64,000 nt of DNA from Malacoraja senta. Taxonomy: Eukaryota. The DNA lies in NCBI GenBank assembly GCA_038087875.1, contig CM075997.1:5704001-5768000 (forward strand), read 5' to 3'. How positions within the stretch are numbered: the first letter of the stretch is position 1; each line of letters begins with the position of its first letter. The notes beneath the pieces were generated by a model. The model was not told where the DNA came from and did not search any database. It saw only the letters and a list, made by a program, of their open reading frames with translations. The position numbers and the translations under genes are program-made. Positions 1 to 64,000 of this stretch are shown here, in pieces.

Positions 1-1124
1 CTCCTGTCATTTTACTGCCCATTTCAGTAACTGATCTGCATTGATGGATTGTGCGCAGCGGTTAAAGAGCCTGATGATTGAAGGAAAGAAGCTGTTCTTG
101 AATCAGTAGATGGTAGTTCTTAGGCTCCTACACTATCTTCCTGATGGTAGCAGCGAGACGAGAAGTTGGCCAATGTGGGTATGAGAGAAGTGCAGGGGTC
201 TGAGCACTCAGACTTGAGGTACCCCAACATTTCTTCATCTTGGAGCATTGGCTTGAGGAAATCTGATGCTCAAAAGCTTGCTTCAAGCTGCATATTTCTC
301 AGCAGTTGTCTGCAATAGTTACTTGGTTGGAGTGGCTCATATGTCAGCCTGAAAGAAGATAGCAGATTTGTGGATTGAATGTATGGTTGCCATTTCTGTG
401 GAATAGTGCCTCAGCAATCTTTCCATTTTGTTGACATTTGGCATTAAACATTCATTGAACACACACTGATATGCAGAACAAAGATAAGATTGCACCAGTG
501 TTTCCACTTTGAAGGAAATTCGAGAAATTCTGATTGTCTTCGGGTAATTTTAGGGAAATGAAATAATTTCATGAAATTTCCGCATCCGGCTCGCGGGATA
601 ATTTTGGGGGGAAAAAAGTATATTTACGGCCATCCGCGCCTGCGCAGTTGGAGGCCCGTCGGCCACGACACAAATGAAAATGGCGCGCCGGTGATGCGGT
701 AGGGACGCAAAATGACACCGTCTCCCCGCGCGTGCGCAGTTGGCCCGGGCGGGATCAGATCTCCATTTTCATTACATCGCCTCATGTCTGGGTGAGTGGG
801 GCCGTGAAATATTGTGTTGGTGGAGGGGGAGTCGGACCCAACGGGTCCACGCTTGTTTTATATCAGGGGTGTCAAAAGGGAATGCCCGCTTCGTCGGGCC
901 CGGGGCTGCAGTGTCTGCTCGCCCGGTTCATCGCCTCCATCCGCGGCATCGGAGGCTCGCCGCTGGTCAACCTGGCGTCCAGGGAGCGGGTCCACTGCCG
1001 GCAGTCCGGGGAGACCGTTCTCCCGTCGCTGGGCGGGGACGGGAGCAACTGACTCTGAACCCAGTCCTGGCAGCGGCCGTGACCTGACACCAGGCGCCGC
1101 TCTGGCCGGGCCCCCCAACGCTGC

Positions 1125-1268
1125 GAGGGAGGGGAGAGAGAGAGGGGGAGGGAGAGGGTGGAGGGGAAAGAGAGGGGGGGAGAGAGGGAAGGGGGGGGGA
1201 GAAAGGGAGGAGGGGGGAGAGGGAGAGGGAGAGGGAGGGAGGGAGGGGGGCGGGGTGGAGAGAGGGAG
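1125..1268 (+). repeat. Purine-rich (G/A) low-complexity tract inside the hAT element
   Basis: Almost pure G/A with many G-runs. Confidence 0.9.
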
Positions 1269-1589
1269 CCATCACAACCCAGTAATTTAGTTTGCCAATT
1301 AAAGGCTAACTGTGTTCATTGTCTGAGTTTGATTGCTGGAAGCAGGCTAATAAAAATTAGGTGCAGTTGTGTAGCCAACATTTACAAATTGTTTTGTTAG
1401 GTCTACATTTGTGTCTGCTAATGTTCGATTTCAAATGGTTTATTAATGGTAAGGGTGTGGCTCCCAAAATAATCGTAGCCAAAATAGCATCGTTTTTCTC
1501 TCTTCCATCACAACTTTCTTGTAGTCTACGACTGTGTTAATACAAATCATAAAAATAATGATTGCTAGGCAATCTTCTTCATAAGTTTC

Positions 1590-2340
1590 ACAGTTGTTGG
1601 TGGGTCTTTCATCAGATTTTATGAAGCTGTCACATGTCAGAATGTGTGACCCCTTAAAACTCAATGTGAATGATGAAGAACATCACATACCACTATGTAA
1701 AGTGTACACTGGGGTAAAGGCCTCAAGCACAGTTCAAAGTATTAGTGACAATGTTGGAGCAGACCACCTTAAAACTCAATGTGAATGATGAAGCATCACT
1801 GAAAGCAGTTTCTCTTGGAATGTGTGAAACAGATCCAGCACAGATTCAGCAATCTTCAGGTACTGGATTTCCTGAGTTGTCTAGACCAAGCAGTTGCATG
1901 CAATCTGACTATACCATCATTGGCACCATTGTACCAGAAACTGCCATACCTGAAGGAAGTTGCATCAGTTCAAGATGTTAACACTGAATGGAGGACACTC
2001 TCCATGCACCCCACTTTGAATGGCAGTTTGTCAGTACAGGGGTATTGGAGAGGGGTATTCACACAGAAAGATGCCTGCAGAAACCAAGTGCACCCAAATT
2101 TGAGCAAAATAATCAGTGTGTTGCTGCCATTTCCTTTCTCAAATGCTGCTGTTCAAAGGGTTTTCAGCCAGCTCAATCTGATAAAGGATGACCACAGGAC
2201 AAATCTAAAACATCAGAGCTTGCTTGGACTGCTGTTACCAAAACTAACATTTCAGAAGAAAAGACACCAAACAGCAAGCTGCACAGTTGGATCCTTGCAA
2301 GGAGATGCTCAATCTACATGCCAGGATGCAGGCTAATGCA
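1590..2340 (+). pseudogene. hAT transposase C-terminal remnant (dimerisation domain)
   Basis: ORF 1815-2336 contains YWRGV...HPNLSKIISVLLPFPFSNAAVQRVFSQLNLIKDDHRTNLKHQSL, the hAT dimerisation signature; upstream part is broken by a local ~33-bp duplication (1653/1768). Confidence 0.8.
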
Positions 2341-3959
2341 GATAATGCAGAGGCAGCTGAACTTTGCACGAAATTCATGGCTGAGTTCTGCAAGTAAATT
2401 GTTAAGTTATGAAATGTATTATTTTTTCAGTTCATCTTTCATACAATTCAAAGTTAATTTCCCTGTACATGTACTGTACAGTAGCTGCATGTTGCATAAA
2501 GTATCTGAACCAAAGACCAGTAAAGAGACTGAAGTGAACATCGTCAATGACCCTTGTTGTATTGAGTTCTTTGTGACACTGTATTCCAGGCACACACTCC
2601 ACTGAACACACAATATGCATAACATGCAGGCTAGGCTACATCATATATGTGCACAGTGCATAATGCCTTGCATAACACTGTACAAGTGAGTAACAAGCAG
2701 GCAGATACAGTATTGTTACATAGATCTGATTTGCCTTGTTCTTCTTTGTGTTGTTAACATGTGCCCACGAAATAAAACAACAAATAACATGCAGGAAGTA
2801 TTTTTGAAAATTTCATGAAATACCAGCAAATTCCAGGAAATTTGGGATTCTGTTTCAGGAAAACAAATTTGAGCACTGGATTGCATTGCTGCATGCTAGC
2901 CTTACACTGGAGGCTTTTGAACCTGGAGGTCAATGCTGAAAGATGTTTAGCACAAACAAATGAGGATGATTTTCTATCATATTTTTTGGTTTAATGCCTG
3001 TCAGACTTTGTGCCAAAGCAAGAACAGAATATTGGAAGTGCTCAGCAGATCAAGCAGCATTAGTGGGAAGTAATACAGTTTCTTAAGGCTCAAAATGTTA
3101 AGCTTGTGAAGAGATTTGAATTGGCTCAGGTAGTCCAGTGCTGCAGTGAGAATTCTGAGCAGGGCTCGAAATTAGCGGTTGCCCGGGTGCCATTGACCAC
3201 CCAAAGTGCCGCCGGTCAACCTAAACGCCGAGTCATTTTGCGCAGCTTGGCACTGCAGATACTGGTTTATACCGAAGATAGACACAAAAAACTGGAGTAA
3301 CTCAGCGGGTCAGGCAGCATCTCTGGAGAAAAGGAACGTGACGTTTCGTGTTGGCGACGGCTGTAGTGGGGTGCAAAGATACGAGGTGCGTGGCAACGAA
3401 GGGTAGGAGCGAATGACAGCGGCAGCAGTGGCCGCGACAGTGGCTCCATCTCCTCCTCCTCCCGCACCCCGCCCGCCCTGATAGCGGCCGCTGCTGCCAC
3501 TCTGCCAACGGCGCTTTCAAAACAAACCCTCCCGCACGCCGAGGCCGGGAGGAGAGAGGGAAGGGGAGGCCTCCTTCCGCCGTCAGAAGCAGCTGCACCA
3601 AAGATCCTATAGCTATAGGATCTTTGAGCTGCACCGCTCGGCCCCGCACCTTGCTGTTGGCTGGCGGAGGAGATCCCAACCGCCTCCCCCTTTGTCGGCG
3701 GCACTTGGCGGTGGACAGGGACGGCCAAGGCTGCGGGGCGATGTTGTCCGAGGAGCGCTGACCTTCCTTCCTCCCCACCTCCCCCCTCTCTCTCTCTCTT
3801 TCTCTCTCTTGTATGCCCCCCTCCACCCCCTCCCCCTTATCCTGGGACCCCTCCTCCATCCCGCACTGATCCCCATTCCGCCCTCTATTCAGTCCTCACT
3901 GACATCCCCTGTGCTTCCCTCCCCATCTACCCCCAATCTATGCATCCTGCGTTGATCAC

Positions 3960-4895
3960 CCTATCCACCTCGCATTGATTCTCCTGCCACCCACCAATCC
4001 ATCCTACACTGGTCCCCCAATTCATCCTGTACTTACCATCCTTCCCATCCATCCTGCACTTCTCCATTCATCCTGTACTGATCCCACCATTCATCCTGTA
4101 CTGATCCCCTCATTCATCCTGTACTGATCCCCCTCATTCATCGTGTACTGATCCCCTCATTCATCCTGTACTGATCCCCCATTCATCCTATACTGATCCC
4201 CTCATTCATCGTGTACTGATCCCCTCATTCAACCTGTACTGATCCCCCATTCATCCTATACTGATCCCCTCATTCATCTTGTACTGATCCCCGATTCATG
4301 TTTTACTGATCCCCCATTCATCTTTTACTGATCCCCCCCATTCATCTTTTACTGACCCCCCCCCCCCATTCATCCTGTACTGACCCCCCCCAATTCATCC
4401 TGTACTGACATCCCCACATTCATCCTGTACTGACACCCCCATTCATCCTGTACTGATCCCCCCCCATTCATCCTGTACTGATGACCCCCCCATTCATCCT
4501 GTACTGATCCCGTCATTCATCCTGTAGTGATTACCCATTCATCCTGCACAGAGCCTCCGATCCACACTGTACTGACCCCCCCATTCATCCTGTATTGATA
4601 CCCCCCCTTCATCCTGTGCTGACCCCCCCCATCCATCCTGTACTGAATGGGGGGTGCAGTCTGAAGAAGGGTCTCAACCCGAAACTTTGCCTATTTCCTT
4701 CACTCCATAGATGCTGCCTCACCCACTGAGTTTCTCCAGCACTTTTGTCTACCCCATTCATCCTGTATTGATCCCTCCATTCATCCTGTACTGATCCCTC
4801 CATTCATCCTATACTGATCCCCCCACATCCATCCCGTACTGATCCCTCCATTCAACAGTTGCTGATCCCTCCATTCAACAGATCCCTCCATTCAA
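3960..4895. repeat. Minisatellite, ~21-24 bp unit CCCCATTCATCCTGTACTGAT
   Basis: Dozens of tandem copies with variable C-run length; interrupted at ~4650-4752 by a Penelope-type terminal fragment; degenerate units resume at ~12430. Confidence 0.95.
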
Positions 4896-4898
4896 CAT

Positions 4899-5993
4899 TC
4901 ACTGGTTTGCTTCCAGTTCCTCGTGCTGGCGAGAGCAAGAACAGGGAGATACGGGACCTGAATGTGTGGCTCAGGAACTGGTGCACGGGGCAGGGATTTA
5001 GATTCTTAGATCACTGGGATCTGTTTTGGAGTAAGGGGGAACTGTACAAAAGGGACGGATTGCATCTTAACAGGTGGGGGACCAGCATTTTGGCAGGCAG
5101 GTTTACCACTGCTACACAGGTGGTTTTAAACTGAATAAGTGTGGTGGGGTGTCAAATGGGATAGTCGAGGATGGAGTTAAAGGGAAAGGGTTTCTTAAAT
5201 GTGTGAGCAGAGAGAGGTGTAAAACGAGGGTAGAAGCAATAGGTAGCAAGGTGAAAAGTAACAGTGGCAGGCAGACAAATCCAGGGCAAAAATCAAAAAG
5301 GGCCATTTTTCAACATAATTGTATAAGGGCTAACAGTGTTGTAAAAACAAGCACGAAGGCTTTGTGTCTCAATGCAAGGAGCATTCGTAATAAGGTGGAT
5401 GAGTTGAATGTGCAGATAGCTATTAATGACTATGATATAGTTGGGATCACGGAGACATGGCTACAGGGTGACCAAGGCTGGGAGCTGAACATCCAGGGAC
5501 ATTCAATATTCAGGAGGGATGGACAGAAAGGAAAAGGAGGTGGGGTACCGTTGCTGGTTAGAAAGGAGATTAACGCAATAGAAAGGAAGGACATTAGCTT
5601 GGAGGATGTGGAATCGATTTGGGTAGTGCTGCGAAACACTAAGGGGCAGAAAACGCTAGTGGGAGTTGTGTACAGGCCAACTAACAGTAGTAGTGTAGTT
5701 GGGGATGGCATCAAACAGGAAATTAGAAATGCGTGCAACAAAGGTAAAACAGTTATAATGGGTGACTTCAATCTACATATAGATTGGGTGAATCAAATTG
5801 GCAGGGGTGCTGAGGAAGAGGATTTCTTGGAATGTATGCGGGATAGTTTTCTAAACCAACATGTAGAGGAACCAACGAGAGAGCAGGCTATTCTAGACTG
5901 GGTATTGAGCAATGAGGAAGGGTTAGTTAGCAGTCTTGTTGTGCGTGGCTCCTTGGGCAAGAGTGACCATAATATGGTTGAGTTCTTCATTAG
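4899..5993 (+). mobile_element. CR1 LINE host copy, 5' part (ORF1 esterase end plus ORF2 endonuclease)
   Basis: ...YKRDGLHLN... SGNH esterase end; LNARSIRNK, GITETW, MGDFN, SDHNMV apurinic endonuclease motifs; ends at ...VEFFIR. Confidence 0.9.
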
Positions 5994-8900
5994 AAACATA
6001 GAAACATAGAAAATAGGTGCAGGAGTAGGCCATTCGGCCCTTCGAGCCTGCACCGCCATTCGATATGATCATGGCTGATCATCCAACTCAGTATCCCAAC
6101 CCTGCCTTCTCTCCATACCCCCTGATCCCTTTAGCCACAAGGGCCACATCTAACTCCCTCTTAAATATAGCCAATGAACTGGCCTCAACTACCTTCTGTG
6201 GCAGAGAATTCCACAGATTCACCACTCTCTGTGTAAAAAATGATTTCCTCATCTCGGTCCTAAAAGTCTTCCCTCTTATCCTTAAACTGTGACCCCTAGT
6301 TCTGGACTTCCCAAACATCGGGAATAATCTTCCTGCATCTAGCCTGTCGAACCCCTTAAGAATTTTGTAAGTTTCTATAAGATCCCCCTTCAGTCTTCTG
6401 AATTCCAACGTGTACAAGCCGAGTCTATCCAGTCTTTCCTCATATGAAAGTCCTGCCACCCCAGGAATCAGTCTGGTGTACCTTCTCTGTACTCCCTCTA
6501 TGGCAACAATGTCTTTCCTCAGATTAGGAGACCAAAACTGTACGCGATACTCCAGGTGTGGTTACACCAAGACCCTGTACAACTGCAGTCGAACCTCCCT
6601 GCTCTTATACTCAAATCCTTTTGCTATGAATGCTAACATACCATTTGCTTTCTTCACTGCCTGCTGCACCAGCATTCCTACTTTCAATGACTGGTGTACC
6701 ATGACACCCAGGTCTCGTTGCATCTCCCCTTTTCCTAATCGGCCACCATTCAGATAATAGTCTATGTTCCTGTTTTTGCCACCAAAGTGGATAACCTCAC
6801 ATTTATCCACATTATACTGCATCTGCCATGCCTTTGCCCACTCACCCAACCTATCCAAGTCACTTTGCAGCCTCCTAGCATCCTCCTCACAGCTAATGTA
6901 ACCCCACTTTTTAAGAAGGGAGGGAGAAAGAAAACGGGGAATTACTTGGAGATGTTGCATTCAATTCCCTCATCCAGATCATTAATGTATATTGTAAATA
7001 GCTGGGATCCCAGCACTGAGCCTTGCGGTACCCCACTAGTCACTGCCTGCCATTCTGAAAAGGACCCGTTTACTCCTACTCTTTGCTTCCTGTCTGCCAG
7101 CCAGTTCTCTATCCACATCAATACTGAACCCCCAATACCATGTGCTTTAAGTTTGTATGCTAATCTCTTATGTGGGACCTTGTCGAAAGCCTTCTGAAAG
7201 TCCAGATATAACACATCCACTGGTTCTCCCTTATCCACTCTACTAGTTACATCCTCGAAAAATTCTATAAGATTCGTCAGACATGATTTACCTTTCATCA
7301 ATCCATGCTGACTTTGTCCAATGAGCTCACCACTTTCCAAATGTGCTGCTATCCCATCTTTAATAACTGACTCCAGAATTTTCCCCACCACCGATGTTAG
7401 ACTAACTGGTCTGTAATTCCCCGTTTTCTTTCTCCCTCCCTTCTTAAAAAGTGGGGTTACATTAGCTACCCTCCAGTCCTCAGGAACTACTCCAGAATCA
7501 CTAATGCATCCACTAATGCATCCACTATTTCTGCGGCTACTTCCTTATGTACTCTGGGATGCAACTTATCCGGCCCTGGGGTTTTGTCGGCCTTTAATCC
7601 ATTCAATTTACCTAACACCACTTCCCGGCTAACCTGGATTTCACTCAGTTCCTCCATCTCATTTAACCCCCGGTCCCTTGCTATTTCCGGCAGATTATTT
7701 GTGTCTTCCTTAGTGATGACAGAACCAAAGTAATTATTCAATTGGTCTGCCATGTCCTTGTTCCCCATGATCAATTCGCCTGTTTCTGACTGCAAGGGTC
7801 CTACATTTGTTTTAACTAATCTTTTCCTCTTGACATATCTATAAAAACTTTGGCAGTCAGTTTTTATGTTCCCTGCCAGTTTTCTTTCATAATCTATTTT
7901 CCCTTTCCTAATTAAGCCTTTTGTCCTCCTCTGCTGGACTCTGAATTTCTCCCAGTCCTCTGGTAGGCTGCTTGTTCTGGCTAATTTGTAGGCTTCCTCT
8001 TTTGTTTTGATACTATCCCTGATTTCCCTTGTTATCCACGGATGCACTACCTTCCCTAATTTATTCTTTTGCCAAACTGGGATGAACACTTGTTGTAGTT
8101 CACACATGCAGTTTTTAAATGCCTTCCATTGCATATCCACCGTCAACCCTTTAAGAATCATTGGCCAATTCATGTCTCATACCCTCAAAGTCACCTTTCT
8201 TTAAGTTCAGGACCTTTGTTTCTGAATTAACAATGTCACTCTCCATCCTAATGAAGAACTCAACCATATTATGGTCACTCTTGCCCAAGGGGCCACGCAC
8301 AACAAGACTGCTAACTAACCCTTCCTCATCACTCAATACCCAGTCTAGAATAGCCTGCTCTCTCGTTGGTTCTTCTACATGTTGGTTTAGAAAACTATCC
8401 CGCATACATTCCAAGAAATCCTCTTCCTCAGCACCCCTGCCAATTTGATTCACCCAATCTATATGTAGATTGAAGTCACCCATTATAATGGTTTTACCTT
8501 TGTTGCATGCGTTTCTAATTTCCTGTTTGATGCCATCCCCAACTCCACTACTACTGTTAGGTGGCCGGTACACCACTCCCACTAGCGTTTTCTGCCCCTT
8601 AGTGTTTCGCAGCTCTACCCATATCGATTCCACATCCTCCAAGCTAATGTCCTTCCTTTCTATAGCGTTAATCTCCTCTCTAACCAGCAACGCTACCCCG
8701 CCTCCTTTTCCTTTCTGTCTATCCCTCCTGAATATTGAATATCCCTGAATGTTCAGCTCCCAGCCTTGGTCAGTCACCCTGGGGCCATGTCTCTGTGATC
8801 CCAACTATATCATATTCATTAATAACTATCTGCACATTCAACTCATCCACCTTATTACGAATGCTCCTTGCATTAAGATACAAAGCCTTCAGGCTTGTCT

Positions 8901-10390
8901 TTACAACACTCTTACCCCTTATACAATTATCTTGAAAAGTGGCCCTTTTTGATTTTTGCCCTGGTTTTGTCTGCATGCCACTTTTACTATTCACCTTGCT
9001 ACCTATTGCTTCTACCCTCATTTTACACCCCCCTGCCTCTCTGCTCTTGCACCCATCCCCCTGCCACATTAGTTTAAATCCTCCCCGACAGCACTAGCAA
9101 ACACTCCCCCAAGGATATTGGTTCCATTCCAGCCCCAGGTGCAGACTGTCCTGTTTGTACTGGTCCCACCTCCCCCAGAACTGGTTCCAATGCCCTAAAA
9201 ATGTGAATCCCTCCCCCTTGCACCATTTTCAAGCCGCGTATTCATCTGCAATATCCTCCTATTTCTACTCTGACTGGCCTGTGGTACTGGTAGTAATCCA
9301 GAGATTATTACCTTTGAGGTCCTACTTTTAAGTTTATCTCCTAGCTCCCTAAATTCACCTTGTAGGACCTCATCCCTTTTTTTACCTATATCGTTGGTGC
9401 CAATATGCACCACGACAACTGGCTGTTCACCCTTCCCCTCCAGAATGTTCTGCAGCCGTTCAGTGACATCCCTGATCCTTGCACCAGGGAGGCAACATAC
9501 CATCCTGGAGTCTCGTTTGCGGCCGCAGAAACGCCTATCTATTCTCCTTACAATTGAATCCCTTATTACTATTGCCCTTCCACTCTTTTTTCCCCCCTCC
9601 TGTTCCGCAGAGCCACCCATGGTGCCATTAACTTGGCTGCTGCTGCCTTCCCCTGATGAGCCATCTCCCCCAACAGTATCCAAAATGGTATTCCTGTTTA
9701 GGAGGGAGATGACCGCAGGGGACTCCTGCACTACCTGCCTACTGCTTTGCTGACTATTGGCCACCCGTTCCCTTTCTGTCCTCTTACCTTTTACCTGCGG
9801 TGTGACCAACTCGCTGTACGTGCTATTCACGACTTTCTCAGCATCGTGGATGCTCCAGTATGAATCCAGCCGCAGCTCCAATCGTTCAATGCGGTCTGCC
9901 AGGAGCTGCAGCTGGACACACTTCCTGCAAACGTAGTCACCAGGGACACCGACCATATCCCTGATCTCCCACATGTTGCAGGCTGAGCAAACCACGGGGC
10001 CAATTTCCACTGACATAGCTTACTCCCAAATTAACTCTATATTAAATATTTTTAAAAAACGTTATCCTTTAAACTGTACCTTTACTAATAAATACTGTAC
10101 CCTTAACTCCCAGAATCCTTAACTCCCAGAACCCTTAACCTGAAAGCAGAAATGTAAAAATGTAAACCCGGGGTTGCACCCAATCAGCTGCTTCATCTGG
10201 TCCACTTCCACCAATCAGAGGCTTCCACCAGACTCCTTCTCTGGAAGTGAGATGGAACGTTGCAGATTTTGGTAACTCCTCCTCTCACCAACGGTTCCCC
10301 GGGCCTCTGTAAAAGCAAGCCCCACGCTGGATTTTATACTCACAGCCCAGGTAACTCCTCCTCTCACCAACGGCTCCCCGAGCCTCTCAT
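5994..10390 (-). mobile_element. Near full-length CR1 LINE inserted antisense into the host CR1
   Basis: (AGAAACAT)n tail at 5994-6010; ORF2 EN and RT fragments 6088-9069; ORF1 9072-10016; 5'UTR with an ~80-bp-period repeat at 10271-10387. Confidence 0.9.
9072..10016 (-). pseudogene. CR1 ORF1 (zinc finger/leucine zipper plus SGNH esterase), frameshifted
   Basis: CSAC...CRKC followed by a heptad leucine stretch; IVIRDSIVR (degenerate GDS) and VHIGTND esterase blocks. Confidence 0.85.
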
Positions 10391-12410
10391 ATGGAGAGTG
10401 ACATAATTAATTCAGAAACAAGGGTTCTGAACTTAAAGAAAGGTAACTTTGAGGGTATGAGACGTGAATTGGCCAAGATAGACTGGCAATTGATTCTTAA
10501 AGGGATGACGGTGGATATGCAATGGAAGGCATTTAAAGGCTGCATGGATGAACTACAACAATTGTTCATCCCAGTGTGGCAAAAGAATAAATCAGTGAAG
10601 GTAGTGCATCCGTGGATAACAAGGGAAATCAGGGATAGTATCAAAACAAACGATGAAGCATACAAATTAGACAGAAAAAGCAGCCTACCAGAGGACTGGG
10701 AGACATTCAGAGTCATGCAGAGGGGGACAAAGGGATTAATTAGGAAAGGGAAAATAGATTATGAAAGAAAACTGGCAGGGAACATAAAAACTGACTGCAA
10801 AAGTTTTTATAGATATGTGAAGAGAAAAAGATTAGTTAAAACAAATGTAGGTCCCTTGCAGTCAGAAACAGGTGAATTGATCATGGGGAACAAGGACATG
10901 GCAGACCAATTGAATAACTACTTTGGTTCACTAAGGAAGACATAAATAATCTGCCGGAAATAGCAGGGGACCGGGGTCAAATGAGATGGAGGAACTGAGT
11001 GAAATCCAGGTTAGCCGGGAAGTGGTGTTAGGTAAATTGAATGGATTAAAGGCCGATAAATCCCCAGGGCCAAATAGGCTGCATCCCAGAGTACTTAAAG
11101 AAGTAGTCCCAGAAATAGTGGATGCATTAGTGATAATTTTTCAAAACTCTTTAGATTCTAGAGTAGTTGCTGAGGATTGGAGGGTAGCAGATGTAACCCC
11201 ACTTTTTAAAAAGGGAGGGAGAGAGAAAACGGGGAATTACAGACCATTTAGTCTAACATCGGTAGTGGGGAAACTGCTAGAGTCCGTTATTAAAGATGGG
11301 ATAGCAGCACATTTGGAAAGTGGTGAAATCATTGGACAAAGTCAGTATGGATTTATGAAAGGTAAATCATGTCTGACGAATGTTATAGAATTTTTCGAGG
11401 ATGTAACTAGTAGAGTGGATATGGGAGAACCAGTGGATGTGTTATATCTGGAATTTCAGAAAGCTTTCCACAAGATCCAACATAAGAGATTAGTATACAA
11501 ACTTAAAGCACACGGTATTGGGGGTTCAGTATTGATGTGGATAGAGAACTGGCTGGCAGACAGGAAGCAAAGAGTAGGAGTAAACGGGTCCTTTTCAGAA
11601 TGGCAGGCAGTGACTAGTGGGGTACCGCAAGGCTCAGTGCTGGGACCCCACCTATTTACAATATATATTAATGATTTGGACGAGGGAATTGAATGCAACA
11701 TCTCCAAGTTTGCGGATGACACGAAGCTGGGGGCAGTGTTAGCTGTGAGGAGGATGCTAGGAGGCTGCAAGGTGACTTGGATAGGTTGGGTGAGTGGGCA
11801 AAGGCATGGCAGATGCAGTATAATGTGGATAAATGTGAGGTTATCCACTTTGGTGGCAAGAACAGGAAAGTAGACTATTATCTGAATGGTGGCCGATTAG
11901 GAAAAGGGAGATGCAACAAGACCTGGGTGTCATAGTACACCAGTCATTGAAAGTAGGCATGCAGGTGCAGCAGGCAGTGAAGAAAGCGAATGGTATGTTA
12001 GCATTCATAGCAAAGACTGGATAGACTTGGCTTGTACTCGCTAGAATTTAGAAGATTGAGGGGGGATCTTATAGAAACTTACAACATTCTTAAGGGGTTG
12101 GACAGGCTAGATGCAGGAAGATTGTTCCCGATATTGGGGAAGTCCAGAACAAAGGGTCACAGTTTAAGGATAAGGGGCAAATCGTTTAGGACCGAGATGA
12201 GAAAAACATTTTTCACACAGAGAGTGGTGAATCTCTGGAATTCTCTGCCACAGAAGGTAGTTGAGGCCAGTTCATTGGCTATATTTAAGAGGGAGTTAGA
12301 TGTGGCCCTTGTGGCTAAAGGTATCGGGGGGTATGGAGAGAAGGCAGGTACAGGATACTGAGTTTAATGATCAGCCATGATCATATTTTCTATGTTTCTA
12401 TGTTTCTATG
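10391..12410 (+). mobile_element. CR1 LINE host copy, 3' part (ORF2 linker plus RT)
   Basis: Starts MESDIINSET, the direct continuation of ...VEFFIR at 5993; [10 protein letters not shown] and FADDTKL motifs; (TTTCTATG)n tail. Confidence 0.9.
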
Positions 12411-13952
12411 TAACACCACTGACAACCTGCCTCAATCCATCCATACCGCACCGATTGCCTTCTCAAGCCCCCCACCCACCCCCCCCCCCCCGCCATCTAT
12501 CCACCCGCACTAATTCACATCCCCCCACCTGGCCCTATTGTGCTGGAAATGTCTTCAGAGCGAACATTGACTATGTTTGATAACGGAATGCAATCAAATA
12601 TGTTTCAATTCCCAATGTTATTATTTGTTTTTGTCCATAAAGATGGATTAATTAAATTGTGAACACGGTAAACAATAAAACCGCAGTGTTCGATTGTCAC
12701 TGCCACCGTTGACACGTTATTACAGAATTCATTTTAACGGCAAATCAATGCTCTTAATATGGAGTATCAGTACTGTAATTGTTTAATAAGCAACATTCAC
12801 AACTATATGTTGGATTTATCCAGGTTTTACTTCTACAGTTGGTCATATACATCACAAATTTGGTCAGGAGATATTTCAGTTGAAATTTTAACGTTAATTC
12901 TAAAGTGGGAATGATGGAAACAGCGTTTATCAAATTTTTTTTTTAAATCTGGTGCATTCAAACTGGGTATCTTCATTGCTGTTTACATCACGTACATCTA
13001 ATCTGAATGTCCGGTAATGTGGCGTTTTGGCACCTTTAAACATATTACCAAAAGGACATTTGCTGCAGTTATGACCTTTTGCCATCTCTTGTCAGTTAGT
13101 GTAGAGTTTAACCAGTCAGATGGGTATAGTCGGTTTTAACAGCTATTATCATAAAATGCCTTTAGAAATTTCCTTGTAACCTGTATATTTTGTTGTGGAT
13201 AAATTATGTGGGAAGCGAAAGTGTTTCTGTACCAATAGCAATAACGACCCATGCTATTGCCATGTCATGGTAAATTTCGGTCCTTCACAGAAAACATGCT
13301 TGCATCAATCTGTAGTGTGCATGGTTAAGCATATATGTTACCATGGCCCAGGATTTATTGACACAGGTTGATCATATGCTGAATTATCCAACCACATTTT
13401 TGTTTGGAAGTGGAAAGAACTAATAGAAATTGCATTCATTGCAATGTGTAAAAAGAGTTGAGATACTGTACTGTATTATAATTTAGCTGCATGTCATTGT
13501 GGTATATATCATGTCTTGATTGGTGAATATGTTTAGTTTGTGACTTTATTTGAAGCAGAAATAATATGTGAATGCTTCATTGAGCATAATTCCGACTGGT
13601 AACTACGCACTTCGTCCGAGCACATTATCGCACGCGTCATGCAAACCGTCTTAAATGACCACCTAAACTGTCATTTGGCAACCTAAAAAGCTGCCAAGGT
13701 TGCCCGGCTGGCAACAGGGAAAAAAAGTTAAGTGAGAGCCCTGCTAAGTATCAGAAGATATTGTGGTGAAGAACATTTTATTTTCTCATGGAGCAACCAG
13801 TCGATATGTGGAAACAATTTGGGATCAAAAATAGGGGTCAATAGATAAGTAGAAGAATTGCAGTCAAATAGGTTGGATGGGGGAAGAAAAGTTTACAATG
13901 GGGCTAAACTGTAGGCTGGTTTGGGTTAGAGCAGTGGTTGTTTGGCAGTTTG

Positions 13953-14333
13953 CAGGGGCCGCAGAGCGTTTATGAAAGTGGGGGTGGTGGCTGAGCGATC
14001 ACTGATCACCGGCCTCTGGGGAGCAGAGCGACCGAGCGGGGGAGGGGGAGGGTGTGGGAGGGGTAGTACCCTCCCACGGTAGGGACTTTTTGAAATTTGA
14101 CGTATTAAAATCATGTTTTAGTGCATTGTAGAAGTATGATTTCAATGTTTTTTTGTTTGAAGTATTTTTAAGATAATGTAGGACCTACATGAGAGATAGG
14201 AGCAGGTGATTATTATTTTTGTTATTGCTCAACCTCCAGAAACTGGGGGATAACAATACAGGCCATCCCCCACCTCAAAAAGTGGGGGGATATATCCCCC
14301 CCCATCCCCCACCCCCCCACCCCCGCTGCCATG
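13953..14333. mobile_element. Probable MITE (non-autonomous DNA transposon)
   Basis: CAGGGGCCG... start and ...GCTGCCATG end; GGGGGGATATATCCCCCC subterminal palindrome; no clear TSD. Confidence 0.45.
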
Positions 14334-14519
14334 AGAGTATCATATGCTGTATAACTCTATGACTACATTATACCTCCACCATGCATGAATGCTTCAAAAT
14401 CAAGTGGTCGAGATTTATTGCCATATACTCAAGCATGAGCAAGTGACATAGAAAATAGGTGCAGGAATAGGCCATTCGACCCTTCGAGCCAGCACCGCCA
14501 TTCATTATCTAAATCAGTA

Positions 14520-14955
14520 AGCGGAGCCTGGGATCCCTTGCCGGGGATCGTCAGAAGAAGTTCTCCGACCATTGGCCTGTGACCTATAACATCGTGAAGC
14601 CGCGGTCTCCAGTAAGAAAGTGGCTGATTCGGGAATTCCAAGCCGCGCAGTGTGTGTTCCGATCCATCCCGACGTCGGAGTTTTGATCATCCCGACAAGT
14701 GGGCTTGTACATCGGGCCTTCCGTAGCAGCGACTACAGAGGGTCCATAGCCCCGACCACGGGTGAACAAAGGAGGAAGATTGACTGAATGTTATTGCCTT
14801 CCATCATAGTGAAGAATGTTGATTCCACTGTGGTGGATGTTTATGTTAAATTCTATTATGTATTGTCTTCTTTTTGATTGTATGGCTGCATGGTAACTCA
14901 AATATCAGTGTACCTTAATTGGTGCATGTGACAATAAATGTGCTTGAATTTGAAC
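14520..14955 (+). mobile_element. Non-autonomous retroelement with a Rex1/Babar-like 3' tail
   Basis: Ends ...TGTACCTTAATTGGTGCATGTGACAATAAA; the same tail occurs inverted at 27456-27616, ~55615 and ~58705. Confidence 0.5.
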
Positions 14956-17170
14956 AATGCTCCCAACCATGCAGTGATAATTATTGATGAAAATCAAAGG
15001 TGCATCAGGTTGGATAGATGTCATCAAGCAATGAATCACTGGACATGCCCAGAAGAGATGATAAATTTAATAGTCTAGTTGTGAATTTACATGTTATAAT
15101 AATAGTAAGATTGCAGTTAAAAACGAATGCCTCCTTTATATGTTGCTCTATAACTGGAAAAATATGATGTCGCTACCTGTCTTAAATGTCATGAAAAAAA
15201 GTGTACTCTACCTGGGCACAATGTCATAATCTAGGGTCTCACAAAACAGATTACTATCAGAGACAAGGAATTGATGGTACCATTGGAAGAACATTTGATG
15301 AATAAACTTTGTTATTCTATGAAATGATTCAGATGAGACATTAAGGCAATTCAAAGCAACCAAACTTCCGCCAATACCACACCTCAGTGCTGATTGGAAG
15401 GCACTGATGATGGAGGGTGAGATGGTCATTCGTCAGTGGTCCAAAAGCTCTAAGACTATTCAGAAGCATGATAGAAAAGCAGAGGACATTTAAAAAAAAA
15501 TTGATCTAGTTAGAAAAGCCCTGAAACTATGGACTGACTGCTGATGTACACACATGGATTAAGATTGTATCGCATGTATTAGTATTTGCACTGTTATTGA
15601 TTATAATAATAATAATACATTTTATTTATATAGCGCTTTTCAGGACTCAAAGTCGCTTAATTATAATTGTCTAGATTTTTTAATTTTGTTATAACAGAAA
15701 ACAATACAATAAGTTGAAAACCTTGATAATGGTCAAACATGTAAAAAGAGAGATACGTCCATCAATTAGTTCCAGAAGGTATATTAGATGGTATTATTTA
15801 ATATACCTTTCTTGAGCATGGCCAAGAGGGGGGATTTGATGTGGGAAATTCTGAAAATTATTTGAAAGATGAGCAGTTCGTATTATGTTTAACCCAAGAG
15901 CTTGCATATTGGGGAAGCACGATGGGAAAAGAGGCCAACATAGTGACGGGAACTTAAGGATGTTTGATGAAGCAATGAACAGATTTATCATAGTGTTTGG
16001 GGAGGCAATAAATAGATTTATTGTGGTGTTTAGAGTCTTAGGCATAGCTAGCTAAAGCAATAATAAACATAGGGGGTTCCAAACCAAGCTGAGGGCAATA
16101 CAACTGATCAAGAAATAGTGTATTTTATTGTGCGTATTTATTTTCTAAATAACAGGGAACAGAATTTTAAAGATTACTGTGGGGGGAAAACTAAGAAGAA
16201 AGGCTAGAGACATTGATTAATGAGGAGTTACTTCAACAATTAAGGATCCACATGTAATCATTGTGACGAAGAGAATATTAAAAATGCTGTGGGTGTTGCA
16301 AATCATTGAAACACTTTAAGTTCTCTCCGAGTGTTTCATTGTCCGTACTGTTAAGGCCTTGAATAAACCCACTCATTTGAGAAACTCACCACTGCTCTGG
16401 GAGATGTTCTTTGTGTCAAAAACCCCCCACAAAATTCTCTCTGACAATAGTCTACAGCTAAAATAATAAAACCAACTTTATGGCATGATATGATTAGGGA
16501 TTGGTGCATCATGAATTATGACATTAATTACTGTGCATTCTATCACCGATCAGCCTTTCAAGAAGGAATTATAAATATATTTATCCTTCTGGATGTGGCT
16601 ACAGTATTTATTGCCCATCCCTAATTGTTCTCAAAGCTAATTTTTTGAACTTCTGAAGTCCTTCTGATGAAGTATATGGAAAATCATAATCACGGAAGAT
16701 TTACATTTTTATTTGACCATAATTAGTATTTTAGTAGATAGCATTTTCCATTCCCATTCCCATCTTGGAATTCTAAATTGATGAGCATACGTAATCTGGA
16801 TCAATTCTATCCCTATAATCAGTTGCCAGTTATCAGTACAAATCTTTTTATGATATTAACAGCCAAAGAAGTAACCAGTGTGATAGCAGTAGCTTGAGCA
16901 CTGTGGGGCTGTTAAAACTATAGGAACAGCTGATGCTGGGAGATCCAGCACCGTACCACAGTACTTGATAAAATGTGACAGCAATCATCCATGGCATACT
17001 GGTGAACTCGGCAATCATCGCTCTTCAAGATTCCATATAATTACAGCCGCCATTCCCAAGTGATTTAAAATACATACCTTACAATATTAATTTTTCTGAC
17101 ATAAGGAAAATTGCTGATTTGCTGAGATATCAGGATTTGCTAATACAGTATCCTTTTTTCTGTTTGACAG

Positions 17171-17290
17171 GATGATGAAGTTGTTCTTCAATGTACCACA
17201 AGCATTATCAAATCGCAGATTAAGCTCTGCCTTGCTGCTGAAGGATTTGGAAATCGACTCTGTTTCCTTGAACCAACATCAAATGCTAAG
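17171..17290 (+). CDS. RYR1: Ryanodine receptor (RyR1-like) exon equivalent to human RYR1 exon 2
   Basis: ttgacag|GATGATGAAG...AATGCTAAG|gtattt; 120 nt; [40 protein letters not shown], matching the RyR N-terminal domain; EPTSNA is RyR1-type. Confidence 0.95.
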
Positions 17291-17635
17291 GTATTTTACT
17301 TTGTGTAAAATTTGACCTGAAATTTTCTCCAGAAATTAGCATAGTTGTAGCAGAGTGGTTACAGAGAATCTGGGAGGATTTGTATTACTCAACTACTTTA
17401 TTCTGTGATTAGGCCCTTGACTTTGAATTTACCAAACCATTTGTGCCACTCCGAGTTCTGTTTGTCAAAATTCCATTAAATTAATTTCTTGTGTAAAAGT
17501 CCAGAGCACGAGTTACTTTGATGTACGCCATTCTAGAATTTGCATAAATGTCATTGAATCATCAAGTCATATAGCACAGAGATGGGCCCTTTGGCCTAAC
17601 TCATCCCTTCAGACCAAGATTCCCTATCCAAGCTA

Positions 17636-18180
17636 ACATAGAAACATAGAAAATAGGTGCAGGAGGAGGTCATTCGGCCCTTCGAGCCAGCACCGCCATT
17701 AATTGTGATCATGGCTGATCGTCCCCAATCAATAACCCGTGCCTGCCTTCTCCCCATATCCCTTGATTCCACTAGCCCCTAGAGCTCTATCTAACTCTCT
17801 TAAATCCATCCAGTGATTTGGCCTCCACTGCCCTCTGTGGCAGGGAATTCCACAAATTCACAACTCTCTGGGTGAAAAAGTTTTTTCTCACCTCAGTCTT
17901 AAATGGCCTTCCCGTTATTTTATATGTTTCTATACGATTCCCCCTCATCCTTCTAAACTGCAGTGAATACAAGCCTAGTCTTTTCAATCTTTCCTCATAT
18001 GACAGTCCCGCCATCCCAGGGATCAATCTCGTGAACCTACGCTGAACTGCCTCAATCAGAAAGATGTCCTTCCTCAAATTAGGAGACCAAAACTGTACAC
18101 AATACTCCAGATGTTGTCTTACCAGAGCCCTATACAACTGCAGAAGTACTTCTTTACTCCTACACTGAAATCCTCTTGTT
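17636..18180 (-). mobile_element. CR1 3' fragment
   Basis: LEYCVQFWSP...FFTQRVVNLWNSLP peptide; ACATAGAA tail. Confidence 0.9.
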
Positions 18181-19814
18181 ATGCTCTCATACTGCCAAAT
18201 TTCTTTAAGATGGTACATTTAATAAATATTGTTATTTTACCTGCATCAACTACTTCATCTGATAGATCATTCAATAAATCCACCACCCTTGTGAAAAAGG
18301 TGTAAATGAGCTTTATGCTGTACCTAGACTCAAAATTGTTATTTTATATAAATAAAATAAGCAGTAATCTGCCGAGGACCTAGCAAGGACCTCCCTTATC
18401 TCTTCTATCTTTCTGGGATACCTGTGGGATTATCAGACCTTGGAGATTTATCTGCCTTTATTCACTCCAAATCTTATTTTTCTTTTGAATAGTTGAGATG
18501 TTCATTTTGCCTCACCCTTGCACAGATTGACCTTTAGGGGACATACACTTTCCCTGTTTACCATCTTATTCATAAAGTACTTATAAAATGCCTGTAGTAT
18601 TATCTCAGCAATGTGAACACCCTTTTATATTTCTACGTTCTAGCTAAATAGACTCATTCAATGAACCTACCAGGACTTCCTTTGTCAGTACTGCTTAGTG
18701 TGGGGTTAAGAGACGAGGGGCAGTTGTGTTTTTGAAACATCACGAGAAAATCACGATTGTATTTGGAGAGGATATTCTTGGAAGTTTGTTCAGAGAGGCC
18801 ACATGGGTAGAATTTAGAAATAAGAAGGGGATGTTTTGCAATTGAGGACTGTTGAGGAACATCCCCTTCTTATTTCTAAATTCTACCTATGTAGCCTTTC
18901 TGGACTCTTGACCAAGTGTATCCTAGGACATTGTGGGAAACCAGGGAAGAACTTCCCACCCCCAGGATACTGCTCTTCCTGGTGACCCTTTGCCACTTTG
19001 CCTGTCGTGTGGTGTGTCCAGCTTGCTAAATATGCTGTATGCATTTCTTACCATCGTGAATGCTCCATGATGAGTCCCTCCACAGTTGTAGCTGCGCAAT
19101 GTACTCAGTCAGAAGCTGCAGCTGAACTCACTTTCTGTACACAGTCTCACATTTTGCAAAAAAGCATTCAATGGCCCTTGCCTCTCCTGTTGGCCCCTTG
19201 GATCACCACTCAGTAATATCTTGTATTTTGGAGCATAGAAACATAGAAAATAGGTGCAGTAGGCCATTCGGCCCTTCGAGCCAGCAGCGCCATTCAATAT
19301 GATCATGGCTGATCATCCAAAATCATTACCCAGTTCCGGCTTTTTCCCCATATCCCTTGATTCCCGAAGCCCTGGGAGCCAAATCTAACTCTCTCTTGAA
19401 AACATCTTTTATATTTATTTTATTTTTATAATCCATAATGTGACTGGCCTCTCTTTGATATAAACATCAACAACTACACTGGTGATCTTTTTTTTCTCCA
19501 ACACTAAATAACTACAATCTTCTTTCTGGAAGAGTTAAACAAAGGAGGAAAATACTTACCGGAGCCAACACTCTGATTGCAGCACTCCAGGATCCACTAC
19601 AAAAGCATGCTGTGTATTCTGTGGGGTTTCTGTAATTGGATATGGTGGAAGTCCCTGTTGGGAGATGCTATCTGGCGAATGTGAGTACGTGCAATGTGTT
19701 TGCAGATGGTACACTGTAGATAAGTTGCACCTGTGGTGGAAAGAGTGATAGATGGAGGAGCAGGCAAGCTAACTTTGTCCTGTATGGTGTTGAGCTTTGA
19801 GTGTTGTTGGATCT

Positions 19815-20300
19815 GTAGAAACAAAGAACTACATATACTGGTTAATACACAAAAGGACACAGAGTACTGAAATAACTCAACAGGTCAGGCAGCATGTCTG
19901 GAGAACATGGATAGGTGACTTTTCGGGTGGAGACGTCTTCAAACAGTAAGGGGGGGGGGGTTGAAGAGTTGTGGATTGTGAAGCCAGAAGAAGAAAGTAG
20001 GGAGCGGGAGGGGAGAGATAGGTAGGAATCCAGGTGGGGCACAGGAGGGGGGAGAAAGGGGATGAGGTTTGGAGGGGGAGTTAATTAGAGGTTGCCTAAA
20101 ATTGGGGAATTCAATGTTCATACCCCATTTGGTTATAAGTAAGTGGAATATGAGGTGCTGTTCCTCCAGTTTGCATGTGGCCAAAGGTCAGTGTGCAAAT
20201 GGTCTGAAGAAGGCTCTCTATCCGATACATCACCAATCCACGTCTCCAGTAATGTTGCCCAATGCTGAGTTACTCCATCACTTTGTGACCTGTTGTTGGA
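19815..20300 (-). mobile_element. Penelope-like element fragment with an inverted terminal piece
   Basis: KLEEQHLIFHL...MNIEFPNFR (GIY-YIG C-terminus) on the minus strand; terminal repeat copies in both orientations. Confidence 0.7.
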
Positions 20301-20492
20301 TATGCCCTCTTCTAGGCAAATGGATAGCATTATTATATTCTTCACTTGCAAGGTGATAAATATGAGTTGGAGTGTCAGGAGGCAAGTCATTCACCACAAG
20401 ACTTCCAGTTTCTAACCTGCCTGTGTAACTTGCTTTAGTTAAATGTATTTATTCAAAGATATATATAAATGTGTTGCTTTGTATATTTACAG

Positions 20493-20597
20493 AATGTGCC
20501 TCCAGACCTTGCAATCTGCAGCCTTGTCCTGGAGCAGTCGCTCTCTGTCCGAGCGCTGCAGGAAATGCTGGCCAACACCGTTGGAAAGGGCAATGAG
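20493..20597 (+). CDS. RYR1: RyR1-like exon equivalent to RYR1 exon 3
   Basis: tttacag|AATGTGCCT...AATGAG|gtatgt; 105 nt, phase 0; [35 protein letters not shown]. Confidence 0.95.
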
Positions 20598-22479
20598 GTA
20601 TGTCTGCAAGGTTGGATGGTCGTGAATTTGTAGTTACACTGTTTAATTCTGTTGTCATAAAGTTTAGAAAATGTTTTGCATTAAATCAACATCCTTAATT
20701 TGTCATTAAATGATTATTAAAATGTTGATTATTTTAGATAAGTTTTAAATAATTTAAAGCTATCTTTAGCTGTACTAAAATGTTCATAAAATAGTGAAAC
20801 AAAGATGACAAAGTGTCTGGGCATTTACTCTAAAATTTGATTAATTGTAAGATCTACAAAGAATTGAAATGTGCATGTTATGATTGAACGATGGTAGTTC
20901 TCTTTAATTAATTTGCTTGGTCAAATATGCCAATTTTCTTTCATTTACGATGGATTTTCTGTTGCAGTAATAGTATCACAATAATATGTACCCACCAATG
21001 TGTACAATGAGAATCTCAAAAATGAAGAATTTATAGGTGGATTTGTTAATTGAATGGGAATATCAGGTAGCAATTCATAATTCTCAAATTGATTAAATTA
21101 ACTTCAAGATGTGAATCAAAATACAATCAGATTTTTTTAAAATTTCAGACTTTAAAGTTAAATTATTATGGTGTAATAATTGCTGAAAGTATAAGCCAAT
21201 TATAATATAAACACATGACTGTCATGCGTTTGTGAGGTCACAATGGGTCATTGTTTACATAGCATTGGCCACTCAGTTGACTTTTCACTTAAATTGCGTT
21301 TGTAAGGATTGTGTATGCAATTTTAAAATATTTTGTTTTATTAAGTCAATAGAGAGATACAGCATGGAAACGGGGCCATTGGCCCAAGTCTGCACTGACC
21401 AACCACCCTTTGACACGATTCTGTTCTGTTTTTTTTTATTTTCTCCATATTCCCACCATCTTCCACAAGACTCTTCCACTTAACTGCACACTACAGCAAT
21501 TTACAGTGGCCAATTAACCTACCAAACTGTCATTCTCCCTGTGATCATCGGGGTACCCGCATCATCATGGGGGGAACGTGCAAACTCTACACTAACGGCA
21601 CCCAGAGCGCCACTGTGTTGTCCCTTGGTGAATAATGAGCATTTTATTATCAGTGCTGACTTTCTGAAATTATTGTGAGATGTTTTGACTTGCCATATAA
21701 TCAAATTGGATTAAATAACGTTATGATAATTTGCATATTTTTGAATGTTTAGTACAGTTATAATTAAGTATTTGTTAATCTAATGGTTTTATATGCTGAC
21801 ATTCAACTGCAGTAAGAAACTGGGCAAAATAAAAGTGTAATTCTCAATCACCTGTGTTGAATTGGAACTTTTATATTGAAGGAACGTGTATTCTGTTCAG
21901 TGCACAGTGACTATCGACCTTCATTTTCAATCCCAACGTTATTAACGTAATGCATAACTAAAAAATATAAAGAAAACAAAGACTTATAGAATGCTATGTA
22001 ATGAATGGTATATACAAGAAATAATTTTGGTGAAATGTGCAATGTATTTAACAGCAACTGGTATTTCACACATTTAGTAAGTAACAGGATAACATTATCC
22101 AGTATGTTGAGGATACTGTTTAACTCCCAGTATTCCTATTGAATTAAAAATACTAAACCAGCGCTGCAAAACCTCTTAGCCTGGGATTTCTATGTTCTCC
22201 CTGTGCTCTGTGGATTTCCCTCAGGAACTCTGTTTCCTTCCACGTCCCAAGGATGTGCTGGTTGGTGGGTTAAGAGGCCAATGTAAATTTATCCCGCATG
22301 TAGGTAGATCAGAGGAGAAACAATGAAGAGTTTACTACTAAATGGGAGAGATTCGTTTACAGGAAAATAAGTGATGGAATGGGATTCTTCTAAGAGCAGG
22401 CACTTACTTGCTGGGATGAATGGCCTCTGTTGTTGAAGAAATATGAGAATATGATTGAGGAAATGGTGAAAATTAGTTC

Positions 22480-22722
22480 AGTTTAGTTTAGAGATACAGC
22501 GTGAAAACAGGCCCTTTAGCCCACCAAATCCACGCCGACCAGCAATCCCCATACTCTCGCACTATCCCACACACTTGGGGCAATTGACAATCTTTACCGA
22601 AGCAAAGTAACCTATAAACCTGCAGGTTTGTGGAACGTGGGAGGAAACTGGAGCACCCGGAGAAAACCCACATGGTCACGGGGAGAACATTCAAACTCCG
22701 TACAGACAGCACCCGTAGTCAT
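22480..22722 (-). mobile_element. HE1/V-SINE-type SINE
   Basis: Minus strand V-domain-like TCCCCGTGACCATGTGGGTTTTCTCCGGGTGCTCCAGTTTCCTCCCAC with a CR1-derived tail and (TAAAC)n; older related copies at ~21345-21620 (-) and ~22170-22430 (+). Confidence 0.7.
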
Positions 22723-22800
22723 GGTTTTAAAATAATAGCTACTTTTTATGATTTATTCTCCATGCATTTTTGGATTACACACTTGCTGGAAGGAATATCC

Positions 22801-23600
22801 CACTACCCCACAATTACCCCACTACTCAAACCTCACGTCAAAAACCTTGGCGTGATATTTGACTCAGCACTGAAATTTGACAAACAAGTCAATGCCGTGG
22901 TAAAAGCTAGCTTCTTTCAGCTTCGAACGATAGCTAAAATAAAACAATTCCTCCAGTTTGATGACCTGGAAAAGATCATCCACACATTCATCTCCTCCTG
23001 CCTAAATTACTGCAACTCCCTTTACACTGGCATCTGCCAATCTTCCCTGTCCCGCCTGCAACTGGTCCAAAACACCGCAGCGAGACTCCTGATGGGCACC
23101 CGAAAAAGGGACCACATCACCCCGATCCTGGCCTCTCTCCACTGGCTCCCTGTGCGGTTCCGTATAAACTTCAAGATCCTCCTCCATGTCTACAAAGCCC
23201 TCAATGGGCTTGCCCCCACCTACATAAAAAGTCTTCTCACCCACCACTCCACCTCCAGGCCCCTCAGATCGGCCGACTTGGGGTTGCTGAATATCCCACG
23301 GTCTAGGCATAAGCTCAGGGGCCACCGCGCCTTTGCGGTTGCAGCCCCTAGACTGTGGAACAGCATCCCCTTTCCCATCAGAACTGACCCCTCCATCGAC
23401 TCTTTTAAGTCAAGACTAAAGACTTATCTATACTCCCAAGCCTTTCCTGACGTCCTCTGAGTGAGGGCTACATGTATATATGTATGTAGTTTGTTTTGTT
23501 GTGCTATTCTTATAACAAATGTAAAGCACTTTGGCCAACGAGAGTTGTTTTTTAAATGTGCTATATAAATAAATGTGACTTGACTGTGACTTGACTTGAC
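22801..23600 (+). mobile_element. L2-clade LINE, 5'-truncated (ORF2 C-terminus)
   Basis: VKNLGVIFDS...YCNSLY...LQLVQNTAARLL...HITPILASLHWLPV...AFAVAAPRLWNSIP...FKSRLKTYL; AATAAA followed by a (GACTT)n tail. Confidence 0.9.
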
Positions 23601-23855
23601 AATAAAATGGTATTATAATATTGTTTCCTGATTTTGTGACTGGCTAAGAAATCAAAAAACGATACCATTTGGGGAAATCAAATAGCAATATTTGTTTCTC
23701 ACAAATGGTATTAAATATATACCTTTCCGGCCTGCTAGATAGTTAGCTTTTTACAAAGCTACAGGCTATTTACTTCTTACGCCAGACCTATATTCATTAC
23801 AGCCTAAAAATTCTAATGCACACAAAGAGTGTTGTAGAAAGATGTAATACTTCTT

Positions 23856-23890
23856 CAGTCTGAAGAAGGGTCTCAACCCGAAACGTCACC
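23856..23890 (+). ncRNA. Minimal type-I hammerhead ribozyme motif in a Penelope-like terminal repeat (best-preserved copy)
   Basis: cagt-CUGAAGA-a-GGGU-cuca-ACCC-GAAA-C-GUC-acc: conserved CUGANGA and GAAA core, stem II, palindromic minimal helix III, GUC cleavage triplet; helix I very short. Confidence 0.65.
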
Positions 23891-23934
23891 CATTCCTTCT
23901 CTCCAGAGATGCTGCCTAATGACTGTGACTAATG

Positions 23935-24680
23935 GGGTGCCATACAACATAAAAACAGGCCTTTGGACCAACTTAATCATGCCCACCAAGATGCCCCATC
24001 CAAGCTAGTCCCATTTTGCCCATGCCTGGCCCATATCTTTCATACTTTCCTATTTATCAACCTGTTCAACTATCTTTAATATGTTATTGTATCTACGTTA
24101 ACTACTTCCTCTGGCAGCGCATTCTATATATCCGCCATCCTCTGTGAAAGAATTGCCCCTCAGGTTCCTAATAAATATTTCTGCTCTCACCATAAACTTA
24201 TGCCTTCTAATTTTTGATTTTCCAATCCTGGGAAAAAAACTCTGGGTGTTCACCCTATCTACCTCCTGATTTTATGCACCTCTATAAAATCACTCTTCAG
24301 CTTCTGTGCTCCAAGGAATAAAGTCCTAGTCTGACCAACATCTTCCTATTGCTCATGCCCTGGAACCCTGGCAACGTCCTTATACATGTTCTCTGCACTC
24401 TTTCTAATTTAATGGTATCTTTCATAAGACTAAACATAATACTCCAAGATAGACACAAAATGCTGGAGTAATTCAGCGGGACAGACATGCTGCCCATCCC
24501 GCTGAGTTACTCCAGCATTTTGTGTCTATCTTCGGTTTAAACCAGCATCTGCAGTTCCTTCCTACACAATACTCCAAGTGTGGCTGTGCCAATGACTTGT
24601 AAAACTGTAGCATAACATCCCAACTTTCTATATTTAATTTCCTGACTGAGGAAGGCCAGTGTGCCGAAAGCTGCCCGTCA
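23935..24680 (-). mobile_element. Old CR1 3' fragment interrupted by a Penelope fold-back insert (24449-24567)
   Basis: MLQFYKSLAQPHLEYC... and KLERVQRT...LGLYSLEHR peptides; duplication AATACTCCAAG flanks the insert. Confidence 0.75.
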
Positions 24681-25159
24681 CCCAATTCTTGCTGCATCTA
24701 ACTCGCCACAGCCTCACAACCCGAAAATTACTCATTCATTCCTACTCTTTATTTTCAGCCTATTTTCAAGTCTGCAGTGCAGTTTAGAATATTACACTGA
24801 AAAATAAGTGCTCTACTAAAGGCCTTCCTGAAGTCAAAGTGTACCACACTCATTTGTTCCCATATTCTAGTTTCAGCCACAAACTGCATTATTTTGCAAT
24901 CATAAATCCATGCAGCATCTGCCTAATTCCATTATTATTTTTCAAATACCTTTGGCACTTCCTTAATCACAAATTTTACCTTTTTAACTTATAATGATGT
25001 CAAGCTAAGTGGTCTAGTTCCTGTTTTTTTTTCTCTCACTCCATATTTTCCTGGAACAATGGTGTTACTCTCTGATCAATGGGAACTATTCTAGCATGCG
25101 TGGAATGTTGGAGATGACAACCAGTGCATCCATGTCTCCCAAAGCTAGGTCTTCTAAAA

Positions 25160-27436
25160 CTTTGGGAGATAGGTTATTATTTTCAGGGAATTGATTGTCT
25201 TTCAGTATCACAAATTTGCAGGAAAATCACAGATAGCTGTAAGAATAATAGGATTGTAATAGTAGATGATTTTAAAACTTCTCTATGGGACTGGGTGCAA
25301 AGGGATTAGATGGGGCTAAATTTAACTGTGCCTAGGAAAGCATTCTCAAGCAATATGGAAGATGGCCCTCCTAGAGAAAGGTTAACAGTCGGCCTCCTCT
25401 TGGGTAATAAACCTGGTAAGTGGCTGAAGTGTTAGTGGTGAGAAATTTGAGACCAGTGACCATAATTCTATTAATTTTAAAATAGTATGGAAAGAGATAA
25501 GAGTGATCCACAAATCCTAAATTGGGGCACGGTTAAATTTGGATGGCAATAGACAGGAACTTGCAAAGGTTGATTGGGAGAGCTGTGTGCCAGTAAAGTG
25601 ATGTCTGGCAAGTAGAAAGCTTTTAACAATTATATGGCCCAACATTTTATAGTGGGGAAGTTATAGAAAGTAAGGAATTAAAGAAAATGAATCGTGATCT
25701 ACTGAAGCATATCCACATTACAAAAGAGGAGATGCTGACGGTCTTAAAATATATTAGGGTAGATAAATACCAGGGCAGGATTGTGTACTCTAGGACATTA
25801 TGGGAAGCAAGTTGTGAAATTGCATGGGCCCTGGCAGAGACCTATGTATTATCATTAGCCACAGGTGAAGTACAGAAAGACTGGAGGGTGGTTAATGTTG
25901 TGCCTTTACTTAAGAAGATCTGCAAGGACAAACCAGAGCCACCGGCCATGGAACCTAACATTAGTGTTGGGAAATTTACTGGAGTGGATTCTGAACGACA
26001 GGATCTACCTGCATTTGGAAAAATAACGATTGATTACAGATAGTCAGCCTAGCTTTGTGCGTAGCAAATTGTGCTCACAAATTAATGCACTCCGGCTGCA
26101 TTTATATCTATCTCAGACAGCAGATGTCCCAGCATAGTTACCTGCAGAACTCCACTGGTCACAGACCTCTAGTCAGAATATCTCCTTCCACCACAACTCT
26201 CTTATTCTGTGAATAAACTAGTTCTAAATGCATACGGCCACATCATCATGAATCCTGCATATCTGGATCAGACTACCATGAGGGACCTCACTTAAACCCA
26301 TGTATACTAATCCTCCACCCTACCTTCATCAGTCTCCTTTGCCACCTCATGAAAAACTTAATCAAGTTGGTGAGACATGACCTGCCATGTACAAAGCCGT
26401 GCTGGCTTCCCTAATTAGCCCATTCCCTATCTCCAATAATTCTCTCCAATAGTTTCCCTACCGCGAACTGGCCTATAGTTCCCTGGATTCTCGCAAACAA
26501 AGGAACAATGTTGGCCACTCTATAATCCTCTGGGACGTCGCCTATGGCTAGAGAAGAAACAAAGATTATCGTCAAGGCCCCCGCAATCTCCTCCCTTGCC
26601 TCCCATAATAACCTGGAATAGATACCATCAAGCCTTCTTAATCTCAAATTGCCCTAGCATATTTGTATTCTCCATACTGATCTCGTGTCCTCCAAGTTCA
26701 ACTCCTTGGTGAATACAGACTGAAAGTACTCGTTTAGTAATTCACATACATCCTGCTGACTCCAAGTGTAGATTCCTTTCTTTATCTTTGAATGATCATA
26801 CCTTCTCCCTTGTCACCCTATATTTTTAAAGTATGTATAAAAAGCCTTGGTATTCTCCTTAATCCGTCTCACCAATGATATTTCATGGCCTCTTTTGGCC
26901 CTTCTAATAGTCTGTTTGAATTTTTTTCCTACATGCTTTACATCAGCCCTGTCTGATGTCTCCTCCTTAAACCAGACGTACGCTTCCTGACCCAGTGTAC
27001 AACATCCTTGGTCATCCACGGTTTCCTTACTTTGTTGTCCTTATCGCTCCTCCTTACTGGAACATGCTGACCCTGCACTTTGATCAACTGACCTTTAAAC
27101 GACTCCCACATGTCAACTGTGGATTTACCCAATACCAACTGCTCCCAATCTACTCTCCTTGGCTCTTGCCTATTAAAATTGTAATCTGCCTTTCCCTAAT
27201 TAAGTACCTTCCACCAACATCCAGACCTGTCCCTATTCAAACAATCTTAAAACTTATGGAATTGTGATTACTATCTCCACATTTTTCTTCTACCGGTCAC
27301 CTGGTCTGGCTTGTTTCCCAATACAAGGTCCAGTATGGTCCCTCCTCGAGTCGGACTATCCACATACTGTATACAGGAACCTTCTTGGATACATCTAACA
27401 ACTTCTGACCCGTCCAATCCTTTAGCCCTGTGTAAG
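25160..27436. mobile_element. Degenerate CR1 ORF2 fragments (+ 25160-26085; - 26090-27436)
   Basis: RIVIVDDF, WRVVNVVPLLKK and YRVANIVPLF remnants with many frameshifts. Confidence 0.75.
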
Positions 27437-27616
27437 TGAAAGTTTTCAAAGGTCTTTTATTGGCGCATGTACCAATTAGGGTACAGTGATATGCAAATTA
27501 CCATTCAGCCATACGAAAATAAAGCAACAAGACACACATACATAAAAGTTAACGTAAACATCCACCACAGTGGATTCCCCACATTCCTCACTGTGATGGA
27601 AGGCAAAAAAAAGTCT

Positions 27617-30600
27617 ACATAGAAACATAGAAACATAGAAAGTAGGTGCGAGAGTAGACCACCAGGCCCATCGAGCCCGCACCGCCATTCGCTCATGGCT
27701 GAACACTAAACAGACACCCTTACCCACAAACAGTAGACACAAGACACAGAACACAAGACACTACCCTCCCCTTTATATCGCTATCACCCCTCTCCACCCC
27801 AAGAACCACGTGATCTCCTGGGGGAGGCAAAAAACCGGATAAAAACCCAGGTCCAATTCGGGAAAAAAATCCGGGAAATTCCTCTCCGACCCCAATCCAG
27901 GCGATCGACACTTGTCCAGGAGATCACTCAGGTCTTACTATACTAACCATACCTAGGTCCATATCCCTGCCCTCTCCCCGTAGCCCCTTATCCCCTTGGC
28001 AGCTAAAAAACCATCTATTTTAGACTTAAATATATTTAATGTTTCTGCTTCCACTGCTCCCTGGGGCAGTGAATTCCATAAATTAACCACCCTCTGGGTG
28101 AAGAAGTTCTTTCTCATCTCAGTTTTAAAAGAGCCCCCTCTTATTCTACAACTATGTCCCCTAGTTCTAGTTTCCCCGATCATTGGGAACATCCTCGGTG
28201 CATCCACCCGATCAAGGCCCCTCACGATCTTATATGTTTCAATGAGATCGCCTCTCATTCTTCTAAACTCCAAAGAGTAGAGTTCCAGCCTACTTAACCT
28301 TTCCTCATATGTCAATCCCCTCATTGCAGGAATTAATCTTGTAAACCTTCGCTGCACTGCCTCCAGGGCCAGTACATCCTTTCTTAAGTATGGACCCCAG
28401 AACTGTACACAGTATTCCAAATGTGGTCTCACTAATACTGTGTACAGCTGCAGCAAGACCTCCGTGTTTTTATACTCAATCCCCCTAGCAATAAAGGCCA
28501 AAACTCCATTGGCCTTCCTGATTGCTTGCTGCACCTGCATACTAACTTTTAGTGATTCATGTACTACTACCCCTAGATCCCTTTGCGTTGCATTACAACG
28601 CAGCTCCACCTCATTTAGAAAATAACTTGCCCTATCATTTTTTTTCCCAAAGTGAATGACGTCACATTTATTAGTATTAAATTTCATCTGCCAAGTTGTT
28701 GCCCACTCACCTAGCTTATCTATATCCTTTTGCAGACTCTTCCTATCCTCCTCATCCCCTACTTTTCCTCCCATTTTTGTATCGTCCGCAAATTTTGATA
28801 TATTACACTTGGTTCCCTCCTCCAAATCATTTATATAAATTGTGAACAACTGGGGTCCCAGCACCGACCCTTGCGGAACCCCGCTAGTTACTGGTTGCCA
28901 TCCCGAGTATGAACCATTTATCCCCACTCTCTGCTTCCTATTTGTTAGCCAATCCTCTGCCCATGCTAATATATTACCCCCAATCCCATAATTTTTTATT
29001 TTTAGCAATAGTCTCTTATGTGGCACCTTGTCAAAAGCCTTTTGGAAGTCCAAGTATACCACATCCATCGGTTCCCCTTTATCCACCCGGGTTGTTACTT
29101 CCTCAAAGAATTCGAGCAGATTCGTTAAACAGGACTTCCCCTTCACAAAACCATGCTGGTTCTGTCCGATGAAGTCATGTTTATCCAAGTGCCCCGTTAG
29201 TGTTTCTTTAATAATTGTCTCTAACATTTTACCCACCACCGATGTTAGACTAACCGGTCTATAGTTACCCGCCTTCTGTTTACTTCCTTTTTTAAATATA
29301 GGTGTTACATTGGCCATTTTCCAATCCACTGGGACCGTTCCTGCCTCCAGGGAGTTTTGGAAAATTATCACCAATGCATCCACAATCCCCACCGCTATCT
29401 CCCTCAAGACCCTTGGATGTAATCCATCAGGCCCAGGGGATTTATCCTCCTTCAGTCTCATTAATTTCCCTAATACCACCTCCTTGGTGATCTTAATAGT
29501 ATTTAGCTCCTCCATTCCTACCGCCCCCTGTTTATCCAGCGTTGGAATATTTTTTGTGTCTTCTATGGTGAAGACTGATACAAAATACTCGTTTAATGCC
29601 TTTGCCATTTCCATGTTCCCCACCAACAACTCTCCAGTCTCACCCTCCAATGGACCAACGTTCACCTTAGCCACCCTTTTTCTTTTTATATAGCTATAAA
29701 AACTCTTACTATTAGTTTTTATGTTGTTCGCTAAATTCCTTTCATAGTCTATTTTCCCCGTCTTAATTAATCTCTTAGTTATTTTTTGCTGACCTTTAAA
29801 TGCTTCCCAATCCTCTACCCTCCCACTATCTCTGGCTACCTTATATGCCCTTGCCTTCAGCCGAATACTATCCTTTATAGTTTTACTGAGCCATGGCTGA
29901 CTGTTCTTTCCCTTACCCCTTTTTTTCTTCATAGGAATAAATTTTTCTTGAAGGTTATACAGTAGATCCTTAAACGTACACCACTGCTCATGTACCGTCT
30001 TATTCTTGAGTCTGCTATCCCAGTCAACTTTGATCAGCTCAGTCCTCATACCTTCATAATCCCCCTTATTTAGACTAAGTACCCTAGCCTGAGTTTCAAC
30101 CTGCTCCCCTTCTATTTGAATATGGAATTCGACCATATTGTGGTCACTTGTTCCCAACGAGTCCCTAACTATGACATTTTTAATTAATCCTGCTTCATTA
30201 CACAGGACCAGATCCAAGATTGCCTCCCTCCTTGTCGGTTCTGTGACATACTGTTCTAGGAACCCGTCTCTAATACATTCTATAAACTCTTCCTCTAGTC
30301 TACCCTGCCCAGTTTGGTTTGCCCAATTAATATGAAAATTGAAGTCCCCCATGATTACAGCAGTTCCCTTTTTACATGCGTCAACTATTTGCAGATTTAT
30401 GTTCTGACTAACAGCGTCACAGCTATTTGGAGGTCTATAAATTACACCCACTAGTGTTTTTTTCCCCTTGTTATTCTCTATCTGTACCCAAGCTGTTTCA
30501 CTATCCTGATCCTTCAACGCAATATCCTTCCTCTCTATTGCCGTTATTCCCTCCCTTATTAAAAGGGCCACCCCTCCTCCCTTTCTTTCCTGTCTATCTT

Positions 30601-30987
30601 TTCTAATTGTCGAGTACCCCTCTATATTTAACTCCCAATCCTGATCCCCTTGCAGCCATGTCTCCGTAATGGCCACGATATCATAACTATATGTACTTAA
30701 TTGCACCGTTAATTCATTTATCTTATTTCGAATACTCCGTGCATTTAGATACAGCACTTTCAGATGATTTTTACTACCCTTCCTTTCTGTTTTTGCCCCT
30801 TTTACATCTAGAGCTTTATCTTCACACATTCTGGATCCTCCTGTCACATTTTGATTTTCCGTTTCCCCACTGATACCCTGCTCTATTTCCTCTACCCCTG
30901 CCGTTATTACCCCCCTTGATACCTCCCCCCCGCTACTTAGTTTAAAGACCTCTCTACTGCCCTAGTTATATGATTTGCCAGGACCCC
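27617..30987 (-). mobile_element. Young CR1 LINE, 5'-truncated inside ORF1
   Basis: (ACATAGAA)3 tail at 27617-27640; long 3'UTR; intact ORF2; last codons of ORF1 (GVLANHITRAVERSLN*) at ~30938-30987. Confidence 0.95.
27953..30847 (-). CDS. CR1 ORF2, endonuclease plus reverse transcriptase (964 aa, uninterrupted)
   Basis: LNARSIRNK, ITETW, MGDFN, SDHNMV (APE); [25 protein letters not shown] (RT); no stop or frameshift. Confidence 0.95.
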   Translation of the reverse strand: MTGGSRMCEDKALDVKGAKTERKGSKNHLKVLYLNARSIRNKINELTVQLSTYSYDIVAITETWLQGDQDWELNIEGYSTIRKDRQERKGGGVALLIREGITAIERKDIALKDQDSETAWVQIENNKGKKTLVGVIYRPPNSCDAVSQNINLQIVDACKKGTAVIMGDFNFHINWANQTGQGRLEEEFIECIRDGFLEQYVTEPTRREAILDLVLCNEAGLIKNVIVRDSLGTSDHNMVEFHIQIEGEQVETQARVLSLNKGDYEGMRTELIKVDWDSRLKNKTVHEQWCTFKDLLYNLQEKFIPMKKKRGKGKNSQPWLSKTIKDSIRLKARAYKVARDSGRVEDWEAFKGQQKITKRLIKTGKIDYERNLANNIKTNSKSFYSYIKRKRVAKVNVGPLEGETGELLVGNMEMAKALNEYFVSVFTIEDTKNIPTLDKQGAVGMEELNTIKITKEVVLGKLMRLKEDKSPGPDGLHPRVLREIAVGIVDALVIIFQNSLEAGTVPVDWKMANVTPIFKKGSKQKAGNYRPVSLTSVVGKMLETIIKETLTGHLDKHDFIGQNQHGFVKGKSCLTNLLEFFEEVTTRVDKGEPMDVVYLDFQKAFDKVPHKRLLLKIKNYGIGGNILAWAEDWLTNRKQRVGINGSYSGWQPVTSGVPQGSVLGPQLFTIYINDLEEGTKCNISKFADDTKMGGKVGDEEDRKSLQKDIDKLGEWATTWQMKFNTNKCDVIHFGKKNDRASYFLNEVELRCNATQRDLGVVVHESLKVSMQVQQAIRKANGVLAFIARGIEYKNTEVLLQLYTVLVRPHLEYCVQFWGPYLRKDVLALEAVQRRFTRLIPAMRGLTYEERLSRLELYSLEFRRMRGDLIETYKIVRGLDRVDAPRMFPMIGETRTRGHSCRIRGGSFKTEMRKNFFTQRVVNLWNSLPQGAVEAETLNIFKSKIDGFLAAKGIRGYGERAGIWT

Positions 30988-32362
30988 AATATTGCTGCAA
31001 ATGGTCTTGCCATTAACCGTATACATTCCTCTTGCATTCAACCTCCCAAACTACAATACTTTACTCTAATTCTTCTTCCTCAATATTGGTGAAGTTAAAG
31101 TCACCCACTACAACAACCCTTTGGTTCTTGCATCCTTCTCGTTGGAAAGAGGAGGAGAACTTCTTTAAAGTAGGCGTACCCTGAGGAGATTTAGCAGTGG
31201 AGCAGTCAAAATATGGATACAAAGAACTACAGATGCTGGATACCAAGGAAATACACAAAATGCCAGAGTAACTCAGCGGGCCAGGCCCCATCCTTGGAAA
31301 ACATCGATAGGTGACGCTTTGGGTCAGGATCCTTCTTCCGACTGATCTTTACTGCTGTACCATGAAGCCCTTGCGTCTGTACTTAATGCCCTGACTACTG
31401 AAGGCAAACATGCCACGCGGCTTCTACATAGAACTGCTCTGACTACAGCTTAATGTCAGTGTTGGAAATGGTACTGGAGTGGATACTGAGAGTCATGATC
31501 TTTCTGCATTTGGAAAGGCAAGAGTGAATAGGGATTATCATATTGGCCTTGTGTGCAGGGGAAATTGCCTCTCACAAACTTAATTGAGTTTCTTGAAGAG
31601 GTGTCCAAGAGGATTGACGAGTTGGATGTAGATATTGTCAACTTTAGCAAGGCTATTGACAATTCCCTCAATGATAGGTGAGATCACAAGGGGTCCGGGA
31701 CAAGCTAATCAATTACATACAAAATTGGAAGTGCAGAAGGAGTATGGTAGTGGAGGGATGTTTTTCAGATTTTCAGATGTGATTTTTGTTTTCCTTGTGT
31801 TATTTACCGCAAATCATGGTTTTTGGATTACTATTACCTTTGCTGTTGAAAATACCTCAAGAAAGGAAGGAAATAAAATAGCTGCTGCAGTATTAAAAGC
31901 AGTGCAATATAAAGTGGTCCTGTAAACCACCACATATTTGAGACAGAGGGAGCCGGTATTGCTGTAGAGATTAATACAGAGCATGTGCTGGCATTTGACA
32001 CCGTGTGGTTCTCAGGATGCATTGAGAACATTGCCTTGAGTAAAGTATTGTAGTTTGGGAGGTTGAATGCAAGAGGAATGTATACGGTTAATGGCAAGAC
32101 CATTTGCAGCATTGATGTGTAGTGGGATCTTGGAGTCCGTTCACAGCTCACTGAAGGTAACAGCCCAAGGAGATAAGATGGTAAAGAAGGCAAATGGTAT
32201 GCTTGCCTTCATTGCTAGGGGCATTGAATATAAACGGCAGGAAGTCATGGTGCAGCTCTATAGGAATTTAGTTAGGCAACATTTGGAGTACTGCGTAGAG
32301 TTCTAGTCGCCTCATAACAGGAAATATTTGGAGGCTTTGGAGAGGGTGCAGATGAGATTTAC

Positions 32363-34005
32363 CATCTGAGATGTCCTCATTCTTTAGGGAATGGGGGTTC
32401 CCCCTTCCATCATAGATGAGGCCCTCATGTGTCTCCTCAATACCCCGCAGCTCCGCTCTTGCTCCCCCTCCCACTAGTTGCAACCAGGATAGTGTCCCCC
32501 TAGCCTTTGCCTATAATCCCATCAGCCGTCGCATACAACACATAACTCTCAGACATTTTTGCCACCTCCGACGGGATCCCACTGCTCGTCACATCGTCCC
32601 ATCGCCACCCCTTTTTGCCTTCCGCAGAGACTGTTTCCCCCACAACTACCTGGTTAACTCATCCCTTCCCACCCTAACCATCCCCTCCCCAGGCACCTTC
32701 CCCTGCAACCGCAGGAGATGCAACACCTGTCGCTATACCTCCTCCCTCGACTCTGTCTAGGGACTGTGAAAGTCCTATCAGGCTAGGCAGAGGTTGACTT
32801 GTACCTCCTCCAACTTCATCCACTGTATCCTTTTTCAAAGTGTCAACTCTTATACATCACCGAGACCAAACATAGACTGGACGATCGTTTACTGAACACC
32901 TTTGTTCAGTCTGCCTGGGCTTACCTGACCTCATGGTTGGCAAACACTTTAATTCCCCTTCCCATTCCCACATTGACCTTTCTATCTGAGGCCTCCTCCA
33001 TTGTACACACAAATTGGAGGAACAGCATCTCATATTTCGCTTGGGCAATGGTATGATATTGATTTCTCTAACTTCAAGTAACCCTTGGAATTCCCTCTCT
33101 CTCTCCATCTCTTCCCCAACCAAGTCGTACCAGCTTCAAAGTCGTCTTGTTGAGTCTATGTCATAGAGTCATAGAATGATACAGAGTGGAAACAAGCCCT
33201 TCGGCCCAACTCACCCACACCGGCCAACAATGTCCCAGCTACCCTAATCCCACTTGCCTGCGCTTGGTTCATTACCCTCCAAACCTGTCTTATTCATGTA
33301 CCTGTCCAACTGTATCTTAAACGATGGGACAGTCCCAGCCTCAACTACCTTCTCTGGCAGCTTGTTCCATACACCACCACTGTGTGAAAATTACCCCTCG
33401 GATTCCTATTAAATCTTTTCCCCTTCACCTTGAACTTATGTCCTCTGGTCCTCGATTCCCCTACTTTGGGTAAATGACTGTGCATCTACCCGATCTTTTC
33501 CTCTCATGATTTTGTATACCTCTATAAGATCTCCCCTCATCCTCCTACGCTCTATGGAATAGAGATCCAGCCTGCTCAACTTCTCCCTGTAGCTCACACC
33601 CTCTAGTCCTGGCAACATCCTTGTAAATCTTTTCTGAACCCTTTCAAGCTTTACAATATCTTTCCTATAACATGGTGCCCAGAATTGAACACAATATTCT
33701 AAATGCGGTCTCACCAATGTCTTATACAACTGCAACACGACCTCCCAACTTCTATACTCTCATTGCCTGTAACTCGTTCTCATCTAACTCACAGCTAACA
33801 ATGACCTGTTTCCTTTATCATCATTACTTTTTTGCATAATCTTCATTCATTTGTTTTATATCTCTCTACATCACCATCTCTATATCTCTTGTTTCCCTTT
33901 CCCCTGACTCTCAGTCTGACGAAGGGTCTCGACCCGAAACTTCACCTATTCCTTTTCTCCAGAGAGGCCGTCTGACCCACTGATTTACTCCAGCTTTTTG
34001 TGTCG
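32363..34005 (+). mobile_element. Penelope-like (Poseidon-type) retroelement, 3' half with GIY-YIG endonuclease and terminal repeat
   Basis: PGTFPCNRRRCNTCRY linker; C..CQLLYITETKHRL (GIY-YIG); HFNSPSH; terminal repeat with hammerhead motif CTGACGA...GAAAC at 33912-33946. Confidence 0.85.
33160..33760 (-). mobile_element. CR1 3' fragment nested in the Penelope-like element
   Basis: MLQLYKTLVRPHLEYCVQFWAPCYRKD...; the Penelope 3' UTR resumes after 33760. Confidence 0.85.
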
Positions 34006-36109
34006 ATTACCAGAATGTTGCTTGGATTAGAAGTTTCATCTACAGGGAGAGATTGAATAGACTTGGATTGTTTTCTCTGGGACGTTGGAGGTTGAGGGGA
34101 GACTTGATAGAGGTATATATAATTATTAGAGGCATAGATAGGGTAAATGATCAGAATCTTTTTCCCCAGGGTGGAAATGTCCAACACTAGAGGGCATAAC
34201 TATAAAGTGAGATTATGACATTTAATGGAGAGGTGTGGGGCAGGTTATTTTATACAGAGAGTGGTGGGAGCCTGGAATGAATTGCCAGGGGTGGTGGTGG
34301 AGGTACAAATGATAGTGGCATTTAAGAGGCTTTTAAATAGGCACTTGAATGTGCAGGGAATAGGGGGATATCATGTAGAGGCAGGTGAGGTCAGTTTAAT
34401 TTGGCATCGTGTTCTGCATTAACATTGTGGGCTGAAGTGCCCATCCATGTGCTGTACTGTTCTATCTTCTATGTTAAGCAATGCTGGATAGTTGTAAACG
34501 TACGTGTCATCCTGAACGGATCCAAATTATGAAGGGTGGAAGTTGAAGAGAAATCCACGTGGGATAAATTAAAGACATTTATGCAAGAAAGATGCTTTTG
34601 CTTTCCTTCTCTTCCTGCATTTTTTCCTTTAATTCATTTTTCTTTATTCATACAGTTGGCCTGCGGGGCATACCGAACAGACTCATTTTTAGCAACACAT
34701 TACACAGTTGGCTTTATCAAGTCATCCAGTCTTGCCCTATCATACATATTATCTTTATTACACCCCCCCTCCCACCACCACCCCCTTATATCTACCTAAA
34801 CTTATTTGGTTTCTTGCTTTCTCAGTTCTGATGAAAATTCCAGAGCTCAAAAGTTGACTTTTGTTCTTTTTACAGATGCTACCTAACATGCAGAGTGTTT
34901 CCAAAAGTTTCTGTTTTAGTTAAACACTTGTATTTTCAATGTAATATTGTTAATACTCTGATTGGTCTTAGCTGATTAATAAATATCAAGTTTGTAGATG
35001 TTTTGCAGTGATTAATAACATTTATTTTCCACAGTGAAGACACTAGATATAGGTACATTATTACAGTTAAGTCATATCCATTCTTTAAATAAGATTAATC
35101 CTGTACAGATACATCTATCTTCTCTAGGGACTTTGCAGCTATATTACTTTTGAAGGTGGTAGTAAATTATTATCAAATGGCTTAGACTTAAATCAAAATG
35201 TAGTTGTGCATTCCTTGAATCATCAAAGACTCCATCAAAACAGTGTGGAGCTATTTGACTTAAATATACAGACCTGACGAAAATACAATACATCCTTTCC
35301 CACTACATCAATCCAGAAAACACCCTAGACCTCAATAAATGTCAACAGGTTTTATAGTTCGCTCACTGTTAAAATGCAGCATAGCTTCTGGGCTGAAGAT
35401 TGAGTGGACAAAAAATGTTGAGGTTAGTTGATTGATATTTTCACCTAATTTATGAATTATAAAATGTTATAAATAATGGAAAAATATAGCAAAATACTAG
35501 ATATATTTAGGTCATATACTACTTGTGCATACTGGTCAATTGTATATTTTATTTACTTTGGTGTCATTTGCTGATGTATTTTGTTTTATGTGAGTAACTG
35601 AATGTTATACCATCAGAGCTATGTTGTAATAAATTTTAAATAACAATATTTGCCTGAAATATCTATCTACTATGCCTTAGATTTGATTAACAAACATAAT
35701 TTAAAAGATATATTGATAACTAAAGTACATTGCATGTTTTTTGGATCACTCGCTGCATTGAACAAAATATTTATGAAGGTGATTAGAAATAAAATAAATA
35801 TATGTCAGCAGTTAGCAGGAATCAAATTACCCTTGTTTCAAGTGATTAACTGATCAGCAGTCTGAAATATTCTATTGTACCATTATCGGGTATTATAATT
35901 TATTACATTTGTGTATATGAACCTTTGTAATAACTGTTTTAGAAATTCATGTTGTCAAAGTTGGTGTGTGTGTGTGTGTATACGTGTTTGTATCAGAGAG
36001 CGAGTGGTTGTGGGGGCAGTTACCCTTAATGCAAGTGGAACAGTCCAGAAAGTGGTGCAAATTGAAAATAATGTACTTTTTCTGCTTTTCATTTTATCCA
36101 CTATGCAAG

Positions 36110-36130
36110 CCTCTTGATCTGGACAAATGG
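36110..36130 (+). CDS. RYR1: Putative 21-nt alternative microexon of RyR1 (PLDLDKW), similar to RYR2 exon 4 (QVDVEKW)
   Basis: Pyrimidine tract ttttctgcttttcattttatccactatgcaag|CCTCTTGATCTGGACAAATGG|gtatgt; phase 0/0; peptide pattern xxDxDKW falls at the position where RyR2 has QVDVEKW. Confidence 0.8.
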
Positions 36131-37809
36131 GTATGTTTGTGTGTCTGTATTACTCTGATTTTGTTGCTGTGCCCTTGATTTAAACAATGTTAAATCCCTT
36201 TTCCAGGTAAATAGTCCTCAATGCATGAGCTCTAACATATTTCACTTGCATCATAAAGGCCCTGTTCATATCTTGCTCAAACATTGCACTTATGTTACCA
36301 TAATATGTTACTTTTCTCTAAATTATTGTTCTTTATGGTTTTGTTTTTCTCAATGAAGTAAAATCTTAGAATTGATCATTCAAGAAGTACAATTTCTTGA
36401 CATAGAGCCTTACTTTTTTGATCATAATTAGAACCACTAGGTTTTGTTCCGAATTTGTTCCTTTTTTTTTATACTCTCTCCATTTCACTATATTTATTAC
36501 TTCTACCACTGGCCAAACAGAGTGTGCGTTACTGAAATTGAGTGAAGGTGGGTCCAGCTGGTAATGCACCTCACCTGATCAGAACATGTTTTTTTTAATA
36601 GGGATTTGTTGTTTTATTTTTCTTGAGAAACTGAAAAACATTGCAAAGGAATGTTAAGTCAATGTTCAGAAATTCCCATAGCAAGAAGTTATTTTGCTTC
36701 ATATCTTTGAAGGAGATGTTTACATTATGTTGGAAAGCATATTGTGGTCTCTGATCAATCCAATAGTATGTATAGTATGTAATAGATTTCTATTTGTGTG
36801 CCTTTAGATCAACATATGACATTTGCATTCAATATACATCTGGATCTGACTTGGATGCTCATGTGTTAAATATTCAAAATTCACTTGCACTTGTCCAGCT
36901 GTATAAGGTCATATTATTTAAATGGTGTGTTCTGATTTTAGGAGGTATATTGTTGATTTCAAAAGCTATCTTATGGACACAATTTTCATTGTCCTCTTCA
37001 ACTTTTCCCCTCCTTTGCAGATCAACAACTTTCTGGTACCTCAACAAAAAAAACCCAATGAGCTATTTAGTCAAATTACATCTATCACATAGTGAAACAA
37101 ATAATGCAGGGGATGCTTCATAGTTAGCCAACTCAGGGATGACTATTTCTTCCTTTCTGCCTTTTTGCTTCTTGAATTGGGGGTCTTCAGATAAAGAAAA
37201 ACAATTCTTTTTACACAAACTCAGCTGTTGGCTAGGAGTACACAATATTATAAAAACAGAATATAGGAAAAATGTCCATACAGAAGGAGACGGATTATGC
37301 CAGTGTTGGCCGAAGGATCACTCAGTCTTTTCATTTGAGGTTTGGAAAAGTGAGGTAATAGTCTGTTCATTGAGATGTATGTTTTCTATATGATATACTG
37401 CAGTTCGGGATAACTTAGAAGAGCTTATGGCTACATGAGGGTCCTTCATCATTCCATAAGATCATCACTTGCCTTCATTTCCCTTCCCTAGAACTATTTC
37501 TCTTGACTTTTATTTGGCTCAAAAATCTATTCATCTCAGTTTAAAATTAAATGACTGAACATTTGCAATCCATTTTGGTAGAGAACAAATAACGTATTCT
37601 GTTATGACTCATTCTGTCTAACCCTCTCAGAATGACATAAATTGTGATGACTTTTAATGTTTGCTTTTCTGAGATCCAAAGAGTAAAGATCCATTCTATT
37701 TGAGTGCTCATTATGTGATTGCATCCAGGAAATTAAATTAAATTGATACTACCTCTCCTGCCAAACATCCATTTACCTGGTAATATGGAAGGAACGTTGT
37801 CCCTTTTTT

Positions 37810-40800
37810 CTAAAATAACTGTACAAAGCACTTAGTGAGGTCACATCTAGAATACAACAAACAGTTTTCATCCCTATCTTTAAGGAAAGTATATTTTCAT
37901 TGGAGGAGATGCAGAAAAGGTTCACCAGGGCGATTATAGAGATGAACATAGGACATAGAACAATAGAGCACAGGAACAGCCCTTTAGCCCTTGAGGTCTG
38001 TGGTGACCATGATGCTATCTTCAAGTAATCCCATATGCTTGTACAAGGCCCATATCCTTCCATTCTTGTGTTCGTGTATGTCAAAATACCTCTTAAACAT
38101 TGCTCTTGTATCTGCTTTTCCCACCCATGGCAGCATACTCCAGATATCTGCTACCCTCTTTAAATCAAAAATACTTGCCTCATTAACCTCCTTTCAAACT
38201 TTTCCACTATGCCCTCTATTATTTGACATTTACATCCCAGGAAAAAGTCTCTGACTATTGATGCTATCTATGCCCTTCATAGTTGTATATATTTCTATCT
38301 GGTTGCCCCCTAACCACCTCTAATCCAGTGAAAACAATTCCTCATAGCTGAATAATCTATAATAGGGGCAGCATCCTGGTTTACCTCTTTTGCGCCATTT
38401 CCTTCCTGTAATGCAGTAACCAGAACCCTGCACAATACTCCAAATCGGGCCTAACCAATGATATACATACCTGCAATGTGACTGCCAACCTATGTACCGT
38501 TATCAATGCCCTGATGGATGAAAGAAAGCATGCTGTACTTGTTCATTACAATCCTATCCACATGTGTTCCCATTTTCAGGGAGCTGTGGGCTTGCATCCC
38601 AAGATCCCTTTGTACGTCAATGCTCCTAATGGTCCTGACAATTAAAATGTAATTTCCTCTTATATTTGATCTCACACACTGATCCGGACAAACTCCGTCT
38701 TCCATTTCTCAGCCCAAATTTCATCCTGATCTACATCCTGCTTTTTCTTTTTGGCAACCTTCTTCACTATCCACAGTGCCACCAATTTTTGTGTCATCTG
38801 CAAACTTGCTAATCAAAGCATCTACATTTCTGTGACAGATCTCCACTCAATAAAATTTGCAGTCCATGACCTCCAGTCAAAATTCATCCACCACTACCGT
38901 CTGCTGCCTGCTATGTAGCAGACAATATTGAATCAAACCTACCAACTCTGTATGCATGCCATGTGGCTTATTCTTCTGGATCGGTCATCCAAGAAGGTCC
39001 TTATCAAATGATTTACTGAAGTTAGTGTAGAAAACAATCACTGCCTTACTCTCATCAATTACCACTGACCCACTCAAAAAAATCTTATATCAGGTTTGTG
39101 AGATAAGGCCTCCTTTGCACAAAACAATACGGCACAGGAACAGGCCCGAACAATGCTGTTTGGCACATGCATTGTAGGCAGGAGGCCCTGATCCTGTTGT
39201 ATGTTATATGTATATACTCTCTTGAGGTTTTCCTTAATCCTACTTGCCAAGGACATTTTGTGGCCCCTTTTGGCCCTCCTGATTCCTTGGAACATAGAAC
39301 AGCACAAGAACAGTGTATTTTGCCCACAATATCCATGCTGAACATACCATGAATCACTCTCCTCTACTTGCACATGATACATTTTTGTTCTATTCTGTGT
39401 GTATCCATGTGCCTATTCAAAAACCTCTTTAAATACCACTATCAAATCTGCCTCCATTACTACACCTGGCAGTGGGTTACAGGCACTCACCAGTTTCTGT
39501 TTTAAAAATAAGCTTGTCCTGCACATTTCCTTTAAACCTCCACCTTTCATCTTAAAGCTATGGTCTCTAGTCTTTGACATATCATAGGAAAAAGGTTCTA
39601 CCATATCCAGGCCTCTCATGATATAATTTACTTCTATAGGTCTCCTCTTGGCGTCAATCCATGAACATATTTGCTCAACCTTACAGCTAGTACCCTTTAT
39701 CCAGGCGGCATTCTTGTAAACCTCTTCTGCACCGTCTCCAAAGTCTCCACATATTTCCTGCAATAGGGCGACTGGAACTGCACACTGTGCTCCACATCGA
39801 GCCAAACATAAGTCCTATAAAGCTGCAACATGACTTCCTGACTTCTTTACTCAATGCCATGACCTAGGAAGGCAAGCATACCAAACGCTTTCTTAACCAC
39901 TCTATCTATTATTATTACCTCTTTCAGTCCAACACATTACACTTGCTCAGATTAAATTCCGATCTGCTATTATTCTGCCAGTTCTGTAGCATATATATTC
40001 CACTGTATGTTTTGACATCCTTCCTCACTGTCCAAAACTTCATCAAATTTGGTGTTGTCACATACACAAACTGAGGTTCCCGTTTTGATCCCTATGGAAC
40101 TAGTTCTGAATCCAAACAGTTCTGAATCCAACAACCAGCTCACCGTGGATCCCATGTATCTTAACCTTCTGGGTCACACTACCATGAGGTACTTTATAGA
40201 ATGCCCTACTAAACTAGTCACTTTAATTTAATGTTTCATGAATTTTGTGTTTTATGACTGTTGGCAGATCAATTTCCCTCCTAGGATAAATAAAGTTCTA
40301 TTGTATCATATCGTAAATTCCATGTAGAGAACATCCATGGGACCCTTATCGATCACCTTTGTTACTTCCACTGCTCAATCTAGTTCATAATACATGACAT
40401 CCTGCAGAGAAATCATGCTGACTGCCCCTAATTAGCCCATTCTCTTCCAAAAGATAGTGTATCCGATCCTGAAGAATCCTCTCCAACAGCTTCCCTACCA
40501 CTGTTATGGGGTTCATCGGCCTATAATTTCCTCTTTCATTTCTACTTCTCTCTTCTTCCAAAGGAACCACATTGGCTACTCTCCAGTTGTCCGGGATCTT
40601 GCTGGAAAAGATTCAAGGCCTCTGCAATTTCCTCTCCTATTAAACTTCTTTCCCTGCTTCCTTTATGTTCCTCAAGGGGCCTTCACCAGTTTCAGCTTCT
40701 TGAGCCTTGCGTTTTTCCTTTTTCTTAAACCAGCAACTCTTGTCAGCTAAGGTTCCTGAACCTTAGCATCCCTATCTTTCATCTTCATGGAAGCTTGTCT

Positions 40801-41460
40801 TCTATCACTCTCTCAGGCAGTGTATACTGCTTACTCACCACTCTGTGTGAAAAAGGTACCCCACAGATTCCCTCTAAATCTTTCACTTTTTTTATCACGA
40901 ATCTGTGTCCTCTAGTTTTATATACTCTGTCAGTATCAAGTGCTGAAGAGATTTTCCCATATCTATATCTTTCATCTGCTTTCACACAAATCATACCCGC
41001 AGCTTTCACATTCAAATCATTAATGTATGTTGGAAACAGTAAGGATCGTATCACTGATCTTTCTCAGATAATGCTGGTCACACTTTTCTACTCAGAAAAG
41101 CAACCCAAAAGCACTAGGTACACAATCAATTTTTGTACATTTGAATTTGCAGATGAAACGGTCATATCAGTTTTACGGAGGCTAACATGGAGTTACCCAA
41201 AATTATTAAGCACATGGACAGTGTAGATATTTGAAGATGTTTCTTCTCTGAAGGTTGAGTCTGAAATTGCTTTGTAGAGAGAAAGGGGGACAGAGCACTT
41301 GTATATTTAAGACGTGGATAGATTTCTAGTTATTGATGAAATTTAGGGTTGTGAGGGAAGAGCAAGAAAGTGGAATTGTGGATTGTCATATGAGCCATGA
41401 TCATATTGAAGAGCAGAACATTTGAGGTGCTGAATGTCCTGTTAATGCTTTTGGTCCTGC
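37810..41460. mobile_element. Cluster of old, fragmented CR1 pieces in both orientations
   Basis: Remnants such as DVQRDLGMQAHSSLK, GNYRPMNPITVVGKLLE and LLFPTYINDL. Confidence 0.7.
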
Positions 41461-42809
41461 CAAATGTACTTTCTGAATGATACTGGGTTGTTTAAGAGTA
41501 AAGCAATCACAACTGTAGTATTTTGACTATGAAAACCGTAGGAATAATTTATTATGAATTATCTGCATTAATACTTGAATCAAAATTGGCCAGAATCAAT
41601 GGTGTACCTAGTACGTATCTATATCAAATATCTCTTGTTTCAAATAGTAGATATTCAGCTTTTATGTTTGTCACCTTTCAGCCAGTTTCAATATCTGATT
41701 GGAAGGGAATGCTCTTTCGTGCAAGTCACCAAGCAGAAAATTCTAATCCCACATCTTACAGATCAAAAAATAAAATTATATTTCTTATCAGAAGCTTGAA
41801 TTCACCAAACCTATTTAAAGTATTAAATATCTTTCATGAAATGCATTTCTTTTGTTAACTTTACTTTCGTTCTTGTATTTTTAACCAAATTTCCGAAAAA
41901 AAATTCAATTTTAGAAAGCCAAAAGCATGATCACACCATATTTTCTTTACTAATCTCTCTTTTTAAATAAACTTGATTTTTCTTTCTTTTTTGCAGCAAT
42001 TTTGCACTTTTTCTTCTCTTACAGTCCAAATATAAAATGTTAAATTGTCACAATTTGACATTATATTTGGATGAACAGGGCCAATTTTCCTCCTGGTGTT
42101 ATAACCTTTGAGCAAGCCATAGTATGCACCATGTAAAAGCAGATGCTGGTGAAGTACATTTAAGTGCATTGAGCAATTCCATATCATTGCACTTTTCAGG
42201 CACTTTTCATGGAGTAAAATGTGATAAAGTAGAAATATGTGTAAACTGCACCGTATGAATCGTATCTGAACTTTACCTGGTGTGTACTCTAGATCTTCCC
42301 TGGATTTTTGTTGTGTGGTGCATTTATAACATTTTACCTGGTGCCTAAAGGGTTATTTAGCTAATACAATTACTAAAGTTAAAATAACATTAACTGAAGT
42401 GTGAAATGGTTGGTATTATCTTCTGATGACAATAATTGTAAAAAATGAGGTTTGCAATGTAAATAAGGTAAGTACTATGTTTTATCATGATTCACTATTT
42501 GCAATCAATATTACAAACTCTATTCTCAATTTTTGAAACTATTAGTTGTTAATATTGAAAACATGCAGTAAGTTATTTCTGTTTGATGTAAATTATCTGG
42601 TTTAAAAGAACATTGTGTTGGGGCAATAATAATATAGGTGATCATTCATTGAATTAAAGGAATAGATCATAAACTAGTTGTGTGTTTGTTAAGTCCAAAT
42701 ACAGAAATAGCATTACTAATTAGCATCCTTTTCAGAATGTTACAAAAGCTAATTTCACCTCTACTACTATGCAATGGAAAGTAATTGTGAGTTCCTATTG
42801 CAAAATATA

Positions 42810-44550
42810 TGGCAGATAGCATTAATCACAAGAGATTTTGGAAGCACATGAACGGAAAAAGGGTAACCAGAGAGAGAGAGAGTGGACCCCACAGGAATCA
42901 AAGTGGTCAACTTTGTGTGGGGCCACAGGTGACAGGTAAGGTCCGCAACGAGTATTTCTCCTCTGTTTTTACCGTGAAGAAAGACAGAAGGACAGAGAAA
43001 CTTGTAGTTGTCACTGGAAGTGTCTTGAGAGCAGTTAGTGCAGAGGTGCTGAAGGTCCTAACGCGTATAAAGATAGACAAATCATCAGACACGGGCCTGA
43101 TCAGATATATGTGAGGACACTGTGGGAAGTTAGAGAGAAAATTGCAGGTGCACTCGTGGAAATTTAAAAGGAGTCATTAAATACAGGCGACGTGCCGGAA
43201 TATTGGAGGGAGGCAAACGTTGTGCCTCTATTCAAGAAGAGCTGCAGGGAAAAGGCTGGGAACTACAGGCCACTGAGCTTAACATCTGTGGTCAGGAAGT
43301 TACTCAAGAGTATTTTGAGGGATGGCTATACATGCACTTGGAAGGAAAAGGGCTGATTAAGGATAGTCAACATGTTTTTATACGTGGGCAGGTCTTGTCT
43401 TACGAATCTGAGTTTTTTGAGGATGTGACCAAAAAGGTCGATGTAGGCAGAGCTGTAGTCGTTGTATACATGCATTTCAGTAAGGCATTCGACAAGGTTT
43501 TGCATGGTAGGCTGCTTTGGAAGGTTAGTTCCCATGGGATTCAAGGAGAGATGGCTGAATGGATGGAAAATTGGTGTGCCTCAGGGTTTAGTGCTGGACC
43601 CATTGCTATTTGTCATCTATGTCAATGATTTAGTTGAGAACATACATGGCATGGTTAGCAAGTTTACAGATGACACAAAAGTGGATGGTATTGTAGATAG
43701 TAAAGATGGGTGTCAAAAATTGCAGCAGGATCTTGATCGGTTGGGCATGTGGGCTGAGAAATGGTTGATGGAATTTAACACAGAGAAATGTGATTTTGGG
43801 AGCATTAACATGGGCAGAACCTACACAGTGAATGGTATGGCTGGGGAGTATTGTAGAGCAGCGGGATCCAGGAGTACGGGAACATAGTTTGTTAAAAGTG
43901 GCATCACAGGTAGACAGGGTGGTCAAAAAGGGTTTTGGCACATTGGCCTTCAGTCAGAGAGCATTGAATGTAGAAGTTGGGAGGTCATGTTACAGTTCTA
44001 TAGGATGTTGGTGAGGTGGCATTTAGAGTGTTGTGTTCAGTTTTGGGCACCATGTTATAGGAAAGATGTTGTTATGCTGGAAAGGGTGTAGAGACGATTT
44101 ACGAGGATGTTGCTGGGACTTTAGGGCCTGAGCTACAGGGAGAGGTTGAGAAGGCTAGGACTCTATTGCTTGGAGCGCAGGAGGATGAGGGGTAATCTTA
44201 TGTGAACTAAATCACGACATTAATAGATTGGGTAGATGCACAGAGTCTCTTGCCCAGAGTAAAGGAATTGAAAACCAGAGGACATAGGTTTAAGGTGAGG
44301 GGGGAAAGATTTAACCTGAGGGGTAACTTTTTCACACAAAGGGTGGTGGGTGTACGGAATGAGCTGCAGGAGGAGGTAGTTGAGGCAGGTACTATCACAA
44401 TGTTTAAGAAACATTTAGACAGCTACATGGATAGGACAGGTTTAGAGGGATATGGGCCAACGCAGGCAGGTGGGACTAGTGTAGATGGACATGTTGACTG
44501 GTGTGGGCAAGTTGGGCCGATGGGCCTGTTTCCACACTGTAGGACACTAT
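42810..44550 (+). mobile_element. Degenerate CR1 ORF2 3' half
   Basis: NEYFSSVFT, FSKAFDKV, GVPQGLVL...KFTDDTK and FFTQRVVGVRNEL fragments. Confidence 0.85.
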
Positions 44551-45954
44551 AACAACAACATTCTGGTGGATTTTAGGCTCAGGATCCTGTGCGCGGCAAT
44601 CTTTTATTTGGCATTTGCTGTTTTCAGGTCAAAGCTGAAGGAAAATGAGCAAGTTACATGTCTAATAATGCAGTTGTATGGTTGTGCTGAGAGAAGTCGA
44701 TGGATGATGGGAATGGACAGGAAGGTGTGTTAGCCATGGAAAATTAGGCCATCACATACTGGGTCATTCTAGTATGGAGAGAGGGATTGTGATTGACTGG
44801 TGCATTGCTGCAAGTTGTGAACTGGAGATTGGTAGGATGATCAATTTACAGATTAGTCTGGAGATTGATAGGCTGGAAAGGATCAAATTGGAAAATCATA
44901 GGACAATGATTGTGCTGGAGATTGTTGGGACTGATGAACGTTTCTCATCAGGCATCCAGAGAATTTGAAAGTAAAATTGTGGTCTTCATGCAACCTGCAA
45001 GAAGACCACAATTTTGCTTATTGGTTGGATTTATGAATTGTAGAACTCAAAATGTTGCAGTGTGAGATCCAGTTTTGCAGATGTTTTTCCTCTGGAGATA
45101 ATATTTCAAATAATATTCTGATGAATGGGGGTCATGGTGAGTCTGTGTGCTGTCCTTTCTGGTTGTAAAATCTGGATTTACTGACACCGCTAGATTCTCC
45201 CTCTTGACTATGAGAATACGTCTGACCAGTTGAAATCCTTTTCTTATATGAAGATCAGACAACATATTAATCTTTGCTCTTTGCCATGCTGAATTGTTGC
45301 TGTTCCATATGTTCAAATTATCATAAAATGATTCAGAAAATGTGTTTTATTTTGTTCAAACTTTTCGTGGGTTTTCTAGTCCGAGTTAGTTTAAGGATAC
45401 AATTTTGAGATGGAAAAGTCACTGAAAATGTGTTTCTGCCTTGAGCTGCACCTTTATTCAAATGACAGGTTTTGAATTAGTATTATATAGCGTTAGGCTT
45501 ATTTTAGGAAACATCTGTACTTGGGAGAATGTAGATTTGGTGACTGCTTTACAGTGTGGCCCTTAGCTTCCAGTCACCCGTCATTTTGGTACACCACCTC
45601 AACTGTGACGTCTCTGTCTTTGGCCTCCTATGTTATCTCGACGTAAGCTTGAGGAACAGTACCATATCTTGCTCATGGGTTTGTTGCAGCCCTTGGGATT
45701 TAATATCAAATTTAACAATTTCTGTTAACCAACTTTTTTCTCTCCATGAGTCCAGTTTCATTTTTTCCCCCTCTTATCTGTAGCTACTTAATGTAATTTT
45801 TTGGACATAATTGGTTTGCACCCTTATACAGACATTCCCTGTACTCACCATCCATCTCACTCTTTGCAACTTAAAACACCCTTGCTTGCTTAAATTTTCA
45901 GCTCTGAAGTATACTCTGCTTGAAGTAATTGATTCTGATTTGAAGCAATGATTA

Positions 45955-46590
45955 TGGACCCCGACATCTTTTCAGGTGAGGCCTCCTGTATATTGGCGAG
46001 ACCAAGTGCAGGCTCAGCGATCGTTTCGCTGAACACCTCCGCTCAGTCCGCCTGAAGCTACCTGATCTCCCAGTTGCTGCACATGTTAACTCCCCCTCCC
46101 ATTCCCACACTGCCTTTCTGTCCTGGGCCTCCTCCATTGTCAGAGTGAGGCCCAGCGCAAATTGGAGGAACACCACCTCATATTTCGCTTGGGCAGCTTA
46201 CACCCCAGCGGTATGAACATTGACCTCTCTAACTTCAAGTAACCTTTGCTTTCCCTTTCTCTCCAACCCTCCCCCTTCTCAGTTAACTGACCAGTCTTAC
46301 TGTCAGACTACATTTTATCTCTGTTTGCTTTGTTGTTACTTTCTCCCAGCTAGCAATGATATATTCTACATTTTCCTTGATCTCCATTCCTTTTACCCTG
46401 TTTTCACACCTTCACCCTTCCTTTTCTTTCTATCGCCCTCCCCCCTGACATCAGTCTGAAGAAGGGTCTCGACCCAAAACATCACCCATTCCTTCTCCCC
46501 AGAGATGCTGCCTGTCTCGCTAAGTTGCTTCAGAATTTTGTGTCCATCTTTGGTTTAAACCAGCATCTGCAGTTCCTTCATACACATTGA
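45955..46590 (+). mobile_element. Penelope-like element 3' end (GIY-YIG plus terminal repeat with decayed hammerhead)
   Basis: LLYIGETKCRLSDRFAEHLRSV...KLEEHHLIFRLGSLHPSGMNIDLSNFK; CTGAAGAAGGGTCTCGACCCAAAACATC at ~46456; a further older copy at ~46660-47000. Confidence 0.85.
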
Positions 46591-47639
46591 TTCTGTTTCT
46601 TTCTCCGTGGAGACTGCTTGACCTGACTATTTTCGTGTATAGCTGGTTATAGTTTGGATAGCATTAAACAAAGTTTGCAAAGGCCTAACTGGATTTCCTA
46701 GTTGCTAACCATTTTAACTACTCTTCCAATTCCTCTACTAATCATTCTGTCCTGGGCCTCCTCTGTTACCAGAGTGAGGCCACACACAAGGTATGAACTT
46801 TGAATTCTCCAATTTTAGGTAACTACATAACCCTCCCTCCATCCCTTCTTCCCACTGGTACCCCTCCTTCTTTCTCCCCATGCCCCACAATCTGTCTGAA
46901 GAATGGTCACGACACGAGACACCACCTGCTGCCTGACCCAGTGAGTTACTCCAGCTGAGTTTTTTTGTCAGCCAGCATCTGCAGATCCTTGTTTCCTAAT
47001 GTAAAACAAATGTTACTCAGTGAGGATACGATCATGAACGTCAAAGGCAAATTTGTGCCTGTTGGGCAGGTCACAGAGCACTTTCAAGTTTATAAGGATA
47101 TTTTTAATGATTAATTTTAAATGAAAATACTTCTCAGCTACTTTACACATCACCTCATAGCTTACCACCCTCAAAGGTATCTGAGTTCTTCCAACTCTGT
47201 GCTATTGCTCATAACTAAATATTATTTCTCTGCCAATGTTGATCACGTCATCAGCTGCCAAGTTGTTGGATTCCTTCCAAAAATGTCTCTACCATGCTAC
47301 TTCATGTATCTTTACTTGTAATACAGATGTCAATGGAAAGTAAAAATGAGTTACCTAAAGTTGGAGAATTTGATATTGAATTCTGAAAGCTGCAACATAC
47401 CCTGATGGAAGATGAGGCTTTGTTCTCAAGCTTGCTTTAGGCCTTATTGTAACAGTTCAGGCGGCCTGAGTGGGGTGGTGTACCAAGTAACCAAAAGATC
47501 AAGGAACCCTGTGGCCTGAAAGCTAATGCTTTGCAAAGTGACCAATTTGTGCTTGGCTTCTCCAGTGTAGAAGAGGCCGCATTATAACCATTGAATCTGC
47601 AACACCAATCTGGAAGAAGTACAAGAGAAACACTGCTTG

Positions 47640-48625
47640 GAATTCCGCAAGGGTTGGTGCTAGGGCCGTATCTCTTCACGTTGGATAGTAATGATTTGGA
47701 TAAGAGGATTGAAGGCTTTGTGGCCAAGTTTGCAGATGATGCTAAGAGAGATGGAGGGGCAGGCAGTGTAGAGGAAGCAAGGACTCTGCAGAAGGACTTG
47801 GACAGGTTAGGAGAGTGAGCAGAATAGTGGCAGATGAAATTCAGTATAGCAAAGTGAGGAGTCATGCATTGTGGTAATAAGAATAAAGGCATAGGTAATT
47901 TTCTAAATGGAGAGAGAAACCATATATTGGAGGTGCAAAGGGACTTTGCTGGTGCAGCACTCCCAAAAAGTTAATTTGCAAGTCAAATCAGTAGTAAGGA
48001 AGGCAAAACCAATGTTAGCATTTATATCAAATACTATAATATACATTTTACAAAACCAGAGATGTAATGCTGAGGCTCTATTAGGGGGTGGTCAGGCAGC
48101 ATTTGGAGTACTGTGAGCAAATTTGGGCCCCATAACTGAGGAAGGATGTGCTGGCTCTGGAGAGGGTCTAGAGGATGTTTACAAGAATGATCCCAGGAGC
48201 GAGTGGGTTAGCATATGATGAGCGTTTGACAGCACTGGGCCTCTACTCGCTGGAGTTTAGAAGATTGAGGGGGACCTATTTGAAACTTACAGAATAATGA
48301 AAGGCATAGATAGAGTGGATGTGGAAATAATGTTTCCACTGGTGGGAGAGTCTAGGACCAGAGGTCATAGCCTCAGAATTAAAGGGTGCTCTTTTAGAAA
48401 AGAGGTGAGGAGGAACTTCTTTAGTCAGAGGGTAGTTAATGTGTGGAACATTGCCACTGAGGGCTGCAGAGGCCGTCAATGGATATTTTCTAAGGCGGAG
48501 ATAGACAAATTGTTGATTAGAACGGGTGTCAAAGGTTTTAGGGAGAAGATAGGAAAATGGGAGATGAGCCATGATTGAATGGCGGAGTAGACTTGATGGG
48601 TCGAATGGCCAAATTCTACTCCTAC
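47640..48625 (+). mobile_element. Degenerate CR1 RT 3' fragment
   Basis: GIPQGLVLGP...KFADDAK and FFSQRVVNVWN remnants. Confidence 0.85.
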
Positions 48626-50795
48626 AACGTGAACTTCACCTGGAAAGATGTAAAAGGGCAGGTGTTGCATCTCTTCCAATTTTTGGAGAAAATATCACTT
48701 GATGTGGAGATGGACGAACGGACTAGGAGTCTTGAACGGAGTGATCCCTCCCAAATTTCTAGTGGTGGAATTTAGGTGAAGCTGGCAGAAATTGCAAAGG
48801 GTGAATGCAGAGGCATGGAAGGTAAGGGCTAAGCGACCCGTTTGTGCATTGACAAGGAGGGGAGGAATACGATCAGATGTGGGAGAAATAGATGAGGTGC
48901 TTATGGACTCTCTCTATAAGATAGTAGAGGGGAAGATACAGAAACAAGGAACTGCAGGATACAGTTCAGGAAGATGGAAAACGTTTCAGAGGCACCTGTG
49001 AGGAATGTCTCAACACCATAGCAAATGCAACAGTGAGAGGAAATTAAATGGAATGGAGTCCCTGAAGGAGGCACAGGAAGGAAGTATAGTCAATGTAGTT
49101 GTGAGTCTGTGATATTATGATGGATTCCCTGAGGGAAGGAAATGGAAGATTTTTCTGGAAGAGACGCAATCGATGTTGAGGATTAAAATTTGTTATAGTA
49201 TCAAGAGGGAGAAATCAATGCTGGAAATATGAGATGAGACTAGAGTGGTTTTGCATCAGAACTTGCTGAATTTGATGTTGAAAGCTGAAGCATTTAAGAG
49301 TGGACAAGAATATTTGTAGAGAGGCAGCCCTTTCAGAATCTTGTAAAGGGAAAGGAGTTTGTTAGATGGTGACATATATAAGATCATAGTCTATATTTGT
49401 AAATCATTAACTTAGATAATTGTATGGTCAATTATTGTAAGTTGCCAACAGCATTGAAATTAACCAGCCAGCTAATTAACCATCTCTCTGTCCTCTTGGG
49501 CTTTCCATCTATACGATCATTACCACTTGCAGTTAGCTTAGTTTGCGCAAAAAAAAAAATGTTGTTTTATTGTGCACTTGAAAATATTTTTTTACCCCAG
49601 AGTCAAATATATTAATTACAGTTTTTGAGATGTTTTGGACAACTCAGCCACCCCTGAGCATGTCATTCTTCTTCCTGATACAATTTCCTTGTTGGAATAA
49701 ATAAGATGTTGTTTGCTCTCTGGGCAAGCTAGTTTTGCTCAGTACAGTATTGGAGTGACTCCCTAAAAAATCTCCATTCCAATTGTTTTCCCTAACCCAA
49801 CATCTCCAATCTTCCGATGCACTTCCGCTCCCCTCTCCCACCTTGTGATCTGTTGAAGACCCATTGGAGACCACAATTTTCCTCCCACTATATTACATTG
49901 GCCCTGAAATATTCACTCTTCCGCAATCCATGCTTCATATCCCCAATGTAAAGCATATGATCCTGACATAAACCATTAAACAGTATAGCAGAGGAACAGA
50001 ACCTTTGGCCTACAATGTCTTGGCAAACCATGATGTTAATTCAAGCAGCACATCTGCCTGTATGGTCTGTAATCCATCATTCGCTGTTTAAATTTGCTTG
50101 CCTAATGGCTCTTAAGCATTGCTATTGTTTCAACTTCCTCTGCCTCCCTAGGCCCAATGTTCCAGGCACCACCACACTACTTTCCCCCCACATCTTAGCA
50201 TTTCTACTCTGGGAACAGAACTCTCATAATTTTGTATACTTCCATCAGGTCATACCTCAGTGTCTGCGGCTCCAGGGAAAACAATCCACATTTGTCCACC
50301 ACCATTGGGGTATGAGTTATATCTTCCACTGCTACCATAGTGGGAACGCAACCACTTTTCCCCATCACACAATATACAACGTACTGTGCCTTCACTCGCA
50401 TCTATGTCCCAACCAACCCCTTCCAGCCACAGTACGGGCTGACTGGGCCTAAACACCTTGAATTCAATCTCAGATCCATAATTAGATAGCAGTTAACTTA
50501 TTAGGTAACATGTTAGGCAAATAACCATTCCTGGTTGTGATAAGACTGTGCCCTTTAGTCTCAAACACAACTTAAGTTTGTGGCATGGGTTCTGTGACTG
50601 GAATAATAATGCTTTGCAGCAAGACAGCCATTTAGTAGACCTTTTGAAATAACCTAGATAGCCTCTTTAAATTTCAAATGTATATATCAGCAATCTCATT
50701 TATTGGAGAGTCTATGCTGTTTTAATTTTGTCTGATATTTTGATGTCAAGAGATTATTTGTTAAACTCATCATATTTGCCCTTTTTTACATGCAG

Positions 50796-50870
50796 TCTTC
50801 TCAAGGAGGAGGGCACAGAACCCTTTTGTATGGTCATGCTATTCTACTCAGGCATTCTCATAGTGGCATG
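50796..50870 (+). CDS. RYR1: RyR1-like exon equivalent to RYR1 exon 4
   Basis: atgcag|TCTTCTCAA...GGCATG|gtaagt; 75 nt; [25 protein letters not shown] (SSQGGG is RyR1-type). Confidence 0.95.
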
Positions 50871-52162
50871 GTAAGTAAACCATAATAGACACATTTTTTG
50901 AAAGTTTTTTTTTGTCATTATCCTTGTGAAGGGTTTTCCTTCCCCTAAATGGTTTGCTTTGAGCAAGATTCAGTCAAGTGCATAGCTGTTTAGTAGGGGA
51001 TAAAACAAATAATTTGAATAGCTCCTCCAACATTATTTCTTCATAAACTTAAAAATTTCACTTCTCAAAATTCACTGCAAAGCGATTGTTATATGTTTGC
51101 TACGCACTACTCTTGCACCTATCATATGAAGTTAATCTTTACGCCTGATCTGAGGACATAGTAATTCATTAAATTCTGATCTATCTGTTGTGGATGATAT
51201 TGTGTGTAGCTTGAAATATATTTGAATTAATGAACTTCAGCCAATATAATTATTTCAAAATTGTTGTTAAAATTTAACATTTTTTAAAAATAGAAATGAC
51301 ATTTTGAGAAGTGTGTATTTTTACTGAGATGGATGTGACGGAAATATTCCTGTCAGGAAAAGGACAATGGTACATGCTCCGTGATCCTCTTCCCCATTGA
51401 ATATAATCACAACTGCTCTGATTGTAACTGCATTGCTGTTTGCTTCTGGTAATGTTTATATCAACAATTTTATATCTTCAAATTTTAGGCTGTCTTCAGC
51501 TGAAAATATTCAATGATTCTTCTCAATTGGTCTTTGAGAAAACGAGTTTCCAAGACTAATTAACTTTTGAGAAAACCAATTTCACCTCCTCTCAATTCCA
51601 TTTTGAAATGTAAACTCATGTTCTCGATTCTTCCACAGAAACCTCTCAGCATCTAATGAGGGTGTTCATTAACAATGAAGCTTGCTAATTTGTTCAAACC
51701 TCGAAAAAAAATAGTCCTGCCCACATTTAAATGGGAATTGTCCATTTAATTGTCGTGCTGTAACATGGTCTCTAGAGTGTTGGTTATGCCAAACCTTTGT
51801 TTTGTTGTTTAGTTTAAGCAAAATACTACTTCCCCAGTCTTTTGAATTTCACGTACATTTCTTTATTATTATTTAAGTTTAATTCGAAATGAATATGTTT
51901 GATCTGGTCCAACTAAATCTTTTACTGGAACCGTACTTAATCTGAAACTGCCTTCTAGATTGGATTTTTATTGTAATATCTTAATTTATATAATATTAGC
52001 ATTTGCCATTAATTTTGTAATGCTTATCTATGGCTTTGATTCTATTTATACAATTTTATTTGGGTTATATGGCAAATAATGTGAAGGAATATAATCTATA
52101 GACTTGATTTTTTGCTATTTCCATATTTGCAGGCATAACTCTTACCATCATTTTATTTCCAG

Positions 52163-52241
52163 TATTTATGTTGTTTGACAACCTCAAGGTCTCTAACAGA
52201 TAAATTATCCTTTGATGTTGGACTGCAAGAAGATGCTTCAG
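52163..52241 (+). CDS. RYR1: RyR1-like exon equivalent to RYR1 exon 5
   Basis: tttccag|TATTTATGT...GCTTCAG|gtattt; 79 nt; [26 protein letters not shown](G). Confidence 0.95.
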
Positions 52242-52713
52242 GTATTTTTGAAAATATATAATGTTTTAATTGATTGGCTATTTCTGTTTTATAAGGTCAG
52301 GGACAGAATTGGTTAAAACCTTCCATGATTCAAAAGAGAAATGGCATTAATAGCAATTTATATTCTGTTCTCAGAGCCTTTTGTTGAAGTTTGAGTTGGA
52401 ATTTTACAGACGCTTAATGAAAATTACTGGCTGCGATATTTATTTACAGAAAAAGGAAAACATGTACATTCTGTATCTGATAATGCTTGGTCATCAATAT
52501 GTTTCATATAAGGAAAAATATTGATCAAATTGTACTTTGCATTTTCTCATATATAATGTATATTTGTTTTAATTTTTAAACGCGATAAAGAAGATGTTAA
52601 TGGGGAGATTAACTGTAATCTTAAATGAATGCAGGTGGGGCGGAGACGCATCATGATTTCTGTCATAAAGATGTGCTTTGAGTTTAAGTACATTTTTTAG
52701 AACAGTTTTTTAA

Positions 52714-52911
<198 letters not shown>

Positions 52912-53878
52912 TAGCAAATAGTCTTTAGAGCTATCATGACTATGTCTTATTTGTTCTGCATGTAAAATAGAAATAACTGAATATGGTGGTGGAAATTTAA
53001 GATATAAATATATTTTATAAAAATAGTTTGAGGAAATGGAAAAATCCGGTTGAATATTTGGGCAATGGATTTAAGTGAATTTTAAGTAAAATGACCTGGT
53101 GGCAATTGAGCATAAAGAAAATGATAAAAATGCATGCGATATGTTAACCATGATTACTAGAGGGTGAGGGGTGAGAATGTAAAGCAAAATTTAGCTATAG
53201 CCAAGACGGTTGTATGCTGCTAGGATATGTATCAGCGTGATCTCTTTGAAAGTCAGACTTAAGAGTTAATGGCCTACTCCTAACCTGTCTCAATTACCCT
53301 ACTTCTAAAGGGGTTGAATTGGTACCTATAATCTCAGGCCTTTGTATGAAACATTTAACACTCCAAAGGGTATTCAATGTTTTCCAATTTCTTGGTAGGA
53401 AAAATAATGGAATCCCTAACTAAAAGTTAAAGACACTTAGAATTGATCATTGTAATAGAAAATAATGTACACATGGAAAATCTTGCTTGACCAAACATTT
53501 TGATTTTAATTGGAGAGGGAGCAGAGATGGTGGACAGTAAAGCACTAAATGTAATACTAAAGGCTCTCAATGAGGTACCCCATAGTACTGTTATGGTAGG
53601 ATATGTAGCAGAGTGGAATGCTAACTAGTTTCAAGGTAAGAAAGTGAGGTAGAAAGATATTCACGGATGGATGATGATATTCCACAAGAACGAGTTCTAC
53701 GACAATATCCTTCGATGATTTAGACTTTGTGATCAACACCAGAATTTCTACACATGTAGATGATACCAAATCAGGGACTATCAAAAAAACCCTGTATATA
53801 CTGGAAATCTAAAATAAAGGTAGAACGTGCTGGTAGTATTCAATAGACCAGGCAACACCTGTGAAAATGAAAGCAGAG

Positions 53879-55488
53879 GAAATGGTGTTGGAAAGACTGA
53901 TGGGACTGAAGGCTGATAAATCCCCAGGGCCTGATGGTCTGCATCCCAGGGTACTTAAGGAAGTGGCTCTAGAAATCGTGGATGCATTGGTGATAATTTT
54001 CCAATGTTCTATTGCCTCAGGATCAGTTCCTGTGGATTGGAGGGTAGCTAATGTTATCCCACTTTTTAAGAAAGGCGGGAGAAAGAAAAAAGGGAATTAT
54101 AGACCAGTTAGCCCGACTGGTCGTGGGGAAGATGCTGGAGTCAATTATAAAAGATGAGATAGCTGAACATTTGGAGAGCAGTAACAGGATCCGTCCGAGT
54201 CAGCATGGATTTACGAAGGGGAAATCATGCTTGACTAATCTTCTGGAATTTTTTGAAAATGTAACTAGGAAAATGAACAAGGGAGAGCCAGTGGATGTAG
54301 TGTACCTGGACTTTCAGAAAGCATTTGATAAGGTCCCACATAGGAGATTAGTGGACAAAATTAGGGCACATGGTATTGCGGATAGAGTGCTGACATGGAT
54401 AGAGAAGTGGTTGGCAGACAGGAAACAAAGAGTAGGGATTAACGGGTCCCTTTCAGAATGGCAGGCAGTGACTAGTGTGGTACCGCAAGGCTCGGTGGTG
54501 GGACCGCAGCTATTTACAATATACATCAATGATTTGGATGAAGGGATTCAAAGTAACATCAGCAAATTTGCAGGTGACACAAAGCTGGGTGGCAGTGTGA
54601 ACTGTGAGGAGGATGCTATGAGAGTGCAGGGTGACTTGGACAGGTTGGGGGAGTGGGCAGATGCATGGCGGATGAAGTTTAATGCGCATAAATGTGAGGT
54701 TATCCACTTTGGTAGCAAAAACAGGAAGGCAGATTACTATCTAAATGGCGTCGGGTTGGGAAAAGGGGAAGTACAACAGGATCTGGGGGTCCTTGTACAT
54801 CAGTCTATGAAAGTAAGCATGCAGGTACAGCAGGCAGTGAAGAAAGCGAATGGCTTGTTGGCCTTTATAACAAGAGGAATCGAATATAGGAGCAAAGAGG
54901 TCCTTCTGCAGTTGTACAGAGCCCTAGTGAGACCACACTTGGAGCATTGTGTACAGTTTGGGTCCCCTAATTTGAGGAGGGACATTCCTGCTATTGAGGG
55001 AGTGCAGCGTAGGTTTACAAGGTTAATTCCCGGGATGGCGGGATTGTCATATGCTGAGAGAATGGAGCAGCTGGGCTTGTACACTCTGGAGTTTAGAAGG
55101 ATGGGAGGGGCTCATTGAAACATATAAGATTGTTAAGGGTTTGGACAAGCTAGAGGCCGGAAACATGTTCCCGATGTTGGGGGAGTCCAGAACCAGGGGC
55201 CACAGTTTAAGAATAAGGAGTAAGCCATTTAGAACGAAGACGAGGAAACACTTTTTCTCACAGAGAGGTGAGTCTGTGGAATTCATGCCTCAGAGGCTGG
55301 TGGAGGCGGGTTCTCTGGATGCTTTCAAGAGAGAGCTAGATAGGGCTCTTAAAAATAGCGGAGTCAGGGGATATGGGGAGAAGGCAGGAACGGGGTACTG
55401 ATTGGGGATGATCAGCCATGATCACATTGAATGGCAGTGCTGGCTCGATGGGCCGAATGGCCTACTCCTGCACCTATTGTCTATTGTC
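53879..55488 (+). mobile_element. CR1 LINE, 5'-truncated RT with few frameshifts, inserted into a Penelope-type terminal fold-back
   Basis: [30 protein letters not shown] (D to G); (CTATTGT)n tail; CAGAG duplicated at 53874-53878 and 55488-55492. Confidence 0.9.
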
Positions 55489-55611
55489 AGAGTTACTGTT
55501 TCAGGTCAAAGACCCTTCGTCAGATTCTGACTTGGATTTGATGAAGGGCGTTTGACCTGAAATGTTAACTATCTGTCTTCCCAGAGGTGCAGCCTGTCTT
55601 GCTTAGTATTT

Positions 55612-57660
55612 CAATGGTACTTTATTTGTCACATGCACGGAGGTACAGTGAAATTCATCTTTGTATTGCCGAGGTATCACTATACATAAGGTCATAGATA
55701 CATCTTAGATAAGCATCTCAGTTACGGTATAATTGTATAGTAGCAGTATATTGAGACAGTTTACAGAGTTCCAGTTACAGAGTCCAGAATCCCATGTTCA
55801 AGTCCTAGTTGTTCTGGGTGTAGAGTTCTTAACCTGAGCATGAAGGCATGTTGGCCAGGCCAAGCGTGGTTGTTGGAGTCCTTCACTGCTCTGTGCCGCT
55901 GCAGGCTGCGTCCAGCCCACATGCTAGGCCTCTTGGAGCGCCCTCCAGTCCAGCCAAGCCCCAGGCTGCTGTAGGGCCTCCAGTGGCCCATTCCACCGAT
56001 AAGCCACTGCACTGCCTCCTGCAGCTGGTCGGCTTATTGGTCCACTGTTCAACTCCGATTCCCTCCTCCCCAGTCCATGGGACGAGCAAGGTCTGGGCTT
56101 GGTGGCTTCCCTCTCCGGACGGGTTCCCAGTTCAGCAGCAGGCAAACCAGGCCTGATGTCGGATATGGCGGCGGCACACCTGGGTGACCTTTAGGCATTT
56201 TCCGTTTTTGTACCAAATTATGGACGCAGTTCAGCAATAAGGAGGATGTTAATAAACCCGCTGAATCGTTAGCAAATAAAGTTCAATGTAATTATGGTGA
56301 GGCACATATTGCCGGGAGAATAAGGAGGCCACATTTCCTGAAAGATTGTCCAGCTGGGGTGAAATAATTATTCTCAAGGTACAAATGCACCAATCACAAA
56401 AAATGGTGGGACCGCCACACAATAGGTTAGCGACAGACTTGGTTTATTTCCAAAAAAATACAATTTTAAAAAATGAGGCATATTATGCTAAACCTATATT
56501 GAACTTCGGTTAGACACACTTGGAGTATTGTGACAGATCTTGCCGCATTATTAGAGAGGATACAGCAGCACTATGGACCTGCAGAGAATCTTTATAAGGA
56601 TAGTATCGGACATGCTTATCAAGGACATACTTATCAAAGAAAATAAAGAGCTTGAGCCTTTTTTCTCTCTTGAAGGGTTAATAGAGATCTTCAAATTGAT
56701 GTCAAACTTATAAAGCATGGAAACTGGCTCTTTGGCACAATTCATTCATGCCAACCAAGTTGTCTACCTGAACTAGTCCCAGTTACCTGTATTTAACACA
56801 TATCGCTTTAAAATGTTCTTATCCATGTGCCTGTTTAACAGCCTTTTAAATGTTCTAATCGTAATCACCTCTCCAGCTTCTTTAACAGCTCACTCCAGCT
56901 ACCTACCACCGTCTGTGGAAAAAGTTGTCCCTCGGGTCCCATTTAAATCATCTCTTCTTAGCTTACACCTTTGCCCTCTTGTTTTAGCATCCTCTCCCCT
57001 GGTAAAAAAAAGTGACCATCCATCTTATCTATGACTCTCATGATTATATTCCTCAAAGAATGCTTTTAATGTCACATGTGCGAAGTGCGAACGTTCAGTG
57101 AAACTCTTTTCTTGCAAACAGTCCAGTAGAGTATTGCCATACCTAAGCACATCCCCGATTAGCAAAGTATACAGAAATAGTCAACTGATCCCGCATGCAA
57201 TCGGCACCATATTTGAAGCCATTTCCAAAGTGCAGTCCGCGTTGTAGTTGTTATGAGTGGTGCCTGTCCTGGCAAGCTCCTGGCTGCTGTGGCCTCTAGC
57301 CGTCGGCTTCCTTGGACGTGTGGATCGGCCAGAGATCCATTTCACTTCACCCGTCCTTATCTCGCCCGTCCATCTTTGTGTTCGGGGAGGGCCTCCTTAA
57401 AGGCCAGTGCCTGGTTCTCTCTCCTACCGGCTTTGCTCCTCGCTGGTTATGTCTATTGTCATTGATGGCTCCATCCTCAGGGGACGAGCAGGGGCCGGTT
57501 TGGCAGGGTCCCCTGGCAGTCTGGTCCGCCGGGTCTTGCATTTGGCCATGGGGGACTGGCTCGACCGCTTCCCCTTGCAGTTTGTGGTCCGCTGGGTCTT
57601 GCATTCGGCCATGGGGGACTGGCTCGGCTGCTTCTCCCTATAGGCCGCGGCCCTCTCCCT
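55612..57660 (-). mobile_element. Two related GC-rich non-autonomous retroelement copies (55612-56160 and 57050-57660) among CR1 debris
   Basis: Both have a TTTATT/TAATGTCACATG...CAGTGAAA tail at their left edge and share CCAGGCTGCTGT/CCTGGCTGCTGT...GGCCTC; 63-bp tandem duplication at 57522/57585. Confidence 0.45.
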
Positions 57661-58889
57661 TCCATTTTCCTGTGCTCCAGGGAAAAATGTCACAGCCTAA
57701 CCAGCCTCTCCTTGTAGCTCAAGCCCTCCATTTGCAGCAACATCCTTTTCAATATTTTCTGTGTCCCAATGGCATCCTTCCTAGACCTTGGCGACCAAAA
57801 CTGTACACAATGCTCCAAGTGTTGCCTCTCTGAAATCTTGTACAACTGCCACATGAGTAAGGACAACATGAAAAATGTCTTCTTCACCACCCTGTCTACC
57901 TGTGGTGCCATTTCAAGGAACTTATGTACTTATATTCTTAGGTTCCTCTTTTCTATAATACTCTCCAGGGCCCTACCATTCACTGAAAATTGTACCCTGG
58001 TTTAACTTCCCAAAATACACCTGACACTTATCATTCTTGGCTCACTTTCCCAGATGATCAAGACCCCATTGTAATTTTTGATAACTTTGTTCACTGTAAA
58101 CTTAATAACTATGCTTTGTACATTCTCAACCATTAAAAAAAAAAAGACAAATCACAATGATCCCTGTGACACACCATGAGCCTCCAGTCTGAAAACTCTT
58201 CCTTCACCATCTTCCGCTTCCTACTATCAAGCCAATTATGTATCCAATTAGCTAGCTCTCCCTGGACCCTTCCAGACTAGCCTAATATACGTGTGTTATC
58301 AAAGGCTTTGCTAAAGTTCATATAGATGCATTGAGTCATGAGCTGTGAACAGTGTTCATGTCCTGGCCTCATCAATCCTTTTGGTAACATCTTCAAAAGA
58401 AGATTTGTGAGACTTGATTTCTCACACAAATGCTATGCTATTTCTAATTAGTCTATGGACATCCAACTGCTCGTAAATCCTTTTTCACATCATCCCCCCC
58501 AGTCACTACCCACCACTGATGTCAGGCTCACTGGGCTGCAGTTCACTGGCTTCTGCTTGGTGCCCTTTTTTAAATAATGGCATAACAATAGTCTTCACCC
58601 TGTGGCTAATGTTGATGCAAATATTTCTACAAGGCCCTGTGCAATTTCTGCCCTCGCTTCCCATGAGGTCTCAGAATGTACTCTGTCACAATCCATGTAC
58701 TGTGAAGGTACAGTGAAATTTGAGTTACCATACAGCCGTACTAAGTGAAAAGCAACAAGACACACAACCCATGAGGTCTGAGAATGTACTCTCACAATCT
58801 GGGGATTTATCCACCTTAATGTGCATTAAGTTTGCCAATGCCTCCTCTTTGATAATTTGTATATCAGCCATCATCCACATGTCCAGAGA

Positions 58890-59835
58890 TCCATTTGTAG
58901 CAGCCATCATCCATCTGCTCCATTGTTCCCATGCTCACCTGGATAAGCTGGCAAGCACTGTGAGAGTCATGTTTTTTTACCTCTCCAGTGCTTTTAACAC
59001 TGTTAGGGAGCAAACTGACGAAGATGCGGGTGGATCCTCCATTGGTGTCATGGATCACCAACTATCTGACTGGACGACCACAGTATGCCAGGCTACAGAA
59101 CTGTGTCTCAGACATGGTAGTGAGCAACAAAGTGGGTGGTTCTCTCCCCCTTCCTGTTCACCATCTACACCTCGGACTTCAGATATAAAGCGGGCTCCTG
59201 CCACCTGCAGAAGTTTTCGGATGACTGCAATTGTGGGCTGCATCAGTGAAGAGAGGGAAGCTGAATACAGAGGTGTAGTCAACAACTTTGTTGGGTGGTG
59301 TGGGCTGAATCACCTGCAGCTCAACACCGACAAGACTCAGGAGTTAGTGGTGGACATTAGAAGGAGAGGAACACACCTGTCCCCTGTCTCCATATATGGT
59401 GTGGATGTGCAGTTTACCAAGGAGTACAAATACCTTGGAGTGTACCTGGACATTAAACTCGACTGGTCCAGGAAAACTGAGGCCCTGTACAAGAAGGGAC
59501 AGAGCTGGCTGTAGTTTTTGAGAAGGCTCTGCTCCATCAACGTCTGCAGTAAGATGTTGCAGATGTTCCACCAATCGGTGGTGGCTAGTGCCATCTTCTT
59601 CACTGTCATGTGCTGGGGCAGCAGGGCGAAGCCTACAGGCGCCAACAGGATTAACAAGCTCATCAGGAAAGGCTGGCTCTGTCCTGAGGGCGGAGTTGGA
59701 TTCGTGGGAGGTGGTCTTGGAAGGGAAGATGCTTCTCAAACTGCGGAGCATTTTGGACAATACAACTCACTTTGACACACTGGTCAACCTGAGGATTAAC
59801 TTCAGCAACAGACTGGTTCCACCAAGATGCAGTAA
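58890..59835 (+). mobile_element. Rex1/Babar-clade LINE RT fragment
   Basis: VRVMFFYLSSAFNT; WITNYLTGRPQYARL; LQKFSDD; WCGLNHLQLNTDKTQELVVD; YKYLGVYLD; KKGQS; FHQSVVASAIF. Confidence 0.85.
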
Positions 59836-60759
59836 ATTGATTAAGGAAACTTCCTCAGATGCATATAACAAGTTCCACCTGTTCCAATTATGTTATACTA
59901 TGGGAGATCAGTCAATATTAGAGAAGTTAAAATCTCCCCCGAATACTACCCTACTATTCTTAGTTATCTTTTATCTCCCTGTACTTGTAGACAACGTCTG
60001 CGACCCTATCTCGTCAATCCTCTTGGTCACCCTCTTCACCTCATTGGAGCAGATGTACAAAAGCCTGTTCAAATAAGTAGATTTGGAAAAACCTTTCTGA
60101 GGGAAAAAAGAGAAATGCAGCAGGTTGAGAAGAAAAGTCCAGATAGTAGGCCCAATGCAACTTAAGGCAGGTTTCTCCTCTCCATCAGTCTAGAGTGATC
60201 CGATCAAAGATGTCATCTGTCCATTTACCTCCACAGATGCTGTCTGCCCCGTTGAGTTCCTGCAGCATTTTGTTTTTGTTTGCACAAGATTTAGTCATCC
60301 CAATAGATAAAACATCCACAAAATCTTGACAACATTTGATTATTCCTTAATGAGGTCAGTTATCATCGCTTAATTGGAAGGCCATTGTCATGACCTAGCC
60401 AAGGGAATTGGGATGTGTTGTTGGAATTACAGGTTACGGTAAAGTAATTAAGTTAAGGCGCAAAAAATGGGCTAGAAAAGAGAAGGGGCAAGACTTGTGT
60501 TCCAAAATAAAGATAAGAATTTTAATACTTAATTTTAAGAGTGTTGCGTAAACTGGTGCCAATTTAAATCAGTAGGCATAGAACTGAAGTGAATTGAAGA
60601 GAATGTGGAAAGATCTTGTGTTTGAGGGTAAAATGAAAAGGAGACCGTGCATCGGATTTGTCAAGTCTACAGGCAAGAAACGCATGGACGAACATTTGAT
60701 TGGTTGTGGTCGGGTGAAGGTCAGCTAATATTGTGGAATAAAATAGATGGTCATAGTGA

Positions 60760-60990
60760 TGTAGAAACAAAGAATTGTAGATGCTGATTTATAAAAAAAG
60801 ATAGACATAAAGTGCTGGAGTAACATTGGGTCAGGCAGCATCTCTGGTGATAAAGGATAAAGTGATGTTTCAGGTCGGGACCCTTCTTCAGATTCCAAAG
60901 AAGGGTCCCAACCCGAAACATCACCTACCATTTTTCTCCAGGGATGCTGCCTGACCCGCTGAGTTACTCCAGTATGTTGTGTTTATCTTT
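60760..60990. mobile_element. Fold-back (inverted) pair of Penelope-like terminal repeats
   Basis: Left arm is the reverse complement of the right arm around ~60895; both carry GAAGGGTCC...GAAACATCAC hammerhead remnants. Confidence 0.75.
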
Positions 60991-61292
60991 GATCACAGTG
61001 GTGATGTGGATATCTAGTCTGATGCTCTTCTCTGAGTCAACGCTGATACTAAGGTGGTGAATGAACTGGTCCAATTCCATTTGATATTTAGGAGAGCAAT
61101 GGAATTAGTGATTATGATATAGATTGACAAGCTAATTATTTTTGCTGCTTTCAATAGATTGTGAAGCATATATCTTATGAGTAATAGTAATAAAATATAT
61201 AATTGGTCAATGTGAAATTTACTTTCTCTCAATTTTGTGTAGGTTATGGAATATACGGTACTGACAATTTTTTCTGTATATCTTTTCCAAAG

Positions 61293-61392
61293 CATTTATC
61301 TTGTGCCAGCGGAGATTTGCAAGTGGATGCCTCTTTTATGCAGACTCTTTGGAATATGAACCCTACCTGCTCAGGCTGTGAGCTTGCTGAAG
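61293..61392 (+). CDS. RYR1: RyR1-like exon equivalent to RYR1 exon 7
   Basis: ttccaaag|CATTTATCT...GCTGAAG|gttagt; 100 nt; [33 protein letters not shown](G); [16 protein letters not shown] is RyR1-type. Confidence 0.95.
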
Positions 61393-61509
61393 GTTAGTAA
61401 TTAATTGTGACATTTGGGGGGGGGGGGGGTGGGGGGGAAGGAAAGATAATCCTTTCATTAAAAATTATACTAATTCATAGTAGAACAACGAAATGACCAA
61501 GCACATCTA

Positions 61510-62120
61510 GATGTCTGTTCGATGAACACATGCGCTCTGTCCACCAAAGCTTGCTGGAACTCTCCTTACCATTCCCATATCGCCTTTTCATTTTCACTTC
61601 CTTCAATGCCAGAGTTTGGCCACTCACAAACTGGAAGAACAGCTTTCCGTATCTGCTTGAGTAACTTACAACCTAATGATATGAGCGTTGAACTCTTTGA
61701 TCTCCCCCACCTCTCCTCTTTCCCCTGCCCTCTCTCTCCCCCTCCCCTTCCAGAAGTCATCTCCCATCCCTGATTCTCATATTTCAATTTTATCCCACCC
61801 TTTCCCCTTCTCCATCCCCTTCCACTCATATCTTTCCCTCTGGCTTTCACTTAATATTTCCTTATGAGATGCCATTTTGTCTGCTTTTCACCTTTAGTCT
61901 TTGTCACTCCAACCTCAACTGAATCCACCTGCCACTTGCCTGGCTTTGCTCTACTCCCTCCTTGCCCAGCTGTCTTCCCCTTACAACATTCAGACTGAAG
62001 AAGAGGCTCAATACGAAATGCCATCTGTCCATTCCCTCCATAGATGTTTCCTGACCCACTGAGTTTCTCCAGCACTTTCATTTTTTGCTGAAGATTCCAG
62101 CATCTGTAGTTTCTTGTATC
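61510..62120 (+). mobile_element. Old Penelope-like 3' fragment
   Basis: KLEEQL...CLSNLQPNDMSVEL remnant and terminal repeat at ~61990-62120. Confidence 0.65.
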
Positions 62121-63676
62121 TAAAATATTTTGATGAGCAACACAATTAAAGGGTGTGCAAAATGTAATATTGTTCAGTCAAAAATAGAGGAAATATCGAG
62201 TACATGTTAAAATGTTCTTGTAATTATTTTCTATAAACATGAGTTAAAGTTGTAACTACTTTTATGTGCTTTCAAACAAAATTAAATCTCGGCATATGTA
62301 ATGCTTTGGAAGTAGATGTTGGTGTATTGTGGTACTTTTTGAACATGGGATTGGAGGCAGTTGCTTGAGGAAAATGATAACAGCCAGAACATGCTAATGA
62401 AAAATAAGAACAGCCACTGCTTATCAAAAATGTTAGCTTGGGGACAGAGCAGATGTTGAGTTAATGAACAGTGCTTTCGTTGTATGGTGTAAATCCACCC
62501 ACATTGAGTGTATAATGGGAATCACGACTGTGTTAGGATCATTATTTCATATGGAGGTTTTGTTTAATTGTTTTTAAAAAACCTGTTCACACTATTCATA
62601 GAAGTACTTCTCATAACATTATGAAGGCTGATGATTCCATGCAGTTGAAAATATCTGAACAATTTCACTAATGATAAACATACTGAAAAGAGTAAATGTA
62701 AGTTAGGCTTAAAATGCACATCTCTTAAAGGACTATCTATAGAGCTGTGAAAAGGAATGTTAAGTGGATTATTGAACTATCAGGAAGATTTGTGAAGATT
62801 TACCATGTTGAATCTTGGGATATTGTGTTTGTTGTATGAGGAGAGGATAATCAGACCAGGATTGTTCTGTGGAGACACAAGGGGCTGCAGATGCTGGAAT
62901 ATTGAGCAAAACACAGTTGGAGGATTTCAGCGGATCAGGCAGCATCTGTGGAGGGAAATGGAAAGGAGTTTAGAAAAATGGTGATATCATCAAAATATAC
63001 AAAATTCTTCCAGAACGTGACACGGTATATACAAAGTTAATGCTTCCCATGACTGTGTTGTCCAGAACCAGGGGTTATGGTATTAAAATAAGAGGCCAGC
63101 CTTTAAGAACACAGCTGGGAAAAATATTCTTTGCCTCGGACAATGTTTTTTTCAGAATTTCCAACCCGAGAGGGCTGCAAAGAATCAAAAATTTTAAATG
63201 AATAGTCGAAAGAATAACAGGCAATTGAATTTTAAATTATAAGGTAGGATTCAAACAACTGAATTTGTTGTGAGAAAAGGGTACAAATTGGGGCATCACC
63301 ACACTGACCAGGTCATTCAATTGTTAAGAGAATGTGACGCATATACAATGACTGAAGATTAGAACATTTTAATAATGATCACTCTTCAAAATACCTCCAG
63401 TAAATGTAACCAGCAGAGCAAACAGATATAAGAAAAAACATTAAAATAATACAATAACGTTGCAACATCTCGCACTTGATATTAGACTCATCTGCTCATT
63501 CTCTGTCCATATCTGTAACTGATCAATATCCTGCAGTATCCTTTGACAGCCTTCCTCACTGTTGCAACTCTATTAATTTCAGTGTCATCTGCAAACTTAC
63601 TAACCATCTACATTTACATCCACTGTTTACATTGTGATACACACAGACAGACACAGAGAGAGAGTCAGAAAGAGAG

Positions 63677-64000
63677 GTAGACACAAAATACTGGAGTAAC
63701 TCAGCGGGTGAGGCAGCATCTCTGGAGAGAAGGAATGGGTGAAGTTTTGGGTCGAGACCCTTCTTCAGACTGATGTCAGGGGAGGGGGCTGGACAAAGAT
63801 ACAATGTAGTCGTAGACAGTAAGACTGGTGGGAGAACTGGGAAGAGGAAGGGGATGGAGAGAGAAAGCAAGGGCTATCTGAAGTTAGAGAAGTCAATGTT
63901 CAAACCTCTAGGGTGTAAACTACCCGAGAGAAATATGAGATGCTGTTCCTTCAATTTGCGCAGGGCCTCACTCTGACAAAGGAGGAGGCCCAGGACAGAA
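63677..64000 (-). mobile_element. Penelope-like 3' end, running past the window edge
   Basis: Minus strand CQSEALRKLKEQHLIFLSGSLHPRGLNIDFSNFR followed by a terminal repeat with hammerhead remnant at 63738-63773. Confidence 0.85.

What the first reader, a model, noticed from the sequence alone, without database searches (positions are those of the whole stretch)
36080..36240. RYR2-exon-4-like 21-nt microexon (PLDLDKW) in a RyR1 gene, with regulated-microexon motifs
Seen: AAG|CCTCTTGATCTGGACAAATGG|GTATGT at 36110-36130, in phase 0 between exon 3 (...GKGNE) and exon 4 (SSQGGG...). It has a pyrimidine tract, a UGC 6 nt before the exon, a TGCATG at 36222-36227, a (TG)n tract upstream and UG-rich sequence downstream. 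It lies in a ~3-kb TE-free island (~34900-37400) of an otherwise TE-saturated 30-kb intron. Known: RyR2 has a 21-nt exon (QVDVEKW) at this position in the N-terminal domain loop, and canonical human RYR1 joins exon 3 directly to SSQGGG. UGC near the 3' splice site is the SRRM3/4 microexon signature, and downstream UGCAUG is an RBFOX enhancer. Inference: this is an ancestral gnathostome RyR microexon kept in this RyR1 and probably tissue-regulated (neural versus muscle, possibly electric organ or electroreceptor), changing an N-terminal loop. Gene predictors easily miss it.
Basis: partly seen in the sequence, partly recalled or inferred. Interest (0 to 1): 0.8.

Follow-up and report, generated by a model that had tools for sequence, protein, structure and literature searches.

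The report
Conserved 21-nt RyR1 microexon
The 21-base segment is almost certainly a real seven-amino-acid mini-exon of the muscle calcium-release channel RyR1, but the same mini-exon is already annotated in dozens of fish, reptile and amphibian RyR1 genes and in RyR2 and RyR3, so it is a correct yet ordinary find.

Summary
The sequence is exactly as described: AAG|21 nt|GTATGT at 36110-36130, in phase 0 between RyR1 exon 3 (20493-20597) and exon 4 (50796-50870), encoding PLDLDKW. It is not chance. It is the only one of 88,733 stop-free 7-mers in the window that scores 25 or more against RyR2 QVDVEKW, and the next-best of 56 AG/GT-flanked candidates in the intron scores 5.

The same cassette at the same junction is annotated in 47 full-length RyR1 models, including zebrafish, carp, eel, cichlid, salmonids and electric fishes (AVDLDKW) and axolotl (LDLDKW). 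Truncated reptile and bird models carry GVDLDKW or GVDLGKW. RyR2 has [Q/L/H]VDVEKW (published exon 4, alternatively spliced) and RyR3 has LSDLSEW or KADHE[Q/K]W. Skip isoforms exist in the same species. Placental RyR1 and invertebrate RyRs lack it.

So the "ancestral RyR microexon" reading holds and extends to all three paralogues. The regulatory reading (SRRM3/4 and RBFOX motifs, neural or electric-organ use) is not supported. The motifs are weak and not conserved, and published RyR2 exon 4 is included in heart and skipped in brain.

Inclusion in this species was not shown. A relative's 9.9-kb RNA contig confirms exon 2-3 splicing, but its next bases were not displayed.

The parts
17171..17290 (+). 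RyR1 exon 2 (DDEVVLQC...TSNAK, 120 nt)
   Evidence: tblastn with RyR N-terminal fragments. The exon 2-exon 3 GT..AG joint is present in RNA contigs of a related species, runs X25 and X27.
20493..20597 (+). RyR1 exon 3 (NVPPDL...ANTVGKGNE, 105 nt, ends in phase 0; 5' splice site GAG|GTATGT)
   Evidence: It lies on the 9,885-nt spliced RNA contig of run X27 (record 17).
35964..35979 (+). (GT)n run about 130 nt upstream of the microexon. No function shown.
   Evidence: Sequence. Not found at the orthologous loci.
36071..36109 (+). 3' splice region: pyrimidine-rich tract with no AG from about -55 to -3, ending in AAG; TGC at -27 and -6
   Evidence: Pyrimidine fraction is 0.77 at -25..-4, against 0.59-0.77 for the constitutive exons 2-5.
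36110..36130 (+). 21-nt phase-0 cassette microexon encoding PLDLDKW
   Evidence: Orthologous exons with the same AG|...|GTA flanks lie in skink L001 17750-17770, cyprinid L002 20845-20865, owl L003 6986-7006 and goodeid L004 4843-4863. In codons 3-7, four variable sites are synonymous and one change is an amino-acid replacement.
36131..36136 (+). 5' splice site GTATGT (TGG|GTATGT)
   Evidence: Identical hexamer to exon 3's donor. GTATGT or GTAGG in the four orthologues.
36222..36227 (+). TGCATG (RBFOX-type hexamer) 92 nt downstream; relevance unproven
   Evidence: About 3% of 100-nt windows here contain one. Within 300 nt downstream it is present only in the skink among the four orthologous loci.
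50796..50870 (+). RyR1 exon 4 ([25 protein letters not shown], 75 nt, phase 0 at both ends)

Best explanation
The segment is a genuine cassette microexon of the RyR1 gene. It is orthologous to the 7-residue exon annotated between exon 3 and the SSQGGG exon in RyR1 of teleosts, sauropsids and axolotl. It is paralogous to RyR2 exon 4 and to a RyR3 cassette. It is recognised through an ordinary strong pyrimidine tract, an AG acceptor and a GTATGT donor. When included, it adds x-[V/L]-D-[L/V]-[D/E]-K-W to the loop that follows the exon-3-encoded helix of the N-terminal beta-trefoil domain (Pfam PF08709), without shifting the frame.

Shown: the sequence, phase, splice signals, homology and a protein-level pattern of substitutions. 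Inferred: that it is spliced into at least part of the RyR1 mRNA in this species, that it is alternative (as in teleost annotations and RyR2), and that it tunes channel gating through the N-terminal domain.
For: Exact anatomy.

Statistical uniqueness.

Homologues at the same junction: 47 full-length and 9 partial RyR1 models carry the insert fully spliced to SSQGGG. Examples are Danio rerio X3 P0396, Ctenopharyngodon P0392, Arapaima P0417, Anguilla P0459 (ALDLDKW), Hippocampus P0465 and axolotl P0486. Skip isoforms exist in the same species (Labrus P0164 and P0194; Oryzias P0180 and P0203). Sauropsid models carry GVDLDKW or GVDLGKW (P0022, P0056, P0062, P0069). RyR2 has [Q/L/H]VDVEKW and RyR3 has LSDLSEW or KADHE[Q/K]W.

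Genomic orthologues keep the AG/GT flanks and change mostly at synonymous sites.

The literature describes RyR2 exon 4 as 7 amino acids and alternatively spliced by tissue (PMC9033130).

The gene is transcribed and spliced as modelled in a close relative (exon 2-3 joint on a 9,885-nt contig).

In an AlphaFold model of zebrafish RyR1 residues 1-225, the insert falls in an unstructured, low-confidence stretch (87-109) between helix 75-87 and strand 111-117.
Against: No read or contig shows the exon 3-microexon-exon 4 junction in this species or its relatives. The one contig that could show it was not displayed past exon 3. The only chondrichthyan RyR1 retrieved (Callorhinchus milii isoform X6, P0446) lacks the insert, though it stands for a cluster of 17 sequences that I could not list. 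The acceptor is AAG, the least favoured of the common acceptor trinucleotides. The structural model is poor (mean pLDDT 58; the first attempt gave 34), so the loop placement rests partly on recalled crystal-structure literature.
Confidence: 0.85

Rival explanations
1. It is a relic exon: homologous to the RyR microexon but no longer spliced in this lineage, surviving only by slow sequence decay.
For: No junction evidence was obtained. The Callorhinchus representative isoform lacks it. Several non-teleost representatives (gar, bowfin, bichir relative, lungfish, Xenopus, caecilian) also lack it.
Against: The open frame, AG, GTATGT and pyrimidine tract are all intact, and five of seven residues match the teleost and sauropsid consensus (DLDKW) after several hundred million years. 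Cross-species differences are mostly synonymous. Neighbouring intron sequence shows no conservation at all, so neutral survival of exactly these 21 nt plus both splice sites is unlikely. A representative isoform without the exon does not mean the species lacks it; teleosts have both forms.
Confidence: 0.1
2. It is a neural or electrosensory SRRM3/4-dependent microexon with an RBFOX downstream enhancer, included mainly outside ordinary muscle.
For: Length is 21 nt. TGC lies at -6 and -27. TGC occurs within 40 nt upstream in all five orthologous loci examined. TGCATG lies at +92.
Against: These motifs are common by chance (19% of 15-nt windows contain TGC; 3% of 100-nt windows contain TGCATG). 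TGCATG is not conserved (1 of 4 orthologues within 300 nt). There is no conserved intronic block. The paralogous RyR2 exon 4 is included in heart and skipped in cerebrum, cerebellum, pituitary, adrenal and islets (PMC9033130). RyR1 is chiefly a skeletal-muscle gene. No paper in the library links RyR microexons to SRRM4.
Confidence: 0.1
3. It is a chance open 21-mer with AG/GT flanks that merely resembles RyR2 exon 4.
For: 56 such AG|21 nt|GT open candidates exist in this 30-kb intron.
Against: It scores 25 against 5 or less for all the others, and is 1 of 88,733 7-mers in the whole window. It lies in the correct intron, strand and phase. Orthologous exons exist at the same place in four fetched genomic loci.
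Confidence: 0.01

Closest known systems
RyR1 N-terminal 7-residue cassette annotated in RefSeq/Ensembl models of teleosts (AVDLDKW, e.g. Danio rerio ryanodine receptor 1 isoform X3), axolotl (LDLDKW) and sauropsids (GVDLDKW)
   Same: Same gene, same junction (after exon 3, before SSQGGG), same phase, same AG|...|GTA flanks. Same 21-nt length as the four fetched genomic orthologues. Five of seven residues identical (DLDKW); L at position 2 also in eel and axolotl.
   Different: First residue is P instead of A/G/D/T. The flanking introns are far longer here (15.5 and 14.7 kb, against 0.15-4.7 kb upstream in the fetched loci). Inclusion in mRNA was not shown for this species.
RyR2 exon 4 (7 amino acids, QVDVEKW in mammals), alternatively spliced: 'cardiac-type' includes it, 'islet-type' skips it together with exon 75 (reviewed in PMC9033130)
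   Same: Homologous position, length, phase and the x-hydrophobic-D-hydrophobic-acidic-K-W pattern. A cassette exon with annotated skip isoforms.
   Different: A paralogue, not an orthologue. In RyR2 the next exon begins KFMMKTAQGGG rather than SSQGGG. Tissue pattern and functional effect are published for RyR2 only.
RyR3 cassette at the same junction (LSDLSEW in mouse cDNA B7ZMP2, bear and squirrel; KADHE[Q/K]W in teleosts; PSDLSRW in a Xenopus model)
   Same: Same junction, 7 residues, terminal W, acidic centre. Present and absent isoforms are both annotated.
   Different: More divergent sequence. I found no literature description.

Membership tests
RyR exon-4-type N-terminal microexon (RyR1/RyR2/RyR3 cassette) | Lies in the intron between the exon ending ...ALQEMLAN(x)n-E/G and the exon beginning (SS/TA/AA)QGGGHRT, on the sense strand | tested here: met
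   It lies 15.5 kb after exon 3 and 14.7 kb before exon 4.
RyR exon-4-type N-terminal microexon (RyR1/RyR2/RyR3 cassette) | 21 nt (7 codons), phase 0-0, no stop, canonical AG and GT | tested here: met
RyR exon-4-type N-terminal microexon (RyR1/RyR2/RyR3 cassette) | Peptide pattern x-[V/L/I]-D-[L/V]-[D/E]-[K/Q]-W | tested here: met
   PLDLDKW against AVDLDKW (45 models), ALDLDKW, ELDLDKW, GVDLDKW and QVDVEKW. BLOSUM62 score of 25 is unique in the window.
RyR exon-4-type N-terminal microexon (RyR1/RyR2/RyR3 cassette) | Actually spliced into mRNA between exon 3 and exon 4 | tested here: inconclusive
   a relative's spliced 9,885-nt contig covers exons 2 and 3 and runs on, but the letters after exon 3 were not listed. 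The polyA RNA run X23 had no depth on exons 2 and 3.
RyR exon-4-type N-terminal microexon (RyR1/RyR2/RyR3 cassette) | Alternative (both inclusion and skipping isoforms) | not tested
   Shown only for other species' annotations (Labrus, Oryzias) and for RyR2 in the literature.
SRRM3/4 (eMIC)-dependent neural microexon | UGC-containing element between the pyrimidine tract and the 3' splice site | tested here: inconclusive
   TGC at -6 and -27. TGC within 40 nt upstream in 5 of 5 orthologous loci. The chance level is high (19% per 15-nt window) and the tracts are CTGCC-type pyrimidine runs.
SRRM3/4 (eMIC)-dependent neural microexon | Neural or endocrine-specific inclusion | not testable with these tools
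   No tissue RNA data were reachable. The paralogous RyR2 exon 4 is skipped in brain and islets (PMC9033130), which argues against this.
RBFOX-enhanced cassette exon | (U)GCAUG within about 300 nt downstream, conserved among orthologues | tested here: not met
   Present in the window (+92) and the skink (+208). Absent within 300 nt in the cyprinid, goodeid and owl. No conserved downstream intronic block.

The most novel reading that the evidence does not exclude
The cassette is a pan-vertebrate alternative module that predates the RyR1/RyR2/RyR3 split and was lost only from mammalian RyR1. In this skate it acts as a tissue or fibre-type switch (for example fast versus slow muscle, or electric organ versus muscle). 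It would retune channel gating by lengthening the flexible loop of the N-terminal domain. That loop, by my recollection of Lobo et al. 2011, can replace a beta strand when RyR2 exon 3 is deleted. No searchable paper describes the RyR1 or RyR3 versions.
Probability: 0.25. Interest if true: 0.5.

Novelty: new member of a known kind. Interest (0 to 1): 0.3.

Why it matters
For annotation, RyR1 models of this species should carry an isoform with the extra seven residues. For RyR biology, one cassette sits at the same N-terminal loop in all three vertebrate paralogues and is missing only from mammalian RyR1. That suggests an old, reusable way of tuning the N-terminal gating domain, a hot spot for malignant-hyperthermia and CPVT mutations. 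Non-mammalian RyR1 could therefore serve as a model for what RyR2 exon 4 does. None of this is a new kind of element: the exon is already in public gene models of many species.

Tried and rejected
1. RNA evidence. Exon 2-3 splicing was seen in a relative, but the loose end after exon 3 was not among the rows shown. The only raw polyA run (X23) had no RyR1 reads at exons 2 and 3.

2. I tried to recover the relative's 9.9-kb contig product from the protein collection, using P0286 (length window 1,063-3,383 aa). It was not there.

3. The Callorhinchus RyR1 locus (P0446), Mauremys RyR2 (P0161) and Phyllostomus RyR3 (P0198) were not on record for the look-up of encoding contigs. No chondrichthyan genomic comparison was therefore possible.

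4. AlphaFold on a 37-row alignment gave mean pLDDT 34. A more diverse 67-row alignment gave 58. These are usable only to say the insert lies in an unstructured, low-confidence stretch.

5. The first mixed-fragment alignment (A1) was misaligned and was not used.

6. Searching papers for the peptide strings, for RyR plus microexon, and for Ryr3 plus Srrm4 found nothing specific. A zebrafish ryr survey (PMC3262159) does not mention splicing of this region.

7. The upstream KFMLSKL candidate (35943-35963) was rejected as chance. It is in the wrong order relative to RyR2 KFMMKTA, and its donor lies inside a (GT)n run.

8. The 'TE-free island' could not be tested properly. Only an intra-window self-comparison was possible.

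9. I did not type a spliced protein into any tool, so the species' own exon 3-microexon-exon 4 peptide was never searched.
Full report
**Observation**

The window carries the 5' part of a RyR1 gene on the + strand:

| Exon | Coordinates |
|---|---|
| 2 | 17171-17290 |
| 3 | 20493-20597 |
| 4 | 50796-50870 |
| 5 | 52163-52241 |
| 6 | about 52772-52884 |
| 7 | 61293-61394 and beyond |

Exons 4-7 carry RyR1-type residues ([21 protein letters not shown]). Over 198 residues the best matches are RyR1 of Erpetoichthys (184), Amia (183), Callorhinchus (181) and gar (180). Other follow-up notes of this scan call the genome a skate; I did not check that.

At 36110-36130 the sequence reads AAG|CCTCTTGATCTGGACAAATGG|GTATGT, which encodes PLDLDKW in phase 0 between exon 3 (...GKGNE) and exon 4 (SSQ...). 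The acceptor follows a pyrimidine tract as rich as those of the constitutive exons (0.77 C/T), with no AG for about 55 nt. The donor hexamer is identical to exon 3's. The TGC at -6, the TGCATG at 36222-36227, the (GT)n run and the G/T-rich downstream sequence are all there.

**Is it more than chance?**

The 30-kb intron holds 56 stop-free AG|21 nt|GT candidates. This one scores 25 (BLOSUM62) against RyR2 QVDVEKW and the runner-up scores 5. Of 88,733 stop-free 7-mers in all six frames of the window, it alone reaches 25. Chance is excluded.

**What it is**

An exhaustive profile search with exon 3 and three word-indexed searches returned several hundred RyR N-terminal models. Reading what follows exon 3 in each gives a clear picture.

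- **RyR1 with the insert.** A 7-residue insert ending in W sits exactly at this junction, fully spliced to SSQGGG, in 47 full-length and 9 partial models.
  - The usual form is AVDLDKW.
  - Species include Danio rerio isoform X3 (P0396), grass carp, Labeo, Arapaima, Denticeps, catfishes, salmonids, cichlids, seahorse, cod and eel (ALDLDKW).
  - The electric fishes Paramormyrops, Brachyhypopomus and Electrophorus also carry it.
  - Axolotl has a 6-residue LDLDKW (P0486).
- **Sauropsid RyR1.** Tortoise, gecko and skink models carry GVDLDKW and an owl model carries GVDLGKW (P0022, P0056, P0062, P0069; names). These models run on into the next intron.
- **Both forms in one species.** Inclusion and skip isoforms are annotated in Labrus (P0164, P0194) and Oryzias (P0180, P0203).
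- **RyR2.** It has [Q/L/H]VDVEKW, with skip forms such as P0051 and P0179.
- **RyR3.** It has LSDLSEW in mouse cDNA B7ZMP2 (P0191), bear and squirrel, and KADHE[Q/K]W in teleosts, again with skip forms.
- **Models without the insert.** Placental RyR1 joins exon 3 directly to SSQGGG. Invertebrate RyRs show no such insert. The representative isoforms of Callorhinchus (P0446), gar, bowfin, Erpetoichthys, lungfish, Xenopus and a caecilian also lack it. A representative is only one isoform per cluster.

The cassette is therefore older than the RyR1/RyR2/RyR3 split, and the window's exon is its RyR1 orthologue.

**Genomic comparison**

I fetched four orthologous loci: skink L001, cyprinid L002, owl L003 and goodeid L004. 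In each, the 21 nt is flanked by a pyrimidine tract plus AG, and by GTATGT or GTAGG.

- In codons 3-7 (D-L-D-K-W), four variable sites across the five species are synonymous (GAT/GAC, CTG/TTG, GAC/GAT, AAA/AAG) and one change is a replacement (owl D to G).
- Codon 2 switches between L and V, and codon 1 is a small residue (P, G or A).
- This is the signature of selection on the peptide.
- Outside the exon and the first bases of the donor, nothing aligns between the window and the other loci. Two teleosts share only 45 nt.

**Expression**

Runs labelled as a related species (organism C) hold spliced RyR1 RNA contigs. The exon 2-exon 3 joint (GT..AG, skipping 3,202 nt) is present in X25 and X27. 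X27 has a 9,885-nt contig that covers exons 2 and 3 and continues downstream. The gene model is therefore transcribed as drawn.

Inclusion of the microexon in this lineage is inferred, not shown.

**Mechanism**

This is a conventional cassette exon defined by good splice signals inside two very long introns.

- The seven residues extend the segment after the exon-3-encoded helix of the N-terminal domain (Pfam PF08709 on these fragments).
- In an AlphaFold model of zebrafish RyR1 residues 1-225 (mean pLDDT 58), the insert lies in an unstructured, low-confidence stretch (87-109) between helix 75-87 and strand 111-117.
- In RyR2, a flexible loop inserts into the beta-trefoil and rescues the fold when exon 3 is deleted. 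That deletion alters the threshold at which Ca2+ release terminates (summarised in PMC3691467). That this is the loop holding exon 4 is my recollection of Lobo et al. 2011, not something I read here.
- The RyR2 isoform lacking exons 4 and 75 responds more strongly to caffeine after cADPR in HEK293 cells (PMC9033130).

The likely role is modest tuning of gating through the N-terminal vestibule. This step is inference.

**Regulation**

- TGC occurs in 19% of 15-nt windows here, and TGCATG in 3% of 100-nt and 9% of 300-nt windows.
- TGCATG within 300 nt downstream recurs only in the skink.
- G/T richness downstream is not shared (0.38-0.60 in the other loci, against 0.70 here).
- RyR2 exon 4 is included in atrium, ventricle and kidney. 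It is skipped in cerebrum, cerebellum, pituitary, adrenal and islets, the reverse of an SRRM4-type neural exon.

Which factor controls the RyR1 cassette, and in which tissue, is unknown.

**Novelty and verdict**

However, the exon is already present in public RefSeq and Ensembl models of many vertebrates, and its RyR2 counterpart is published. I found no paper describing the RyR1 or RyR3 versions, so a short comparative note could be written. It is a new member of a known kind, of modest interest.

Noticed in passing
window 35943-35963 (+): A second AG|21 nt|GT open candidate, KFMLSKL, lies 167 nt upstream of the microexon. It recalls RyR2 KFMMKTA (start of RyR2 exon 5), but the order is wrong and its donor lies in a (GT)n run. 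Probably chance.
   Followed up: partly
L002 20565-20585 and 20845-20865 (Sinocyclocheilus grahami RyR1 locus): The AVDLDKW microexon and about 200 nt of flank occur twice, 280 nt apart with identical sequence. This is either a tandem duplication of the microexon or an assembly artefact.
   Followed up: no
window 17584-18188, 19157-19400, 19880-20000: These stretches of intron 2 have summed contig depths in the thousands to tens of thousands in relatives' transcriptome contigs, and hundreds to more than 1,500 reads in a polyA RNA run. They belong to abundantly transcribed repeat families.
   Followed up: no
window 27953-30847 (-); also 5074-6009 (+), 10986-11873 (+), 54051-55118 (+): A 964-aa open frame with endonuclease and reverse-transcriptase domains (a LINE) sits antisense in the same intron. 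Further RT or endonuclease fragments lie elsewhere in the window.
   Followed up: partly
proteins P0191, P0196, P0199 (RyR3 of mouse, bear, squirrel): Mammalian RyR3 has an annotated 7-residue cassette, LSDLSEW, at the same exon 3/exon 4 junction, with skip isoforms (P0090, P0202). I found no paper describing it.
   Followed up: partly
protein P0486 (Ambystoma mexicanum RyR1 isoform X4): The axolotl version of the cassette is six residues (LDLDKW) rather than seven. This suggests an 18-nt exon or a shifted acceptor.
   Followed up: no
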